Assembly (NCBI GenBank): GCA_965261595.1
Contig: CBDHDG010000006.1
Coordinates: forward strand, 64,001-128,000
Length of the DNA stretch: 64,000 nt
Direction of reading: 5' to 3'
Origin: a bacterium
GTDB taxonomy: Bacteria > UBA8248 > JACPRG01 > G963555815
Part shown: positions 1 through 64,000 of the stretch, piece after piece
Layout of the letters: every line of letters begins with the position of its first letter
Numbering within the stretch: the first letter of the stretch is position 1
Program-made: the position numbers and the translations under genes
The notes under the pieces: generated by a model
The model's input: only the letters and a program-made list of their open reading frames with translations
What the model was told of the DNA's origin: nothing
Database searches by the model: none

Positions 1-237
1 TACATTGAGCGGCAGAATTTGACCATGCGGATGCAGATGCGCCGCCTCACTCGGCTGACGAATGGATTCAGCAAAAAGCTGGATAACTTGAAGGCGGCCT
101 TGGCGTTACACTTCGCCTGGTACAATTTCGGGCGGATTCATCAGACCTTGAAGGTCACGCCCGCGATGGAATCGGGGATCACGGACCATCTGTGGGGATG
201 GGAAGATATCATGGATTGGTCAAACTAGACCACTACC
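1..237 (+). mobile_element. IS1-family element, 3' end (transposase C-terminus 1..228 plus right terminal IR)
   Basis: Frame from base 1 reads YIERQNLTMRMQMRRLTRLTNGFSKK...HFAWYNF...TPAM, an IS1-type transposase tail. TCAAACTAGACCACTACC (220-237) reads GGTAGTGGTCTAGTTTGA on the reverse strand, an IS1-like end. Confidence 0.8.
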
Positions 238-284
238 TCCCGATTCTCCGGCTTGCCGGGAAGGCGTCCGACCCACGCCGAAAG

Positions 285-926
285 TCACGCCCCGGGGCGG
301 CCTGACGGGGGCATGCGCGTCAGCCTGAAAAGAACCAACAATCCCTCTTCCCAGCGCTCGATCCCCAGCCCCCGCGCGGGCAGCGTATCGACGGCTTCGG
401 CGACCGTCATCGGACCCGTCTCGTGGAGGCCGCCGAACTCGGCGTGGACCTCGGCCAACAGGTCGAGACCGGCGGGGTTCATGTCCGCCACGACGACCCG
501 CCCCCCCGGGCGGCAGACGCGAATCATTTCCCCGACGGCCCGGGCGGGCTCAGTCATGTGGTGAATCAGGTTCGCCGACGCCACCAGGTCGAAGCTTTCT
601 TCCGGAAAAGGCAGCCGCGCGGCGTCCCCCTGGAGAAAGCGAATCCGGTCCTCCACCCCGGCCGCCCGCGCGTTGCGCCGGGCGACCTCGATCCCCTCCC
701 CTTCGAACTCGATGGTGGCGACCCCCGCCCCCCCCCTCCCTCCCTCTTTCGCGAGAAGAATGGCCAGACGCCCCGGCCCGGTTCCCACGTCCAGAACCTC
801 GCCCGCCACCGGCCGGCCGCATTCGACCACGCGGGACCGCATCGCGTCCACGTCGTAGCCCCGCTGCCGGAGCACGCGACGGCGGTCCTCCTGGTCGCCG
901 AATCCCTTTTCCACGCTATCGGCCAT
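285..926 (-). CDS. Class I SAM-dependent methyltransferase
   Basis: VLDVGTGPG motif I, GDAARLPFPEESFDLV and RVCRPGG; start placed at MADSV after a GAGGGAG RBS. Confidence 0.85.
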   Translation of the reverse strand: MADSVEKGFGDQEDRRRVLRQRGYDVDAMRSRVVECGRPVAGEVLDVGTGPGRLAILLAKEGGRGGAGVATIEFEGEGIEVARRNARAAGVEDRIRFLQGDAARLPFPEESFDLVASANLIHHMTEPARAVGEMIRVCRPGGRVVVADMNPAGLDLLAEVHAEFGGLHETGPMTVAEAVDTLPARGLGIERWEEGLLVLFRLTRMPPSGRPGA

Positions 927-1197
927 TCTCACTCCCTCACCCCGCGTTCGGCGGGCTTTCATCGACATGAAACTTCGGCCGCCCCTCATTCACGTATTGA
1001 CGCGGGACGCCGCTCCCCTTTACCGTTATTGATTGTGCCCGAATCGCCCGCAAACGGCAATCCGCCGCTCCCGGACGCGGATCCCGGCGGCCGGGCTCCA
1101 TCAGCGGACCCACCATCCGGCGGGCCGGGCCGGGTCCTTTGTGATTCGGGGGTCCACGTCCGCCCAATCCCCATCGCCTGGAAGGACCCATCCAAAG

Positions 1198-2061
1198 ATG
1201 TTCGGCCTTGATCTCCCGCTCTTCCTGGCCCTGTTCGCGTTCTCTTTCCAGGGCACGAGCGATTTCTTCCTCAAAAGCGGCGTCGTCCGGAAAGGAGACC
1301 CCTTTTCGATCATGGCGATGACGGTGCCGTCATTCATCCTGACATCGGCGGTTTTCGGCGCGGCCCTGGGCGCCCTCGAGTTCAACCGCACAACCTTTCT
1401 CTATGGGCCGATCACCGGCGTCATTTCTTTCATCGCGATGAACCTGTTCGTCACCAGCCTGAAGCACGGCGAGGCGTCGGTGAACACGATGCTGTTCCGG
1501 CTGAGCTTCATTGTCACATCTTTTCTCACCATCGGCTTTCTGGGGGAATCCGCCGGGTGGTCCAAGTGGCTGGGTCTCGCCCTGGCGACGGGGGCGGTTT
1601 GTTCCGTCGCCCTCGGGGGCGGCGCGTTGAGGGTCGGTTCCAACAAGGCGATCACCCTCGCTGTCGCCGCCCTTGTGAGTTATGGGATCAACGCCTTCTT
1701 TTTCAAGCTCGCCGCGCTGAACGGCGTCCAGGCGCCCGCGTTTTCGGTGGTGACCTCGACCTGCTTCGGACTGGTTTCAATCATCCTGCACTTCCTGCCG
1801 TTGAGGGGCTTCCGGTTCCAGGCCTCGCCCGCGGTTTTCCGGTACGGGCTGTTGACGGGATTTCTGATGGCGGTGATGTTCAATTGCATTGTCTGGGCGA
1901 TGTCCCTCGGCGCGGAGGCCAGCGTGGTCATGCCCATCCTTCAGCTCAGCTTTGTTCTGACCACCGCCATGGCCGTCATCAGTCTGAAAGAACCGGTGAA
2001 CGGCCGCAAAGCACTGGGTTTCGCGCTGGCGATTGCCGCCCTGATCGTCTTTGCCCTGTGA
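1198..2061 (+). CDS. EamA/DMT family transporter
   Basis: About 10 hydrophobic segments in two repeats (GEASV...FLGES and AEASVV...LKEP). Confidence 0.8.
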   Translation: MFGLDLPLFLALFAFSFQGTSDFFLKSGVVRKGDPFSIMAMTVPSFILTSAVFGAALGALEFNRTTFLYGPITGVISFIAMNLFVTSLKHGEASVNTMLFRLSFIVTSFLTIGFLGESAGWSKWLGLALATGAVCSVALGGGALRVGSNKAITLAVAALVSYGINAFFFKLAALNGVQAPAFSVVTSTCFGLVSIILHFLPLRGFRFQASPAVFRYGLLTGFLMAVMFNCIVWAMSLGAEASVVMPILQLSFVLTTAMAVISLKEPVNGRKALGFALAIAALIVFAL

Positions 2062-2071
2062 GCGCCGGCGC

Positions 2072-3274
2072 ATGAACCGCCATCTCCTCATCCCGGTGCT
2101 CACCCAAACCGCCGTGGGCGGCCTGTTCATCAATCTGGCCCCCGTGACCCCGCATCTCATCCGCGAGCTGGGCGCCACGTACGCCGATGTGGGCATGGTG
2201 ACCACCCTGTTCATCCTCGGCCAGGTCCTGGCCGGCCTTCTCGCCGGATATTTCTCCGACCGATTCGGCGTCAAGCGGATCTACGTGGCCGCGAACGTCT
2301 GCACCGTCCTTCTGGCCGTCCTCCTGGCCGGGGCGCAAACCATTCAACAAATCCTGTTCCTGCGGTTTTTTCTGGGGTTCGCGATGGGGACGCAGTTTGT
2401 CTTCGGGAGCAGTTACCTCGCCTTCTGGAGCCCGCCGGAGAAGACCGCGCTCTACCAGGGGATCTATGGAGGCGGGTTCAATTTCGGAATCGCCCTGTCC
2501 TTCTTCCTGGCGGCCCCGCAGGTGAGCTGGCTGGGCTGGCGCGGGGTGTACCTCGTCCCCGGCGTCGCCTGCTTCCTCTCCACCCTCTATCTCTGCGCGG
2601 CGGGCCGCGAGCCGGCGGACAAGCCGTCCGGGCAGACCCTTTCGCCGCGCGATTTTCGGCGCCTGCCGATTCAGTCGCTGTGTCTGCTCGGGGTGGGCAT
2701 GACCACGGCGTGGGCGACCTTTATCGTCCTGGGCGCCTGGCTGACAGAGTATCTGATGCTCGCCCAGCGGAGCGCATTCTGGCTGAGCTCGGTCCTGACG
2801 GGGATCAACGTGGCCGGAAGCGGGGTCGGGAGGATCCTGGGAGGGGCGGTGGCCCGCCCGGGACGGGAGACCCGGGCGGTTCTCTGGTTTTACGCCATCG
2901 TGATCGCGGCGGCCGCGGCGCTGCTGTTCTCCTCATCCGTTGTCGTCATTCTCATATTGGCGGCTCTCGTGGCGATGGTTTCCTCGATGGGTTTCGCCCC
3001 ATTGATGCGTCTGGCCATCCAGGTGGGCGGACCCCGCCTTCAGGGGACGGCGGTGGGGCTCGTCCTGGCGCTGGGGATGCTCATCGGGTCGGTCTTGCCG
3101 ACGCTGTTCGGCTGGGTCGTGGGAGTCACCGGCTCCTTCACGACGGGCTTTCTGGTGGTCCTCTCCGCCCCCTTGACGGGATTTCTGGCGATGCTTCGGT
3201 TTCAGTCCCGGTGCGCGCCCCCCCCCCCGGGCGAAAAGGGCCCTGATCCGGAGCTCCGGCCAAGCAAGTTGTGA
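2072..3274 (+). CDS. MFS transporter
   Basis: Motif A GYFSDRFGVKR, about 12 TM segments, WLGWR motif. Confidence 0.85.
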   Translation: MNRHLLIPVLTQTAVGGLFINLAPVTPHLIRELGATYADVGMVTTLFILGQVLAGLLAGYFSDRFGVKRIYVAANVCTVLLAVLLAGAQTIQQILFLRFFLGFAMGTQFVFGSSYLAFWSPPEKTALYQGIYGGGFNFGIALSFFLAAPQVSWLGWRGVYLVPGVACFLSTLYLCAAGREPADKPSGQTLSPRDFRRLPIQSLCLLGVGMTTAWATFIVLGAWLTEYLMLAQRSAFWLSSVLTGINVAGSGVGRILGGAVARPGRETRAVLWFYAIVIAAAAALLFSSSVVVILILAALVAMVSSMGFAPLMRLAIQVGGPRLQGTAVGLVLALGMLIGSVLPTLFGWVVGVTGSFTTGFLVVLSAPLTGFLAMLRFQSRCAPPPPGEKGPDPELRPSKL

Positions 3275-3467
3275 AGTGTCCATCTATTTTGGAGGGTCTA
3301 CACCAGCGGTGAGACTTCAGGTTCCGCCGGTTTTCTGATCGGTGCCTGGGGGGAGGGGGAGGAGACTTAGGTTCATCCGGCGTCTCCCCGATGAAGATCG
3401 GATTCGCGGCGGGATTGAACCGAAACGAGCGTCACAACCTCATCGCAATCAATTTTTCACCGACCCG

Positions 3468-3872
3468 CTATATCTCGACGTAGACGTCCCCGTCGCGCAA
3501 CGTGACCTCGAACTTCCGCAACCGCATCTTCCGGTTCGCCGGAAAAGCGCCCGTTTCGATGTCGTATTCGTATCCATGCCACGGGCAGACGATGTGGGTG
3601 TGCTCCTCTGAGAATTTCATGCCCAGGCTGGTCCTGTCGGGTGCCAGATTCTCTTCCACTCTCTGAAAGAGCTGACCCTGGCAAACCGGCCCTCCCTGGT
3701 GAGCGCAATGGTTCTCATATGCATAAAAATTCCCGTTCACGCGGAAGACGCCTATCTCCAAGGCGTCTTTCACGATGACTTTCCGGCTCCGCTCATCGAA
3801 ATCCGCTTCACTCCCCACATAAAGGTCGGGCACGTCGGGTCCTCCTCCGGTTCTCCGCTTCTGAAGTGACAA
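3468..3872 (-). CDS. Rieske [2Fe-2S] ferredoxin
   Basis: CAHQGGP and CPWHG ligand motifs; start codon uncertain. Confidence 0.85.
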   Translation of the reverse strand: MSLQKRRTGGGPDVPDLYVGSEADFDERSRKVIVKDALEIGVFRVNGNFYAYENHCAHQGGPVCQGQLFQRVEENLAPDRTSLGMKFSEEHTHIVCPWHGYEYDIETGAFPANRKMRLRKFEVTLRDGDVYVEI

Positions 3873-3943
3873 CTGTGGCGTCCCGCCCCCTCCTCCGCCG
3901 CTCTCCGCTTTACGGGGTCACGGGGAGGGGGGGGGGAGGCGGG

Positions 3944-5152
3944 TCATTTGCCGTCCGGTCTGTCCAGATGAAAAAGTTTCAACGCCGTCTCGCCCAGGAT
4001 GTTTCGCTTGGCCTGATCGGAAAGGAAGGGCAGATCGAAGATCGTACTGGGCAAATCAAAATCCTGATGCGGCCAATCCGAGGCGTAGAGCAACTGGGTC
4101 TCGGCCTTCATCATCTTCATCGTCAGCTCGAGCGCCTCCAGGTTGTGCCGCTCCATCGGCTGGGAGGAAAAAAACATCTCGCGGATATACTCGCTCGGCA
4201 GCCGTTTCAGCGCCGGGGCCTCCGAGGAGCGCAACATGTACTCGCTGTCGAGCCTTTGCATGATGAAGGGGATCCAGGACAGGCCGCTCTCGAGCCAGAT
4301 GACCTTGAGCTTGGGAAAGCGCTCCGGGAGGCCGTTGAGCACCCAGTTGACCAGATGCACGAGGTTCCACAAAACGAAGGCCACGCAGTGCATGCCGACG
4401 AACTGGTTGAACAGCGCCATGGCCGGCTCATGCCAATAGTACCCCCCGTGGAAGGCGAGCGGCAGACCCCGCTCCTCCAGCGCCGCGTACACCTTCATGT
4501 ATTGATTTTCCTGGATGGCCTTGTTCCGCACGCTGGTCACCATGAACCCGATGACACCGGGCTCCTCGCCGAATTCCTCGATCACCTTCAGGGACGCCAC
4601 CGGATCGCTGATGGGCAGGTAGAGCATCGATTTGATCCGGTTATCGGCCTTGAGGAGATTCTCCACCATCCACCGGTTGTGCGCCCGTCCCAGGAGGACC
4701 TCCATGTGGAGCTGCGGGTGCGTGCCGAGGCTCAGCATCGGCGTCGGGAAAACAACCTGGTAGTCGAGGCCCATGCTCTCCATGGCGCGCCGGGTGAGGA
4801 CAACGTCGCGGTGGACGTCCGTCTCCTCGACGGTTTCATTCCGGGCCGTGTCGTGGGGGATGCGGCCGCCGACATCCTGGTAGGTCATTCCGCGATCGCC
4901 GATCAGGCCGTAGGGATTGGCCTTCTGCGACGTGACGGCCTGGGAGCGAATCACCGGATCTTCGATATACTCGCAAATCTCGCCCCAGTGGACGGTCTCG
5001 ATGTGGTGGGCGTCAACATCGAAGATCACGTAGTCCTGATAATTCCGCTCTTCCGCCTGCTGCCTGGCGTTCGCCAGGATCTCGCGCGTGTCCGTGTGGA
5101 CGTCGATCTGCTGGATCGGGACCTCATGGATCTTTTCGGTTCGTTGAGCCAT
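3944..5152 (-). CDS. Amidohydrolase-2 fold metalloenzyme, possibly a dinuclear oxygenase
   Basis: DVDAHH, LAFH, WLESG and ASDWPH motifs; NILGETA tail. Confidence 0.85.
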   Translation of the reverse strand: MAQRTEKIHEVPIQQIDVHTDTREILANARQQAEERNYQDYVIFDVDAHHIETVHWGEICEYIEDPVIRSQAVTSQKANPYGLIGDRGMTYQDVGGRIPHDTARNETVEETDVHRDVVLTRRAMESMGLDYQVVFPTPMLSLGTHPQLHMEVLLGRAHNRWMVENLLKADNRIKSMLYLPISDPVASLKVIEEFGEEPGVIGFMVTSVRNKAIQENQYMKVYAALEERGLPLAFHGGYYWHEPAMALFNQFVGMHCVAFVLWNLVHLVNWVLNGLPERFPKLKVIWLESGLSWIPFIMQRLDSEYMLRSSEAPALKRLPSEYIREMFFSSQPMERHNLEALELTMKMMKAETQLLYASDWPHQDFDLPSTIFDLPFLSDQAKRNILGETALKLFHLDRPDGK

Positions 5153-5333
5153 CTTCCTCTCCCCACACAACCTCACACACCCGCCTTGCCTTTGCCCATC
5201 CGAGGCCCCAGGCGGTCCCTACCCCCACGAGGTGATTCTATCCCAGGGGCCTCTTCGGCACGAGGATTTCTTCCTCATCAAAAAACGCGGCGCCGGGCAA
5301 ACATCCCGGTACCGCGCCCCCTCCATCTCCATC

Positions 5334-6335
5334 TCAGTCCTTTGCGATGAAGTCGTTCGTATAGTAGCTATCCAGCGGCATCACCTTCTTGAGCTTGCCG
5401 ACCTTCGTCAAAAGGGCCAGCGTGTCTTTCCAGTCGGCCCGGGACATCCAGCCGAGGGGCTTGCCTTTCGACCGCTTTGTATGCAGGTCATTCAACCCCC
5501 CCACCAGGATCTTCGTGGCGGTTTTCCGGTTGCCAATCGTGAGGGGGGCCCGCTTCATGAGGATTGTCACGGTCTCCTTCGGATTCGCCATGGACCGCTT
5601 GAACCCCCTTGCGGTGGCCCGGACGAACTTCCGGATCATCCCGGCCCTCTCCTTGAGCGTCTTCTCAGTCGCCATGAGGCCGGCGCCGAGGGCGTTCACA
5701 TTGTAGTCGGCGTACCGCATGGGGCTGACTTTCCCACCCGCGGCGCGGAGCTGGGGGACGCCGGTGGCGGGATATGCGACCAGGGCGTCCACATCGCCGG
5801 TGAGGATGAGCTTGTTGCGGGCCGACGGCTGCGCGCTCACCAGGGTGATCTTCTTCATGTCCACGCCGTTGACTTTGGCGAAGACGGGGAACAGGAGCCA
5901 TCCGCTGTCCGCCGGCGAGAAAGCGAGACGTTTCCCTTCCAGGTCTTTGGGGGTTTTGATCGCGGCCTTCGTCAGGGTGATGATCCCCAACGGGCTTCGC
6001 TGGAGGTAGCAGAAGAACCCCTTGATCGGGATATTCCGGGAGATGGCCATGGACATCGCCCCGAAGTCGGAGATGCCGATGTCCATCTTTCCGGCCGCGA
6101 CCATCTGGATAGCGTGCGCCGACCCCTTGCCCACGGGGAAATCGACGTCCAGACCCTCCGCCTTGTAGTAGCCGTTCTCCAGGGCGGTCAGGAAGGGGCC
6201 TACATTGGCCGTAACGACCCAGTAGTTCTGGAACGTGACCTTCTCCGCCGAATGAGCGGAGACCCCCAGGGCGAGGACCAGTCCGAAAATGAGCGTCCCG
6301 AAGACCCGTGCGAATCCGCCTCTCGCGTATTTCAT
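5334..6335 (-). CDS. ABC substrate-binding protein, NMT1/THI5/SsuA-like
   Basis: Signal peptide, GYYKAEGLDV, IKTPKDLEGK, YTNDF tail. Confidence 0.85.
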   Translation of the reverse strand: MKYARGGFARVFGTLIFGLVLALGVSAHSAEKVTFQNYWVVTANVGPFLTALENGYYKAEGLDVDFPVGKGSAHAIQMVAAGKMDIGISDFGAMSMAISRNIPIKGFFCYLQRSPLGIITLTKAAIKTPKDLEGKRLAFSPADSGWLLFPVFAKVNGVDMKKITLVSAQPSARNKLILTGDVDALVAYPATGVPQLRAAGGKVSPMRYADYNVNALGAGLMATEKTLKERAGMIRKFVRATARGFKRSMANPKETVTILMKRAPLTIGNRKTATKILVGGLNDLHTKRSKGKPLGWMSRADWKDTLALLTKVGKLKKVMPLDSYYTNDFIAKD

Positions 6336-6604
6336 GTCGATACCCCCTCTTTTGTTCGACTGAAAGAAACCGATCCTTCCACCTGAAGCGTTACCACGCG
6401 GAGAACCTTTGCGCGTTGCAAACCGGGAGAATTCATCCGCGAATCCCGGCCCCTTGCCAGGGGAATCCCCGCTTCCCATCCGCCCTCCTGTCGCCCATGC
6501 GGTGTGGTCCAATGATAAGGGTTTCCTCCCGACTGTCAACCATCTTTCCACCAGTGCGGACCTTCCCGGCCCGACCCGTCATGGGTGTTCACCCCTCTTC
6601 CGGC

Positions 6605-7455
6605 TCATGCGGACGATGTCTCGGGCGGGTCGGTCCGCCGATAGGTCTCCAAACCCGGACGGTATTCGCCCGTCATGAACTGTCCGACGCCCTCCTTCAG
6701 CCATTCGCCCTTCTGAAGGTGCGTGACCTCCCGGCTTTTCGTCAACGCCAGGGACAGGGCTTCGTCGTAGCCCATGTTCAGGCTCAGCTTGAAAAGCTCC
6801 TTGGCGGCCCGCATCGCGACGGGATTTTTGCTCTTGAGGAGGCCGGCCAGTTTCCGGACCTCCCCGGGAAGCTCCCGGGGGGAACCGCTTCGTTCACCAG
6901 GCCCATCTCGGCCGCCCGCCGTCCACCGAAGCTTTTCCCGGTCAACCCGATGTAATACAGCGCATCACGCGGGCGCATGCACTCCCCGACGACCTTCGCC
7001 ACCGGGCCGGCGGGGATGCCGCCGAAGTTGATCTCCGAAATCCCGAACACCGCCTCCTCGGCGGCGATGGCCAGATCACAGGCCGCGACGATGGGGATCC
7101 CGCCGCCGAAGCACCATCCGTTGACGACGGCGATGGTGGGTTTGGGGAACATCCGCAGCTTCTCGCCCCGCCACTCCTGGGCCATGTTCTGCATCCGGTC
7201 CCATTCGATCGGGTTGTCCTGGAGATCCTGGAAGCACTCTTTCAGGTCCATCCAGGCGCAGAAGCTGTCGCCCGCCCCCATGAGGATCAGGACCTGGGCG
7301 GCCGGATCGTAGCGGAGCCGGTCCAAAACGCTCAGCATCTCTTCGTTCAGCGCGGGATTCAAGGCGTTCTTCTTCTCGGGCCGGTTCAAGGTGATCGTGG
7401 CGACGCCGTCGTCCATCGCCAGCCGGATGGTCTGATAATCCGGATGCGTTTCCAT
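6605..7455 (-). pseudogene. Crotonase resembling hydroxycinnamoyl-CoA hydratase/lyase (Ech/FerB-like), frameshifted near 6875
   Basis: LNRPEKKNA, GWCFGGG, SEINFG. The C-terminus (...EGVGQFMTGEYRPGLETYRR) lies in another frame after the C/G run at ~6874-6882. May be a sequencing error. Confidence 0.75.
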
Positions 7456-7512
7456 GATTTGAAAGCCCCCTCTTTCTCGGTTGTTCAGTCATCAAATCGA
7501 AGGGCGCCGGCC

Positions 7513-9057
7513 TCAGCCTTCGGGATCAACGCTCTTCTTCAGCGTCTCGATGGAGACCTTCCCCAGGTTCCCGCGGGGGAGCCCGGCCATCACATGAATC
7601 CGCTTCGGGCGCTTGAAGCGCGACAACTGGGCGGCGCAGTGCTCCAGCAGGTCTTCCGGCGACAGCGTCTCGCCCCGCTTGGGCGCAACGGCCGCGTGAA
7701 CCGCCTCGCCCCACTTGGGGTCCGGAACCCCGAAGACGGCGGCCTCCCGGACGTGGGGATGGGCCAGGAGCGCGGCCTCGATTTCGTCCGGAAAGATGCT
7801 GCGACCCCCGGACTTGATGAGGTTCTTGATCCGGCCGCGCACGTAAACGTATCCCTCCCGGTCAACGCACCCGACATCTCCGGTCCTGAACCACTCGCCG
7901 AAGAACGCGGCGGAGGCGGCCTCGGGATTCCGGTAATAGCCATCGGAAGCGAGCGGCCCCCGGCAGACGATCTCCCCGATCTCCCCGGCGGGGAGGTCCC
8001 GCCCGTTCGGGTCCGCGATCTTCAGCTCCATCCCCCAGATGGCCCGGCCCGCCCGCGTCGGATCGCCTTCCATCTCCTCGGGCCGCAGGACCGTCATGAT
8101 GCCGGTGTCCACGGAGGCATAGGTTTGATAGAGGTTCGGGCTGATCTTCCCCCGAATCTCCCGCCGCAAATCCATCGGGATCGACGACCCGGTGTTTCTC
8201 ATCGACCGAAGCGCGCTTCCGTCGAAATCCACCGAATCCACCGCATCCACGAGGGATTGAAAGGCCGTGGGGACCAGGCTGAACGTCGTCACCTTCTCGC
8301 GCGTCACGATATCGAGGAACCGGACGGGATCGAATCTGGGCTCCAGGATAACGCTCGCCCCGAGCGCCAGGCAGGCGAAGGTCGATCCCCGGCCGGCCCC
8401 GAGAAAAAGCGGCAGCCCCACCACCTCCAACTCATCGGAACCCATCTTGAATTCCGCCGAGTAGGAGATACACCGGTAGAGGTAAGCCCCGTGACTGACA
8501 ACGCACCCCTTCGGCGTCCCCGTCGTCCCCGAGGTCAGCATGACCATGAAGGGGTCCCGCTCGGAGACGGTCACCTCGGGCGGGCTGTCCTCCTCCCGCT
8601 CAATCAGGTCTTCATGCCGAAGGCCGGCGTCTTGGGTCCGGTCCCCGACGACGACAAGGTTGAAGGCGTCCGCACCGCGCCCCCCGGCCCCTCCCTTCCC
8701 CTCCCCCTCCAGGCTCCGGAGAAGATTCTCCGCCGCCGCCTCTTCGACCACGAACGTCGAGACGCCGAAGAATACGGCCAAGCGGGAGAATTCGGCCGCT
8801 GTCCCGGCCGGGTCGATCGGAACGCCGACCGCGCCGGCCTTGGCCACGGCGAACGCCGCCTCCAGGTGCTCGACCCGGTTGCCGAGAACGATCCCGACCA
8901 GGTCCCCTTTGCGAACGTTCAAGGACAAAAGACCCCGGGCGAGACGGTTGGCGCGACGCTCGAGGGCTTCGTAGGTGACCGACCGCCGGGGATCCCGCGC
9001 GGCCATTTTCTCCGGAAACCGGGCTGCGTGAATTCTGGGCAAGAGACCGATGTGCAC
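7513..9057 (-). CDS. Acyl-CoA synthetase (AMP-binding, class I adenylate-forming)
   Basis: LTSGTTGTPKG, WFRTGDVG, GVPDPKWGE, RFKRPK. Confidence 0.9.
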   Translation of the reverse strand: MHIGLLPRIHAARFPEKMAARDPRRSVTYEALERRANRLARGLLSLNVRKGDLVGIVLGNRVEHLEAAFAVAKAGAVGVPIDPAGTAAEFSRLAVFFGVSTFVVEEAAAENLLRSLEGEGKGGAGGRGADAFNLVVVGDRTQDAGLRHEDLIEREEDSPPEVTVSERDPFMVMLTSGTTGTPKGCVVSHGAYLYRCISYSAEFKMGSDELEVVGLPLFLGAGRGSTFACLALGASVILEPRFDPVRFLDIVTREKVTTFSLVPTAFQSLVDAVDSVDFDGSALRSMRNTGSSIPMDLRREIRGKISPNLYQTYASVDTGIMTVLRPEEMEGDPTRAGRAIWGMELKIADPNGRDLPAGEIGEIVCRGPLASDGYYRNPEAASAAFFGEWFRTGDVGCVDREGYVYVRGRIKNLIKSGGRSIFPDEIEAALLAHPHVREAAVFGVPDPKWGEAVHAAVAPKRGETLSPEDLLEHCAAQLSRFKRPKRIHVMAGLPRGNLGKVSIETLKKSVDPEG

Positions 9058-9238
9058 GGGTCATCGCCTCCGTAAAACCCGGATCTTGGGTCATCAAAGG
9101 AAGGAGAGGCCCTCACGGGCGAGCCACAGCCGGGGCCGCGTCCCGGGGCGGAAAATTCGGTCCGCCAACCGAACGGTCCTCCGACCGGAACGGTCCACCG
9201 ACCGGGGGCACCCTCCGGAGGAGGCCCTGCGTGAAAGA

Positions 9239-10432
9239 TCAGGAAACCGCCGAGCCCTCCGGCTCCTCGCCCACGGCGTCGTCGCCGCGCGCCCGCTTCT
9301 TGGCGGTGGGGGCGTAGCCCCCCGACTTCATCTTCGAGGCCACGTCCAGGATCGCCTTCATCGAGTCCGGCACGCCGCCCGGGTAGGCGTCGTCCGGACA
9401 CCGGCTGTCGCGCATGTACGTGCACGGACGGCACTCGATGCAGCGGAGGATTTCATCCCCCCTTCCGGCGAGCGCCTTGCGGGTATAGTGCGGGTCGGTC
9501 AGCATCCCTCGCGCGACGGCGACGAAGTCCGCCTCCATCTCCATGTACCCCTCGATCCGGCCGGGGTCGAAGGCCGCCCCGTTGGCGACGAGGGGAACGT
9601 CCACGGTCCGGCGGAGCCGGGCGAACGCCGGGTTGTAGAGATCCGGGCCGACGGGGACGCCGACGCGGGCGTTCCGGGAGCAGTGGAGGATGTCCACCCC
9701 GGCCTCGACCAGCGCCGGGGCCAACGCCAGGGTGTCCTCGACGGTGTAGCCGTCCTCCCAGGGCTCCAGCAGGCCCAGGCGGTAGCTGATGACCATGTCC
9801 TCCCCGGCGGCCTCCCGGACGGCCCGGGCCACTTCGAGCGGGAAGCGCATCCGGTTCTCCAGGCCGCCGCCGTACTCGTCCGTCCGCCGGTTGGACGCGG
9901 GCGAGAAGAACTGCTGGCAGAGGTACCAGGTGGCGCCGTGGATTTCGACCACCTCGATCCCCGCCTCCCGGGCCCGCCGGGCGGCCTCGCCGTAAGCGGC
10001 CACGGCGGTTTTCACCTCTTCCGTGGAGAGCTCGCGGGGAACCTCGTCTTCGGTGGGATGGGGAATGGGAGAAGGCCCGACGATCGGCATCCCCGATATG
10101 GCGCTCAAGGCCGTCCGGCCGGCGTGGAAGATCTGCAGCCCCAAAGGCGCGTCCGCCGTCCGGACCTCCTCCGCCAACCGCTTCAGGGGGGGGACGAGGG
10201 CGTCGTCGTGCGCGCCGAGCTGATCGGGAAAGCCCTTCCCTTCCGGGGTGACATGGACGGCTTCGGTGAAGCAAACGGCGGCGGCGCCGCGCGCCCGTTC
10301 CGTGTAATGGGCGAACGTCCAGTCCGACGGACTGCCGTCCTTGTTGGCCCGGGAGGTCGTCATGGCGGACATGAGGATGCGATTCTTCAGCCGAAGACCG
10401 CGGATCTCTATGGGGTCGGTGAACTTCGCCAT
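9239..10432 (-). CDS. NADH:flavin oxidoreductase (Old Yellow Enzyme family) with C-terminal Cys cluster
   Basis: LKNRILMSAM, EIHGATWYL, NRRTDEYGG, RCIECRPC...C. Confidence 0.9.
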   Translation of the reverse strand: MAKFTDPIEIRGLRLKNRILMSAMTTSRANKDGSPSDWTFAHYTERARGAAAVCFTEAVHVTPEGKGFPDQLGAHDDALVPPLKRLAEEVRTADAPLGLQIFHAGRTALSAISGMPIVGPSPIPHPTEDEVPRELSTEEVKTAVAAYGEAARRAREAGIEVVEIHGATWYLCQQFFSPASNRRTDEYGGGLENRMRFPLEVARAVREAAGEDMVISYRLGLLEPWEDGYTVEDTLALAPALVEAGVDILHCSRNARVGVPVGPDLYNPAFARLRRTVDVPLVANGAAFDPGRIEGYMEMEADFVAVARGMLTDPHYTRKALAGRGDEILRCIECRPCTYMRDSRCPDDAYPGGVPDSMKAILDVASKMKSGGYAPTAKKRARGDDAVGEEPEGSAVS

Positions 10433-10515
10433 CGATGCCTCCTCTCACTGCCTCGGGGACGAATTCCGGCGGCGGAGCGCGGAAGGCGATGGCCGCAACT
10501 TCCCCCCGGATTCCC

Positions 10516-11103
10516 TCATCGCCGGTCCGGAGCGAGCCGGTCGAGCGGGAGGGGACAGACGCCGTTCACGTCGACGCGCAGGGCGCCGTTGAACTTGCTG
10601 TGATAGTTCTGCATGGCGATGGCCGAGGTGAGGCTGACAATCTCGGCGTCGTCGAAGTGTCCGCGGACTTCCTCGAAGCAGGCGTCGTCCACCTCGAGGC
10701 GGGTGTCCGTCATCCGTTCGGCGTATTCCAGGGCGGCCCGTTCCCGCTCGGTGAAGAGCGGACTCCCGCGGAACCCGGCCAGGGCCGACACCTTCTCCGC
10801 CGCGGGGCCCTCGACGCCTCCTCCTTCCGTTTTCAGCCACCTGGCCGAATGGAGGTCGATTCAGTGAAGACAGCCGTTGATCTGCGAGACGCGGATGTTG
10901 ACGAGCGTCCTAAGGCCGTCCGGGATGCGGGGGTCGGTCTCGGTGGCCTGGATCATCACCGTGACCGCCTTCAGGATCCCGGGCGCATGGGCGCGGGCCC
11001 GGGTTGTGGTCAGCACCCTCCCCAGATGTTCCTTCTGCGCGTCGTAGACGCTCCGGACCTCCTCGGGGGCGTCTTCATATTCAATCAGGGGCACTCGGGC
11101 CAT
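10516..11103 (-). CDS. AhpD/carboxymuconolactone decarboxylase family protein, probable selenoprotein (CxxU)
   Basis: ORFs 10861-11172 and 10516-10791 share one frame across a single TGA (10861-10863): RVSQINGCLH-TGA-IDLHS...LFTERERAALEYAE. A hairpin follows the TGA. Confidence 0.85.
10832..10849 (-). promoter_or_regulatory. SECIS-like hairpin
   Basis: UUCGGCC-AGGU-GGCUGAA begins 11 nt after the UGA. Confidence 0.6.
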
Positions 11104-11246
11104 TTCCCATCCTCCCCACCGGCGCTCTCGGCCCGGTCCGAGAGCCGCCCATTGTCGCTCAGGCCCAGCCAAGCGGGCGGAGACGGAACCCGGTCCCGCT
11201 CACGGCCCGGCGGTCTTGAAATTGTCCGGGAATGCGGCTCAAAGGA

Positions 11247-11829
11247 TCAAAAGGCGGCAACCGCTTCACCGCGCAGTGCGGCGACGGCGTCCTCCAGCGA
11301 CATGACTCGGGTTCCGTAGAATCTCCGCATGTAGCTCAGCGCGCTTCGATGGTCTTCCTCCGACGGACTGGAAACGGCGTCTTCCACCACGGCCGTCCGG
11401 TAACAAAGGCTCCAGGCGTCCATCACCGTGTGCTGCACCGCAGGCGTCCGTCCAGGTCCCGCCGAAGTAAAGCTCCGTGACGCCCAGCTCCCGCAGAACC
11501 AGGTCCAATCGGGTTCCCTGAAACCCGCTGTACCGCTTCTTGCGGATCTGGAAGTCGCCCGGCCGGGGGTCGAGCGCGTCCAAAACCTCCGCGTCCGGCG
11601 TGCCGACGATGCAATGGGGGCCGAAAATCTTGAAATGGATGTCGATGTCCACTTCTTCCGGCCAAAAGTTGTCCTTGATGAAAATGACGGCGACGCCCGC
11701 CTCCCGGACCGCCTCGATGAGCGCCCGGTTGGCCTCGATGAGCCGGCCGGAATTCAAGGGCGCCGGAACGGGATCTCCCTTGAAGAATCCCTTGAGCATA
11801 TCGACAATGACAACGGCCGGCCTCGCCAT
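11247..11829 (-). pseudogene. Isochorismatase-like cysteine hydrolase, +1 frameshift near 11439
   Basis: VIVDM, HCIVGT, KKRYSGF, GTWTDAC; the continuation VQHTVMDA...VVEDAV is in another frame because of one extra G right after the catalytic Cys. Confidence 0.8.
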
Positions 11830-11929
11830 GGGGGGGGGGTCTCCTCTGGAGGGGGCGGACGGCGAGCGGCGCGCGAGGCACCGTGTGGAGACCGAATCTC
11901 CGGATGACTTCCCCGGGAATCGGGAGGGG

Positions 11930-13039
11930 TCAGGAGGCCGTCCGCACCGCGCCCGCGGGCCGCAGGCGGCTCTCATCGGCGCCAAAGTAATAAAGCCTAT
12001 CCTGCTGCAGATGAACGCTGACGGCGGCGCCCGTCTGGAAATTGCGGTGTCCCTCGACCACGGCGATGAGGTTTTTCTCGCTCCCATAATCCAGGTAGAG
12101 CAGGATATCCTTCCCGAGGGGCTCCACCAGAACGATTTTCGCGCTGAAATCCTTGTCTCCCGCACTCCCCGCATCACCGACGGCCATGTGCTCCGGCCGG
12201 ATTCCGAGGGTGACCGGCCCCTCCACCTCCGGGACGGAACCGCTGAGGTGGACGATGAACTCGCCCGCCCGGAAGGACGGCGCTCCGTTCTCCCGGTGGA
12301 TCTCCCCCTCCAGGAGGTTCATCGGGGGAGACCCGAAGAAGTCCGCGACAAACAGGTTGACCGGGTCGTGGTAGATCTCCAGCGGGGTTCCCACCTGATC
12401 GATGTGCCCGTCCCTCATGACGACGATCCGGTCGGCCAGCGTCATGGCCTCTTCCTGATCGTGGGTGACGTAGACGAAGGTCGTCCCCAGCTCTTTGTGC
12501 AGGCGGTCGACCTCGGCCCGCATCTCCTTCCGGAGCTTCGCGTCCAGGTTGCTCAGGGGCTCATCCAGCAGAAACACCTGCGGTTGGGTGATCAATGTCC
12601 GAGCGAGGGCGACGCGCTGCGCCTCGCCCCCTGAGAGCTGCCCCGGAAGCTTGGACAGAAGCGGATGAATCCGGACCATCCGGGCCACGTCCTCTACGAG
12701 GCGTCGGCGCTCTTCCGGGTCCACCTTCTTCATCTTGGGCCCGAAACCGATGTTGTCGAAGACGTTCATGTGGGGAAACAGGGCCAGGTTCTGGAAGACG
12801 AGCCCGATGTCCCGCGCACCCGGTTCCAGGTCGTTGACGCGCACGGCGCCAATATAGATATCTCCCCGGGTGGGCTCCTCGAGACCGGCGATCATCCGCA
12901 GGGTCGTCGTCTTCCCGCACCCCGACGGGCCGACCAAGACGACGAACTCCTCTTCTTCGATCGTCAGGTTGGTATTCGCGACAGCGACCACGCCGCCGCC
13001 GAACTCCTTGCGAAGATTTTCCAGACGAATGCTTCCCAC
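11930..13039 (-). CDS. Carbohydrate-type ABC ATPase (MalK/UgpC-like)
   Basis: GPSGCGKT, LSGGE, LLDEP, YVTHDQ, C-terminal TOBE-like region. Confidence 0.92.
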   Translation of the reverse strand: MGSIRLENLRKEFGGGVVAVANTNLTIEEEEFVVLVGPSGCGKTTTLRMIAGLEEPTRGDIYIGAVRVNDLEPGARDIGLVFQNLALFPHMNVFDNIGFGPKMKKVDPEERRRLVEDVARMVRIHPLLSKLPGQLSGGEAQRVALARTLITQPQVFLLDEPLSNLDAKLRKEMRAEVDRLHKELGTTFVYVTHDQEEAMTLADRIVVMRDGHIDQVGTPLEIYHDPVNLFVADFFGSPPMNLLEGEIHRENGAPSFRAGEFIVHLSGSVPEVEGPVTLGIRPEHMAVGDAGSAGDKDFSAKIVLVEPLGKDILLYLDYGSEKNLIAVVEGHRNFQTGAAVSVHLQQDRLYYFGADESRLRPAGAVRTAS

Positions 13040-13042
13040 GCC

Positions 13043-13927
13043 TTATTGCCTCCGTATCATCCCAAAGGAGAATCCGCGAACCAGGTGTTTGTGAATCAAG
13101 ATCCCGATGACGATGAGGGGGATGGTCACGCCGATGGACATGGCGGACTGGAGTCCGTAGAGCCTTCCCTCGCTCGCCCCCTCGAACTTGCTGAGCTGCA
13201 CCGGCATGGTTTGCGCATCGGCCGCCGTCATGACCAGGGCCAGGAGATACTCGCTCCACGTCAAGATGAGAATGAACATGCACGTCGCCACAATACCTGA
13301 CCGGATCAGAGGGACGACGATGGTGAAAAACGCCCGGAGCTTGCTCGCCCCCAGGAGCTGGGCGGCCTGCTCCATCTCCTCCGGCACCTCATCGATGAAG
13401 GACTTGGTCATCCAGGCCGCGTAAGGGATGGTCGTGATCGTGTAGATGATGATCATCCCGTGCCAGGTGTCCAGAAATTTCAGCGTCGAATACCAGATCA
13501 CGAGGGGGATGGCGATGACGATGGGGGGCATCATCCGGAGTATGAGGAGGTTGAACATCCGCCTTTCCGGGATGATCTGGTAGCGCGAGACCCCATAGGC
13601 CAACAGGAGTCCGATGGCCACGGAAAGGAGGGTCGCACTGCCCGCAATGACGACGCTGTTCCCCAGAGCCAGGAGGGGATCCAGGTTGATGGTGGGCAAT
13701 ACGATGCCCGGACGCGGGATCATCTGGTATCCCATCCAGGTGACGTAGAAGTTCTCCAATGTAGGCGGAGATGGAAACCAAGTGGGCGGCCAGGTGTACC
13801 ACTGCTCCGGGAGCTTGAATGCGGTCGTCACCATCCAATAGATGGGGAGGATCGATATGAGCAGCCACAAAGAGAGCAGGGCATGTCGGACGCTTAAGAA
13901 AACCTTCCTCCGTGTGTCTCGTCTCAA
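13043..13927 (-). CDS. Carbohydrate ABC permease
   Basis: EAA-like loop EMEQAAQLLGAS; about 6 TM. Confidence 0.88.
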   Translation of the reverse strand: MRRDTRRKVFLSVRHALLSLWLLISILPIYWMVTTAFKLPEQWYTWPPTWFPSPPTLENFYVTWMGYQMIPRPGIVLPTINLDPLLALGNSVVIAGSATLLSVAIGLLLAYGVSRYQIIPERRMFNLLILRMMPPIVIAIPLVIWYSTLKFLDTWHGMIIIYTITTIPYAAWMTKSFIDEVPEEMEQAAQLLGASKLRAFFTIVVPLIRSGIVATCMFILILTWSEYLLALVMTAADAQTMPVQLSKFEGASEGRLYGLQSAMSIGVTIPLIVIGILIHKHLVRGFSFGMIRRQ

Positions 13928-13931
13928 GATT

Positions 13932-14858
13932 TCAGCCCTCCGTCTTCGCGAACATCACGTCCAGGGACTGTTTCTGCCGCAGCAACGTCCGGATGGCGAA
14001 GTAGATGATGGTCCCCACGAGCAGGAGGACGATGTAGCTCATGGCCGCCGCATGCGAGACGTTCGCATACTCCCAGGCCGTCAGGTAGAGGTAGACAGGG
14101 ATGGTCTCCGTGGCGGTTCCCGGCCCCCCTTGGGTGATGGTCCAGAACTTGGGGAACTCGGCCAGGGCTTCCAGGAATCTCAAGATGATCGCCAATAAAA
14201 TGACCGGTTTCAGAAGGGGCAGCGTCACGTGGGCGAAGATCTGCCACCGGCTGGCACCCAGGACCTGGGCGGCCTCGACGGGCTCCTTCGGCATGCTCAC
14301 CAACCCCGCCAGCAGGATGATCATGACAAAGGGGGTCCAGTTCCAGGTCTCGATCAGGACCATGCTGGCAAAGGCCGCGGTGGGGTCCCCCAGCCAGGAG
14401 AGCCGGATGTCCCCGGGGACAAAGAGGCTCAGGATCTGGTTGATGGGGCCGTCCTGGTAGAGAAGCATCTGAAAGGTGAAACCGATGACCACGGGAACCG
14501 TGAGCATCGGGATGATGAAGATCATGTAGTAAAAGCCCCGGCCGCGGAAGGGTTTTTGAAGGAGATAGGCCAGGCCGAAGCCGAGGAGGAGAGTGAGGAG
14601 GGTCGAGAGCCCCGCGAAGATGAAAGACCTGGCCAGCGCCAGAAGGAATCGCTCCTCGGTGAGGGCCTCCCAAAAGACCTCGAGACCAACGAATTCCGCG
14701 CTCCACCAGGGTCCCAGGTAGGCCGTCCACTGGTGGAGGGTGAGATAGATTTGGAGGAGGAGGACAGGGATCATAAACAGGAGGGCGAGAACAATGGGGG
14801 TGAGCGCCCCCCAACGGAGGAGCCCGCCCTTTCGCCTGACCGGGGTTGCCTGGACCAT
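13932..14858 (-). CDS. Carbohydrate ABC permease
   Basis: EAAQVLGASRWQIF, TQGGPGTATE. Confidence 0.9.
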   Translation of the reverse strand: MVQATPVRRKGGLLRWGALTPIVLALLFMIPVLLLQIYLTLHQWTAYLGPWWSAEFVGLEVFWEALTEERFLLALARSFIFAGLSTLLTLLLGFGLAYLLQKPFRGRGFYYMIFIIPMLTVPVVIGFTFQMLLYQDGPINQILSLFVPGDIRLSWLGDPTAAFASMVLIETWNWTPFVMIILLAGLVSMPKEPVEAAQVLGASRWQIFAHVTLPLLKPVILLAIILRFLEALAEFPKFWTITQGGPGTATETIPVYLYLTAWEYANVSHAAAMSYIVLLLVGTIIYFAIRTLLRQKQSLDVMFAKTEG

Positions 14859-14880
14859 CTTTCTCCAACTCAAATAAGAG

Positions 14881-14916
14881 CGTAGGCCCGGGGACCCCAA
14901 GGCCCCCGGGCCTACG
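14881..14916. other. Stem-loop between binding-protein and permease genes
   Basis: CGTAGGCCCGGG...CCCGGGCCTACG, perfect 12-bp inverted repeat. Confidence 0.7.
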
Positions 14917-14936
14917 TCAGCTACATCGCTTCAGCC

Positions 14937-16397
14937 CTACTTCGGAACATCGACCTTGGGCATCGCGGCGCGGTACGACTTCACGTCCTTCTTCATCCGC
15001 GCTTTCCCGACCCGGCGGATGATTTTGTGCCAGTCTTTCTCGATCTGCTTCAAGGCCTCTCGGGGTTTGACGAGCCCGAGCCAGGCGTTCGAGATGTTCT
15101 TGTCGAGGGTGTCGTTAAACTCCTGCGCCCCTGTCGTACGGACCATCGGGGAGTTGATCTGCTGGTTGAGGTAAATGGCGTCCGTGCCGGCGGGCGTGTA
15201 GGCCTTGCGGACTTCGGGGTCTGTGAAGTGCTCCTCCCGCCAGGGGTCGTGCACGGGGCTGATAGACCCGCCGACGATGTAGGTGGAGTTGCGCTTTGAT
15301 GTCCACCACATGGCCAAGTGGGCCGCCGCGGCCTTGTTCTTGCCAAAGTCATTCACCACAACGAGGGGCGGGCCGGCCGCACACGTCCGGGCGATCTTCC
15401 TCCCATCCGGCATCTCGTTCGCGGGCACGGCACCATGGGCCCACTTCCCGGCCGACTTCGACTTCTTGGCGTTCTCCAGGATGGGCAGAACGCCTCCCCA
15501 GTAGATGCTCTGGTAGCCCTTCGCCCCGCCGAGATGCAGCCACATCTGGGCGGTCCCCCAGTTGTCGAGGTCCTTCGTAACGTACTTCTTCTCCGCGAGA
15601 TAGGCCCCGAGGGCCGCTTCGGCGGTGTCGTTGTCGAAGTTCAAGGAAAGGTCGTCGTTGAAGGGGAAGAGCCCGTGGTTGTAGTAGTTGATGAAGAACC
15701 ACCAAAACCCCCAGCGCCTCGCCCGAAGGTTCCCGAAGCCGGTCATCTTGTTCGGGTCCGATCCGAAGTACGCGCCCTGATTGAGGTACTCCTTCCAGGT
15801 GGTGGCGAACTTCAGGGGGACGCCGTACTTGTCCGCGTAGCGCTTCTGGTGATCCGGATCTTCCAGGAGGTCTTTGCGGACAAAATACGTGTGGCAGTTT
15901 CCGTCCGTCACCAGCCCGATGGTCTTTCCATCGATCTGAGACATCTCGACGAACGTCCCCACGCTCGAATAGTCGAATTTGGCCGACTCCATGTAATCAT
16001 TGAGCGGTGCCGCGAGACCCCCGGTGTACAGGGTCGGGACGGTGTCGCTGTGGACGTGCAACAGGTCGATCTTCCCGGAGCGCGACACCATCTCCGCCAT
16101 GGCCCGCGAGGACAGCTGGGGGAACCCGATGTCGATGGGTTTCCCGAGGCCGATCCCCGTACGCTTCTTGAAGGCGGCCGCCAGCTCCACCATTTCACCC
16201 TTGGAGTGGCCGCCCCAGGCGACAAAGCTCAGGTCTACGTTCTTATTCAGCTTTTTCGCTGACTCGATGATGCGCTCTTCATCGGGCCCTGGATCAGGCA
16301 CACTTGTGTAGGCGTCGGCCTTGGTGTGAACAAAGGGGCCCGCCGCAGCCATCGCCCCCGCCGCCATTGTTCCCTTGAGAAACGTTCTGCGCTTCAT
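14937..16397 (-). CDS. Extracellular solute-binding protein, Tat-exported
   Basis: Twin-arginine signal MKRRTFLKG, YFVRKDLL, TTWKEY; first gene of the CUT1-type operon. Confidence 0.85.
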   Translation of the reverse strand: MKRRTFLKGTMAAGAMAAAGPFVHTKADAYTSVPDPGPDEERIIESAKKLNKNVDLSFVAWGGHSKGEMVELAAAFKKRTGIGLGKPIDIGFPQLSSRAMAEMVSRSGKIDLLHVHSDTVPTLYTGGLAAPLNDYMESAKFDYSSVGTFVEMSQIDGKTIGLVTDGNCHTYFVRKDLLEDPDHQKRYADKYGVPLKFATTWKEYLNQGAYFGSDPNKMTGFGNLRARRWGFWWFFINYYNHGLFPFNDDLSLNFDNDTAEAALGAYLAEKKYVTKDLDNWGTAQMWLHLGGAKGYQSIYWGGVLPILENAKKSKSAGKWAHGAVPANEMPDGRKIARTCAAGPPLVVVNDFGKNKAAAAHLAMWWTSKRNSTYIVGGSISPVHDPWREEHFTDPEVRKAYTPAGTDAIYLNQQINSPMVRTTGAQEFNDTLDKNISNAWLGLVKPREALKQIEKDWHKIIRRVGKARMKKDVKSYRAAMPKVDVPK

Positions 16398-16504
16398 TCC
16401 ATTCCCTCCTCCCGTTGGCCGCTCCCCCCAGAAGGACCCCCCTCCTGGCGAATAAGAGCGGCAGGCTCAAGACTTCGCAGGTCGTACAGACGCCACCGCT
16501 ACCT

Positions 16505-16550
16505 CATGGACGTTTGGAGTACACCCCATGGACGTTTGGAGTACACCCCA
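16505..16550. repeat. Perfect 22-bp tandem duplication
   Basis: CATGGACGTTTGGAGTACACCC twice, back to back, upstream of the binding-protein gene. Confidence 0.9.
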
Positions 16551-16640
16551 GTCGGCAACTCCGCCACAACTCCGTTTCCCATGACCGGCCTTCCTGCGTC
16601 GCTTTTGCCGCCCAGGCGGGACGAAGCCGGAACCCCATCC

Positions 16641-17375
16641 TCAATCAGGCCCCTTGGCCTCGGCGCCCGCCGCGATCTTCTCCTTGAACTCCTCGTTGGT
16701 CAGTGTCCATCCCAGGCACCGGGCGACGTTCTGGAGGCCCAGGACGTGGAGGTCGTCGCCGTACATGCTGGCGACGCAATCGGACATCACGATCACCCGA
16801 TAATCTTTGTTGAAAGCGGTGAAGGCCGTGTTCATCACGCAGGTGTTCGTGTTGATGCCCATGAGACAAACGTTCTCAACGCCCAGGGACAAGAGCAAGC
16901 CTTCCAAATCCGTCCCCATGAAACAGTCCAGGCGCTTTTTGTTGTCGATCACGTAGTCGCCTTCGGCGTAGAGGCTGGGGATGATCTCCGTCTGGACCGA
17001 GCCCATGATGTTGTGGTCGTCCACGGTGCTTTTGCGCCCGGGGCTCAGCCGGTTCTTTTCGTCCTGGATATCGTGGAGCGCCTTCCAGAAGGGGACCCGC
17101 ATCCCCTCGCTCCCCAGGCCGGGAATCTTGCGGAAGACCAGCTTCACATGGACGATGGGAACGCCGTGGACGCGGGCGAAGTCGATGACGTCCTCAGCGG
17201 CCTTGATCACCCGCTCGGCGTCCTCCGCCGAGGCGGGCATGGTGGCCACCTCCGGGTCCAGGTGCCCCCGGTGCATGTCGATGGTCACAATGGCCGATTT
17301 CTCGGGCTCCAAGGTCAGCATCGACGCAAGCTGATCTCTCATCTCGGAACGATCGACGATCTCAACGGTCGCCAT
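16641..17375 (-). CDS. Cysteine hydrolase (isochorismatase family)
   Basis: IVTIDM, KKRLDCF, GINTNTCV (D-K-C triad); GGAGG RBS. Confidence 0.88.
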   Translation of the reverse strand: MATVEIVDRSEMRDQLASMLTLEPEKSAIVTIDMHRGHLDPEVATMPASAEDAERVIKAAEDVIDFARVHGVPIVHVKLVFRKIPGLGSEGMRVPFWKALHDIQDEKNRLSPGRKSTVDDHNIMGSVQTEIIPSLYAEGDYVIDNKKRLDCFMGTDLEGLLLSLGVENVCLMGINTNTCVMNTAFTAFNKDYRVIVMSDCVASMYGDDLHVLGLQNVARCLGWTLTNEEFKEKIAAGAEAKGPD

Positions 17376-17810
17376 GTTCACACCTCCTCCAGATTAGGGC
17401 GGGGATCCATCTCTCCCCCAGGAAACGGCAGAAGCGGCATTCACAACCCAAAGAACCAAAATTCCATGACAGCGAATGGATCGTAAAACCGATGGGTGCG
17501 CCGAGCCCCCCACTCCGGCCATCGGTTGACTGGTTATCCCCTATTGGTGCGTTGGGCGTGCCCCGGTCGGATCAAACTGCACATTGCATCATTTTACCAC
17601 ATCAAAGACGAATGTCAAGCGGGCCAGATTCGGAAATCATTTAAAGGAGGATTCTCCGGTCCGGGACCCCCCGGCTCACGGGTGCCAGAACCAGACCTGA
17701 TGCATTAAATCGCCGCGGCCGTTCACCCGGGCGCGAACCTGTTCGTACCAGAGGATCTTCCCGTCGGCGGTCTTGATCTCGACCGTCGCCTTTCCCAGCC
17801 GCACTCTCCG

Positions 17811-18107
17811 TTACTCGGAGCGTCCCTCCAGCCAATCGCACAGGGCGTCCAGGGCATAGAGATATCCCTTCTCCTTGAAACCCATGATCACCCCGATCGC
17901 GCTCTTCGCGAGGACCGAGCGGCCTCCGCGGGCCTCCAGGTTCTTCATGTGGACCTCCACGCAGGGGATGCCCGTCATCCGCGGGGTCTCCTCGGCGGCC
18001 GGCGAGCTGCGGGTGTGAAACCCCCGGGGTTCATGACGAGACCGTCCCAGCCTTTCAAGAACGCCTCCTGAATCAGGTCGATGCGCCCGCCCTCATGGTT
18101 GGTGTAA
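17811..18107 (-). pseudogene. aroQ: Type II 3-dehydroquinate dehydratase remnant, 5'-truncated and frameshifted
   Basis: Manual translation gives TNHEGGRIDLIQEA...DGLVMNPGGFT, a shift near 18010, then IPCVEVHMKNLEAR...GVIMGF..GYLYALDAL. Confidence 0.75.
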
Positions 18108-18307
18108 CGGACCGAAATTCGTCGGACCGGATCAAAGCGGCGCGGGGTGATTGCGCGAAACGGAATTTACCCTTATAACGTTTCAACAACCTTGAAATTA
18201 TCGGTCGGATTGAAATTCGGAAATCGGCTGTTCGGAGATGCGCGGGCGGTCGGAGGGGCGCCGCGGCGCTTCCGCGCGCGGATGAAACACGACGGGGAGG
18301 GTGGCTC

Positions 18308-19474
18308 ATGATCAAGCGAATTTATGGAATGGCGGTCGGAGCGCTGTTGATCGCGGCGCCGGCCTTTTCCGCCGGGCCCGTCGAGATCGGCATGATCACC
18401 ACGCTCTCGGGCGGCGGCAGCGCCATCGGGATTGACGTCCGGGACGGGTTCATGCTGGCCGTCGACCAGGAGGGCGGAAAGCTCGGCGGCCATCGGGTCA
18501 AGGTGCTGATCGAGGACTCCGCCCGCAAGCCGGGCAGGGGCAAGCAGATCTCCGACCGCTTCGTGAAGCGCGACAAGGTCGACATCATGACCGGGATCAT
18601 CTGGTCCAACATCGCCATCGCCGTCGTCCCGAAAGTCGTGCGCAAGGGAATCTTCTACATCAGCCCCAACGCCGGCCCGTCCTATCTCGCGGGGAAGAAT
18701 TGCCACAAGAATTACTTCAACGCCTCCTGGCAGAACGACAACCTGCCCGAGGCCATGGGGCAGTATCTTCAAAAGAAAGGGCTCAAGCGGATCTATCTCA
18801 TCTCGGTCAACTACCCGGCGGGCAAGGATATGCTGAAGGGGTTCCGCCGATTCTACAAGGGCCAGCCGGTGGCCGAGGTGTACGCCAAGTTGGGACAGAA
18901 AGACTACGCGGCGGAAATCGCGGCCGTCCGCAACGCCAACCCGGAAGCGGTGTTCTTCTTCCTGCCGGGCGGGATGGGGATCAGCTTCCTCAAACAGTGG
19001 GGCCAGGCGGGGCTCACGGGAAAGATCGCCCTGTACGGGCCGGGGTTCTCCTTCGACCAGACCATCCTCAAGGCCGCCGGCAAGGCCGCGCTGGGGGTGG
19101 TCAACTCCACCCAGTGGAACAAGGACCTCCCCAACGCGGCGAACAGGCGCTTCGTCGCCGATTTCAAAAAGAAGTTCGGGCGTCTGCCTTCGCTCTTCGC
19201 CAGCCAGGGGTATGACACCGCGCGGCTGATCGCAAGCGCCATCCGGGCCGTCGGCGGGGACATGTCCAGGAAGAACGACTTCCGCGAGGCGCTCCGCAAA
19301 GCCGACTTCGAGGCGGTCCGGGGCAACTTCAAGTTTTCCGACAACCATCACCCGATCCACGACATCTATATCCGGGTGGTGGTGGAAGAGAACGGCGTCG
19401 TCACGAACAAAACCATCGGCAAGGCAATGGCCATGCGCTCCAACGCTTACATCGATCAATGCAAAATGAAGTAG
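18308..19474 (+). CDS. Liv-type ABC substrate-binding protein
   Basis: Signal peptide, IGMITTLSG, QGYDTA, VRGNFKF. Confidence 0.88.
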   Translation: MIKRIYGMAVGALLIAAPAFSAGPVEIGMITTLSGGGSAIGIDVRDGFMLAVDQEGGKLGGHRVKVLIEDSARKPGRGKQISDRFVKRDKVDIMTGIIWSNIAIAVVPKVVRKGIFYISPNAGPSYLAGKNCHKNYFNASWQNDNLPEAMGQYLQKKGLKRIYLISVNYPAGKDMLKGFRRFYKGQPVAEVYAKLGQKDYAAEIAAVRNANPEAVFFFLPGGMGISFLKQWGQAGLTGKIALYGPGFSFDQTILKAAGKAALGVVNSTQWNKDLPNAANRRFVADFKKKFGRLPSLFASQGYDTARLIASAIRAVGGDMSRKNDFREALRKADFEAVRGNFKFSDNHHPIHDIYIRVVVEENGVVTNKTIGKAMAMRSNAYIDQCKMK

Positions 19475-19484
19475 GCGGAAAAGG

Positions 19485-19520
19485 GGCGGCGGGGGTTAAC
19501 GTCCCCGCCGCCTTTTTTTT
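19485..19520 (+). terminator. Intrinsic terminator-like hairpin inside the operon
   Basis: GGCGGCGGGG / CCCCGCCGCC followed by T8. Confidence 0.75.
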
Positions 19521-19544
19521 GACCCGCTTCGGCGGACGCGGCCG

Positions 19545-20465
19545 ATGAGCTCCCTGCTGGTCCTGGAACAGGTCCTGAACGGTCTTCAGTTCGGGGTGAT
19601 GCTGTTTCTGATGGCGGCCGGGCTGACGCTGGTGTTCGGGATCATGGATCTCCTGAACCTGGCGCACGGCTCCCTTTACATGGTGGGGGCCTATCTGGCC
19701 GCTACGGTCTTTCAGGCCACCGGGTCGTTCCTTCTGGGCCTTGTGGTGGCGCTTCCCGGCACGGCCCTGGTCGGGATGGCGGTGGAAGTCCTTACGCTGC
19801 GCACCCTGTACAGCCGCGATCATCTCGACCAGGTGCTCGTGACCTTCGGCCTCATCCTCTTCTTCAACGAGCTGACGAAGATCGTCTGGGGGCCCCAGGC
19901 CTTGTTTCTCGATGTGCCCGACGCCCTGTCGGGCACCGTGGAGATCCTCCCCGGGGCGCCGTATCCGGCGTTCCGGCTGGCGATCATCGGGGTGGGAATC
20001 GGGGTCGCGGCGGGGCTTTATTTCCTGATCACCAAGACCCGGCTCGGCATGCTGATCCGCGCCAGCGCGACCCATCGGGAGATCGTCGGCGCGATGGGGA
20101 TCAACGTAGGGCGGCTCTACACGCTGGTCTTCGGCCTGGGCGCCATGCTGGCCGGTCTGGCGGGCGTGATGGCCGGGCCCATCTACGCCGTGGAAGTCGG
20201 GATGGGCGAAGACATCCTGATCCTGACCTTCGTCGTCATCGTCATCGGCGGGATCGGCTCGATCCGCGGGGCCTTGCTGGGGGCGGTTCTCGTCGGTCTG
20301 ATCGACACGCTGGGCCGCGCCTTCCTCCCTACGATTCTGAAGCTCTTCACCGACGCGGCCACGGCCGACGGGGTGGGGGCGTCCCTCGCCTCGATGCTGA
20401 TCTACATTCTGATGGCCCTCGTGCTGGCGTGGAAACCCCGGGGGTTGCTCCCGGCCCATGCGTAA
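19545..20465 (+). CDS. livH: Liv-type ABC permease
   Basis: GLTLVFGIMDLLNLAHG, TRLGMLIRA, IGGIGSIRGA. Confidence 0.88.
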   Translation: MSSLLVLEQVLNGLQFGVMLFLMAAGLTLVFGIMDLLNLAHGSLYMVGAYLAATVFQATGSFLLGLVVALPGTALVGMAVEVLTLRTLYSRDHLDQVLVTFGLILFFNELTKIVWGPQALFLDVPDALSGTVEILPGAPYPAFRLAIIGVGIGVAAGLYFLITKTRLGMLIRASATHREIVGAMGINVGRLYTLVFGLGAMLAGLAGVMAGPIYAVEVGMGEDILILTFVVIVIGGIGSIRGALLGAVLVGLIDTLGRAFLPTILKLFTDAATADGVGASLASMLIYILMALVLAWKPRGLLPAHA

Positions 20466-21456
20466 GCTCCAACCCACGCTGAAGACATGGGTCCTCCTCG
20501 GCGGTCTGGTTTTCCTGGCGGGGCTGCCGCCCGCGGCCTCCTCGATGGACCAGCCTTTCTTGATCAGCCTCTTCAGCCGAATCCTGATCTACGCCCTGGT
20601 CGCGCTGAGCCTGGACCTGATCCTCGGGTTCGGCGGCATGGTGAGCCTCGGGCACGCGGCCTTTTTCGGCGCCGGCGCTTACGTCGTCGCCATCCTCGCC
20701 TTCCACGGCGCGGAGGGATCGGCCTTGTTCGGGTTGCCCATCGGGATCACCGGCACAGAAAGCGCGATCATTTCCTGGCCGGCGGCCATCGGGGTCTCGG
20801 CGGCCCTGGCCTTCGTCATCGGGGCCATCAGCCTGCGGACGAGCGGCGTCTACTTCATCATGATCACCCTGGCCTTCGCCCAAATGATGTATTTCTTCTT
20901 TATTTCACTCGAAAAATACGGCGGGGACGACGGATTGAGCATGGTCCGGCGGAACGACTTCGTGGGGCTCGATCTGTCCGATGACGCCGCGTTCTACTAT
21001 GTCTGTCTCGGCCTGCTCCTGTTGTCCTTTGCCTTCAGCCGCCGATTGGTGAAGTCCCGGTTCGGGATGGTCATCCGCGGCTGCAAGGAGAATGAACGGC
21101 GGATGCGCGCCCTCGGGTTTCCCGTCTACCGGTACAAGCTGGCCTGTTTCGTGATCGCCGGCGCCCTGGCCGGACTGGCCGGGGGCCTGATCGCGAACCA
21201 GACCGAGTTTGTCAGCCCGAACCTGATGCACTGGACCGTTTCCGGGGAAATCATGATCATGGTGATCCTGGGGGGGATGGGCACGCTGTTCGGTCCCATT
21301 TTCGGCGCCGCCGCGTATCTTCTGCTCGAAGAAGCGCTGTCCATCTACACCGAGCACTGGATGCTCTTTCTCGGACCCGCCCTGATCGCGGTCGTCCTGT
21401 TCGCCCGGCGGGGTCTCGCCGGCTGGCTCGAGGAGCGGGAGAACCGAGATGCCTGA
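20458..21456 (+). CDS. livM: Liv-type ABC permease
   Basis: GMVSLGHAAFFG, YFIMITLAFAQ, LGGMGTLFGP. Confidence 0.88.
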   Translation: MRKLQPTLKTWVLLGGLVFLAGLPPAASSMDQPFLISLFSRILIYALVALSLDLILGFGGMVSLGHAAFFGAGAYVVAILAFHGAEGSALFGLPIGITGTESAIISWPAAIGVSAALAFVIGAISLRTSGVYFIMITLAFAQMMYFFFISLEKYGGDDGLSMVRRNDFVGLDLSDDAAFYYVCLGLLLLSFAFSRRLVKSRFGMVIRGCKENERRMRALGFPVYRYKLACFVIAGALAGLAGGLIANQTEFVSPNLMHWTVSGEIMIMVILGGMGTLFGPIFGAAAYLLLEEALSIYTEHWMLFLGPALIAVVLFARRGLAGWLEERENRDA

Positions 21457-22198
21457 GCCTTTGCTTCTCACCGAAGGGATGACCAAGGCCTTCGGCGCGC
21501 TCCGGGCGACGGACGGGTTGTCCCTCGCCGTCCTGCCCGGCGAGATCCACGCCGTCATCGGTCCCAACGGCGCGGGCAAGACAACGGCCATCGCCCAAAT
21601 CTCCGGCGAGCTCATCCCGGATTCGGGCGCCGTCCGTTTCCAGGGCCGGGACATCACGGGCCTTCCCGTCCACGCCCGCTCCCATCTGGGTCTCGCCCGG
21701 TCTTTCCAGATCACCTCGCTTTTCCTCGGCTTCACGGCGGAGGACAACGTGGCGATGGCCCTCCAGGCGCACGACGGACATTCCTTCCGGTTCTGGCGTG
21801 ACGCCCGGACCGATCCACGCCTGCGGGGCCCGGCCCGGGAGGTCCTCGACCGCATGGGCTTGGGGGCCAGGGCCGCCGTCCCCGCCGCAAACCTCGCCCA
21901 CGGAGAGCAGCGTCAGCTGGAGCTCGCGGTGGCGCTGGCCACGGAGCCGTCCCTCCTCCTGTTGGATGAGCCGATGGCGGGCATGGGTCCGGAAGATTCG
22001 GTCCGGATGGTGGAATTGCTGAAGACCCTCAAGGGAAAGGTGACGATCCTTCTGGTCGAGCATGACATGGACGCCGTGTTCGCGCTGGCGGATCGCGTCA
22101 CGGTCCTGGTGTACGGCAAGGCGATCGCCACGGGCGCGCCCGAGGAGATCCGCGCCGACCCCCACGTGCTCCAGGCCTATCTCGGCGAGGAGGCGTGA
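21449..22198 (+). CDS. livG: Liv-type ABC ATPase
   Basis: GPNGAGKT, LLDEPMAG, VEHDM, AYLG tail. Confidence 0.9.
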   Translation: MPEPLLLTEGMTKAFGALRATDGLSLAVLPGEIHAVIGPNGAGKTTAIAQISGELIPDSGAVRFQGRDITGLPVHARSHLGLARSFQITSLFLGFTAEDNVAMALQAHDGHSFRFWRDARTDPRLRGPAREVLDRMGLGARAAVPAANLAHGEQRQLELAVALATEPSLLLLDEPMAGMGPEDSVRMVELLKTLKGKVTILLVEHDMDAVFALADRVTVLVYGKAIATGAPEEIRADPHVLQAYLGEEA

Positions 22199-22899
22199 TG
22201 CTTCAGATCTCGGACATCGAAACCTTCTACGGCCGAAGCCGGGTTCTGTTCGGCGTCAGCTTCGAGGTCGGCCCGGGCGAGGTGGTGACCCTGATGGGCC
22301 GGAACGGGATGGGAAAGACGACGACGGTGCGCTCCATCATGGGCCTGACACCGCCGAGGTCCGGCCGGATCCGCTTCGAGGGGGTGGAGATTCAAAACCG
22401 GCCCAGCCATGAGGTGGCGCGCGCGGGCCTGGCGCTGGTCCCCGAGGGCCGGCAGGTGTTCCCGACCCTGACCGTCCGGGAAAACCTGATCGCCACGGCG
22501 GCCAACCGGTCCAGCGCGGAAAATCCCTGGACGGTCGAGCGCGTCTTCGAGATGTTTCCCATGCTGGAAGAGCGGCGAAATTCCATGGGAAGAACCTTGT
22601 CGGGCGGGGAACAGCAGATGCTCGCGATCGGGCGGGCGTTGATGCTCAATTCGAAGGTCCTCATCCTGGACGACGCGACGGAGGGGCTCGCGCCGCTGAT
22701 CCGCGCGGAGATCTGGCGGTGCCTGGAGCGCCTCAAAGAGGCCGGGCAGTCAATCCTGGTCATCGACAGAAGCCTCGATGCCCTGACGCGCATCGCCGAC
22801 CGGCATTACATCATGGAGAAGGGGAAGGTGGTCTGGTCCGGGGATTCGGCCGCCCTCGCCGCCCAACAGGAGTTGCGGCTCCGGTACCTGGGCGTCTAG
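22195..22899 (+). CDS. livF: Liv-type ABC ATPase
   Basis: GRNGMGKT, LSGGEQQMLAIGRAL; Walker B reads ILDD. Confidence 0.88.
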   Translation: MMLQISDIETFYGRSRVLFGVSFEVGPGEVVTLMGRNGMGKTTTVRSIMGLTPPRSGRIRFEGVEIQNRPSHEVARAGLALVPEGRQVFPTLTVRENLIATAANRSSAENPWTVERVFEMFPMLEERRNSMGRTLSGGEQQMLAIGRALMLNSKVLILDDATEGLAPLIRAEIWRCLERLKEAGQSILVIDRSLDALTRIADRHYIMEKGKVVWSGDSAALAAQQELRLRYLGV

Positions 22900-23159
22900 T
22901 CCGCTTTGTCCACGGAGAACTGCGTGAGCTGTAGCGCCTCCTTAACGGTTTTTCCCGTAGCAAGGGACAAACCACCCCCCTGGTGGTCTGTCCATATGAA
23001 CGAGCAAAAATGACGCCTAAAGCGTCCCCATTTTGAGGATTTTTTAAATAAAAAGCATTAAATACAATAGGCTAGATATAATTTCGCGATTGATTCATCC
23101 GAGGGAAAACCCGTCGGCGGGAAATGTGGGGGACGCGGCGATGACGAAGTTGGGGGCCC

Positions 23160-23945
23160 ATGGTGATTAAGCGAATCGCCGTCGTTGCGGCCGCGGCGTT
23201 TTTGCTCTGGGCGGGGGTTGAACCGGCCCGGGCGTATTTTTCAGACAGTTGGACAGAGGGGTACGGACTGCTTCTTCGCCGGTATGTGAGTCCCGGATCG
23301 CGAAACGGCGTCACCTGCAATCTGGTGGATTACGAGGGACTGCGCGAGGACCGCCGATTCATGAAGCTCCGTAGAGGATTGGCCCGGCTGCCCTCTTTTT
23401 CAACGCTTCCCGAGCGGAAGCGCCTGGCCTTGTGGCTCAATATTTATAATTTCCTCGTGCTTTCATTGGTCGTGGATCACCCCGGGTTGAAGAACCTGCT
23501 GGAAATCCGGAAGGGAACAACATCCGTCTGGCATCTGGCCGCAGGAGAGGTGGCGGGAAAAACCCATTCGTTACATGGGATCGATCGCGTGATTCTGCGG
23601 AACAAGTTCAAGGATCCGCGCGTTCATTTCGCACTCACCAAAGGGATGGTGAGCTCGCCAGACCTGAGACCGGAGCCTTATCAAGCGGACAAGCTGGATG
23701 ACCAGCTCAGAGAACAGGTGAAGTCCTTTTTCAGCAACTCCGGGAAGGGAAAGCGCATCGAGCGCGCCGCGACCGGAGGCGTCCTCCACATCTCGACCTT
23801 CTTCGACTGGTTCAAACGCGACTTCGGGAACGACCCGAGGACATGGCTGTTGAACCGTCAACTCATTACCCCCGATGACGCCCGTCTTCCCCTGCGATTC
23901 CTGACGTTCGACTTCACCTTGAACGCCCAGCCGGACCGGAACTGA
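23160..23945 (+). CDS. Secreted DUF547-domain protein
   Basis: Signal peptide, VDYEGL, LALWLNIYN, DPRVHFAL, FDWFKRDF. Confidence 0.8.
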   Translation: MVIKRIAVVAAAAFLLWAGVEPARAYFSDSWTEGYGLLLRRYVSPGSRNGVTCNLVDYEGLREDRRFMKLRRGLARLPSFSTLPERKRLALWLNIYNFLVLSLVVDHPGLKNLLEIRKGTTSVWHLAAGEVAGKTHSLHGIDRVILRNKFKDPRVHFALTKGMVSSPDLRPEPYQADKLDDQLREQVKSFFSNSGKGKRIERAATGGVLHISTFFDWFKRDFGNDPRTWLLNRQLITPDDARLPLRFLTFDFTLNAQPDRN

Positions 23946-23974
23946 GCCGCCCGTCACCCTCCCCTCCACACGCT

Positions 23975-24193
23975 TTGACTTCGCGCGAGATTTCCAGGGC
24001 GAACTTGTACAAATGCATTGACTGCGTAGTGATGCATGAGCTCTGCCACCTTAAGTGCCCCGACCACAGTCTTAGATTCCGCCAACTATTTTCTCAGTGT
24101 ATGCCCGATTGGAAGCTTTACCAAGCGAGATTGCGGACACGAGGTACAACTCCTGTAATCGGAGAGGGAGTTGGCTTATTCTGGGACAAATAG
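23975..24193 (+). pseudogene. YgjP/DUF45 (M48-like) metallopeptidase C-terminal fragment
   Basis: IDCVVMHELCHL..DHS..F.....MPDWK (HExxH); no N-terminal part. Confidence 0.65.
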
Positions 24194-24243
24194 TCTCAGA
24201 ATCGTATGCTAGAGGGCAAATATTTCGCCGTGGATTTTCAACA

Positions 24244-24953
24244 ATGGCAACCATCGACATCCTGAATTCAGACGGTTATCTAACCATTCCACTCTATCAC
24301 GGTACGAGCACGATCTTTTGGGATTCTATCAAGACCCATGGAGTAGGCGGACGGAACATGATCAAAGAATGGCAGGTACTGGATTTATTCGCTATCGCAA
24401 AAAACATGTGATGAGGCTACCTCCAGGGTCCAAAGCATTGGAATCGGTTGCACTTCAGATTGGGATGTACGAACACATGGAAAAGCAACAGGTAAATCGT
24501 TTTAATTGGCGGCACGGGTCGGCATTTTTAGCAGCAAACATAAGGCGTGCGGTCTCTTACGGAACGAAGAGCTATGGATCAGAATTGATAAGGGAAACTT
24601 TCACTTTGCTCGATCTGTTGGACGAGGAAACACCTGGTCGATCGGAGGACCTCCTCGAGAACTATCCTGAGGTGGCGGAATTGCGCCCGATTTCGTCGTG
24701 TCCACTTCTGATCAGGCTGGATCGCGTCCCTGTGTCGGAGTTGAAAGACGAACATGGTGGGGATCCCAACGGAATGATCGAATGGGCAAGTTCCATAGAT
24801 TCGGAGATTTTTCGGCCTTTTAGCCAAGCCTTGAACTTCGAGTTGGTGACGCCAGTACCGTCGATTCGCCTGTGCGCCTTCCGGGTCGTCAATTGTACCA
24901 ATGAATACTTCGACGGCGCACCGGAGGAATTCGAATTAGATCCGATTGATTGA
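24244..24953 (+). pseudogene. Hypothetical protein with ART-like LYHGTS motif, split at A6 run (24399-24404)
   Basis: MATID...LYHGTS..SIKTHG continues in the -1 frame as ...SAFLAANIRRAVSYG...; low-GC segment. Confidence 0.5.
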
Positions 24954-24987
24954 GATGCCGCAGCCTCTCAGCACACAAGCTACGCCC

Positions 24988-25734
24988 TTACGGCCCGGGC
25001 GGCGGCGCACGGCGCTTGACGAGCTTTTCGAACGCGTTCAACCGGGCCGGGTCCAGGCCCTCGATCTTCCGGATTTTTTCGAGAAAACCGTCAGCGTCCC
25101 GGTGGGCCATTCGGCTCAAATCGGGCGCGATGCGGTAGGCCCCCGTCAGCTTGTCCTCGAAAGCCTTCCGAACCAGCGGCGCGATGATCCGAAACACCCA
25201 GTCCAGGATAACGTTCTCGACGTGCAGATAGGCGCGGATCGCGACGGACCCGGACGGGCCGGATTTTCCCGGAGCGGCCCACGGGAAATCCTCCACCACA
25301 AAGGAACGCGCGCGGACGACGATCCCGAGCCAGGCGAAGGCGGGATTCTCGTAGACGCCCTTCGCCAGATACGCCGCCCGGCCGGGTCGGCGCTCCGCCG
25401 CCCAGAAAACGCCCCGGGCATGCCCGTGGAAGATGCGATAGCGGCCCCTCTCTGGCAGGATGCGGAACCGGTCATGGCCGATCCCCCGGCTGACGGCCGC
25501 CGCGAAATCGGGCTGGTCGATCAGGAACCGGAAGACATCGGGGTCCGCCCGGAAGGTCAGCTTCCGGGCCGCCTGAAAGGTCGGCCGGTCGACAATCGCG
25601 GCGGCCATCTCCCTGTCCCCGGGGGAATACCCCTCAACCGAAGGCGGGATCGCCCTTTCAGCGGCGAAGGCGGATTCGCCCAAGAGAACGAGCGCTCCCA
25701 GGAAGAGAACCGCCGTCCTTTGAATCCATGCCAT
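24988..25734 (-). CDS. Hypothetical exported protein
   Basis: Signal-peptide-like N-terminus MAWIQRTAVLFLGALVLLGESAFA; plausible globular sequence. Confidence 0.6.
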   Translation of the reverse strand: MAWIQRTAVLFLGALVLLGESAFAAERAIPPSVEGYSPGDREMAAAIVDRPTFQAARKLTFRADPDVFRFLIDQPDFAAAVSRGIGHDRFRILPERGRYRIFHGHARGVFWAAERRPGRAAYLAKGVYENPAFAWLGIVVRARSFVVEDFPWAAPGKSGPSGSVAIRAYLHVENVILDWVFRIIAPLVRKAFEDKLTGAYRIAPDLSRMAHRDADGFLEKIRKIEGLDPARLNAFEKLVKRRAPPPGP

Positions 25735-25995
25735 GGTTTCCGGGCGGATCGTCAAGAGACCCCCTTCACCGATCCGAAAGCGCGCTTCCAACCCCTGGGG
25801 GACTCCACTGTCCCCGGTCGCAGTATCTCCGATAGGGGGGGAGGGTTTCCAGCGGCCGGAAGGTGACCGCACCGGCGTCGGATGAAAAAAATCGATGAGA
25901 CATTCAGTGGGGAATCAATGGATGGAGGATGAGCGTTGATACACGCTCTTGGAACATGGCTTCGGCGGGGTGAAGCCGCGTGAGGGCGCCCATCC

Positions 25996-26727
25996 TTACA
26001 CGCCCAGATAATATTTCTTGACGAGCTCGTGATTGCTGAGCTCCTCGGTGCTTTTTCCCTCGAAGGCGATCTTCCCTTCCACGATGATATAGCCCCGATC
26101 GGCGATCTTGATGGCCTGATTGAAGTTCTGCTCCGCCATGAGGACCGTCAGGTTGTATTCGTCCTTCAGCTCCCGGATCTTGGCGATCACCCGGCTGACG
26201 AGGATGGGGGCCAGGCCCACGGAGGGCTCATCGATGAGGAGGACCTTGGGCGAGGACATGAGCGCCCGGGCGATGGCCAGCATCTGCTGCTCGCCCCCGC
26301 TCATGCTGCCCGCCTGTTGGCCTCGGCGCTCTTCCAGGATGGGGAAGGCCTCGAAGCAGAACCGCTTGTTGGCGTCGAGGCGGCTCCTCGCTTCCGGACG
26401 GTAAGCGCCCAGCTCGAGATTCTCCTCCACGGTCAGCATCGGGAACAGCCGGCGGCCTTCCGGGACCAGGGTGACGCCGAGGCTCACGATCTCCTCGGCG
26501 GGCTTCCCCACCAGGTCGATTCGATCGCCGTCGGACTCGAAATAGATCTCGCCGCTGTCGGGCGGGACCAGCCCCATGATGCACTTGAGCAGCGTGCTCT
26601 TGCCGTTGCCGTTCGTCCCGAGGAGCGCGACGGTTTCCCCGTCCTGAACGTCCACCGAGACGCCGTGGAGGACCTTCACCGCTCCGTACCCGGCCCTCAG
26701 GTTTTTGACGATGATGCTATTCCCCAA
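25996..26727 (-). CDS. livF: Liv-type ABC ATPase
   Basis: GTNGNGKS, MSGGEQQMLA, IDEPSVGL. Confidence 0.9.
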   Translation of the reverse strand: MGNSIIVKNLRAGYGAVKVLHGVSVDVQDGETVALLGTNGNGKSTLLKCIMGLVPPDSGEIYFESDGDRIDLVGKPAEEIVSLGVTLVPEGRRLFPMLTVEENLELGAYRPEARSRLDANKRFCFEAFPILEERRGQQAGSMSGGEQQMLAIARALMSSPKVLLIDEPSVGLAPILVSRVIAKIRELKDEYNLTVLMAEQNFNQAIKIADRGYIIVEGKIAFEGKSTEELSNHELVKKYYLGV

Positions 26728-27448
26728 GATAGGCCCTCTCCACTTCCGGGTTGGCCACGACCTCCTCGGGCGCGCCCTCGGCGATCTTCTTTCCCGCGTC
26801 CAGGACGGCGATCCTTTCCGAGAAGCTCATCACGGCCCGCATGATGTGCTCGATCATGATGATCGTGATGCCGCGCTCGTTGAGGCGGAACAGCATCTCG
26901 ATGATCTCGTCCACCTCCGAGCCCGACAAGCCCGCCATGGCCTCATCCAGGATGAGGAGCTTCGGCTCAGCCGCCAGGGCCCTGGCGAGCTCCAGCTTCC
27001 GCATCTCGATTTGGGTCAGGCCGCCGGGTTTCGCGTCGGCCTTTCCGTCGAGACCGACGAGCCGAAGGATCTCTTCCGCTTCCTTATGGATGTGGAGCCC
27101 GTGGTGGGACTTGTAGTGCGCCGCGTACTCCAGCGGGATGCAGAGGTTCTCCAGGACCGTCATGCTGGTGAACGGCTTTGGAATCTGGAAGCTTCTCACC
27201 AGCCCCATCCGAGCCCGCTTGTAGCCGGCCGTGGTCGTGATGTCCTTTCCGCCGAAGACGACCCTTCCCCCGTCGCACGGCAGGGCGCCGGAGACGGAGT
27301 TGATGAGGGTGGTCTTTCCGGAGCCGTTGGGACCGATCAGGCCGAACCGCTCGCCGGCGTTGACGTGAACACTGACTTCCGTCAGGGCGTGAAACCCGCC
27401 GAAGCGCTTCGACACGCCTTGGATGTCGAGAAGCCGTTCGTCCGCCAT
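26717..27448 (-). CDS. livG: Liv-type ABC ATPase
   Basis: GPNGSGKT, LDEAMAG, IEHIM; ATGA overlap with the upstream gene. Confidence 0.9.
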   Translation of the reverse strand: MADERLLDIQGVSKRFGGFHALTEVSVHVNAGERFGLIGPNGSGKTTLINSVSGALPCDGGRVVFGGKDITTTAGYKRARMGLVRSFQIPKPFTSMTVLENLCIPLEYAAHYKSHHGLHIHKEAEEILRLVGLDGKADAKPGGLTQIEMRKLELARALAAEPKLLILDEAMAGLSGSEVDEIIEMLFRLNERGITIIMIEHIMRAVMSFSERIAVLDAGKKIAEGAPEEVVANPEVERAYLGE

Positions 27449-28389
27449 CAGGTCTTCTTCCCGATCACCTTGCGAAAGAGCCCGACGAGCCCCTCGGGGG
27501 CGAGGATGACGAACCCGATCAGGACGACGCCCACGAAGAACAGCGCCCACTCTGATGAGATCGTGACGGTCAGAATCTGCTGCGCGGTCGCCAACAGGAC
27601 CGCCCCGACCACGGGACCCAGCCACGTGGTGGTCCCGCCGATCAACGGCATGGCCAGGCTGTTCACGGCGTAGTCGAGGCTGAAAGCGGAAGTCGGATCC
27701 AGGTACGTGATGTAGTACGGGAACGGGGCGCCGGCCACCCCCATCAGGAACCCGCTCACCGTCGTGGCGAACAGCTTCAGCTTCAGGATCGGCACGCCCA
27801 TGCACTCGGCCGCCTCATCATCATCCCGGATGGCGGCGAGCCCCCTCCCGATCCGGGAGTTCTCGATGAACCAGGCGACGGCCACGGAGAGGACGGCGAG
27901 GACCACCATCAAGGCGAAGAGGAATTCCACATAGTTGCTGAAGAAGGGAACCTCTCTCGGCCGGAGGATGTACATCCCCCTCGCCCCGCCCACAAACTCC
28001 CAATTGTCGACCACGGTCTTCAAGACGATCGCAAGCGCCAGCGTGGCGATGGCGAAGAACACCCCGTGAAGCCTCATCGTCAGATACCCGATCCCCAGCC
28101 CCAGGAGGCCCGAAACAACGCCTCCGCAGAGGATCATGAGGAGGATATTGATCTTGTACGCCTTGAGGAGAGCCACGGCCGTGTAGGCGCCGACGGCGAA
28201 GAAGCCGGCCGTGCCGAAGTTCACATAGCCGGTGTATCCCCCCAGGATGTTCCACGCGGTGGCGAGGACGATGTACTGGAGGACGACGTAGGAGGCGAAA
28301 TAGTAATACTGGTTCTGCATGATGCCGGTCAGAATGAAGCCCGCGGCGATGATGGCGGCCGCCGTCAACAAGAGCCATTTGTTTCTCAA
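27448..28389 (-). CDS. livM: Liv-type ABC permease
   Basis: WNILGGYTGYVNFG, FAIATLA, AIRDDDEAA. Confidence 0.88.
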   Translation of the reverse strand: MRNKWLLLTAAAIIAAGFILTGIMQNQYYYFASYVVLQYIVLATAWNILGGYTGYVNFGTAGFFAVGAYTAVALLKAYKINILLMILCGGVVSGLLGLGIGYLTMRLHGVFFAIATLALAIVLKTVVDNWEFVGGARGMYILRPREVPFFSNYVEFLFALMVVLAVLSVAVAWFIENSRIGRGLAAIRDDDEAAECMGVPILKLKLFATTVSGFLMGVAGAPFPYYITYLDPTSAFSLDYAVNSLAMPLIGGTTTWLGPVVGAVLLATAQQILTVTISSEWALFFVGVVLIGFVILAPEGLVGLFRKVIGKKT

Positions 28390-28392
28390 GGA

Positions 28393-29265
28393 CTACCTCC
28401 CGAACAGACCCGATGGCCGGACCGCCAGCACGATCAAGAGGATTCCGAACGAAACGGCCAGCGACCAGGAAGGGCCGTAGAACGTCGAGGTGAGACTCTC
28501 CAGCACCCCCAGGATCAAAGCGGCCACCAGCGTCCCGCCGACGCTCCCCATCCCGCCCAGGACGACGATGGCGAAAACCCGTCCGATGTACTCCCGGTTG
28601 ATGGAAGGCTCGACGGTGGCGAGGATGATCAGCAGCGCGCCCGCGAGGCTGGCCGTGGCGATGGCGATTCCGAAGGCGATGGACTTGATCTTGACGGGGT
28701 CGGCCCCCATGAGCCGGAGGGCGAGACCGTCCTGGGAAACCCCCATGATGGCCTTGCCGTAAAAGCTCCTGGAGAGGAAGAAGTGAAGCGACAGCGTCAT
28801 GATCACCCCACCGAGAAAGGGCACAAGCAACCGGGTGGCGATCCCGACGACGCCGATATGGATGGATTTACCGATGTAGGACGGCTCGAGCAGGCGGTAG
28901 TCCACGCCGTACACGATGATCAGCGAAACCTCGATGATGAAGAGAAGGCCGAAGAAGAACACCAGCCCCCGCAGAGACTCCGTCCCCTTCTTCTCGAAGC
29001 TGTTGTAATAGATCCGGTAGACCCCGACCCCGAGCAGATAGAAGACGGGGGTAAAGATCAGCCCCGCGACGATGGGGTCGATCCCGAGGCCTTCATACAA
29101 CATGAAGGCCACATAAGAGCCCAGGATGACGAAGACGGGGTGGGCGATGTTCACCACGTCCAGCAGTCCGAAGGCCAGGGAAAGCCCCAGGGCGACGGCC
29201 GCGTAGAATCCGCCCACCAAAAGACCCGCGACGATGGCGTTCAGCAGCAGATCGAAGGAGAACAC
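28393..29265 (-). CDS. livH: Liv-type ABC permease
   Basis: GLSLAFGLLDVVNIAH, LGGMGSVGG, RPSGLFG. Confidence 0.88.
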   Translation of the reverse strand: MFSFDLLLNAIVAGLLVGGFYAAVALGLSLAFGLLDVVNIAHPVFVILGSYVAFMLYEGLGIDPIVAGLIFTPVFYLLGVGVYRIYYNSFEKKGTESLRGLVFFFGLLFIIEVSLIIVYGVDYRLLEPSYIGKSIHIGVVGIATRLLVPFLGGVIMTLSLHFFLSRSFYGKAIMGVSQDGLALRLMGADPVKIKSIAFGIAIATASLAGALLIILATVEPSINREYIGRVFAIVVLGGMGSVGGTLVAALILGVLESLTSTFYGPSWSLAVSFGILLIVLAVRPSGLFGR

Positions 29266-29280
29266 GAAGCGCCTCCCGAC

Positions 29281-29327
29281 ATGGAACAAGGGCGCGCGCC
29301 CTCCCCGGGGCGCGGCCCTTGTTCCAT
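29281..29327. other. Stem-loop between binding-protein and permease genes
   Basis: ATGGAACAAGGG...CCCTTGTTCCAT inverted repeat. Confidence 0.7.
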
Positions 29328-29756
29328 AAAGGGACAGGTTATGTTACCGGGCTTTGGCGTAAGGGTAAATCACCTTGCCCGATTTCCACTCCTCAGGATA
29401 GAGCACCACCCGCTTCCCGGGCTTCCTGAACTGATCGACATTGGAGCCCTTGATGCCCTGGAACTGAATCATGAGCGCCCGGGTCTTCGCCCACTCGCCG
29501 TTGGGAGCGAACTTGACCTTGCCGACGATGGTGTTGAACGTGTTGGCGCGGATGTATTCGCCCACCTTCTTCTGGTCCGTGCTCTTCACGGCCTCGATGG
29601 CCTGTCCGAGGATCTGGACGTAGGCGTAGGCCCAGGGCGGCAGGTAGTGGCCCAGGGGATCCACGCCCGCCTTCTTCGCCTGCGCCTGGTACTTCTTCAG
29701 GAAGGCCTCGATCCCCGGGAACTTCAGGGTGCGCTCGGGCACCCAGAAGTCGTAAT

Positions 29757-31453
29757 CCCGCATTTCCCATATGGATGATAATTTTTAACGCCCCGAAGGC
29801 CGTTTTCTCGTGTAAAATCAAGGTGTTGGCCTCTCCCTGCCATCATCTTGCGAGGGGACCCGATGGGTGAAGCGAAAAAGAGGCCGTTGAGGCTCCAATT
29901 CGACGGTCGGCTCAGGCTGGAGTTTCACGGAGCAAAGGTTACGAGTGACGCCGGTTTGCTTGCCTATCGTGAACTGGATGAGGTGTTGGGGCTGACGAAG
30001 GCGGCCGAGGGGTTTCTGTCCGATTCACGGACGGGCGGGAACACCCGGCACAGCCTCACCGCTTTGGTGCGCCAGTCGGTCTACAGCCGCCTGGCAGGAT
30101 ATAAAGACACCAATGATGCCGAGCGGCTCTGTGTCGATCCCGCCATGCGTCAGGTGGTTGGGGGGCGAGCGAAGTATCACACCGCTGCCTCCACCAGCCA
30201 GATGAGCCGATTCGAGACGCAGACCCTCACCCGGCCCCTTAACCCCTCAAGGCGCTGAGCGGTCTGCCCGGTGTGTTGGTGGATCGTGTCCGCAAACGCA
30301 AGCCGATTCGCAAGCTGATCCTGGACATGGACAGTTCGGTCAGCCCGACCCACGGTGAGCAGGAAGGCTCTTCCTACAACGGCCACTTCGGCTGCACCTG
30401 CTATCACCCACTGTTTTGCTTCAACCAGTTTGGCGATCTGGAGCGGGCGCTGTTGCGCAACGGCAAGGTCCACAGCGCTGATGACTGGTGGTCTGTATTG
30501 GAGCCGGTGGTAGCTCGCTACCGGGATGCGAAGGTCTGTCGGTTTTTTCGAGGCGACGCGGCATTTGCCAAGCCGGAGGTGTACCGATACCTTGAGGCGG
30601 AGGGCTACTCCTATGCGATTCGGCTTCCGGCCAACGCCATCTTGTACAGGGACATCGAATGCCTTCTGACCCGGCCGGTTGGCCGACCGCCCAAAAGGCC
30701 CATTATCTTCTACCACAGCGTCTCCCCTATCAGGCGGCTAGTTGGGAGAAGCCTCGCCGGGTGGTGGTGGCGGTCGAGTGGCACCAGGGCGAGTTGTTTC
30801 CAAGAGTCAGCTTCATCGTGACCAACCTGCACTGGCGGGAAGAGAACGTCGTGAGGTTCTACAACCAGCGTGGGACGGCGGAGCAGTGGATCAAGGAGGG
30901 CAAGTACGCCCTGAACTGGACGCGCCTGTCCTGCCACGGCTTTGAAGAGAACCAGGTTCGCTTGCAACTATTTGCCTTGGCGTACAACCTGGCAAACTTC
31001 CTGCGGCGGCTGGCGTTGCCCAGAGCGGTGAAGCACTGGTCGCTGACGACGTTACGCGAGAAGCTGATTAAGATTGGGGCCAAGGTGGTCACCCACGCCC
31101 GGCACACCACCTTCCAGATGGCCGAGGTGGCCGTGCCGCGTCAACTGTTCAGGGCAATCCTTGAACGAATTCGACGGTTGTGGTTACCGCCTCCCGTACC
31201 AGATACCGGATGACGGAGCAGATGGCCCGGAAGCTTAGTGACGTGGTGGAGACGGGGGATCAGTCTGTGCCGAACTCCCCTGAGTGTGCCGGTAGAGCTG
31301 GGTTTTCAAGGGATTGCGGCTTTAGGACGGCCGTTGCCCCTCGATTGAGCAGAGGGTTCTGCAAAGAGACCCTGAATCTGTAGTAAAATGGGGTACTTTG
31401 ATGACACAGGAGGACCACAGGATGGCTAAGAGTGGTCATCTGGGAAATCCCGG
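29757..31453 (+). mobile_element. IS1380-family element (~1.7 kb); transposase 29863-31213 with two frameshifts
   Basis: [55 protein letters not shown] across three frames. IRL CCCGCATTTCCCATATG; IRR reverse complement CCGGGATTTCCCAGATG. Confidence 0.92.
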
Positions 31454-32062
31454 TTTAAATCAAGACAACTCTTGTATTGACCACCCGTTGCTCTTTAACT
31501 CAATTAGAGCCCTCTTTACCGGGGCTGTCAACACCATTTCGGGCGCCTGAAACCCTGATCGGAGCGGTATCCGCCATTGGAAAACCATGTCAGCGCCGGC
31601 GTGTAAACGGGCTTGACCACCAGGTTTGGAGTCTTCGTCATTTTGCCCTTGTGTGGACTCCGCTTAGGGTCGCTAGACAGGCACCGGGCATCATCGCTTG
31701 ATTCTCTCCAAGATAAGGGCAAATGTCTTCCTGGATACACCGACCTCGGCCAACTGGAAGGTGATGTGGCGGGCGTACCGCACGAGCCGGCCGCCCATTT
31801 TGAGGAGCTTAAGCTGAAGGCCGCGTAACGACCAGTGCTTGATCCCTCTCGGCAGGCCAGCAATCCCGCATCCGAAGTCATTCTGGTTCCGTGAAACTCA
31901 AGCCTCAGCCGACGCTCAAAACGGACCTTCAACGCCCACTTTTTCGCTTCACCCATTGGATTACCCCGCGAGAGGATGGCTCGGGGAGGCTCATGCATTG
32001 ATTTTACTCCAGAAAATGTCCTCCGGTCCGACAAAAGTTATGATCCATATGGGATATCTGGG
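31454..32062 (-). mobile_element. Internally deleted IS1380-family derivative in inverted orientation
   Basis: Left end homologous to that of the first copy, with the same 106-bp IRL-to-ATG distance. MGEAKK...[11 protein letters not shown] is joined directly to KHWSL...FQLAEV...ERIKR. Confidence 0.85.
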
Positions 32063-33188
32063 GTAATTCACGATGCCGTTCAGCTTCGAGCCGAGCTTGC
32101 TGAGAAAGACGGCGTACTGAAGACCCACCATCCCGCCTCCGAAGAGCTTCGGCTTCAGGCCGACTTCATGCGCCGCCCGGGTGATGCCGACCAACCCCGG
32201 AGGGTAGGATCCCACGTACAGGAGGTCGGGATTGGTCGCCTTGATGGCCCGGACGATCGGCGTGAAGTCCGCCGTGCCCGGGGGATACCGCTTGTCGTAG
32301 ACAATCTTGAAGCCGTACTTCTTGGCGTTGTCCCGGGCGCCGGAGACCGCGTTCCGGGCGAACTCGGCGTCCGCGCCGATGAGGGCGATGGTCTTCGGCC
32401 TCGGCGTCTGCTGCAACGCGATCTGGAAGAAGCCGTTGGACCAGTCCGTCCTGGGGTGCAGGCCCGCCGGCATGATCTGGAAGTAGTGACGGTAGTTGAA
32501 CTTCTCGTTGACCGCGAGGCCGAACAACCCCATGAACACCAGCCCGCGCTCCATCACGATGGGCATGGCGGGGGCGATGAGGTTCGTCCCGTACCCGGAG
32601 ACGACGAAGTCCACTTTGTCCACGTCCAGGAGCTTGGAGTAGATGCCCGGAACGGTGGCCGACTTGGTCTGGTCGTCGTAGTAGACCAGCTCCACCTTGC
32701 GGCCGAGCAGCCCGCCCTTCCGGTTCACGTCGTCCCGCCAGATTTTCATGGCGAGGACCGCGGCCTTCCCGTTGGCGGCCAGCCCTCCGGTGAGCGCCAT
32801 GCCGAAACCGATCTTGATGGGCTTCTGGGCCAGGGCAGCGGACCCCAGCGGCCCGGCGAACATCACCACGGCCGCGAGGAACACCCCGATGTATGACATG
32901 CGATGGAAAAATCGATCTTTCATTTTCCTCACCCTCCCTGAAAGCAAGAACCTGACTTCTTGACTGCGGGAAGATCCACCGTGCGCCGCCCGGACCGCCC
33001 ACGCCGAAGAAACTTCAATCGGTCCCGCGTTCTCCCCGCCATTGCGCCAAGCGGACCGTTCTCGGGCGGCCGCCGCAAATCGGGTGCTTGTGTTTTTCAA
33101 GGTAACAATACCGTAGCGTAGCAAAAATACAGGAGGTTGTGCAGCAACCCAACACAATTTTTATTCCCGGCAAAGGACGCCTGAAGTT

Positions 33189-35474
33189 TCATGCCCCTTC
33201 TCCAGACCGGGCATGGATCCCCCGCCACAGCTTGTCCGGCGTGACGGGCAGGTCCGTCATCCACACCCCCGCGGCATCGTGAATGGCCGAGACGATGGCC
33301 GGGCCTCCATCGACGGTGACCATCTCCCCGATCCCCTTCACCCCCCAGGGGCCCAGCGGGTCGCCCGCCTCGATGAAAATCCCCTCCACAGGGACGAAAT
33401 CCAGGGTGGTCGGCACCTTGTACTCGATGAGGTTGGGGTTGATCACCTGACCCTCTTGGCAGGCGATCTCCTCCATGAGGGTGAAACCCTGGGCCTGGGC
33501 GAATCCTCCCTCCACCTGCGCCTGCGCCCCGTTCGGGCTGACCACCCGCCCGATGTCCGAGGCGGAGACCACCCGCAGGATGCGGACCTCTCCCGTCTCG
33601 GGATCCACCTCCACCTCGACGGCCTTGGCCCCGAAGGCGAACGCACTCGAGAAATTCCCCCGCCCCGTCTTCTTGTCGGCCAGCTCGCTGGGCGCGTCGT
33701 AATGAGCCTGAGCCCACATGGCCTGGCCGTCCTTGCGGTAGCGGTTGGCCTTGACCACGTCGGAGAGCGACAAAGCCCGCTCGGGGGCTCCCCGCACGAA
33801 GACCTTTTCCCCGGAAACCTCCAGGTCGGACGGATCGGCCTCCAGCCGCCCGGCGGCCGTCTCGATCACCTGATCGCGCACCTTCGCGGCCGCCCGCCGG
33901 ACGGCCTCTCCTCCGATCGCCGTGTTCCGGCTGGCCCGCGCCCCCCACCCCATCGGGATGACGTCGGTGTCTCCGAAGACGACCATGATCTTCTCCATCG
34001 GGACGCCCAGGACCTCGGCGGCCATCTGGGCCAGGACTGTGTTGGAGCCGTTTCCGATCTCGCACACGGACGTGGCCAGATGGATGGAGCCGTCGTCGTT
34101 CAAGGTGATGGCCGCCCCGGCGAAGTCGGCGTCAATGCCCGGGGAGAGCCGGACGCCGACGAAGTGGACGCCGCACGCCACCCCGACGCCCCGGTTCGGC
34201 CGGCTCTTCTTATAATTCTCGTCCCAGCCGATCCGCCGGGCCACCTCGGAGATGCACTCCGAGAGGGCGCACGACCCGAAACGCGCCCCGGAGGCGGCCT
34301 CATCGCCCACGCGGACGGCGTTCTTCAGGCGCAGCTCGACCGGGTTCATCCCCAGGCGGTCGGCGATCATGTTGAGCTGCGTCTCGCAGGCGAAGGTGAT
34401 CTGCGGGTTGCCCAGTCCCCGCATGGCCCCCCCGAAGGGGTTGTTGGTGTAGACCACATAGCCGTCGTACCGGTAATTGGGGAACCGGTAGAGGGTCCCT
34501 CCCAGGGCGCCGGCCACATTGCACACCACCGGGCCGTAGTCGCAATAGCCGCCGTTGTCCATGACCACGCGGCAATCCCGGGCGGTGATGACGCCTTCGG
34601 CGTCCAGGGCGGTCTTGACGTGGACGATGAAGGGGTGCCGGAAGGTGGAATAGGCGGTCTCCTCCTCGCGGGTGTGCTCGATCTTCACCGGCCGGCCGGA
34701 CTTTTTCGCCAGCTCGATGGCGCAGAAATCGATGCAGAACTTGCCCGTCGCCTTGCTGCCGAATCCCCCGCCGACGTTGTTCGTGACAATGCGGATCTGG
34801 CTCTCGGGCACCTTGAGGATCTTGGCCATGTTCGTCCGGGAGTAAGAGGGGGCCTGGGTGGAATAGTAGAAGGTCAGCCGCCCGGTCGGCTCCACGTGGG
34901 CCACGCAGACATGGGGCTCCATGCACAGGTGGGCCTGCCGCGCGGTCTCGAAATCGTCCTCGAACACGTGGGCGGCCCGGCGGAACGCCCCGTCCACGTC
35001 GCCGGCGTCGTATTGGATGTGCGCCGCGATGTTGCCCTCTTTGTCGTCGTGAATCAGGGTCCGGCCCGGCTCCATCGCCTCTTCGGGATGGAAGACGGCG
35101 GGCAATTCCTCGTAGTCCACCTCTATCCGCGACAAGGCCTCATCGGCCGCGTCGAGGTCCGCCGCAGCCACGGCGGCCACCGGGTCCCCGATGTGGCGGA
35201 CCTTCTCGGCGGCAAGGGGGATCTGGTCATAATGGGACACGCCGAATTTGTAAGGGACCTCGGCGCCGATCAGGACGGCCTTGACGCCCCTGACCTTTTC
35301 GGCCTCGTCGGTCCGGATGCCTCGGATCCGGGCGTGCGGGAGAGCGCTCCGAAGCAGACGCCCGTGGAGCATCCCCGGGAGGTTGACGTCCGCCGTGTAG
35401 CGGGCCTCGCCGATCGCCTTGACGTGGGCGTCCACGCGGACGACGTTCTTCCCGACATACGCCAGTTCACTCAT
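33189..35474 (-). CDS. Xanthine dehydrogenase family molybdopterin-binding (large) subunit
   Basis: RSALPHARI, VGGGFGSK, AMRGLGNPQ, QVEGG, KGIGE. Confidence 0.92.
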   Translation of the reverse strand: MSELAYVGKNVVRVDAHVKAIGEARYTADVNLPGMLHGRLLRSALPHARIRGIRTDEAEKVRGVKAVLIGAEVPYKFGVSHYDQIPLAAEKVRHIGDPVAAVAAADLDAADEALSRIEVDYEELPAVFHPEEAMEPGRTLIHDDKEGNIAAHIQYDAGDVDGAFRRAAHVFEDDFETARQAHLCMEPHVCVAHVEPTGRLTFYYSTQAPSYSRTNMAKILKVPESQIRIVTNNVGGGFGSKATGKFCIDFCAIELAKKSGRPVKIEHTREEETAYSTFRHPFIVHVKTALDAEGVITARDCRVVMDNGGYCDYGPVVCNVAGALGGTLYRFPNYRYDGYVVYTNNPFGGAMRGLGNPQITFACETQLNMIADRLGMNPVELRLKNAVRVGDEAASGARFGSCALSECISEVARRIGWDENYKKSRPNRGVGVACGVHFVGVRLSPGIDADFAGAAITLNDDGSIHLATSVCEIGNGSNTVLAQMAAEVLGVPMEKIMVVFGDTDVIPMGWGARASRNTAIGGEAVRRAAAKVRDQVIETAAGRLEADPSDLEVSGEKVFVRGAPERALSLSDVVKANRYRKDGQAMWAQAHYDAPSELADKKTGRGNFSSAFAFGAKAVEVEVDPETGEVRILRVVSASDIGRVVSPNGAQAQVEGGFAQAQGFTLMEEIACQEGQVINPNLIEYKVPTTLDFVPVEGIFIEAGDPLGPWGVKGIGEMVTVDGGPAIVSAIHDAAGVWMTDLPVTPDKLWRGIHARSGEGA

Positions 35475-35675
35475 GGTCGCGGCCTCCAGGCGGACAGAAT
35501 CCGGGCCTTGGCCTGAACGGCGACCGAGGTCTCGCCGGAAGCGCCTCGATGTCCGTCCTTCAGCCGGCAGCCGAATGGGGTTTCTGTGTTATGTAACTGG
35601 GTACAACATCTCATAGACGGCCGGAAATGCCAAGTTCGGGCGAATCACAGGGGGAGGGGGGGGAGAGAGGGAGAA

Positions 35676-36080
35676 ATGGAAGAGATTCAAGTGAATTCAC
35701 AGAGCCGAAACGAGATGATCGACATCACGGACCGGCTTCGCGCCATCGTCCGGCAAAGGGGCGTCCGGGAAGGCGCCGCCTTCCTCCAGAGCCTGCACAC
35801 GACGGCCGGGCTGACAATCAACGAGAACGCCGACCCCGACGTCCCCCGCGATCTCCTGGCCAAGCTCGCGGACCTGATTCCCCGGCGGGAGACGTTCTAC
35901 CGCCACGGCGAGGGGAACAGCGACAGCCACTGGAAGACCGCGGCTTTCGGGCCGTCCCTGACGGTCCTGATCCACGAGGGCGACCTCGTCCTCGGGACCT
36001 GGCAGGGGGTCTTCTTCTGCGAGTTCGACGGGCCGCGCCCCAACCGCCGCGTCGCCGTCCAGATCCTCGGGGCCGGGTAA
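35676..36080 (+). CDS. yjbQ: UPF0047 protein YjbQ
   Basis: HTTAGLTINENADPDV, HGEGNSDSH, LGTWQGVFFCEFDGPR. Confidence 0.92.
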   Translation: MEEIQVNSQSRNEMIDITDRLRAIVRQRGVREGAAFLQSLHTTAGLTINENADPDVPRDLLAKLADLIPRRETFYRHGEGNSDSHWKTAAFGPSLTVLIHEGDLVLGTWQGVFFCEFDGPRPNRRVAVQILGAG

Positions 36081-36285
36081 TCCGTTGTATGTTTCGATGA
36101 GGGCAATCATCTATATTGTTTCCAAAAGAGGCCCGTCTCCGGTAAAATTCACCTCAAGCAATTCGGATTCCGGAGGGAAAGGGAAATGGACCCCCGATGG
36201 GATTCGGGAATTTCGATTTTGGGTCTGTGTTGCTAATGGATATCGGCCTGGGAATCGGGGGTTTGGGGCGAAGGAGGAATAGACG

Positions 36286-37152
36286 ATGACCATCAAGATT
36301 CGGTTCACGAACGAGGGAACGGTCTTCACGCTTCCGTGGGACGTGGCCGCGCAAAACGGCTACTTCAAGGAAGAGGGCATCGAAGCCGAGGTCTGGGACC
36401 CCGACCCTGCCCTCGTGCCGGCCCCGGTCTTCGAGCGACCCGTGGCGGTGGACTACGAACAAGGCGGGCTGGAGGCCTACAACAAGTGCGAGTGGGGGGT
36501 CATCAAGCGCGCGGCCGACGGCGAACGAAGCGGATTGATCCTCGCGAAGCGCGAAAGCGTGGCCACCATGGCCATCTGCGTCCGGGGGAATTCTCCTTAT
36601 CAACGACTGGACGACCTGGCGGGTCTCCCCGTCGCCATTCAGGACCAGACGGGCTCCCACTACACCGCCCTGAAGATGCTCGAAGGGCACGTTCCCGACG
36701 AGGAGGCCGTCGTCCAACACATCGGCGGGCCGGTCCTCCGCACGCGCGCCCTGCTGGCCGGCGAGATTCCGGCGGCGAACCTGATGGAGCCCTTCATCAG
36801 CCTGGCCGAAAGCCGGGGCTGCCGGGTGATCGCCGAGACGAAGTATTGGGGTCTTCTTTACGCGACGGAGGACTACGACGACGACGCCCGCGAGGCCATC
36901 TTCCGGGCGCTGCGCCGGGCGGTGGACGAGATCCGGGGGGACCTCAAGAAGCACGCGGCGCTGCTCCTGCGGGACATCCCCGAGGACCTCAAGGACGGTT
37001 TCACGGTGGATGCCCTCGACCTGAGAAGGCTGACGTACGTCTATCCGGAGCCTTATACGGAGAAGGAGTTCAACTGGGCGTCGGATTACATGAAAAAGCG
37101 GGGCCTGAAACCCGACCGGAAGGTCGAGTACACCGACGTGGTGAAGGTGTAA
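36286..37152 (+). CDS. SsuA/NMT1-like substrate-binding-fold protein
   Basis: VAAQNGYFKEEGIEAE, LDDLAG, LMEPF; AAGGAGG RBS; no obvious signal peptide. Confidence 0.75.
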   Translation: MTIKIRFTNEGTVFTLPWDVAAQNGYFKEEGIEAEVWDPDPALVPAPVFERPVAVDYEQGGLEAYNKCEWGVIKRAADGERSGLILAKRESVATMAICVRGNSPYQRLDDLAGLPVAIQDQTGSHYTALKMLEGHVPDEEAVVQHIGGPVLRTRALLAGEIPAANLMEPFISLAESRGCRVIAETKYWGLLYATEDYDDDAREAIFRALRRAVDEIRGDLKKHAALLLRDIPEDLKDGFTVDALDLRRLTYVYPEPYTEKEFNWASDYMKKRGLKPDRKVEYTDVVKV

Positions 37153-37174
37153 CCCCTTTCCCGCAAGCCTTCAG

Positions 37175-37207
37175 CGCCCTCTCCCCGCGCGGGAGGGGGC
37201 GTTTTTT
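37175..37207 (+). terminator. Intrinsic terminator
   Basis: CGCCCTCTCCC / GGGAGGGGGCG followed by T6. Confidence 0.7.
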
Positions 37208-37248
37208 ATTCAAGCGCGCCCTCTTCCTGGTAGCCAGTCCGGCTCTTC

Positions 37249-38274
37249 TCAGCCCACACAGACGCGAGAGAGCTCCTGCATGTTCTCCAGGATCTCGCCC
37301 GTTCCCCGGACGACGGCGGTGAGGGGGTCCTTCGCCCGGTAGATGGGGAGTTTCGTCTCTTCGTGGAGGCGGCTTCCCAGCCCCTTCAGAAGCGAGCCGC
37401 CGCCCGCGAGGACGACGCCCCGCTTCATGATTTCGGCGGCCTGCTCGGGGCTTGTGCGCTCCAGGGCGCGGCGGACGGAATCCACAATGGCCCGGACCGG
37501 CCCGGTCAGGGCCTCCCGGACGTTCCGGTCGTCCACGCTCACCGATTTCGGGATGCCGTCCATCAGGTCCCGTCCGCGAACGACCGTTTCCAGCCGGGAG
37601 CTGAGGATGGACGCCGAGCCGATCTCGATCTTCGCCCGCTCGGCCTCGAAGGGGCCGATGGCCATGTTGAACTCTTTGCGGATCAACCTCTGGACGGCCT
37701 CGTCCATTTCGTCGCCCGCGACCCGGATGGACTCGCTGTACACGGTGGCGTACCGGCTGATGACCGCCACCTCGGTCGTGCCGCCGCCGATGTCCACGAT
37801 CATGTTGCTGCCGACTTCATGGATGGGGAGCTTGGCGCCGATGGCGGCGGCCATGGGCTCCTCCACCAGGTGAACCTTCACGGACCCCGCGTCCAACGCG
37901 GATTCCCGGACGGCGCGCTTTTCCACCTGGGTGATGCCCGAGGGGATGCAGACGATCATCTTGGGGCGGAAGGTGCGGCGGTTTTTGTACACCCGGCGGA
38001 TGAAATACTTGATCATGGCCTTGGTCACATCGTAATCGGCGATGACCCCGTCCTTCATAGGGCGGACGATGGCGATGCTCTCGGGGGTCTTGCCCCACAT
38101 CTCCTTGGCCTTGTGGCCGACCGCCAGGATCTTGCCGGTGGCCTGCTCCAGGGCGACCACCGACGGCTCGTCCAGAAGGATCCCGCGTCCCCGGACATAG
38201 ATCAGGCTGTTGGCGGTTCCCAGGTCCATGGCGATACCGGTGGGAAACCAGCGCGAAAAAAAGGGTATATGCAT
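37249..38274 (-). CDS. mreB: Rod shape-determining protein MreB (actin-like)
   Basis: MDLGTAN, EPSVVA, RPMKDGVIADY, EEPMAAAIGA, DIGGGTTEVAVIS, LAGGGSLL. Confidence 0.93.
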   Translation of the reverse strand: MHIPFFSRWFPTGIAMDLGTANSLIYVRGRGILLDEPSVVALEQATGKILAVGHKAKEMWGKTPESIAIVRPMKDGVIADYDVTKAMIKYFIRRVYKNRRTFRPKMIVCIPSGITQVEKRAVRESALDAGSVKVHLVEEPMAAAIGAKLPIHEVGSNMIVDIGGGTTEVAVISRYATVYSESIRVAGDEMDEAVQRLIRKEFNMAIGPFEAERAKIEIGSASILSSRLETVVRGRDLMDGIPKSVSVDDRNVREALTGPVRAIVDSVRRALERTSPEQAAEIMKRGVVLAGGGSLLKGLGSRLHEETKLPIYRAKDPLTAVVRGTGEILENMQELSRVCVG

Positions 38275-38277
38275 CTG

Positions 38278-39759
38278 TCAGCCTTTGACCTCCGCAATGG
38301 AACAGATGGTTTCTCGTCCCCGGGACTTGGCCCACTCGAGGGCCCGGAGCCCCTGGGCGATGAGTCTTCCCTCGGCGTCCCCGTCCTGGGGAAACACAGC
38401 CAGCCCAAAGTGCACCGAGAGCCGGAACTCGATGGATCCGGCCCGGAGATAGGAGTTTTCCAGCGTGTCCTGAAGCCGTCCGGCCGTCTCTCGGGCCGCA
38501 TCGAGATCTTTGCCGACCAGGGCCATCACAAACCGGCGACCGAGACACCGCGCCAGCAGGTCCGGCTCATCCAGAGACCGGCGGTAGAAATCAGCCAGCT
38601 CGCGCAGGAGTGAGTCGCCCGCCTCGCGGCCCCGGTCCGCGTAGACTTCCTGAACCTCCTCGGAGTCGGCGATCAGGATGGACACCGGGCGCAGGGTGTC
38701 CGACGCCAGGGCGAGGGCGTCGGTGAGACGGGCGGTGAAGGCCGGATAGGCCGGCAACCCGGTCACATCGTCCAAGGCCCCCAGACCCTCCCGGCGCGCC
38801 CGCATCCGGGCGGCGGCCAGCGCCCCCGAGGCCAGGCCTTGGAGCAGCTCCGCCGCGGCCAGCTCGCGTTCGTCAAAACCTCCGGCCTCGGCCCGCGCGA
38901 ACGCCAGCAGGCCGAAGACCTCCCTCCCCCCCCCTCCCTCCCCCCCCCCCGTGCTGAGCGGAACACCGAGAAAGGCGCCCAACGGCCGGCGGGCCTCGGC
39001 GGGGTGGAACAGGTGGGTCTCCCGCAGCTCGTCCTTGATGGTCGGGAGATGAAACGTCTCTCCGTGCGTCAGCACCCAGCCCGCGAGACTGCTCTCCATG
39101 GACACCGACAGGCCGATGGGCGTGTCGGCGCCGTGCGTCACGCACCGGACGACGCGAAACGCCTTCTCCCCCGGCGCGCGCCAGACGAGCGCCGCCGTCT
39201 CGCACTTCAGCAACCGTTTCGGGATGTTGCAGGCCGCGTCGAGGACCGCGTCGGCGTCGCCGGCGGCCGTGATGGGCGCCGCGTAATCGCGAAGGGCTTC
39301 CAGGGTGACGAAGTCCCGGCCGATCCGCCGGTAGACGTCGCTCTTTTCGAGCATCCGCGTCACCTGATCGGCGAAACCGATGAGGAGTTTTTGGACCTTG
39401 GGGGTGAAGACATACTGCCGCTTGCTGTCGATGAAGAGGACGCCGGTCCCGCCGGGCGTGGCCACCGGGACGGCCAGGAAGGATTTGATGTCCTCCTCGG
39501 CGCGGTACAGCCCGAGGGCCTTGAGGTCATGTTTGAACTCGGTGGAGTGGAGCGGATCGCCGCGCTCGGCCACCCAGCCGATGAGGCCCTGGCCGACCTC
39601 GATCTCCCGGTCCTTCAGGACATGGTCGCTCAGGCTGTGGCAGACGCGAAGCCGCAAAGGCCCGTCCGACTCCCGGGGAACGAACAGGGCGGCCGTATAG
39701 GCGTCGGTGACGTTGCTCAACAGACCGATCAGGCTCTGGAGATCTTCTTCGAGTTTCAT
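38278..39759 (-). CDS. GAF-GAF-degenerate GGDEF protein
   Basis: GQGLIGWVA / IKSFLAVPV GAF, a second GAF (SLAGWVL, FLGVPL), then DDVTGLP and SVHFGLA; the A-site reads CLGRRF. Start uncertain. Confidence 0.75.
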   Translation of the reverse strand: MKLEEDLQSLIGLLSNVTDAYTAALFVPRESDGPLRLRVCHSLSDHVLKDREIEVGQGLIGWVAERGDPLHSTEFKHDLKALGLYRAEEDIKSFLAVPVATPGGTGVLFIDSKRQYVFTPKVQKLLIGFADQVTRMLEKSDVYRRIGRDFVTLEALRDYAAPITAAGDADAVLDAACNIPKRLLKCETAALVWRAPGEKAFRVVRCVTHGADTPIGLSVSMESSLAGWVLTHGETFHLPTIKDELRETHLFHPAEARRPLGAFLGVPLSTGGGEGGGGREVFGLLAFARAEAGGFDERELAAAELLQGLASGALAAARMRARREGLGALDDVTGLPAYPAFTARLTDALALASDTLRPVSILIADSEEVQEVYADRGREAGDSLLRELADFYRRSLDEPDLLARCLGRRFVMALVGKDLDAARETAGRLQDTLENSYLRAGSIEFRLSVHFGLAVFPQDGDAEGRLIAQGLRALEWAKSRGRETICSIAEVKG

Positions 39760-40013
39760 CGAGGCAGGGGAAAAAAGCCGTCGGGAAAAATCATCACCCC
39801 CTGACGGTACCACACCCGGGGGGGCGTCCGCAACGTGATTTTCCGGATGTGAAATCCCGGTCTTCATGATCCGGATCAGGGTTCTCACCGATTGCTGGGC
39901 AGTCGCCTGGATTTCTCACCAACCATCCGACGGGCCGGGTTCGTTTAACGCCAAGGCGATCCGCAGATTGGAAAAGGCCAAAGAGAAAGACACACTTCAA
40001 TCGATCCGCAGAC

Positions 40014-40040
40014 GCCGTCCCCGCGCAGGCGGGGATTCCG
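40014..40040. repeat. REP-like palindrome
   Basis: TCCCCGCGCAGGCGGGGA, a variant of the 48997-49023 element in opposite orientation. Confidence 0.55.
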
Positions 40041-40247
40041 CAGATTACCCAGATTTGGAAAAGGGCAAAGACAGAGACACAAGACGGGCATTCGGCCATA
40101 AAAGTCGGGGTTCTGGTTTGACTGTTTGTGAGAAACAGGGATTGGCATTTGGCCTCACCGGGCTTTTAAGGCAAAATTCCCAGGAAGGGGGAGGCATTTA
40201 CACGGATAGTTTCGACCGTGACGCACGCCCCCGGGAGAGGGTTCACG

Positions 40248-43211
40248 ATGCCGCGTGAAGAGGCGGATGGCCCAGGACGGCTGAAGGACCTGCTGGCGGA
40301 GATCGACCCCGACGTTCTCCGGGAAGTCATGCCCTTCACCGGGGGGGTTGTGACGATGATGTTCACCGACATCGTGGACTCCACGCCGATCAAGGCTGAG
40401 ATGGGTGACCAACCGTTTCGCGAGAACGTCCTGAATCCGCATAACACCCTCATCCGGGAATGTGTTGGTCACCACAACGGCCAGGAGCTCAAGACCATTG
40501 GCGACGCCTTCTTCGTCGGCTTCGCCCTTCCCGAGAATGGCGTGGCCTGCACCACTGAGATCCAGAAGAATCTAACCAATTCTCCAATCCAAGCGGGCGC
40601 GGCCGCGCTCCGGGTCCGGATCGGCCTTCACACCGGAACGCCCGAAGTCTACCGCGATCCCGTCTCGAAACTCATCGACCTTTCCGGGACGGACGTGGAC
40701 AGGGCGTCGAGGGTCGTGGCTTTGGCGGGTGGAGGACAGATCCTCATCTCCGATGAGACCCATGCCCTGGCGAAATCGAAAGAGGTCCACGATTGGGGAT
40801 TCTGGGAGCTGAAGGGCCTGGGGCGGCATCGGATTTTCGAGGTCCTGTGGGAGGGCAAAACACCCGAGCGGCCTTCCGGCCGTCCGTGGCTTAAGGCCGG
40901 GCGGTTCCCCACGCGGTTCGTCGGCCGCGAGGCCGAGATCGCCGAGGTCATGGACGCCGTGGAGAGCGAACGGCTCGTCACCCTCACGGGGATGGGGGGA
41001 ATCGGAAAAACGCGGCTTGCGGACGAGGTCGCGGCGCGGATGGGGCAGGGATTCGAGGACGGCGTCTTTTTCGTCGATTTGGCGGATATAGAAGATTCGG
41101 AAGCGGCGGTGGTCTCGGAGATCATTTCCCGAATCGGGATCGATCCGGCGGGGTTCCCGGACGAGGCGGCGGCGGTTCGGGAGACCCTTCGGAACCATCG
41201 CGCGCTCCTGGTCCTGGACAACTTCGAGGCCGTCATGTCGGCCGCGCCGTTCATCGGGAGGCTGCTCAAGGAGTGCCCGGGGCTTCGGTTCCTCGTGACC
41301 TCCCAGCGTCCACTCGGTCTGGACGGAGAGCAGCGAATCCCCGTGCGGCCGATGGACGTTGCGCCGTCAGAATCCTCCACCGATGCCGATTCATTGGGCC
41401 GCATGGACGGATTCAAGCTTTTCCGCGACCGCGCGCGGCTGAATGACCGCAAATGGGAAGTGAGCGACGCCGATGCGGCCGTCGTCGCCGAAATCCTGGA
41501 ATCGACCGACGGCATCCCCCTCTCCATCGAGCTCGCCGCCGCGAGGGTCGGGAAGGAACCGCTGAACGCGATCAGAGAGGGTCTCAAGGCGAGGCGTATC
41601 GAGTTCCTCAAGCGGGCCGGAGACACGGCTGACGAGAAGCGCCACGCGGGCATCCGGGCGTGCGTCGACTGGTCGTTCAACCTCTTGCCGCTGAAAGAGC
41701 GCACCCTCTTCCCGAAGCTCTCCGTCTTCGTCGGAGGGTTCTTCGCCGACGGCGCCACCGGGGTCTGCGGGGAGAAGAACGCCCCCGCGCTCCTCGATTC
41801 CCTCCGTGAAAGATCCCTTCTCGTGTGGGAGGAATCGCTGGGGAAGGCCCGGTACCGGATGCTCCCCACCGTCCGGGAGTACGCCGCCGAGAGGCTTGGC
41901 GATAAGGCGGAAACAGTCCGGCAACGCCATGCTGAACACTTTCTGAACGTCCTTGACCGTGCCAACGTCCAGATTTACGGAAAAGAGCAGATGACCGGGA
42001 TCAACCGGATCTCCGCCGACCTGGAGAACATCCGCGGCGGGATGGACGCGGCGGTTCGGAACGGCGATCATCTGGCGGTCGTGAGGCACTCCCAGGCATT
42101 CGGTGAATACTTTCAGATGAAGAGTCTTTTCGCGGAATCGTTACGGCGTGGACATCAAGGCCTCGCGTCGGCCGAGGCTTTGAAAGACGACGAGGTCATC
42201 GCGGGCTGCCGGAACAACCTGGGGAATGCCTACATGAGCCTTCCGGCGGGGGACCGGAGAGAGAACCTCAAGAACGCCATCGAATCCTACGAGGCCGCCC
42301 TGCGGGTCTATACCGAGGACGGGTTCCCGGTTCAGTGGGCGGGGACGCAGAACAACCTGGGTGAGGCCTATAGGAACCTTCCGACAGGCGACCGGGGGGA
42401 GAACCTCAAGAACGCCATCGGGTGCTACGAAGCCGCTCTGCGGGTCCACACCGAGGACGCGTTCCCGGTGGATTGGGCGATGACGCGGAACAACCTGGGC
42501 ACCGCATACTCGAACCTTCCGAGAGGGGACCGGGGGGAGAACATCAAGAAGGCCATCGAATCCTACGAGGACGCCCTGCGAGTCAGGACCAAGGACGAGT
42601 TCCCGGTTCAGTGGGCGATGACGCTGAACAACCTGGGCATTGCCTACAGGAACCTTCCGGCGGGCGACCGGGGGGAGAACGTCAAGAACGCCATCGGGTG
42701 CTACGAGGCCGCCCTGCGGGTCTATACCGAGGACGGGTTCCCGGTTCAGTGGGCGGGGACGCAGAACAACCTGGGCGAGGCCTACCGGAACCTTCCGGCG
42801 GGGGACCGGGGGGAGAACCTCAAGAACGCCATCGAATTCTACGAGGCCGCCCTGCGGGTCTATACCGAGGACGGGTTCCCGGTTCAGTGGGCGGGGACGC
42901 AGAACAACCTGGGCGAGGCCTACCGGAACCTTCCGACGGGGAACCGGGGGAAGAACCTCAAGAACGCCATCGGATGCTTCGAGGCCACCTTGCGGATCTA
43001 CACCAAGAACGGGTTCCCGGTTCAATGGGCGATGACGCAAAACAACCTGGGCATTGCGTACAGGGACCTTGAGACGGGGGACCGGGGGGAGAACGTCAAG
43101 AAGGCCATCGGGTGCTTCGAGTCCGCCATCCGGGGATACGAGGCGGCGGGGCTTGCGGAAAAGGCGGAAGAGGTCAGGCGGGAGTTGGATTCGTTGAAGG
43201 GGGAAGGGTGA
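40248..43211 (+). CDS. Class III adenylate/guanylate cyclase - STAND (NB-ARC-like) ATPase - TPR protein
   Basis: MFTDIVDST, KTIGDAF, VRIGLHTG, GGQILIS, LKGL; GMGGIGKTRLA, LVLDNFE, GIPLSIELAAAR; seven NNLG repeats. Confidence 0.9.
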   Translation: MPREEADGPGRLKDLLAEIDPDVLREVMPFTGGVVTMMFTDIVDSTPIKAEMGDQPFRENVLNPHNTLIRECVGHHNGQELKTIGDAFFVGFALPENGVACTTEIQKNLTNSPIQAGAAALRVRIGLHTGTPEVYRDPVSKLIDLSGTDVDRASRVVALAGGGQILISDETHALAKSKEVHDWGFWELKGLGRHRIFEVLWEGKTPERPSGRPWLKAGRFPTRFVGREAEIAEVMDAVESERLVTLTGMGGIGKTRLADEVAARMGQGFEDGVFFVDLADIEDSEAAVVSEIISRIGIDPAGFPDEAAAVRETLRNHRALLVLDNFEAVMSAAPFIGRLLKECPGLRFLVTSQRPLGLDGEQRIPVRPMDVAPSESSTDADSLGRMDGFKLFRDRARLNDRKWEVSDADAAVVAEILESTDGIPLSIELAAARVGKEPLNAIREGLKARRIEFLKRAGDTADEKRHAGIRACVDWSFNLLPLKERTLFPKLSVFVGGFFADGATGVCGEKNAPALLDSLRERSLLVWEESLGKARYRMLPTVREYAAERLGDKAETVRQRHAEHFLNVLDRANVQIYGKEQMTGINRISADLENIRGGMDAAVRNGDHLAVVRHSQAFGEYFQMKSLFAESLRRGHQGLASAEALKDDEVIAGCRNNLGNAYMSLPAGDRRENLKNAIESYEAALRVYTEDGFPVQWAGTQNNLGEAYRNLPTGDRGENLKNAIGCYEAALRVHTEDAFPVDWAMTRNNLGTAYSNLPRGDRGENIKKAIESYEDALRVRTKDEFPVQWAMTLNNLGIAYRNLPAGDRGENVKNAIGCYEAALRVYTEDGFPVQWAGTQNNLGEAYRNLPAGDRGENLKNAIEFYEAALRVYTEDGFPVQWAGTQNNLGEAYRNLPTGNRGKNLKNAIGCFEATLRIYTKNGFPVQWAMTQNNLGIAYRDLETGDRGENVKKAIGCFESAIRGYEAAGLAEKAEEVRRELDSLKGEG
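42213..43140 (+). repeat. Seven tandem 138-bp (46-aa) TPR-type coding repeats
   Basis: AACAACCTG at 42213, 42351, 42489, 42627, 42765, 42903 and 43041. Confidence 0.95.
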
Positions 43212-43334
43212 CGTAGTTGCTCGATGGGGCATGGGGCGGGGATGCTTCGCCGCGCTCGACACAGGCCCCGAACCCACCCCCCGCATCTTTCGAAAAGCGC
43301 TGAAAAATTGTTTCCCCCCAGGGGTCGCCATTGG

Positions 43335-43500
43335 TGTCATTCCGAGCGCAGCGAGGAATCTCGCATTGTTGTTGCACCGATTGTCGGATCACGCTACGGG
43401 AAGGGCCACGGCGAGACCCTCGGGTCGGTTGACCCTTCGTTGCGATGCGACTTCCGGCCTTCCTTTCCGGACGCTGTTCGCCCGTCGCTCAGGGTGACAG
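43335..43500. repeat. REP-like extragenic element(s)
   Basis: TGTCATTCCGAGCGCAGCGAGGAATCTC (43335-43362) and a partial inverted partner TCGCTCAGGGTGACA near 43485-43499. Confidence 0.55.
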
Positions 43501-43566
43501 ACGTATTCGCGATGGGATTGCATCGACAAGACAGCCACAGCCCCGCCAACACCCCCCGTCAGCCGG

Positions 43567-44556
43567 TCAAAGACCCAAAATCCCGGCGGCGGTCCCGCCC
43601 AGGATCCCTTCCCTTTGCGTCCCGGTCAATCCGGGCATTTCCTCGACGGCGGAAACGGAATCATCGGTCCCCATGTCGAAGGGAAAATCCGACCCCAGGA
43701 ACAGCCGGTCCGGCGAAACCCAATCGAGCATCAGGCGGTAGGCCTCCGGATCGTGCGTGACCGTATCGAAAAAGAGCCTTCCGAAGGCGCGGCTCGGAGG
43801 CTCGGAGAGTTGCCGGCGGCACTCTTCACGCACCTCCCACCCGTGGTCCCAGCGGCCCAACAGCATGGGGGCGACGCCGCCCACGTGGGCGAAGCCCAGC
43901 CGCAGGCCCGGATGGCGGGCCGGGAGACCGCTGAAGATCACCCGGCCGATCGCCCAGGCGGTGTTCATCGGAAGACCGCACAGGTTCTTCAGGTAGGCCA
44001 TCCCGAGGTGGTCCTGGCCGATGAGCCACTGGGAATAGGGATGGACGAAAACAAACACCCCGAGATTTTCCGCCTCGGCGAAGAAGGGATCGAGGGAGGG
44101 ATCGTCCAGCGGAAGACCGTGGATGGAGCTTCCGATCTCGACCGCCCGCATCCCCAGCTCTTCCCGGACGCGCCGGAGCTCCGCGCAAGCGGTTTCGGGA
44201 TCCTGAAGCGGGACCGTTCCCATGGCGGCGAACCGGCCCGGATGGGCGCGCACGATCCCGGCATAGGCGTCGTTCACGACGCGGGCGAGCTCGAGGGCGC
44301 GTTCCGGGGAATCGGAGTAGTGAAACATGAACGTCGGCGGGGAAATCACATGGAGGCCGACGCCCGCCGTCTCCATCCGCGCGAGATGGGCCTCGGGCGC
44401 CCGCAACGCCGTGGAAACCGGGAAACGGTAACTGCCCGTGACGACGGCAAGCTCGCCGGTTGCGTTTTTTTCGAGGGTGAGGGAGGAGGCCCCCCTGATT
44501 CGGATCTCCTCCAAATAGGCGTCCGGGATGAAATGGGTGTGGGCGTCGACGCGCAT
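43567..44556 (-). CDS. Amidohydrolase-2, ACMSD-like decarboxylase family
   Basis: VDAHTH, GTVPLQDP, FVHP, AHVGG, GSDFPFDMG. Confidence 0.88.
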   Translation of the reverse strand: MRVDAHTHFIPDAYLEEIRIRGASSLTLEKNATGELAVVTGSYRFPVSTALRAPEAHLARMETAGVGLHVISPPTFMFHYSDSPERALELARVVNDAYAGIVRAHPGRFAAMGTVPLQDPETACAELRRVREELGMRAVEIGSSIHGLPLDDPSLDPFFAEAENLGVFVFVHPYSQWLIGQDHLGMAYLKNLCGLPMNTAWAIGRVIFSGLPARHPGLRLGFAHVGGVAPMLLGRWDHGWEVREECRRQLSEPPSRAFGRLFFDTVTHDPEAYRLMLDWVSPDRLFLGSDFPFDMGTDDSVSAVEEMPGLTGTQREGILGGTAAGILGL

Positions 44557-45581
44557 CAGCCGTCCGCGCCCTTCCCGTCCCCCACGCCGAAAAACCGGAG
44601 GGCGTTTCCTCCCAGGAGGTCCCGGCGGGTTCCTTCATCCAGGCCCGGCAGGTCGCGGATCGACCTTCCCGGGGGATCCTCGCCCATGTCGAAGGGATAG
44701 TCGCTCCCCATGAGGACGTGGCCGGGCGCGGCCTTGGCCAGGAGGTAAGAGAGGGCCTTGGGGCTGTGCGTAATCGAATCGAAGTAAAGGCGCTCGGCGT
44801 AAACGCTCGGGGGCTCGGGGATGGCGGCCCGGCACTCGGGCCGGACCTTGTATCCGTGGTCCAGGCGGCCCAGCAGGATGGGGAAAAAACCCCCGCCGTG
44901 GACGATGCAGAGCTTGAGGCGGGGGAAACGCTCCAGGACGCCCGCATAGATGAGGCGCGCCGCCGAAACCCCCTCGTCGAAGACGAACCCGGCCAGGTTG
45001 TCGAGGAAATAATCCTTCAACAGGGCGTCGTCCGGGAACCGGTAGGCGTGGACGATAAGGCGGGCCCCGAGCGCCTCGGCGCACTCGAAGAAAGGCCAGA
45101 ACTCCTCCTCGTCGATGTAGCGGCCTTCCACGTTCGAGCCGATGATGGCCTCGAGCAGACCGTGTTTTTCCACCGCGCGCTCAAGGACGCGGACGGCCCG
45201 CGGGACGTCCTGAAGCGGGACCGTGCCGACGGCGAGGAAATGCTCCGGATGCGCCCGGACCAGGCCGCCATACGCCTCGTTCGCCGCCTCGGCCAGCTCT
45301 TCGCAGAGGGCGGCCTCGGTCCAGTAGAGCATCATGTTGGCCGGGGAGGGCGAGAGGATCTCCAGGTCCACCCCCTGCTCCGCCATCGCGCGGATGCGGA
45401 ACTCGATATCGCGGTGCCGCTCGTCCACGGGGGTCCGGTAGAAACGGGCCTGGATCATGGGGCTGCCGTCCGGCCCCCGCTCGAAGCGGACGTCGAGGCG
45501 GTCCGCGTCCCGCTCCACCCGGCGCAGGTAGACCTCGGGCAGAAAGTGGGTGTGCATGTCCACCACCGGAGCGGCCGGCAC
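44556..45581 (-). CDS. Amidohydrolase-2, ACMSD-like decarboxylase family
   Basis: VDMHTH, GTVPLQD, VHGGG, GSDYPFDMG. Confidence 0.88.
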   Translation of the reverse strand: MPAAPVVDMHTHFLPEVYLRRVERDADRLDVRFERGPDGSPMIQARFYRTPVDERHRDIEFRIRAMAEQGVDLEILSPSPANMMLYWTEAALCEELAEAANEAYGGLVRAHPEHFLAVGTVPLQDVPRAVRVLERAVEKHGLLEAIIGSNVEGRYIDEEEFWPFFECAEALGARLIVHAYRFPDDALLKDYFLDNLAGFVFDEGVSAARLIYAGVLERFPRLKLCIVHGGGFFPILLGRLDHGYKVRPECRAAIPEPPSVYAERLYFDSITHSPKALSYLLAKAAPGHVLMGSDYPFDMGEDPPGRSIRDLPGLDEGTRRDLLGGNALRFFGVGDGKGADG

Positions 45582-45593
45582 GGTTGGCTCTCC

Positions 45594-46055
45594 TCAATCG
45601 AAGACGGCGGTGGCCTCGATTTCAATCATCATGTCCGGCGTCATCAGACCCGCCACCATGACCGAGGTCACGCACGGCAGGTCTTTCGTCTTGGAGTGCT
45701 TTTTGAAGAACGCGGCCCGCGCGGGGAGACCCTCGGCCCAGAAGGACTCCCGGTCGGTGAAGTAGAAGACATAATGCACGATGTCATCGATCGTCGCGCC
45801 CGCCTCCTCCAGCGTCAAGCGGACGTTTTCGAGGGCCTGGGTCATCTGGGCCCCCATGTCGCCCTTGCCGACGAGGCCGCCCGTGGAGATGGAAGGATAG
45901 CCCGACATCCGGAGGGTCTTTCCGCCTTCGGTGACGACCGCGTGGGCGAGCCCCCCCCCCTCCGGGCCGAACCCCATTAAAGGAGCGACGGTCAGAACCG
46001 ATTGTTTGTACATTTCGACGACTTCGGGAATGATGATGGTCTTTCGGTCAACCAT
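45594..46055 (-). CDS. RidA/YjgF family protein
   Basis: QMTQALENV..LEEAGA..DIV and MIEIEATAV. Confidence 0.85.
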   Translation of the reverse strand: MVDRKTIIIPEVVEMYKQSVLTVAPLMGFGPEGGGLAHAVVTEGGKTLRMSGYPSISTGGLVGKGDMGAQMTQALENVRLTLEEAGATIDDIVHYVFYFTDRESFWAEGLPARAAFFKKHSKTKDLPCVTSVMVAGLMTPDMMIEIEATAVFD

Positions 46056-46163
46056 CCCTTTTTCCTCCTCTGATTGTGAATTCGGTTTCGGCGGAAGCCG
46101 ATTCCGCCCCTGAGGAAATTCGGCGGGATTAGAAGGGTTTTCCCGTCCGCCCGCGCTCGGGCT

Positions 46164-46933
46164 TCAGTCCACCCGTCCCGTGACCTGGAGATGCCCCCTG
46201 ACCTCTTCCATCAGGGAGGTGAACTCGGGCAGGCCCATGCTCTTGAGGGTCCTCGGGCGGGGCAGGTTCACGGGCAGGTTGCACAGGATCCGCCCCGGGC
46301 GGGCCGACATGACCATCACGTGATCGGACAGGAACACCGCCTCGGAGATGGAGTGGGTGATGAACAGGACCGTTTTTTCCGCTCCATCCAGATCCGCTGG
46401 AGCTCCAGGTTCATCTGCTCGCGCGTGAGGGCGTCCAGCGCGCCGAAGGGCTCATCCATCAGGAGCAGCGAGGGGTCATGGATGAGCGCCCGGCAGAGCG
46501 CCGCGCGCTGCTGCATCCCCCCCGAGAGCTGGTACGGGTAGACCTCCTCGAAGCCCTGGAGGCCCACCAGCTCGATGAGCTCCATGGCCACGTCCCGGTA
46601 GGCCTTGACGTCCCCATGGCGGATTTCGATTTGGAGGAGGATGTTGTCGATGATGGAACGCCATTCCATCAGGAGGGGCGTCTGAAAGACGATTCCGATG
46701 TCGCGCGTGGGTTCGCGCACCTCGGCCCCGTTCACGCGCACCGCCCCCTGGGTGGGCCGCAGCAACCCGGAAATCACCTTGAGCATGGTGCTCTTTCCGC
46801 AGCCGCTGGGGCCCACCAGGGAAAGGAACTGGCCCTCCTTCGCCTCCAGGTCCACCCCTTCGAGGGCGGGGACCGGGCCGCCCCGGGTCGGGTAGACCAG
46901 GTGCAGATCGGTCACTTCGATAACGTTCGTCAC
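46164..46933 (-). pseudogene. TauB/SsuB-type ABC ATPase, frameshift near 46375
   Basis: GPSGCGKS, LSGGMQQR, MDEPFGALD; TVLFITHSISEAVFLSD continues in another frame after an A6 run. Confidence 0.8.
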
Positions 46934-46969
46934 GTCTTTGTCGATAGAATCAGTCGTCTCCGTCCCGTC

Positions 46970-47990
46970 TTAGGCGCCGGGAACGAATTCATTCGTGTAG
47001 TAGGTCTTGATCGGAAGGGGCGTCTTGAGCACGCCCGTTTTGAGCAAGATCTCCTCGGTGCTTCTCCAATCCGTTTCGCTCATCCACCCGAGGGGTTTCC
47101 CCCACGTGCTCTTCGATTTCAGCAGCTCCAGCGTCCCCACGAACTGCAGGTTCACCGACGCTCTGCGGTGATCGTTGCCGGGGGAGTGCTTGAGGGCGAT
47201 ATCAACCGCCTCATCCACGTTGCACGGCCGATTCCTTCCAGGCCTTTTGCGTGGCGCGCAGGAACCCGCGGACCAATTTACCGCGTTTCAGGGTGTCCTT
47301 GTGGGTGAGGATCCCCTGGCCCATGGGCTTCACACCCCAATCCGTGAAGGGGAGAAAATGGACGGGCTTGCCCTTTCCCTGCTTGGCGCGGACAACGAAG
47401 TCGTTGGGGGAACCGGTGGTGATGCTCATGATGGTGTCCACATTGCCGTTTGCAAACGTCGTGTTCCGCGTTCGGCCGCCGACGATCCGCATCTTCACGC
47501 TGTCCACCGGGACATTGTTGATCTTGAGCCAAAGCTTCAGGATCGACAGGTGGACCCCCACGGACGCCAGGGTCTTGCCCATGAGATCCTGGGGTTTGCG
47601 GACCGGGTTATCCTCGAAGGAAATGATGGCCTAGGCGCTTTTGGCCTGAACCGCGTAGATGGCCTTGACGGGCACCTTTTTCGCGACCGCCTTGGCCAGG
47701 GCCAGGTAGTCGGCGAAACCGAAGGTGTTGCGATTCGCCGCGAGGGCGTTGATCGTCTTGCCCGATCCGGCGCCTTCCTTGATATCGAGATCGATCCCCT
47801 CCTTGGCGTAATACCCCTTCTCCTTGGCCCAGTAGAACGGGGTGTGATAGCCGGTGAGCTTCCACTCCAAACGGAGGGAGGCCTTTTCGGCGGCGGCCTG
47901 TCCGATCCAACCGAAGACCAAGACCCCCGCCAGCAGGGCGAAGGCGCAGATCCATCCCCGTTGCTTACGACTTGTGGCCTGGAATCGCAT
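46970..47990 (-). pseudogene. NMT1/THI5-like binding protein with in-frame TAG (47631) and frameshift (~47220)
   Basis: Three ORF pieces (47631-47990, 47211-47582, 46970-47218) join into one NMT1-type protein ending YYTNEFVP. Confidence 0.82.
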
Positions 47991-48029
47991 GAGCGTTCCT
48001 CCTTTTCTGCCGGCGCGGCGCCGGCGCGT

Positions 48030-48770
48030 TCACGACTGCCAGAGAGATTCTTCCTGAATGCGAACGGAAACGTGCCAGGGAAGTGCAATCTTTTCCAGGT
48101 AGCTCACCGTGCCAAAGAGGACGATCCCGATGACGATCAGGATGGCGAGCGTCGAAAAGAGGAGACCCGAATCCAGGTCCCCGGAAGAGGTCAGGATGAG
48201 GAATCCAAGGCCCGCGTCGGATCCCACAAACTCCCCCACGATCGCCCCCACCACCGAGAGACAGATGGAGATCTTCAGGCCGCTGAAGAACTGCGGCAGG
48301 GCGTGCGGCACGCGCACCTTCCAGATGAGCTGCCGGGCCGAGCCTCCCATGGTTTTGACGAGGTCCAGCATATCGGGTTCCACGCTCTTGAGCCCCGCCA
48401 CGGTGGCGATCAGGATGGGGAAAAACGCGATGAGGAAAGCAACGGCAATCTTGGGCAGCAATCCGAACCCGAGCCAAATGACGAATATCGGGGCGATCGC
48501 CACCTTCGGGATGGACTGGGACATCACCAGAAGCGGCAGCGTCACCCGCTCGAACGTCCGGTTGATGACGATGCTCATGAAGAACCCGGCGAGAATCTCG
48601 TTCAACGTGATCAAGCTGTGCCGGGAAAGCAGCGGCCAGCGCTCGACAATCTGGACCGCGATGACTTCGGGAGCGGGTATTAAATAATCCGGGATGCTGA
48701 AAATGCGGACGCAAAGGCTCCAGAAAACGACGAATCCCACAACCGCCGAAGCGGGCAGGAGAAAGTCCAT
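48030..48770 (-). CDS. SsuC/TauC-type ABC permease, possibly with a short internal deletion
   Basis: QSIPKVAIAP, FFPI, LPQFFSGLK, GAIVGEFVGSDAGLG. Confidence 0.82.
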   Translation of the reverse strand: MDFLLPASAVVGFVVFWSLCVRIFSIPDYLIPAPEVIAVQIVERWPLLSRHSLITLNEILAGFFMSIVINRTFERVTLPLLVMSQSIPKVAIAPIFVIWLGFGLLPKIAVAFLIAFFPILIATVAGLKSVEPDMLDLVKTMGGSARQLIWKVRVPHALPQFFSGLKISICLSVVGAIVGEFVGSDAGLGFLILTSSGDLDSGLLFSTLAILIVIGIVLFGTVSYLEKIALPWHVSVRIQEESLWQS

Positions 48771-48996
48771 GAGGGAGTTTTGAGCTCCGGACCCGTTTTC
48801 CGCATGCGAAGAGCTTTTCCTTCCGGTTCCGTTCCGGGGTAAGCCGGGTCGACGCGTGAAAAATCTGTCTTGGATATTTCGCGGAGTATATTCCATCCCG
48901 CCCAATGAATTCAAGGGGGTTTCTTCGGCGGTGATCCCCAATTTTCATCGGCCGTGCGGCAGCGGTCGGATTGATTAGGACCGATCTGAAGCACTT

Positions 48997-49023
48997 CTGG
49001 ATTCCCGCCTGCGCGGGAATGAC
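48997..49023. repeat. REP-like palindrome (ATTCCC-N8-GGGAAT)
   Basis: CTGGATTCCCGCCTGCGCGGGAATGAC just downstream of an EamA gene. Confidence 0.65.
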
Positions 49024-49047
49024 AATCGGCCCCAAAAAGTCCCCTGT

Positions 49048-49911
49048 TTACTTCGCGAAACCGAGAAGAACGACGCCCAGGACGATGAAAGCGGACCCCG
49101 TGAGGCGGTAGCCGGCGTTGCCTTCCCTCAGCAGAAACGCCCCGAGCAGCGCACCCAGGACCAGGCGCACCTCGCGGCTGGCCACAACGTAGGCGGCGGG
49201 CGCCAGCTTCAACGCCCCCAGGATCAGGCCGTACGCCGTCGGCACAAGCAGACCGCAGGCGATCAGCCGCCCCCACTCCGCCTTCCAGGTCGCCCGGACC
49301 GGACCCGCCCCCCCGACCAGGGCGATGGGGGCGAAGACAATCGTCGTCACGACGAAGATCAGGTACACGTAGGGGACGGGGCTCACATACTCCACGCCCG
49401 CCTTGTCCACAAGGGTAAACCACGTGATCAGCACCCCCGCGAGCAGGGCCCACATCGACCCCGGCGTCCGGGACGGAAAAAGGGTCTGTTTCCAGGAGCC
49501 GGGCCGCATATGAAGGATGAAGATCCCGACGAGGACCGTTCCGATTCCGGCCGCGCCCAATCCGGACAGGCGCTCCCCGAGGAGGGGAACGGCCAGGACC
49601 GTCACGAAAAAGACGCTGCTCCCCCGCGCCAGCGGATAAACCAGGGAGAGGTCTCCGGCGTCGTAGGCCCGGCCCAGGGCCCAATAGTAAAAGGCGTGGC
49701 CTATCCCGGAGAGGACCGTGAACACCCATCCCCGCCAGGGCAGATCGAGGAAAAATCCCATCCCGACGAATACGGGGAGATAGGCGACGACGAAGACGAG
49801 GTTCGAGATCCACAGGAAGGCCGCCTTGTGGACGCTCGACTTGGTCAGGTAATTCCACCCGACATGGAAGATCGCGGCGCCCAGAACCAGGGCCAGCGCC
49901 GTGGGGTTCAC
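49048..49911 (-). CDS. EamA/DMT family transporter
   Basis: AYDAGDLSLVYPLARG, LLGERLS, YVVASREV. Confidence 0.88.
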   Translation of the reverse strand: MNPTALALVLGAAIFHVGWNYLTKSSVHKAAFLWISNLVFVVAYLPVFVGMGFFLDLPWRGWVFTVLSGIGHAFYYWALGRAYDAGDLSLVYPLARGSSVFFVTVLAVPLLGERLSGLGAAGIGTVLVGIFILHMRPGSWKQTLFPSRTPGSMWALLAGVLITWFTLVDKAGVEYVSPVPYVYLIFVVTTIVFAPIALVGGAGPVRATWKAEWGRLIACGLLVPTAYGLILGALKLAPAAYVVASREVRLVLGALLGAFLLREGNAGYRLTGSAFIVLGVVLLGFAK

Positions 49912-50089
49912 TGGAATTCCTCGAAGCTTCGGTGAAGGACGGCCGAAAAGCGGACATCAGCGGCCGGAGAGGCCGCGGTCCCTTTCTTTCACGAGGCGGA
50001 TGGAGCGGGCGCGGCGTCCACGCCCGGCAACCGGCGAGATCATACGCCGCCCTTTCGCGATTGCAACCGGAATTCCCGCCGGCGTCCGG

Positions 50090-50953
50090 TCATCCCGCGA
50101 ACGAAATCAGGACGACCCCCGCGACGATCAAGCCGGCGCCGGAGAGCCGGTGTCCCGTCCGCTCCTCTTTCAACATCCAGGCCCCGGCCAATGTCCCGAA
50201 GAGCAGCCTCACCTCGCGGGCGGCCGCCACGTAGGCCACGGGGGCCAGCGTATAGGCGAACAGGATCATTCCATAAGCGGCCGGCATGAGGAGGCCCAGC
50301 AGGAACAGCCGGCCGGATTGGCGCCGCCACACCGTCCGGATGGGGGCGATTCCGTTCTTGAGCGCCAGGGGCGTGAAGAAGATCAGCGTGAAGAAGAAGA
50401 CGAGATACATGTAAACCACGGGGTCGAGGATTCCCACCCCCACCTTGTCCACGAGGGAAAACCCGGTGATCGTCAACCCCGTGATCAGGGCCCACCAGGC
50501 CCCCGGCGTCCGGGAGGGAAGAAGGCTCTGTTTCCAGGCGCCGGGCCGCATGTGAAGGACGAAGATCCCCACGAGCACCGTCACGAGACCGGCGACGCCC
50601 GGCGCCGAAAGCCGCTCTCCCAGGAGGGGGACGGACAGGACGCCCACGAGGAAGACGCTGCTCCCCCGGGACAGGGGGTAGACGAGGGAGAGGTCCCCCC
50701 CCTCGTAGGCCCGGCCCAGGGTCCAGAAGTAGCCGGCGTGAATCAGCCCGGAGAGCCCGGCCATCATCCATCCCCGCCCGGGCAGGTCGAGGGAGTATCC
50801 CAGGAGAAAAAACACGGGGAGATACGTGACGAAGAAGACGCCGTTGATGATCCACAAAAAGGCGATCTTGTCCTCGCTGGATTTCGCCAAATAGTTCCAC
50901 ACGACATGGAACGCGCCGGCGGCGATGACCAGGACCAGGGCGAGGGGGGTCAC
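50090..50953 (-). CDS. EamA/DMT family transporter (tandem paralog)
   Basis: AYEGGDLSLVYPLSRG, LLGERLS, YVAAAREV. Confidence 0.88.
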   Translation of the reverse strand: MTPLALVLVIAAGAFHVVWNYLAKSSEDKIAFLWIINGVFFVTYLPVFFLLGYSLDLPGRGWMMAGLSGLIHAGYFWTLGRAYEGGDLSLVYPLSRGSSVFLVGVLSVPLLGERLSAPGVAGLVTVLVGIFVLHMRPGAWKQSLLPSRTPGAWWALITGLTITGFSLVDKVGVGILDPVVYMYLVFFFTLIFFTPLALKNGIAPIRTVWRRQSGRLFLLGLLMPAAYGMILFAYTLAPVAYVAAAREVRLLFGTLAGAWMLKEERTGHRLSGAGLIVAGVVLISFAG

Positions 50954-51225
50954 GGGGTTTCCTCGGGGTTGCGCAACAGGACGGGGGGAGACGGGGGGAG
51001 ACGGGGCGGCCGCGGCCGGGCGAACGGCGAGATGATACACCCCCGCGGCGGGATTGCATACCGGAACCGGGATTGCGGGCCGGACCGCCTTCTCCTAATA
51101 TCGAATGGAAATCGGCAGCGTGGACGGTTCGGGATGACGCGCAGGCCGGCCGGAATTGGACAGACGGCGTCGGGGATTCCCTGGAAGATCGATCAACCGA
51201 CGATTGGACTTGAGGACTGAGATTC

Positions 51226-51930
51226 ATGCCGAATGAAAAGGTCGCCGTCGTCACGGGCGCGAACCGGGGAATCGGTTTCGAGATCTGCCGGCAGCTCGCC
51301 GCCAAAGGCGTAACCGTCGCCTTGACCGCCCGGAGCGCCAAGTCGGGACAGGCCGCCCGCGACCGCCTGCGCGGAGAGGGCCTCGACGTCCGGTTCCTCC
51401 GGCTGGACGTCACCGACGAGGGGAGCGTCCGCAATCTCGCCGGGGACGTCGAAAAGGAATTCGGTGGCGTGGACATCCTGATCAACAACGCGGGCCTCAA
51501 CCTCGATCGGGACCGGAGCGGCTTGAACGCCGACGTGGAAACCATCCGGAAAACGATGGAAACCAACGTCTACGGTCCGCTACGGATGTGTCAGGCGCTG
51601 ATTCCCCTGATGAAGAAGCGTGGCGCGGGCCGGATCATCAACGTCTCGAGCCAGATGGGGGCGACGAGCCACATCGGCGGGGGGTATCCGGGCTACCGGA
51701 TCTCCAAGGCCGCGCTGAACGCCCTGACCCTCATCCTCGCGGACGAGCTCCGCGAGACGAAGATCCTCGTGAACGCCATGACCCCCGGGTGGGTCAAGAC
51801 CGACATGGGCGGCCGCTCCGCGCCCCGCTCCGTCGAGGAAGGGGCGGACACCGCCGTCTGGCTGGCCCGCGGGCCTGACACCGGCCTCACCGGCAAGCTC
51901 TTCATGGACCGCAAGGTCATCTCGTGGTGA
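51226..51930 (+). CDS. SDR oxidoreductase (carbonyl reductase-like)
   Basis: TGANRGIG, INNAG, YRISK, PGWVKTDMGG. Confidence 0.92.
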   Translation: MPNEKVAVVTGANRGIGFEICRQLAAKGVTVALTARSAKSGQAARDRLRGEGLDVRFLRLDVTDEGSVRNLAGDVEKEFGGVDILINNAGLNLDRDRSGLNADVETIRKTMETNVYGPLRMCQALIPLMKKRGAGRIINVSSQMGATSHIGGGYPGYRISKAALNALTLILADELRETKILVNAMTPGWVKTDMGGRSAPRSVEEGADTAVWLARGPDTGLTGKLFMDRKVISW

Positions 51931-51976
51931 TGGAAGACCGGAATCCAGCGGGGAGCCGCTGAGCGCGGGAGGCGTC

Positions 51977-53089
51977 ATGTTCAAATTCTGGCCCGAGAAC
52001 AACGACTGGTCCTGGCATCTGCTGAGGACGATCGCCGAAGCCAATTACGGCGGGGGGGAGGCCCAGGAATGCCTGCGGACGGCGGCGCGGATCCGGGTGG
52101 GCGACCCTGAAAGCTGGCACGTCGAGTGGAAGGCCCTGGCGGACCGGGTGGCGGGCCTGGGGGAGGAAGCCCTGGCCAAAGGCCGGACGGTCACCGGCCG
52201 GGACCACCTCCTGCGGGCGTGCAACTATTACCGCTGGGCGGAGTTCTTCCTCCCGGCGGACGACCCGAGGCGGCTCCCCACGTACCGGCGGTGCATCGAC
52301 GCCTTCCGGCAGGCCGGCCCGCATCTCGACCCCCCCGCCGAGCGGGTCGAGATCCCATATGAGGGCACGACCCTCCAGGGATACTTCTACGCCGCCAATG
52401 GCGCGTCCGGGGAAAATCCGTCGCCGGGGGCGATCTACGTGGCCGGGGCGGACGTCTTGAAGGAGGAGCTCTACTTCCTGGCGGGCAAATCGCTCATCGA
52501 GCGGGGGTTCTCCCTCCTCGTCATGGACGGACCGGGGCAGGGGGAGACCCTCCGGTTCCAGAAGATCGTCAGCCGGCCCGATTACGAGGTCCCCGTGGGC
52601 GCGGCGCTGGACTTCCTGGCCGCCCGGCCCGAAGTGGACGCGGACCGCCTGGGCCTCGTCGGCCGGAGCTTCGGCGGATATTACGCCACGCGCGCGGCGG
52701 CCTTTGAGAAGCGCGTCAAGGGGCTGGTGGTCTTCGGGGCGCTGTTCGCGGCGGTGGAGCTTTTTGACGACTACCCAACCATCCGCCCCCAGCTCCAGTG
52801 GCTGACGGGGAGCGCGTCGGCCGAGGAGACCCGGGAGCGGCTGAAAGAGTTCTCTCTCGCGCCGGTCATCGGCAAGGTGGGCTGTCCCGTTCTGGTCATC
52901 CACGGCGAGGGGGACCACCTGACCCCCGCCTCCCACGCCCGCCGGACGTTCGACGGCCTGACCGTCGAGGACAAGGAATTAATCCTGTACGGCAAGGACG
53001 AGCCGGGGTCCGTCCACTGCCAGTACAACAGCTTTCCGACGACGATTCCGTACTTCTGCGACTGGCTGCTGGAGCGAGTGAACGCATAG
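51977..53089 (+). CDS. Alpha/beta hydrolase (2,6-dihydroxy-pseudooxynicotine hydrolase-like family)
   Basis: VEIPYEG, DGPGQGE, nucleophile GRSFGG, HGEGD, HCQ. Confidence 0.82.
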   Translation: MFKFWPENNDWSWHLLRTIAEANYGGGEAQECLRTAARIRVGDPESWHVEWKALADRVAGLGEEALAKGRTVTGRDHLLRACNYYRWAEFFLPADDPRRLPTYRRCIDAFRQAGPHLDPPAERVEIPYEGTTLQGYFYAANGASGENPSPGAIYVAGADVLKEELYFLAGKSLIERGFSLLVMDGPGQGETLRFQKIVSRPDYEVPVGAALDFLAARPEVDADRLGLVGRSFGGYYATRAAAFEKRVKGLVVFGALFAAVELFDDYPTIRPQLQWLTGSASAEETRERLKEFSLAPVIGKVGCPVLVIHGEGDHLTPASHARRTFDGLTVEDKELILYGKDEPGSVHCQYNSFPTTIPYFCDWLLERVNA

Positions 53090-53099
53090 GGCCGCTCAC

Positions 53100-53148
53100 A
53101 AAAAAAGAAGGGGGCGGCGTTGCGCCGTCCCCTCTTCTTTCTCTTTTT
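53100..53148. terminator. Bidirectional intrinsic terminator
   Basis: A-run, GAAGGGGGCGGCG-ttg-CGCCGTCCCCTCTTC, T-rich tail; a T-run follows the stem on both strands. Confidence 0.75.
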
Positions 53149-53420
53149 GCGCCCCGTTTTTTTGCGCGGGGCCATCCGGGCTTAGGTCCGGATATGTGTG
53201 CCGCCCGGGTCCTTCCCCGCCAACTCAGCGGCGGCCCTTTGAGGGCGGGGTCCGAACGGAAGTCTCAACGGCGTGAATCCTATTCGGCCCTCACCTCCTT
53301 CCAATTCCGCGCATCACCTGAAACCGGACTTCCTCCGATTCCCCCCGGGGATCTCCCGGGACGTCCTACGCGTCCCCCAGGGCCTTCCCTGGCGCCTCAC
53401 TCTTGGTTTCTTTCCCTTTG
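53100..53420 (-). ncRNA. Candidate structured small RNA (unassigned)
   Basis: No credible ORF; series of short hairpins; about 17 GGA by hand count; minus-strand terminator at ~53100. Confidence 0.35.
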
Positions 53421-53583
53421 CACTGATCCAATATGAAATGAATCCCCGCCGAGAACGATGATCCGGATCATGAAAGCGCGGATCTTGTCGTGTCTTGGGT
53501 GGCGAAACTGAGACGCAAGCCTATGTTTTAAGATATGGCCGCGATCACCGGGGAAGGGGAGTAGGGGGAAGGAGGGGGGGGGG

Positions 53584-54861
53584 ATGGAAGCGCGCCAAAT
53601 CCTTCACGTCGATCTCGACTCCTTTTACGCCTCGGTCGAGCGCCGGGAAAACCCGGACCTCGCCGGGAAGCCCGTCATCGTCGGCGCGGACCCCAAGGGC
53701 GGAAAAGGCAGAGGCGTCATCGCCGCCTGCTCCTACGAGGCCCGCGCATTCGGCCTGCACTCGGCCATGCCCATCGGCCGGGCCTTCCGGCTGTGTCCCC
53801 ACGGGGTCTACCTCCCCGTCCGGATGGGTTACTACGCCGAGGTCTCGCGGGAGATCCGGAAGGTCTTCGCCGAGTACACCGAGCTCGTCGAGCCCATCAG
53901 CATCGACGAGGCCTTCCTGGACGTGACGGCCAGCCGGAGCCTGTTCGGCGACGCCCGGAAAATCGCCGTGACGATCAAAGACCGCGTCCGGGAAGGCCAG
54001 TCCCTCACCGCCTCGGTGGGGATCGCGACGAACAAGTTCATCGCCAAAATCGCCTCGGACCTGGACAAGCCCGACGGACTGGTCGAGGTCTCGCCGGGCG
54101 AGGAGCTGGACTTCCTCGCCCCCCTGCCCATCTCCAAGCTCTGGGGCGTCGGCCGGAAAACGGAGCCCAAGCTCCGCGCCCTGGGCGTCCAGACCATCGG
54201 CGAGCTGCGAAACCTTCCCCTCGATACGCTGAAGGCGGGGTTCGGCGCCGTCGGCGAGCACCTCCACGACCTGGCCCACGGCCGCGACGCCCGGGAGGTC
54301 ATCCCCGAGTCCGCGCCGAAGTCGGTCGGGAACGAGACCACGTATTCCGAGGACGTCTCGGACCCAGAGGTCCTGCGCAAGACCCTCCTCGCCCTGTCGG
54401 AGGAGGTGGCCTCCCGCCTGCGGGCCGACAGCTTCCGCGGACGGACGGTCACGCTCAAGTTCCGGTACGAGGACTTCTCGACGCACACCCGCTCGCACAC
54501 GCTGGCCGAGGCGACCGACCTGGACGCGGAGGTCTACGAGACGGCGGCGGCGCTGCTCGATGATTTCCTGCCGCTCAAGGGCCGGGAGGTGCGGCTGTTG
54601 GGCGTCTCGGTGTCGAACCTGGGGAGCGTCTCCGCCGCTTCCGCCCAGCTCTCGCTCTTCAGCCGGGCTTCGGGCGCGAAGACCCCAAGCCCCTCGCCCG
54701 AGGCGAGACGGCGGGCCGCCGAGGCCGTGGACCAACTGCGCGGAAAATTCGGCATGAAGGCCGTCACGCTCGGGACGCTCGCGGAGGGGGGGAGGAAACC
54801 CAGCGAAGATGAGGGCGCGGACGGCCCGGATGAGACCCCTGAGCGGGACGAGCGTGGCTGA
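53584..54861 (+). CDS. dinB: DNA polymerase IV
   Basis: HVDLDSFYASVE, SYEAR, SIDEAFLD, AKIASDLDKPDG, WGVG, KSVGNETT. Confidence 0.95.
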   Translation: MEARQILHVDLDSFYASVERRENPDLAGKPVIVGADPKGGKGRGVIAACSYEARAFGLHSAMPIGRAFRLCPHGVYLPVRMGYYAEVSREIRKVFAEYTELVEPISIDEAFLDVTASRSLFGDARKIAVTIKDRVREGQSLTASVGIATNKFIAKIASDLDKPDGLVEVSPGEELDFLAPLPISKLWGVGRKTEPKLRALGVQTIGELRNLPLDTLKAGFGAVGEHLHDLAHGRDAREVIPESAPKSVGNETTYSEDVSDPEVLRKTLLALSEEVASRLRADSFRGRTVTLKFRYEDFSTHTRSHTLAEATDLDAEVYETAAALLDDFLPLKGREVRLLGVSVSNLGSVSAASAQLSLFSRASGAKTPSPSPEARRRAAEAVDQLRGKFGMKAVTLGTLAEGGRKPSEDEGADGPDETPERDERG

Positions 54862-54877
54862 GCGGGAGAATCGCGTT

Positions 54878-55423
54878 TCAGCGGCCCCGGTTCGGGCGCT
54901 TCGCGGATTTCCGGGAGTCCGTATTCTTTCCGCCCAACGCCCGCTCGCTGGCCGATTCTCCCCGGACAACGGCCTTCTTCCCGGCTGCGGTCTCGGCCTT
55001 CCACCGGGTCCGGTGGCGGAGGTGTTTCTCCTCGTCCCAGACGTGCCCCGTCCCCCCGCCGATGAAGACGGCGAAGACCTCGCAGCCGTCCGGGTATTCG
55101 TACGGCCCGTGGGGCCGGTCCCAGCCGAAAACGTAGTCCCCCGGGCGCAGGTCCTTTCCGGCCACGCACATCCGCCCCTTTGTGACGAGGATCGAGTGCC
55201 AGCTTTTGTGGACGTGCTCCGGCTCGACGTAACCCTTGGGGAACCTGACCTTCATGTCGGTCCGCCGGGTGACGGGGTCGTGCGTGAAGACCTTCACCTT
55301 CATCCCCGGGGGCAGCGTCAGGAGGGCGTTCGCCGCCCCATCCTCCCACTTCACGTCCCGGTCATGAATGGCGTGAAAGGCATGATCGGCCTTCTTCGGT
55401 TTTGCTGGTTTCTTGGGCGGCAT
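54878..55423 (-). CDS. Cupin-domain protein (ChrR-like)
   Basis: FPKGYVEPEHVH...LRPGDYV...PHGP beta-barrel motifs. Confidence 0.65.
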   Translation of the reverse strand: MPPKKPAKPKKADHAFHAIHDRDVKWEDGAANALLTLPPGMKVKVFTHDPVTRRTDMKVRFPKGYVEPEHVHKSWHSILVTKGRMCVAGKDLRPGDYVFGWDRPHGPYEYPDGCEVFAVFIGGGTGHVWDEEKHLRHRTRWKAETAAGKKAVVRGESASERALGGKNTDSRKSAKRPNRGR

Positions 55424-55467
55424 GGCCGTCTCCTCATGGGCTCAGACGGATGGCGGTCCGGCCGCGG

Positions 55468-56247
55468 TCAATCCCATTTCCGGCCCGGCATGTGGTCGAA
55501 GATGCTCTTCGTCAGCCCGCCGTCGATGTCGAGCCGGGTCGCGGTGATGTAATCGGCCTCGTCCGAGAGCAGGAAGAGGATGCCGTGGGCGATGTCCTCC
55601 GGCTGGCCGACCCGCCCCCAGGGAGTGACGGCCTCGCGGCCCTTGCGGATCTCCGGGTCCTGAAGATAGGACGTCAACGGGGTTTCCGTGTGGCCGGGGC
55701 AGATGACGTTGACACGGATTTTCTTCCGCGCCCACTCCAGGGCGAAGTGCTGGGAGAGCATGATGATCCCCGCCTTCACCGTGCTGTAGGCCCCGGACAT
55801 GCCGTATGGCATGATCCCGGCGTTGGAGGAGAGGTTCACCATCGCGCCCGGACGCCCCTGGGCGATCATCCACCGGCCCGCCGCCTGGCACATGAGGAAC
55901 ATCCCCGTCAGGCCGATGTCCACGACGAGCTTCCAGCTCTCCAGCGAGAGGTCCGCCAGGGGGGCCGGGTCCATTTTGATGGCGCAGTTGACGAGACAGT
56001 CGAGCCCGCCGAACTCCGACGCCGCCCGGTCCACCGCCACCCGGCACGCCTCGGGACTCCTCACGTCCAGGTCCTGAAAGACGGCCTTCCCGGCCCCGAT
56101 CTTCAGGGCGAGCTCTTCCCCAAGGTCCCGATTGACGTCCCCGATGACGACGCGGCCGCCCTCCTCCGCAAACCGCTCGGCGGTCTTCGCGCCGATTCCG
56201 CGCGCGCCTCCGGCGATGAGGCACACCTTCCTTTCAAACCGGCTCAT
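55468..56247 (-). CDS. SDR oxidoreductase
   Basis: GGARGIG, YSTVK, IRVNVICPG, DIDGG. Confidence 0.9.
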   Translation of the reverse strand: MSRFERKVCLIAGGARGIGAKTAERFAEEGGRVVIGDVNRDLGEELALKIGAGKAVFQDLDVRSPEACRVAVDRAASEFGGLDCLVNCAIKMDPAPLADLSLESWKLVVDIGLTGMFLMCQAAGRWMIAQGRPGAMVNLSSNAGIMPYGMSGAYSTVKAGIIMLSQHFALEWARKKIRVNVICPGHTETPLTSYLQDPEIRKGREAVTPWGRVGQPEDIAHGILFLLSDEADYITATRLDIDGGLTKSIFDHMPGRKWD

Positions 56248-56599
56248 GCCCTTTTCCCCCTTTCGCACCGCCCGATGGATCATCAATCGATTTCCCGCCC
56301 CAATTCCGGCCGGGGGTGTGGATCATCTTGCTCTCCACCTGTCCGCCGTCCACAGGCAGGTTCGCGGCGGTGACGTAGCCGGCCCGGTCGGAGAGGAGAA
56401 AGACGCAGGCCTCGGCGATCTCCCCGGGCGTCCCCACCCGGCCCATCGGGACTACCGCCGCGCGGCCCGCCGCGATCTCGGGATCGGCGAACATGGCTTC
56501 GGTCATGGGCGTGCGGACCTGGCCCGGCGAGACGGTGTTGGCGCGCCCGATGCCGCCGCCCCCTCCGGTAACGATGATCTTTTTCCCCTCGAGCATCAT
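56234..56599 (-). pseudogene. SDR with large internal deletion
   Basis: TGGGGGIG is joined directly to RANTVSPG...LPVDGG; the NAG and YxxxK regions are absent. Confidence 0.8.
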
Positions 56600-57024
56600 G
56601 ATATCGGTCCTTCCCTGAAACCATCCGCCCCGTCCATCAGGACACCAACCTGAATCTCTCACCAGCAGGGGATTCGGGCCTTCCTCTCATCATACCCATT
56701 CCCATGGCTGAACCACTCGACAAAAGCGGCAAGGATCCGGATTGGACAAGTAAACTCAAGTCTTTGTAAGTTTTTCTTTCTTAATATTTAATGAATTGGA
56801 GGGCCAACCCGCCTAAGTTGTTCAAATGCGCCTGAAATCAAGCGGTTCAGAAAGGAGCGGGTGAGTGCGGTTCGCAAGGGTGACGCGTCGCCGGGTTTTG
56901 TTTTCCATGGCCGGTATGGCTCCGGGGGTGTGGTCTTTGCGGCAGCGCGGCATGTCGGGTTTCCCTCGGCGCCGCACCCCGCTTCAGGCCCCTTGGAATC
57001 GGACTTCTCCCTCCTCCGGCTGGT

Positions 57025-57733
57025 CCAACCTGAATGACGTCATCGCCGATATCGTCGAAATGACCCACCCCCGATGGAAGGACGAGGCCGAGAAGAACGG
57101 CGTCCGGGAGGAAACGATCGTCCGGCCGCGGGCGGAGCGGGAGCGGGCCTTCGAGCCCTTCTTCACCACCAAGGGCGGGGAGGCGGGCTGGGGCTCAGCA
57201 TGGTCTACGCAATCGTGAAACGCTATGGGGGCGAGATTCTCCCCGACAGCACACCGGGCACCGGAACTTCCGTGCGACTCAGCTTCCGCGCCGCGGAGCG
57301 GCCGTCCGAAGATGAAGGCGTCCCGGAAGCGGAGACTTCGGTCTCCCGCCAAATTCTCCTCATTGATGACGAGACCGAGTTCGTCGACATCTTCAGCAGG
57401 ATCCTTCAGATTGAAGGGCACCACGTGGAATACGCCACCAACCCCCGTGAAGGACTGGCCAAGGTGGAGGCGGTAAGGTTCGACCTGGTGTCCACGGACC
57501 TGGGCATGCCGGAAATGACGGGCTGGGAGGTCGCCCAAAACGTGAAGAAGATCAATCCGCGCATCCAGGTGGTCCTGGTGACCGGATGGGGAGCGGATCT
57601 CGACGAGGACGAAACCACCCGGCGCGGCGTGGACTGGGTCTTGCGAAAGCCGGTCAGAAAAGACGATTTCCTGCGGGTCGTGGCGGAATGCGGAAAACGG
57701 CCCAATGGCGAGGGGAGCGGTCCAGGCCCCTGA
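57025..57733 (+). pseudogene. Hybrid histidine kinase remnant (broken HATPase, intact receiver domain)
   Basis: NLNDVI...FEPFFTTK, frameshift, GLGLSMVYAIV...PGTGT, then ILLIDDE, TDLGMPEMTG, LRKPV. Confidence 0.75.
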
Positions 57734-57889
57734 CGATCGGACGAACTCAGCGTGTTTCAACCCCTTGCCCACGAAAAGAGGGGCTGGGCGCAGGGTCGGT
57801 CCACCCCCCCACCGGCCCCCTGTGGGTGGTCAGCGGATGATCTGCGCGGCTGAGAACGCGGCCACGCGGAAATCTTTGTGAATCGGGGT

Positions 57890-60691
57890 CTAACTGCACC
57901 CGCTGGTCTCGCCGCAGTTGAGGCAGCGGTAGCAGGAGCCGCTCCGGACCATCGTGTTTCCGCACGAGTGACAGGGCGGCGCGTCCGACTGGGCCTGGAA
58001 AATCGCCTTTTCGGCCTCATTCAGAATGGCGGCCTGGTCTTTCGTCAGGTCCTCTTCCCGGGGGGAGGCCTCTAGGGCGGCGGACGCCTTCGGCGTTCCT
58101 TCCCCTTCGGCGCCGGCTTCTTCGGGGAACTTCATCCCCAGCCACTGGAAGATGTAATCCATCAAGCTCTTCGCGTACCGGATTTCCGGGTTGGTCGTGT
58201 AGCCGGAAGGCTCGAACCGGGTGTGGCTGAACTTGTCCACCAGGACATTCATCGGGACGCCGTATTGGAGCGCGATGGAGGTGAGCGTGGCGATGGTGTC
58301 CATCAGGCCCGAGATGACGGAGCCCTCTTTGGCCATGGTGATGAAGAGCTCACCGGGCTGTCCGTCCGCGTACATCCCCGCATGGATATAGCCCTCATGG
58401 CCGCCGACGCTGAATTTGTGGGTGTGGGACATCCGCTCGTCGGGCAGGCGGCGGCGCACCGGGTCGCGTGTTTCCAGGGTTTTGGCCGCCGCTTGCGGGC
58501 CTTCCCCCTCCGCCCCTTTATCCCCATCGCGGGAGGTGTTCAACGGCTGGGTGCGCTTGCATCCGTCCCGGTAGATGGCGACGGCCTTGAGTCCAAGCTT
58601 CCAGGAGTCGATGTACGTCCGGGCGATCTCCTCCGCCGTGGCCTCGCTTGGCATGTTGACCGTCTTGCTGATGGCGCCGGAAATGAAGGGCTGAACGGCC
58701 GCCATCATCCGGACGTGACCCATGTAGTGAATGGTGCGGACGCCCTTGGCGGGCTTGAAGGCGCAGTCGAAGACGGGCAGATGCTCCTCTTTCAGATCGG
58801 GCGCGCCCTCGATGGTGTCGTTTTCGTCGATGTATTCCACGATCCGGTGGGTCTGCTCATCCGAGTAACCCAGCTTCCGCAGGGCCTCGGGCACCGTTTG
58901 GTTGACGATCGTGAACTGCCCGCCGCCCACCAGCTTCTTGTACTTGATGAGGGCGATGTCGGGCTCGATTCCCGTCGTGTCGCAATCCATCAGGAAGGCG
59001 ATGGTGCCCGTGGGGGCGATGACGGTGGCCTGCGCGTTGCGGTAGCCGTTCAGCTCGCCCAGGTTGACCGCCTCGCTCCACACCCTGTGGGCGGCCGCCG
59101 AGAGATCGGCCGGCAGGTAATCGTGCTCTATATCTTCCACGGCGGCCTGGTGCTTGCGCATCACGCGGAGCATGGCCTTTTCGTTTTGGGAATACCCGGC
59201 GAACGGCCCCTTGTGGCCGGCCGTCTCGGCCGACATCCGGTAGGCCTCGCCCGTCATGACGGCGGCCAGGGCGCCGCCCCAGGCCCGGCCCGCCGGGCTG
59301 TCGTAAGCGATGCCCTGGGCCATCAGGAGCGCGCCCAGGTTGGCGTAGCCCAGCCCCAGGGGGCGGTAGTCGTGGCTGTTTTGGCCGATGCCGGGCGCCG
59401 GATAGCTGGCCCGGTCCACAATGATCTCCTGGGCCGTGATCAGGACCCGGACGGCGTGAAGGTACGCCTCGACGTCGAAGCCTCCCTCCGCGTTGCGGAA
59501 CCGCATCAGGTTGAGGGACGCCAGGTTACAGGCCGAATCGTCGAGGAACATGTACTCGCTGCACGGGTTGCTGGCGTAAATGCGGTCCGTCTCGGGGCAG
59601 GTGTGCCAGTCGTTGATCGTCGAGTCGTACTGGAGCCCCGGATCGCCGCAGATCCAAGCCGCGTCGGAAATCCGGTCCATCAGGTCGCGGGCCCGGTAGG
59701 TCGCGACCACCTTGTTCGGATCGGTGACGGCGTGGATCCGCCATTCGCCGTCTTCCAGGACCGCCCGCATGAACTCATCGGTGACCCGGACGCTGTTGTT
59801 GCTGTTCTGGAAGAAGATGGAGTTGTAGGCTTCGCCGTTGAAGGAGCCGTCGTAGCCGGAGTCGATCAACGCCCAGGCCTTTTTCTCTTCTTTGGCTTTG
59901 CAGTCGATGAACTCGCCGATGTCGGGGTGGCCGATGTCGAGGATGACCATCTTGGCGGCGCGGCGCGTCTTGCCGCCGGACTTGATGACGCCCGCGAAGG
60001 CGTCATAGCCCTTCATGAAGGAGACGGGTCCGGAGGCCTCGCCGCCGTTGGAGAGGGGCTCCTTGGAAGAGCGGATGCGCGAAAGGTTCGTCCCCGTCCC
60101 CGAGCCGTGCTTGAAGAGCATGCCCTCGGTGTGGGCCAGCTTGAGAATGGCGTCCATGCTGTCATCCACCGAGTTGATGAAGCAGGCCGAGCACTGGGGT
60201 TTGTCCTCGATGCCGACGTTGAACCAAACCGGACTGTTGAAGGCGGCCATCTGGTTGACGAGGATGTGCGTCAACTCGGCCTCGAACGTTTCGGCGTCTT
60301 CCGGCGCGGCGAAATATCCGTCTTTCCCGCCCCAGCCCGCGATGGTCCGCGCCACCCGGTCGATCATCTGCCGGACGCTTTTCTCCCGCTCATCGGGATT
60401 CGCCGATTTCTTGAAATACTTCGAGACCACTACGTTGAGGGCCAGCTCCGACCAGGCGTTGGGGACCTCGATATCCTCCTGCTTGAAGATTTCGGCGCCC
60501 TTCTCGTCGTAAATGACCGCGGACCGGTGTCCCCAACCCCCCTCGATGGCGTCATAGGGATGGATGGAGGGGTCGGTGAAAAAGCGAGAGAACTTCAATC
60601 CCGTCCCCTTCCCCGCCTTGGAGACGCGCGCGCGCCCCCCCTTCAACTTCCCCTCTGTCCGATTGGCCATTGCCCTTTCCCCGTCCGCCAT
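57890..60691 (-). CDS. nrdJ: Class II (B12-dependent) ribonucleotide reductase
   Basis: FNSPVWFN, PQCSACFI, GKTRRAAKM, SNPCSEY, ACNLASLN, IAPTGTI, ISKTVN; C-terminal CHSC...CLNCG..GCS. Confidence 0.95.
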   Translation of the reverse strand: MADGERAMANRTEGKLKGGRARVSKAGKGTGLKFSRFFTDPSIHPYDAIEGGWGHRSAVIYDEKGAEIFKQEDIEVPNAWSELALNVVVSKYFKKSANPDEREKSVRQMIDRVARTIAGWGGKDGYFAAPEDAETFEAELTHILVNQMAAFNSPVWFNVGIEDKPQCSACFINSVDDSMDAILKLAHTEGMLFKHGSGTGTNLSRIRSSKEPLSNGGEASGPVSFMKGYDAFAGVIKSGGKTRRAAKMVILDIGHPDIGEFIDCKAKEEKKAWALIDSGYDGSFNGEAYNSIFFQNSNNSVRVTDEFMRAVLEDGEWRIHAVTDPNKVVATYRARDLMDRISDAAWICGDPGLQYDSTINDWHTCPETDRIYASNPCSEYMFLDDSACNLASLNLMRFRNAEGGFDVEAYLHAVRVLITAQEIIVDRASYPAPGIGQNSHDYRPLGLGYANLGALLMAQGIAYDSPAGRAWGGALAAVMTGEAYRMSAETAGHKGPFAGYSQNEKAMLRVMRKHQAAVEDIEHDYLPADLSAAAHRVWSEAVNLGELNGYRNAQATVIAPTGTIAFLMDCDTTGIEPDIALIKYKKLVGGGQFTIVNQTVPEALRKLGYSDEQTHRIVEYIDENDTIEGAPDLKEEHLPVFDCAFKPAKGVRTIHYMGHVRMMAAVQPFISGAISKTVNMPSEATAEEIARTYIDSWKLGLKAVAIYRDGCKRTQPLNTSRDGDKGAEGEGPQAAAKTLETRDPVRRRLPDERMSHTHKFSVGGHEGYIHAGMYADGQPGELFITMAKEGSVISGLMDTIATLTSIALQYGVPMNVLVDKFSHTRFEPSGYTTNPEIRYAKSLMDYIFQWLGMKFPEEAGAEGEGTPKASAALEASPREEDLTKDQAAILNEAEKAIFQAQSDAPPCHSCGNTMVRSGSCYRCLNCGETSGCS

Positions 60692-60850
60692 AAAACCTTG
60701 CTCCTTTCGCTTCTTCCCTGAATTCAACCTTTTACAGATACGAGCCACGGAAGCGGGATGGCCGAAAATCTCCGGAGTGAACAGCCAATCTTTCGCCCCT
60801 ATATCGTAATCCGTAAACTAACTTAACTCCACATGGGACCATGCCGCAAA

Positions 60851-60935
60851 GCACAATATCCTGCGGGGAACGCATTGGACAACACTAGATATAGTGGTGT
60901 CAAGGAAAAAATTTCGATCCCACAATATTTGCGGC
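60851..60935. promoter_or_regulatory. NrdR boxes and -35 element upstream of nrdJ
   Basis: GCACAATATCCTGCGG (60851), ACACTAGATATAGTGG (60882, 31 bp away), CCACAATATTTGCGGC (60920); minus-strand TTGACA at 60898-60903. Confidence 0.8.
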
Positions 60936-61212
60936 TTTTCCCGGAATCGGTTCGTAAAGTAGACGACATTTTCCCGCGACATTGTCTTTCCCGCCGCCAT
61001 ATTCAGCAAAAAAATAACAAAAGTCAAGCCGCCACACAAAACTTTCGGGGGCCGGCATGAGATTTCGGCGCCCTCATCGGCGTATTCGGACCAGGGGCCC
61101 CAGCCATCGCTCACAACCGACGAATGGATGGAATTCAGGAAAAGGCGGGAAGTCGATCATCACCCGAACACAGCCCCGGTTGTCACCTGCCGGGGTGGAA
61201 CTTTTCCGCCCC

Positions 61213-61317
61213 TTACCCCTTTCGGAAAATCGAAAACGCGGCAACCAGAATGATGACGACGGTCGCCACGCCCATCGCTCCCGTTGCCACAACGAACAGA
61301 AAATCCATGTCAATCAT
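61213..61317 (-). CDS. 34-aa single-pass membrane microprotein
   Basis: MIDMDFLFVVATGAMGVATVVIILVAAFSIFRKG with a purine-rich RBS; below the ORF-track cutoff. Confidence 0.5.
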   Translation of the reverse strand: MIDMDFLFVVATGAMGVATVVIILVAAFSIFRKG

Positions 61318-61495
61318 TGACGCGGCTTCCTTCCCCAATCACCCTTCGCCGGTCTCCGGACCGGAGAAGAACGAACGCATGCGGCTCCATCGACTGTCCA
61401 ATAGAATATGTTCTATCCCGCAAAGGTTGGCAAGCCTCGTTCGCCTTCGGTTTCCCCGAGGCCCAGGGCGCCGCGCCGGTCGGAACATCGGCCGA

Positions 61496-61966
61496 TCAGC
61501 CCCGCCGCCTCAACACGTGAAACCGCAGCGCCGCCCGGACCGTCCCGTAGCCGATCAGCGTCATAACAACGGGAAGGACCAGCCCCAATATCCGAGCGGC
61601 GGGGTTGGGGAAGTCGATGATCCATGCGCGCACAATCAACTCGATTCCCATGTACATCCAGAGGACGCCAGCCAGGACCCGGCTGTTTGTCTGTTTCAAA
61701 AGATAAGCGACGCAGAGGATCAACGCGCCGATGGCCAAGACGGCGATTGCGCCGGTCCGGATCACGATCAAGATCCCGACCATGAGCTGAAGGGCGCCAT
61801 ACGCGGTAAACGCGAGGGATCCGTCCGCGATGATCGTCTCCGCCCCTTCAACGCTTTCAATCGGGTCGATCAGCATTCGGCGGACGCGGCACGCCATGGG
61901 AATCCTCGCCGTCCCCGCCGGCGCCTCTCCTTCCCGGCCTCCGGGGCGCGTCCACCCGAACCTCAT
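61496..61966 (-). CDS. Hypothetical membrane protein (~4 TM)
   Basis: Hydrophobic segments; ATGA overlap with the upstream gene; start could be 61876. Confidence 0.55.
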   Translation of the reverse strand: MRFGWTRPGGREGEAPAGTARIPMACRVRRMLIDPIESVEGAETIIADGSLAFTAYGALQLMVGILIVIRTGAIAVLAIGALILCVAYLLKQTNSRVLAGVLWMYMGIELIVRAWIIDFPNPAARILGLVLPVVMTLIGYGTVRAALRFHVLRRRG

Positions 61967-62388
61967 CGCATTCTAACCTGTTGGATGATCCCCCTTTCGA
62001 TCTCTTCATTCGCCCTCGCCACCTGCCGGTGCAACGTGAACAGGTCCACGAACCACCAAACCAAATACGCGAGGAGCCCCAAGAGAGCGATCACGACGGC
62101 CGGGCTTGCGAAGGCCGACCACTCGACGGGTCCTTGGGCGTCCCGCCCGCCGGCCGCGTCCACGGCACCCAGGATGAAGACCAGAACGGCCAGCCACGGG
62201 ACGATGAGGTAGAAAATCCCCTGTCTGACTTTCCCGAGGTAGAACTTGTGAACGGCCAAACCCGAGAGGAAAAACCAGAGCAGGTACGCGACACCCGTGG
62301 ATTTCTTCACCTTGTCGAATTCGCTCCCGAAGATCTCCATCTCCCTCGGGGTCAAGGTCTTTTTGAGCGAGATCAAATCCCCTTCCAT
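61963..62388 (-). CDS. TM2-domain membrane protein
   Basis: KKSTGVAYLLWFFL.GL.VHKFYLGK...WWFVDLF. Confidence 0.85.
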   Translation of the reverse strand: MEGDLISLKKTLTPREMEIFGSEFDKVKKSTGVAYLLWFFLSGLAVHKFYLGKVRQGIFYLIVPWLAVLVFILGAVDAAGGRDAQGPVEWSAFASPAVVIALLGLLAYLVWWFVDLFTLHRQVARANEEIERGIIQQVRMR

Positions 62389-62446
62389 CGCTTCCACCCT
62401 CCGAAAGAAGTCCCTCCGCCGCCCCTCCCCCCCCCCGCGCCCGGGT

Positions 62447-63040
62447 TTACTTCAACCCCTCCTCCAGCCTTTCGCGCGTCGCGAGGTCGTCGACAAAGTG
62501 ATGCGCCTCCGCTTCCACCCCCAGGGCGTTGGCCACCCGGGCGATGTAATTCCGGTAGCTCGCCAGACACGCGATTTCCAGGATTTCAATGTCCGTCCAG
62601 CCGTGCGCGCGCAGGCCCTCGACGTCGGTTTCCGTGATGGAGGCGGGGTTGAGGGTGATCTTCTCCGCATACCCCAGCATGGCCATGTCTTTGTCGTCCA
62701 CGCCGGCGCTTCGCCAATCCTCCTTCAGCTCGAGCATCAGCTTCTTCGCCGCCCCGTCGCCCACTTCACAGAGAAACTCTCCGTGAGAAATCGTTCAGTA
62801 TCGGCACTTGAGCAGGGCGGAGACCGTGACGGCCACCATCTCCTCCCGCTCGCGGCCCAGGCTGGAGCCTCCGAACGTGACGGCGTGGGAGAACGCCTGG
62901 TAGGCCCGCATCAGCTCCGGCTTGAGGCTGTGGACCTTGACGATGTTCCCCACGTAATCCCGCTTCTCGCGGGCCTTATCATAAATCTCCTTGACCGCTC
63001 CGGCGGCTTCCGATTCAGCGACGGTTCCGATCCACGACAT
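62447..63040 (-). CDS. AhpD-like peroxidase-related enzyme, probable selenoprotein (CxxU)
   Basis: ORFs 62795-63160 and 62447-62764 share one frame across a single TGA (62795-62797): VSALLKCRY-TGA-TISHGEFL...YAEKITLNP...GWTDIEI. A hairpin follows the TGA. Confidence 0.87.
62766..62786 (-). promoter_or_regulatory. SECIS-like hairpin
   Basis: UCACGGAGA-GUU-UCUCUGUGA begins 8 nt after the UGA. Confidence 0.6.
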
Positions 63041-63074
63041 CGTCCAACCTCCATTCGTTTCAGGGGACTTGCGG

Positions 63075-64000
63075 TCAAATCTCCGATTCGATTCCCTCAT
63101 CCGCCAGCCGCCGGCCCGTCTCGTAGTAATTCCCCTCGACCGCCCGGAGCCCGTCTTCATCGTACACCTCCGACCAGTCCCCCAGGGGGTAGCCGAACCA
63201 GGGCGTCCGCGGCGTCAGGGGGGGAAGGCCGCATTTCTCCCAGATCGCCCGGGCGCGCTCCATGTATTCCCGCTTCGGCAAAGAAACGGGCGGATACGGG
63301 TGCTTCCGCGTGGCGTCGATCAAGACGGCCGAAAGCCCGGTGACGCCCGGGTAGAACTTCTCCGCCTCCGAAGCGCCGGGAGGTGCGCTGGCCGGGTCCA
63401 GGTTGCTCCCTTTGCCCGAAACGAAGCGCATGTCCCGTTCCGGGATGAGCCGGAAGCTCATGGCCCACAGGATCGATTCCGCGTCCGCCGGATCGATGTC
63501 GTCGTCCACGGCCACGATGATCTTTCCGTAAGTCGGGGAGTAAGACGCGGCGGCGTACAGGGCCTGCCAGGCCTGGGCCGGATTCTCCTTGTCCACCCGG
63601 ATGGCGATGAACTGGTGGGAGCCCCCCATCTCGTGAAAAGACACCTGTTTCACGGCGACGTTGTGGCAATCGTACCGGAGGAACTTGTAGTAGTTGGACT
63701 CATAGGCGATCTGCCTCAGCTTGCTCGACTCGCTGGGCGGCATCTGGCTGATGAAGACCTGGGTGATCGGGTCCCGCCGGTGGGTGACGGCCGTGACGTG
63801 AACGACCGGCGCCATTCCCCGCAGGCCGTAGAATCCGGTGTATTCGCCGAAGGGGGCTTCCGGCTCCAGGTAATCGGTGGGGATCTCCCCCTCGATGACG
63901 ATCTCCGCCGTTGCGGGGACCTCCAGGTCCACCGTCTTGCACTTCACCAGGGGAATCGGCTCTCCCGAAATCCCCCCCGCCACGGCGAGCTCGTCCACCT
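63075..64000 (-). CDS. UbiD family prFMN-dependent decarboxylase (5' end outside window)
   Basis: LVKCKTVDLEVPATAEIVIEG, EAPFGEYTG, KIIVAVDDDID, IDATRK. Confidence 0.9.
   Translation of the reverse strand, partial: VDELAVAGGISGEPIPLVKCKTVDLEVPATAEIVIEGEIPTDYLEPEAPFGEYTGFYGLRGMAPVVHVTAVTHRRDPITQVFISQMPPSESSKLRQIAYESNYYKFLRYDCHNVAVKQVSFHEMGGSHQFIAIRVDKENPAQAWQALYAAASYSPTYGKIIVAVDDDIDPADAESILWAMSFRLIPERDMRFVSGKGSNLDPASAPPGASEAEKFYPGVTGLSAVLIDATRKHPYPPVSLPKREYMERARAIWEKCGLPPLTPRTPWFGYPLGDWSEVYDEDGLRAVEGNYYETGRRLADEGIESEI

Follow-up and report, generated by a model that had tools for sequence, protein, structure and literature searches.

Does this gene, which carries a nucleotide cyclase, a STAND ATPase and an array of TPR-like repeats on a single polypeptide, encode an immune-like alarm or an ordinary signalling receptor? 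Our analysis indicates that its role may be either one, and for its clade we lean towards a surveillance or conflict (immune-like) role over routine regulation. The locus lies in a window of 64,000 nucleotides, by which we mean the whole stretch of DNA analysed, and is one intact gene comprising a class III cyclase, a STAND ATPase of the NB-ARC/NACHT-like type, a helical arm and seven 46-residue TPR-like repeats (Table 1). An alternative in-frame GTG start at 40218 gives an ORF at 40218..43211 (+) of 997 aa (P0001). Its twin P0002, a database protein of 987 aa with 100% identity, begins instead with the ATG at 40248, in agreement with the extent initially assigned to the gene, and GGGAGAGGG is located 7-15 nt 5' of this ATG. 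As first described, the gene is opposed to its neighbours: it is on the plus strand, and the nearest clearly coding genes on either side are on the minus strand. A foreign origin by composition was considered and rejected, because the GC content of the gene (0.637) is about that of the window (0.633) and gives no compositional sign of such an origin. We found no tRNA or RNA elements in the window.

Table 1. Positions of the gene, its domains and motifs, and the upstream region. Residues are numbered on the GTG form (P0001); numbers for the ATG form are lower by 10.
Feature	Position	Strand	Residues, evidence or remarks
Cyclase-STAND-TPR protein, whole gene	40248..43211	+	987 aa from ATG at 40248
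Class III nucleotidyl cyclase domain	40347..40826	+	Residues 44-203; Pfam PF00211, Ma1120 sequence and fold match
Cyclase key residues			D51, K92, D96, R134, D154, D161 (where Asn is expected), R165
STAND nucleotide-binding oligomerisation domain (NOD)	40914..41864	+	Residues 233-549; Pfam, AfsR match, Foldseek, motifs
Walker A, GMGGIGKT	40989-41012	+	Residues 258-265
Walker B, LLVLDNFE	41205-41228	+	Residues 330-337
GxP motif, G432-I-P434	within 41505-41525	+
Helical arm/linker between NOD and repeats	41865..42212	+	Residues 550-665; AF2 helices 550-655; boundaries estimated
Seven tandem 46-residue TPR-like units (138 bp each)	42213..43178	+	TRF, Pfam; presumed sensor
Divergent intergenic region shared with the GAF-GAF-GGDEF-like gene	39889..40247	.	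GC 0.557 vs window 0.633
27-nt direct repeat	39968-39994 and 40055-40081		Within the intergenic region

The centre of the protein is a NOD that exceeds the Pfam cut-offs for both NACHT (34.4 vs 26.7) and NB-ARC (31.0 vs 23.5) and matches the AfsR NOD by sequence (E 1.4e-4). The initial annotation had described the Walker A, Walker B and GxP motifs as intact, and all three were located; K264 and P434 are each conserved in 37/37 full-length relatives. The AF2 model of the protein (pLDDT 86.4) matches PH0952 (6mfv) and Apaf-1 (1z6t) in Foldseek, with an NBD-HD-WHD core, an arm and a repeat sensor. The term 'arm' is borrowed from the description of PH0952/MalT, and the Apaf-1 structure matched by fold is an ADP form. 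STAND-TPR autoinhibition and multimerisation are described for PH0952/MalT (PMC6468293), and a mechanism of the same type is described for AfsR (PMC10936776). A transcription regulator of the AfsR/MalT type was itself rejected as an identity for the protein: the Pfam scan detected no DNA-binding effector domain and no HTH family, confirming the reported absence of a C-terminal HTH, and the NCBIfam AfsR model scored 46.1 bits vs a cut-off of 1430.

By analogy with these systems, oligomerisation-gated cAMP synthesis by the cyclase-STAND-TPR protein is likely. At rest, the STAND core (NBD-HD-WHD) would be loaded with ADP and locked shut by contacts of the arm and the TPR sensor. Binding of a ligand, most likely a protein or a peptide, to the seven-unit TPR array would release this lock, upon which ADP would be exchanged for ATP and the STAND cores would multimerise. 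Multimerisation would gather the N-terminal class III cyclase domains and allow them to pair and convert ATP to cAMP; cyclase active sites are found only at the dimer interface, so the domains would have to pair to become active. The output would be a cAMP burst or a drain on ATP, acting on unlinked targets. We therefore propose, tentatively and with somewhat less than even confidence, a cytoplasmic single-polypeptide NLR-like receptor that makes cAMP on oligomerisation and serves in surveillance or conflict; the order of the domains, the motifs with their conservation, the similarity of fold, the exchange of effectors among close relatives and the polymorphic repeats are observed, while the binding of a ligand, oligomerisation, activation of the cyclase, its product and an immune function of any kind are inferred. 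The initial annotation had proposed ligand-induced oligomerisation and cyclase dimerisation in an undescribed system. The anatomy and the mechanism fit the conserved catalytic set, the AF2 model, the match to 6mfv and the comparison with Ma1120, but the word 'undescribed' has to be withdrawn.

The cyclase-STAND-TPR architecture is in fact already known. The cyclase stands immediately N-terminal of the same ATPase in 127 of the best 150 cluster representatives, the family counts 46,323 representatives at E <= 1e-30, and relatives carry the JGI label 'predicted ATPase/class 3 adenylate cyclase'. In the Kibby et al. preprint, cNMP cyclases are listed among the N-terminal effectors of bacterial NACHT/NLR-related proteins, as are TIR, trypsin and calcineurin-like phosphoesterase domains, and Kaur et al. 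(2020) place cNMP cyclases among the N-terminal effectors of other conflict systems as well. The usual member of the family ends in TPRs and has no HTH, and GerE (PF00196) occurs in 0 of the 120 matches listed. In the literature searched, we found no tested function for any TPR-ended cyclase-STAND member.

The relationships of the NOD give the first hint of what such a receptor may do. In the NOD tree the query clade has 49 rows, 41 of them cyclase forms, on a 100/100 branch; its non-cyclase heads are TIR (P0029), trypsin (P0054) and metallophosphatase (P0126, P0053), and the LuxR, SARP and XRE forms fall across that branch. These effector swaps are few (4/71 rows), and 3/4 come from contigs of ~4 kb. 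The alternative heads agree with the published effector list for bacterial NLR-related proteins. The nearest relatives come from different phyla, namely a Methylomirabilia MAG (59%) and Alphaproteobacteria MAGs (51% and 48%). Four proteins that flank the gene share 96.8-98.6% identity with their counterparts in a sister genome, whereas the cyclase-STAND-TPR protein there is only 75% identical and is shortened at both ends. Carriage of close relatives by plasmids or phages was rejected, as the matches (513 plasmid records, mostly from Rhizobium, Streptomyces and Sinorhizobium, and 4 weak records from phage collections) are all below 60% identity.

The repeat array varies too. Pfam TPR_12/TPR_10 matches extend across residues ~650-990, and TRF resolves the array with a period of 138, 6.7 copies and 84% matches, units 1-6 being 80-93% identical in DNA. 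Repeat units number 5, 6, 7 and 8 in the four proteins of the 90% cluster, whose first ~660 residues are 98-99% identical. Assembly collapse in metagenome bins could account for part of these differences in repeat number. Positive selection among the repeat units was considered and set aside: mean dN is 0.145 and mean dS 0.241, giving a dN/dS of ~0.6 that is raised but not decisive. The polymorphism in repeat number makes the sensor a promising place to seek the ligand.

The surroundings of the gene point to no fixed partner. The divergent neighbour at 38278-39888 has two GAF domains, of which the initial annotation made no mention, and a GGDEF site that reads LGRRF. The GAF fold binds cNMPs in some proteins, and we considered this GAF-GAF-GGDEF-like gene as a conserved partner or cNMP receptor; tblastn found no match to it beside any of the 79 related loci, and it was therefore rejected as a conserved partner. 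When all seven window neighbours were searched with tblastn against the same 79 loci, no shared neighbour emerged, the sole match being one weak Mo-hydroxylase. Synteny around the gene is not conserved. An 88-aa ORF at 43231-43497 was likewise rejected as a downstream partner, having a low GC3 (0.66), no Pfam match and no counterpart in L002/L003, and no conserved partner gene was found in the loci examined. No sigma-70-like promoter was called in the intergenic region. The early statement that no cNMP-binding effector is adjacent holds, since Pfam cNMP_binding is lacking among the scanned predicted proteins of the window, though the divergent neighbour has its GAF domains.

Nor did we find a defence neighbourhood. 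PADLOC returned 0 families for the protein at E <= 0.01 and, for 81 neighbours in the window and L001-L003, generic-domain matches only (ABC ATPase, methyltransferase, RNase D-like, NUDIX). By Pfam content these neighbours are metabolic or housekeeping. The 135 genes closest to 41 distant cyclase-STAND loci likewise have metabolic or regulatory content, and no defence genes lie nearby in any of the 45 loci (the window, 3 close and 41 distant). Homologue neighbourhoods had been suggested as a place to look for defence-island enrichment and for cNMP receptors. The former was not observed in the 45 loci; for the latter, a CRP-type cNMP_binding regulator lies directly upstream at one distant locus (L009). 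The interpretation first put forward is only partly sustained. An immune role would be in keeping with the swapped effectors, the polymorphic repeats, the rapid divergence and the lack of synteny, which may be taken as indirect signs of a conflict gene, and it is weakened by the empty PADLOC result and the lack of a defence neighbourhood.

The main competitor is ordinary signalling. Here the protein would be an AfsR/MalT-like STAND receptor cyclase whose TPR array senses an endogenous cue (a metabolite, a peptide or a partner protein), with no defence role, and cAMP would act on unlinked receptors such as CRP-family or GAF proteins, of which the divergent GAF-GAF-GGDEF-like neighbour may be one. 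At 36-41% identity, the broader NOD family is composed of AfsR-type regulators fused to LuxR, SARP, XRE or kinase domains, interleaved with cyclase forms, and a plain signalling role is thus a natural default. The very large size of the family, its frequency on rhizobial and actinomycete replicons, metabolic or regulatory neighbourhoods in 45/45 loci, the CRP-type regulator at L009 and the absence of PADLOC matches all favour the same view, as does the mycobacterial relative Rv0386, which is active as a cyclase although its substrate residues are unusual (PMC3466318). However, the query NOD clade is split off by its 100/100 branch and takes TIR, trypsin and metallophosphatase in place of the cyclase, not an HTH; identity to the sister genome drops to 75% vs 97-99% for the flanking proteins; repeat copy number is polymorphic; and the GAF-GGDEF neighbour accompanies none of the related loci. 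On this balance ordinary signalling is a possible role, and one that we hold with some doubt.

Both of these readings have the protein making cAMP, and the cyclase domain bears on whether it can. Pfam Guanylate_cyc (PF00211) matches this domain with 67.7 bits vs a cut-off of 21.9. The two metal Asp residues (D51 and D96), the Lys of KTIGD (K92-D96) and the Asp of DLSG (D154), all reported at the outset, were found and align with those of Ma1120, in which K92, D154, D161 and R165 correspond to K101, D157, A164 and R168. The change of the NxxxR motif to DRASR (D161-R165) was also borne out: R165 of the transition-state Asn-Arg pair is kept and D161 replaces the Asn, leaving the pair incomplete. 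Conservation is high in the 37 full-length relatives (D51 37/37, K92 31/37, D96 35/37, D154 35/37, R165 37/37) and in 67 close cyclase domains (D51 67/67, K92 57/67, D96 65/67, D154 65/67, R165 67/67). The transition-state Asn position is occupied by D in 29/37 and N in 8/37 of the full-length relatives, by D in 57/67 and N in 9/67 of the close domains, and by H in 107 and N in 62 of 181 distant domains, so the canonical Asn is often absent.

The substitution raises the possibility that the domain yields another product, or is a non-catalytic nucleotide-binding module whose output passes through protein contacts. The frequent absence of the Asn is in keeping with this, and some conflict proteins carry catalytically inactive cyclase domains, according to Kaur et al. 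(2020). Against it, the remaining catalytic residues are near-invariant in the clade, which argues for selection on catalysis, and K92 and D154 form the ATP-specifying pair of Ma1120. Ma1120 itself has Ala at the Asn position and yet is active, and putting the Asn back is harmful, the A164N mutant losing activity (PMC4215837). Because Ma1120 is active without the Asn, we regard the lost Asn at 161 by analogy as not disqualifying, and we consider a protein that makes no cAMP unlikely.

A further question is whether cAMP would be the message or the weapon. The gene could encode a one-gene bacterial NLR with the cyclase as executioner, in which the fast-changing TPR array would recognise an invader protein, the STAND cores would assemble and pair the cyclase heads, and an ATP drain or cAMP flood would stop growth. 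This reading needs no receptor gene, which would explain both the lack of a linked receptor and the TIR, protease and phosphoesterase heads at the same position; we nevertheless judge it improbable. Class III cyclases are usually signalling enzymes of modest turnover, and it is very doubtful that the switched-on cyclase acts as a direct effector, arresting growth by draining ATP or flooding the cell with cAMP in parallel with the NAD-consuming TIR head, even if such a role, again with no receptor gene, would suit a stand-alone gene without a conserved partner, the self-acting heads (TIR, trypsin, phosphoesterase) of sister proteins, and the effector in the same chain that most bacterial NLR-related proteins cited in the Kibby et al. 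preprint possess.

The choice between a surveillance receptor and ordinary signalling matters because few multidomain cyclases of soil and marine bacteria are as common as the cyclase-STAND-TPR proteins. If the clade is an immune sensor, cAMP or ATP chemistry would be added to the outputs of bacterial NLR-like proteins, in a simple system whose oligomerisation could be read as a cyclic nucleotide. If the role is ordinary signalling, the STAND switch that AfsR/MalT couple to a DNA-binding head would have been re-used with an enzymatic head.

Several known systems share parts of this design. Pycsar employs a class III-type cyclase fold as its signal generator, as the query does, but the query has no PycC match and no adjacent cNMP-binding effector, and its cyclase is fused to a STAND sensor; the solo cyclase in L002, detected at 8e-14, served as a positive control for the PycC models. 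Avs and bacterial NACHT antiphage proteins have the same tripartite plan of N-terminal effector, STAND core and C-terminal repeat sensor, and the query differs from them in matching no PADLOC model and in having no defence neighbourhood. The 46-residue 'NNLG.AY...FP..WA.TQ' repeat type recurs in CHAT (caspase-like)-TPR proteins, found in filamentous cyanobacteria, and 91/119 of the other best matches to residues 655-997 carry CHAT (PF12770); we count this shared repeat among the signs of a conflict-type gene. Unlike the query, the CHAT proteins lack both a STAND core and a cyclase, and their effector is C-terminal.

Closer parallels exist for each half of the protein. Ma1120 of Mycobacterium avium (PDB 4wp3, 5d15) is the top match of the cyclase domain both by sequence (E 2.8e-22) and by fold (Foldseek TM 0.87-0.91, rmsd 2.1-2.4 A); the two have the Lys/Asp substrate pair and the absence of the Asn in common. 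Ma1120 differs in its Ala where the query has Asp and in that its solved chains (171-210 residues) consist of the cyclase domain only. PH0952, a STAND-TPR protein in the resting state, is the best PDB fold match (6mfv, E 1.9e-14, 779 aligned columns). PH0952, MalT and AfsR have the NOD-arm-TPR layout in common with the query, whereas their effector is a DNA-binding domain and that of the query is an enzyme. The mycobacterial proteins Rv0386, Rv1358 and Rv2488c likewise place a STAND-type ATPase after an N-terminal class III cyclase but end in a LuxR HTH, in contrast to the TPR repeats of the query, and plasmid-borne mycobacterial relatives are only ~34% identical to it. The JGI-labelled cyclase-STAND-TPR proteins have the same domain order and motifs as the query, and it is among these that its clade stands out, by the 46-residue repeat unit and by Asp in place of the transition-state Asn.

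The cyclase-STAND-TPR protein is encoded by the sole long ORF of its frame with domain matches (Table), and because the 100% identical database protein P0002 starts at the ATG at 40248, with GGGAGAGGG directly upstream, 40248–43211 is the likely gene. Residue numbers below are those of the GTG form, P0001; the ATG form is obtained by subtracting 10. The motif readings of the initial annotation stand: D51 and D96 are the two metal-binding Asp residues, K92 (in KTIGD) and D154 (in DLSG) the substrate residues, D161 takes the usual class III Asn position ahead of R165, altering NxxxR to DRASR, and the Walker A, Walker B and GxP motifs are intact (GMGGIGKT, LLVLDNFE and GIP). The absence of a C-terminal HTH was also confirmed, Pfam detecting no DNA-binding family in the protein. 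An AF2 model computed with 37 relatives as input is confident (mean pLDDT 86.4, pTM 0.69) and runs from a cyclase domain of mixed alpha/beta structure, through an alpha/beta nucleotide-binding domain (NBD) that includes helical and winged-helix parts, to a long helical arm and then a regular array of helical repeats.

Table. Coordinates of the cyclase-STAND-TPR gene, its domains and features of related loci
Feature	Position	Strand	Remarks
ORF with GTG start	40218-43211	+	
Likely gene (ATG start)	40248-43211	+	
Guanylate_cyc	residues 44-203		Pfam, 67.7 bits, cut-off 21.9
NACHT and NB-ARC	residues 246-439		Pfam, both above cut-off
TPR families	residues ~650-990		Pfam
138-bp tandem repeat	42212-43134		Tandem Repeats Finder
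GAF-GAF-GGDEF-like gene	38278-39888	-	upstream, divergent
27-nt direct repeat	39968-39994, 40055-40081		89% identical, 87 nt apart
DDE_Tnp_1_4 fragments	29848-30258, 30659-31213	+	profile positions 4-113 and 276-433 of 435
Amidohydro_2 genes (three)	43567-45581, 3944-5176	-	two in tandem directly after the cyclase-STAND gene
Solo class III cyclase, locus L002	15558-16133	+	191 aa, 2.4 kb downstream of the close homologue
CRP-type regulator, locus L009	2130-2876	-	cNMP_binding + HTH_Crp_2; directly upstream, divergent

The idea of an undescribed system was not upheld. A HMMER search with residues 1–650 against 1.84 billion cluster representatives returned 46,323 proteins at E <= 1e-30; among the best 150 of these, all 150 contain the STAND nucleotide-binding oligomerisation domain (NOD), immediately preceded by a cyclase in 127, and JGI labels such relatives 'predicted ATPase/class 3 adenylate cyclase'. 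The protein is thus one of a known, very widespread and functionally uncharacterised design, and a literature search, mostly beyond subscription journals, found a function for no TPR-ended cyclase-STAND protein. Confirmed relatives in reference genomes number 562, only three of them close (a Methylomirabilia MAG at 59% and Alphaproteobacteria MAGs at 51% and 48% identity); the other loci, at ~27–40%, belong to Actinomycetota, Chloroflexota, Acidobacteriota and other phyla. Three giant relatives of 2,960–3,933 aa (P0252, P0265 and P0268) carry three or four NODs per chain and no cyclase.

The neighbourhood of the gene is metabolic or housekeeping in content. Beyond the GAF-GAF-GGDEF-like gene lie genes for MreB, a UPF0047 protein and a molybdenum hydroxylase subunit; the downstream side, entirely minus-strand, has the Amidohydro_2 pair followed by a RidA-like gene, and ABC transporter genes; and the rest of the window holds metabolic and transport genes plus one insertion-sequence gene, a DDE transposase broken into two fragments ~9 kb upstream. 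An Amidohydro_2 gene also occurs 4 kb upstream of the homologue at L002, probably by coincidence. The 27-nt direct repeat lies in the divergent intergenic region, where GC is low (0.557) and no sigma-70-like promoter was called, each copy being preceded by the word CCGCAGA(T/C). As first annotated, no cNMP-binding effector is adjacent, and no cNMP_binding domain was found in any scanned predicted protein of the 64-kb window. The GGDEF site of the divergent neighbour reads LGRRF, so its product is probably not a diguanylate cyclase; since certain proteins bind cyclic nucleotides through GAF domains, it is a possible local cAMP target. A CRP-type regulator was found once in the 41 distant cyclase-STAND loci, beside the cyclase-STAND-TPR gene of a Thermomicrobiales MAG (L009).

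The search of homologue neighbourhoods for defence islands was negative in the window, at the three close homologues (L001–L003) and at the 41 distant loci. PADLOC gave no match to the protein itself and only generic-domain matches among 81 neighbours from the window and L001–L003, whose flanks are housekeeping genes that differ at each locus. At the distant loci, the pair of genes closest to the cyclase-STAND gene on either flank (135 proteins in all) is metabolic or regulatory with few exceptions: the L009 regulator, paralogous cyclase or NB-ARC-TPR genes (L016, L017) and a PD-(D/E)XK nuclease (L015). Seven window neighbours, including the GAF-GAF-GGDEF-like gene, adjoin none of 79 related loci.

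Relatives of the NOD alone (residues 225–650) fall in two identity layers. At 43–63% nearly all carry a cyclase, the exceptions being P0029 (TIR_2), P0054 (Trypsin_2), P0126 (Metallophos), P0053 (a weak Metallophos_2 match) and P0038 (DUF4062 ahead of the cyclase). At 36–41%, in a layer of AfsR-like regulators, the head is LuxR, SARP/BTAD, XRE HTH, Ser/Thr kinase or cyclase. Two trees agree, a quick one of 107 NODs and a careful one of 59 (LG+C20+F+G4); in the latter our protein falls in a clade of 49 rows (support 100/100), 41 of them cyclase forms. The TIR form nests there with cyclase forms in a group of eight rows (90/91), and the trypsin and metallophosphatase trio (99/97) within a clade of 14 (97/93); LuxR, SARP and XRE forms lie across the 100/100 branch. 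As a caveat, head swaps account for 4/71 rows from the quick tree, three of the four on contigs of ~4 kb.

The sensor also varies. Its 138-bp unit (6.7 copies, 84% matches) translates into seven 46-residue units from residue 666; units 1–6 share 80–93% DNA identity, differ mostly at positions 5, 8, 12, 24–25 and 33, and show a mean dN of 0.145 and a mean dS of 0.241. The four members of the protein's 90% cluster, 98–99% identical over the first ~660 residues, measure 895, 942, 987 and 1033 aa, corresponding to 5, 6, 7 and 8 units, a polymorphism that is only probably real, since repeat collapse in metagenome-bin assemblies may contribute. The Pfam 'TPR-S' sensor model scores 21.8, below its cut-off of 27.6, and exceeds it in two repeat-sharing relatives. 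A search with residues 655–997 showed that this repeat type is shared mainly with CHAT (caspase-like)-TPR proteins of filamentous cyanobacteria (PF12770 in 91 of the 119 other matches listed, CHAT content being confirmed for two); the remainder are AAA_16-TPR and metallo-beta-lactamase-TPR proteins. In a sister genome the counterparts of four flanking proteins of the window (MreB, the Mo-hydroxylase, an amidohydrolase and a Y-family polymerase) are 96.8–98.6% identical to them. The counterpart of the cyclase-STAND protein, P0049, reaches just 75% identity, across 528 residues, and its predicted form is missing both ends: residues 1 to ~98, with the first metal Asp and KTIGD among them, and the entire TPR array. 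Decay of the copy, replacement of the allele or a frameshift error could each account for P0049.

Plain second-messenger signalling is a serious contender, suited by the lack of defence association in 45 loci, the missing partner gene, kinship with regulators and the great size of the family. The heads found among sister proteins, the repeat polymorphism, the fast divergence and the absence of synteny suit an NLR-like surveillance receptor, and on this clade-specific evidence we tentatively place it slightly ahead.

Ma1120, a Mycobacterium avium adenylyl cyclase, is the best match of the cyclase in sequence (E 2.8e-22) and in fold (TM 0.87–0.91), and HMMER aligns K92/D154/D161/R165 with Ma1120 K101/D157/A164/R168, a numbering consistent with PMC4215837. 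According to that paper, Ma1120 is active despite Ala at the Asn position, and A164N sharply lowers activity. In 67 close cyclase domains, D51 (67/67), K92 (57/67), D96 (65/67), D154 (65/67) and R165 (67/67) are conserved; the residue at 161 is D in 57 of them and N in nine, and among 181 more distant cyclase-STAND proteins it is H in 107 and N in 62. Conservation of the catalytic residues alongside variation at the 'Asn' position speaks for, without proving, an active, ATP-using enzyme and, with Ma1120 active without the Asn, makes an inactive or re-purposed cyclase unlikely. A cyclase acting directly as effector, by draining ATP or flooding the cell with cAMP, would account for the missing receptor; it is the boldest of the readings and seems to us marginally less probable still.

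The active sites of class III cyclases lie at a dimer interface, so induced multimerisation would be a natural on-switch for an N-terminal cyclase. For related STAND proteins the switch is known: the NOD alternates between an ADP-bound closed state and an ATP-bound open state that multimerises. In TPR-sensor STANDs (PH0952/MalT) both arm and sensor keep the NBD closed until inducer binding (PMC6468293); in AfsR, NOD and TPR inhibit the effector until ATP binding relieves this (PMC10936776). By analogy, we infer that an inducer would open the NOD with ATP, allowing multimerisation and switching on the cyclase. Nothing here would surprise a specialist, and the protein is a reasonable candidate for testing cyclase-headed STAND proteins as immune sensors.

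Among known systems, PH0952, a STAND with a TPR sensor, is structurally nearest to the model (6mfv, E 1.9e-14). Mycobacterial cyclase-STAND proteins end in LuxR, whereas ours ends in TPRs without an HTH; as none of the 120 matches listed for the protein has a LuxR/GerE domain, the TPR-ended form is, from these matches, the common one and the mycobacterial form the special case. Pycsar PycC models, as a positive control, match the L002 solo cyclase (E 8e-14) but not ours. Kaur et al., 2020, place cyclic nucleotide cyclases in conflict systems, and the cyclase, TIR, trypsin and calcineurin-like phosphoesterase heads of our clade match the effector categories of bacterial NLR-related proteins in the Kibby et al. 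preprint.
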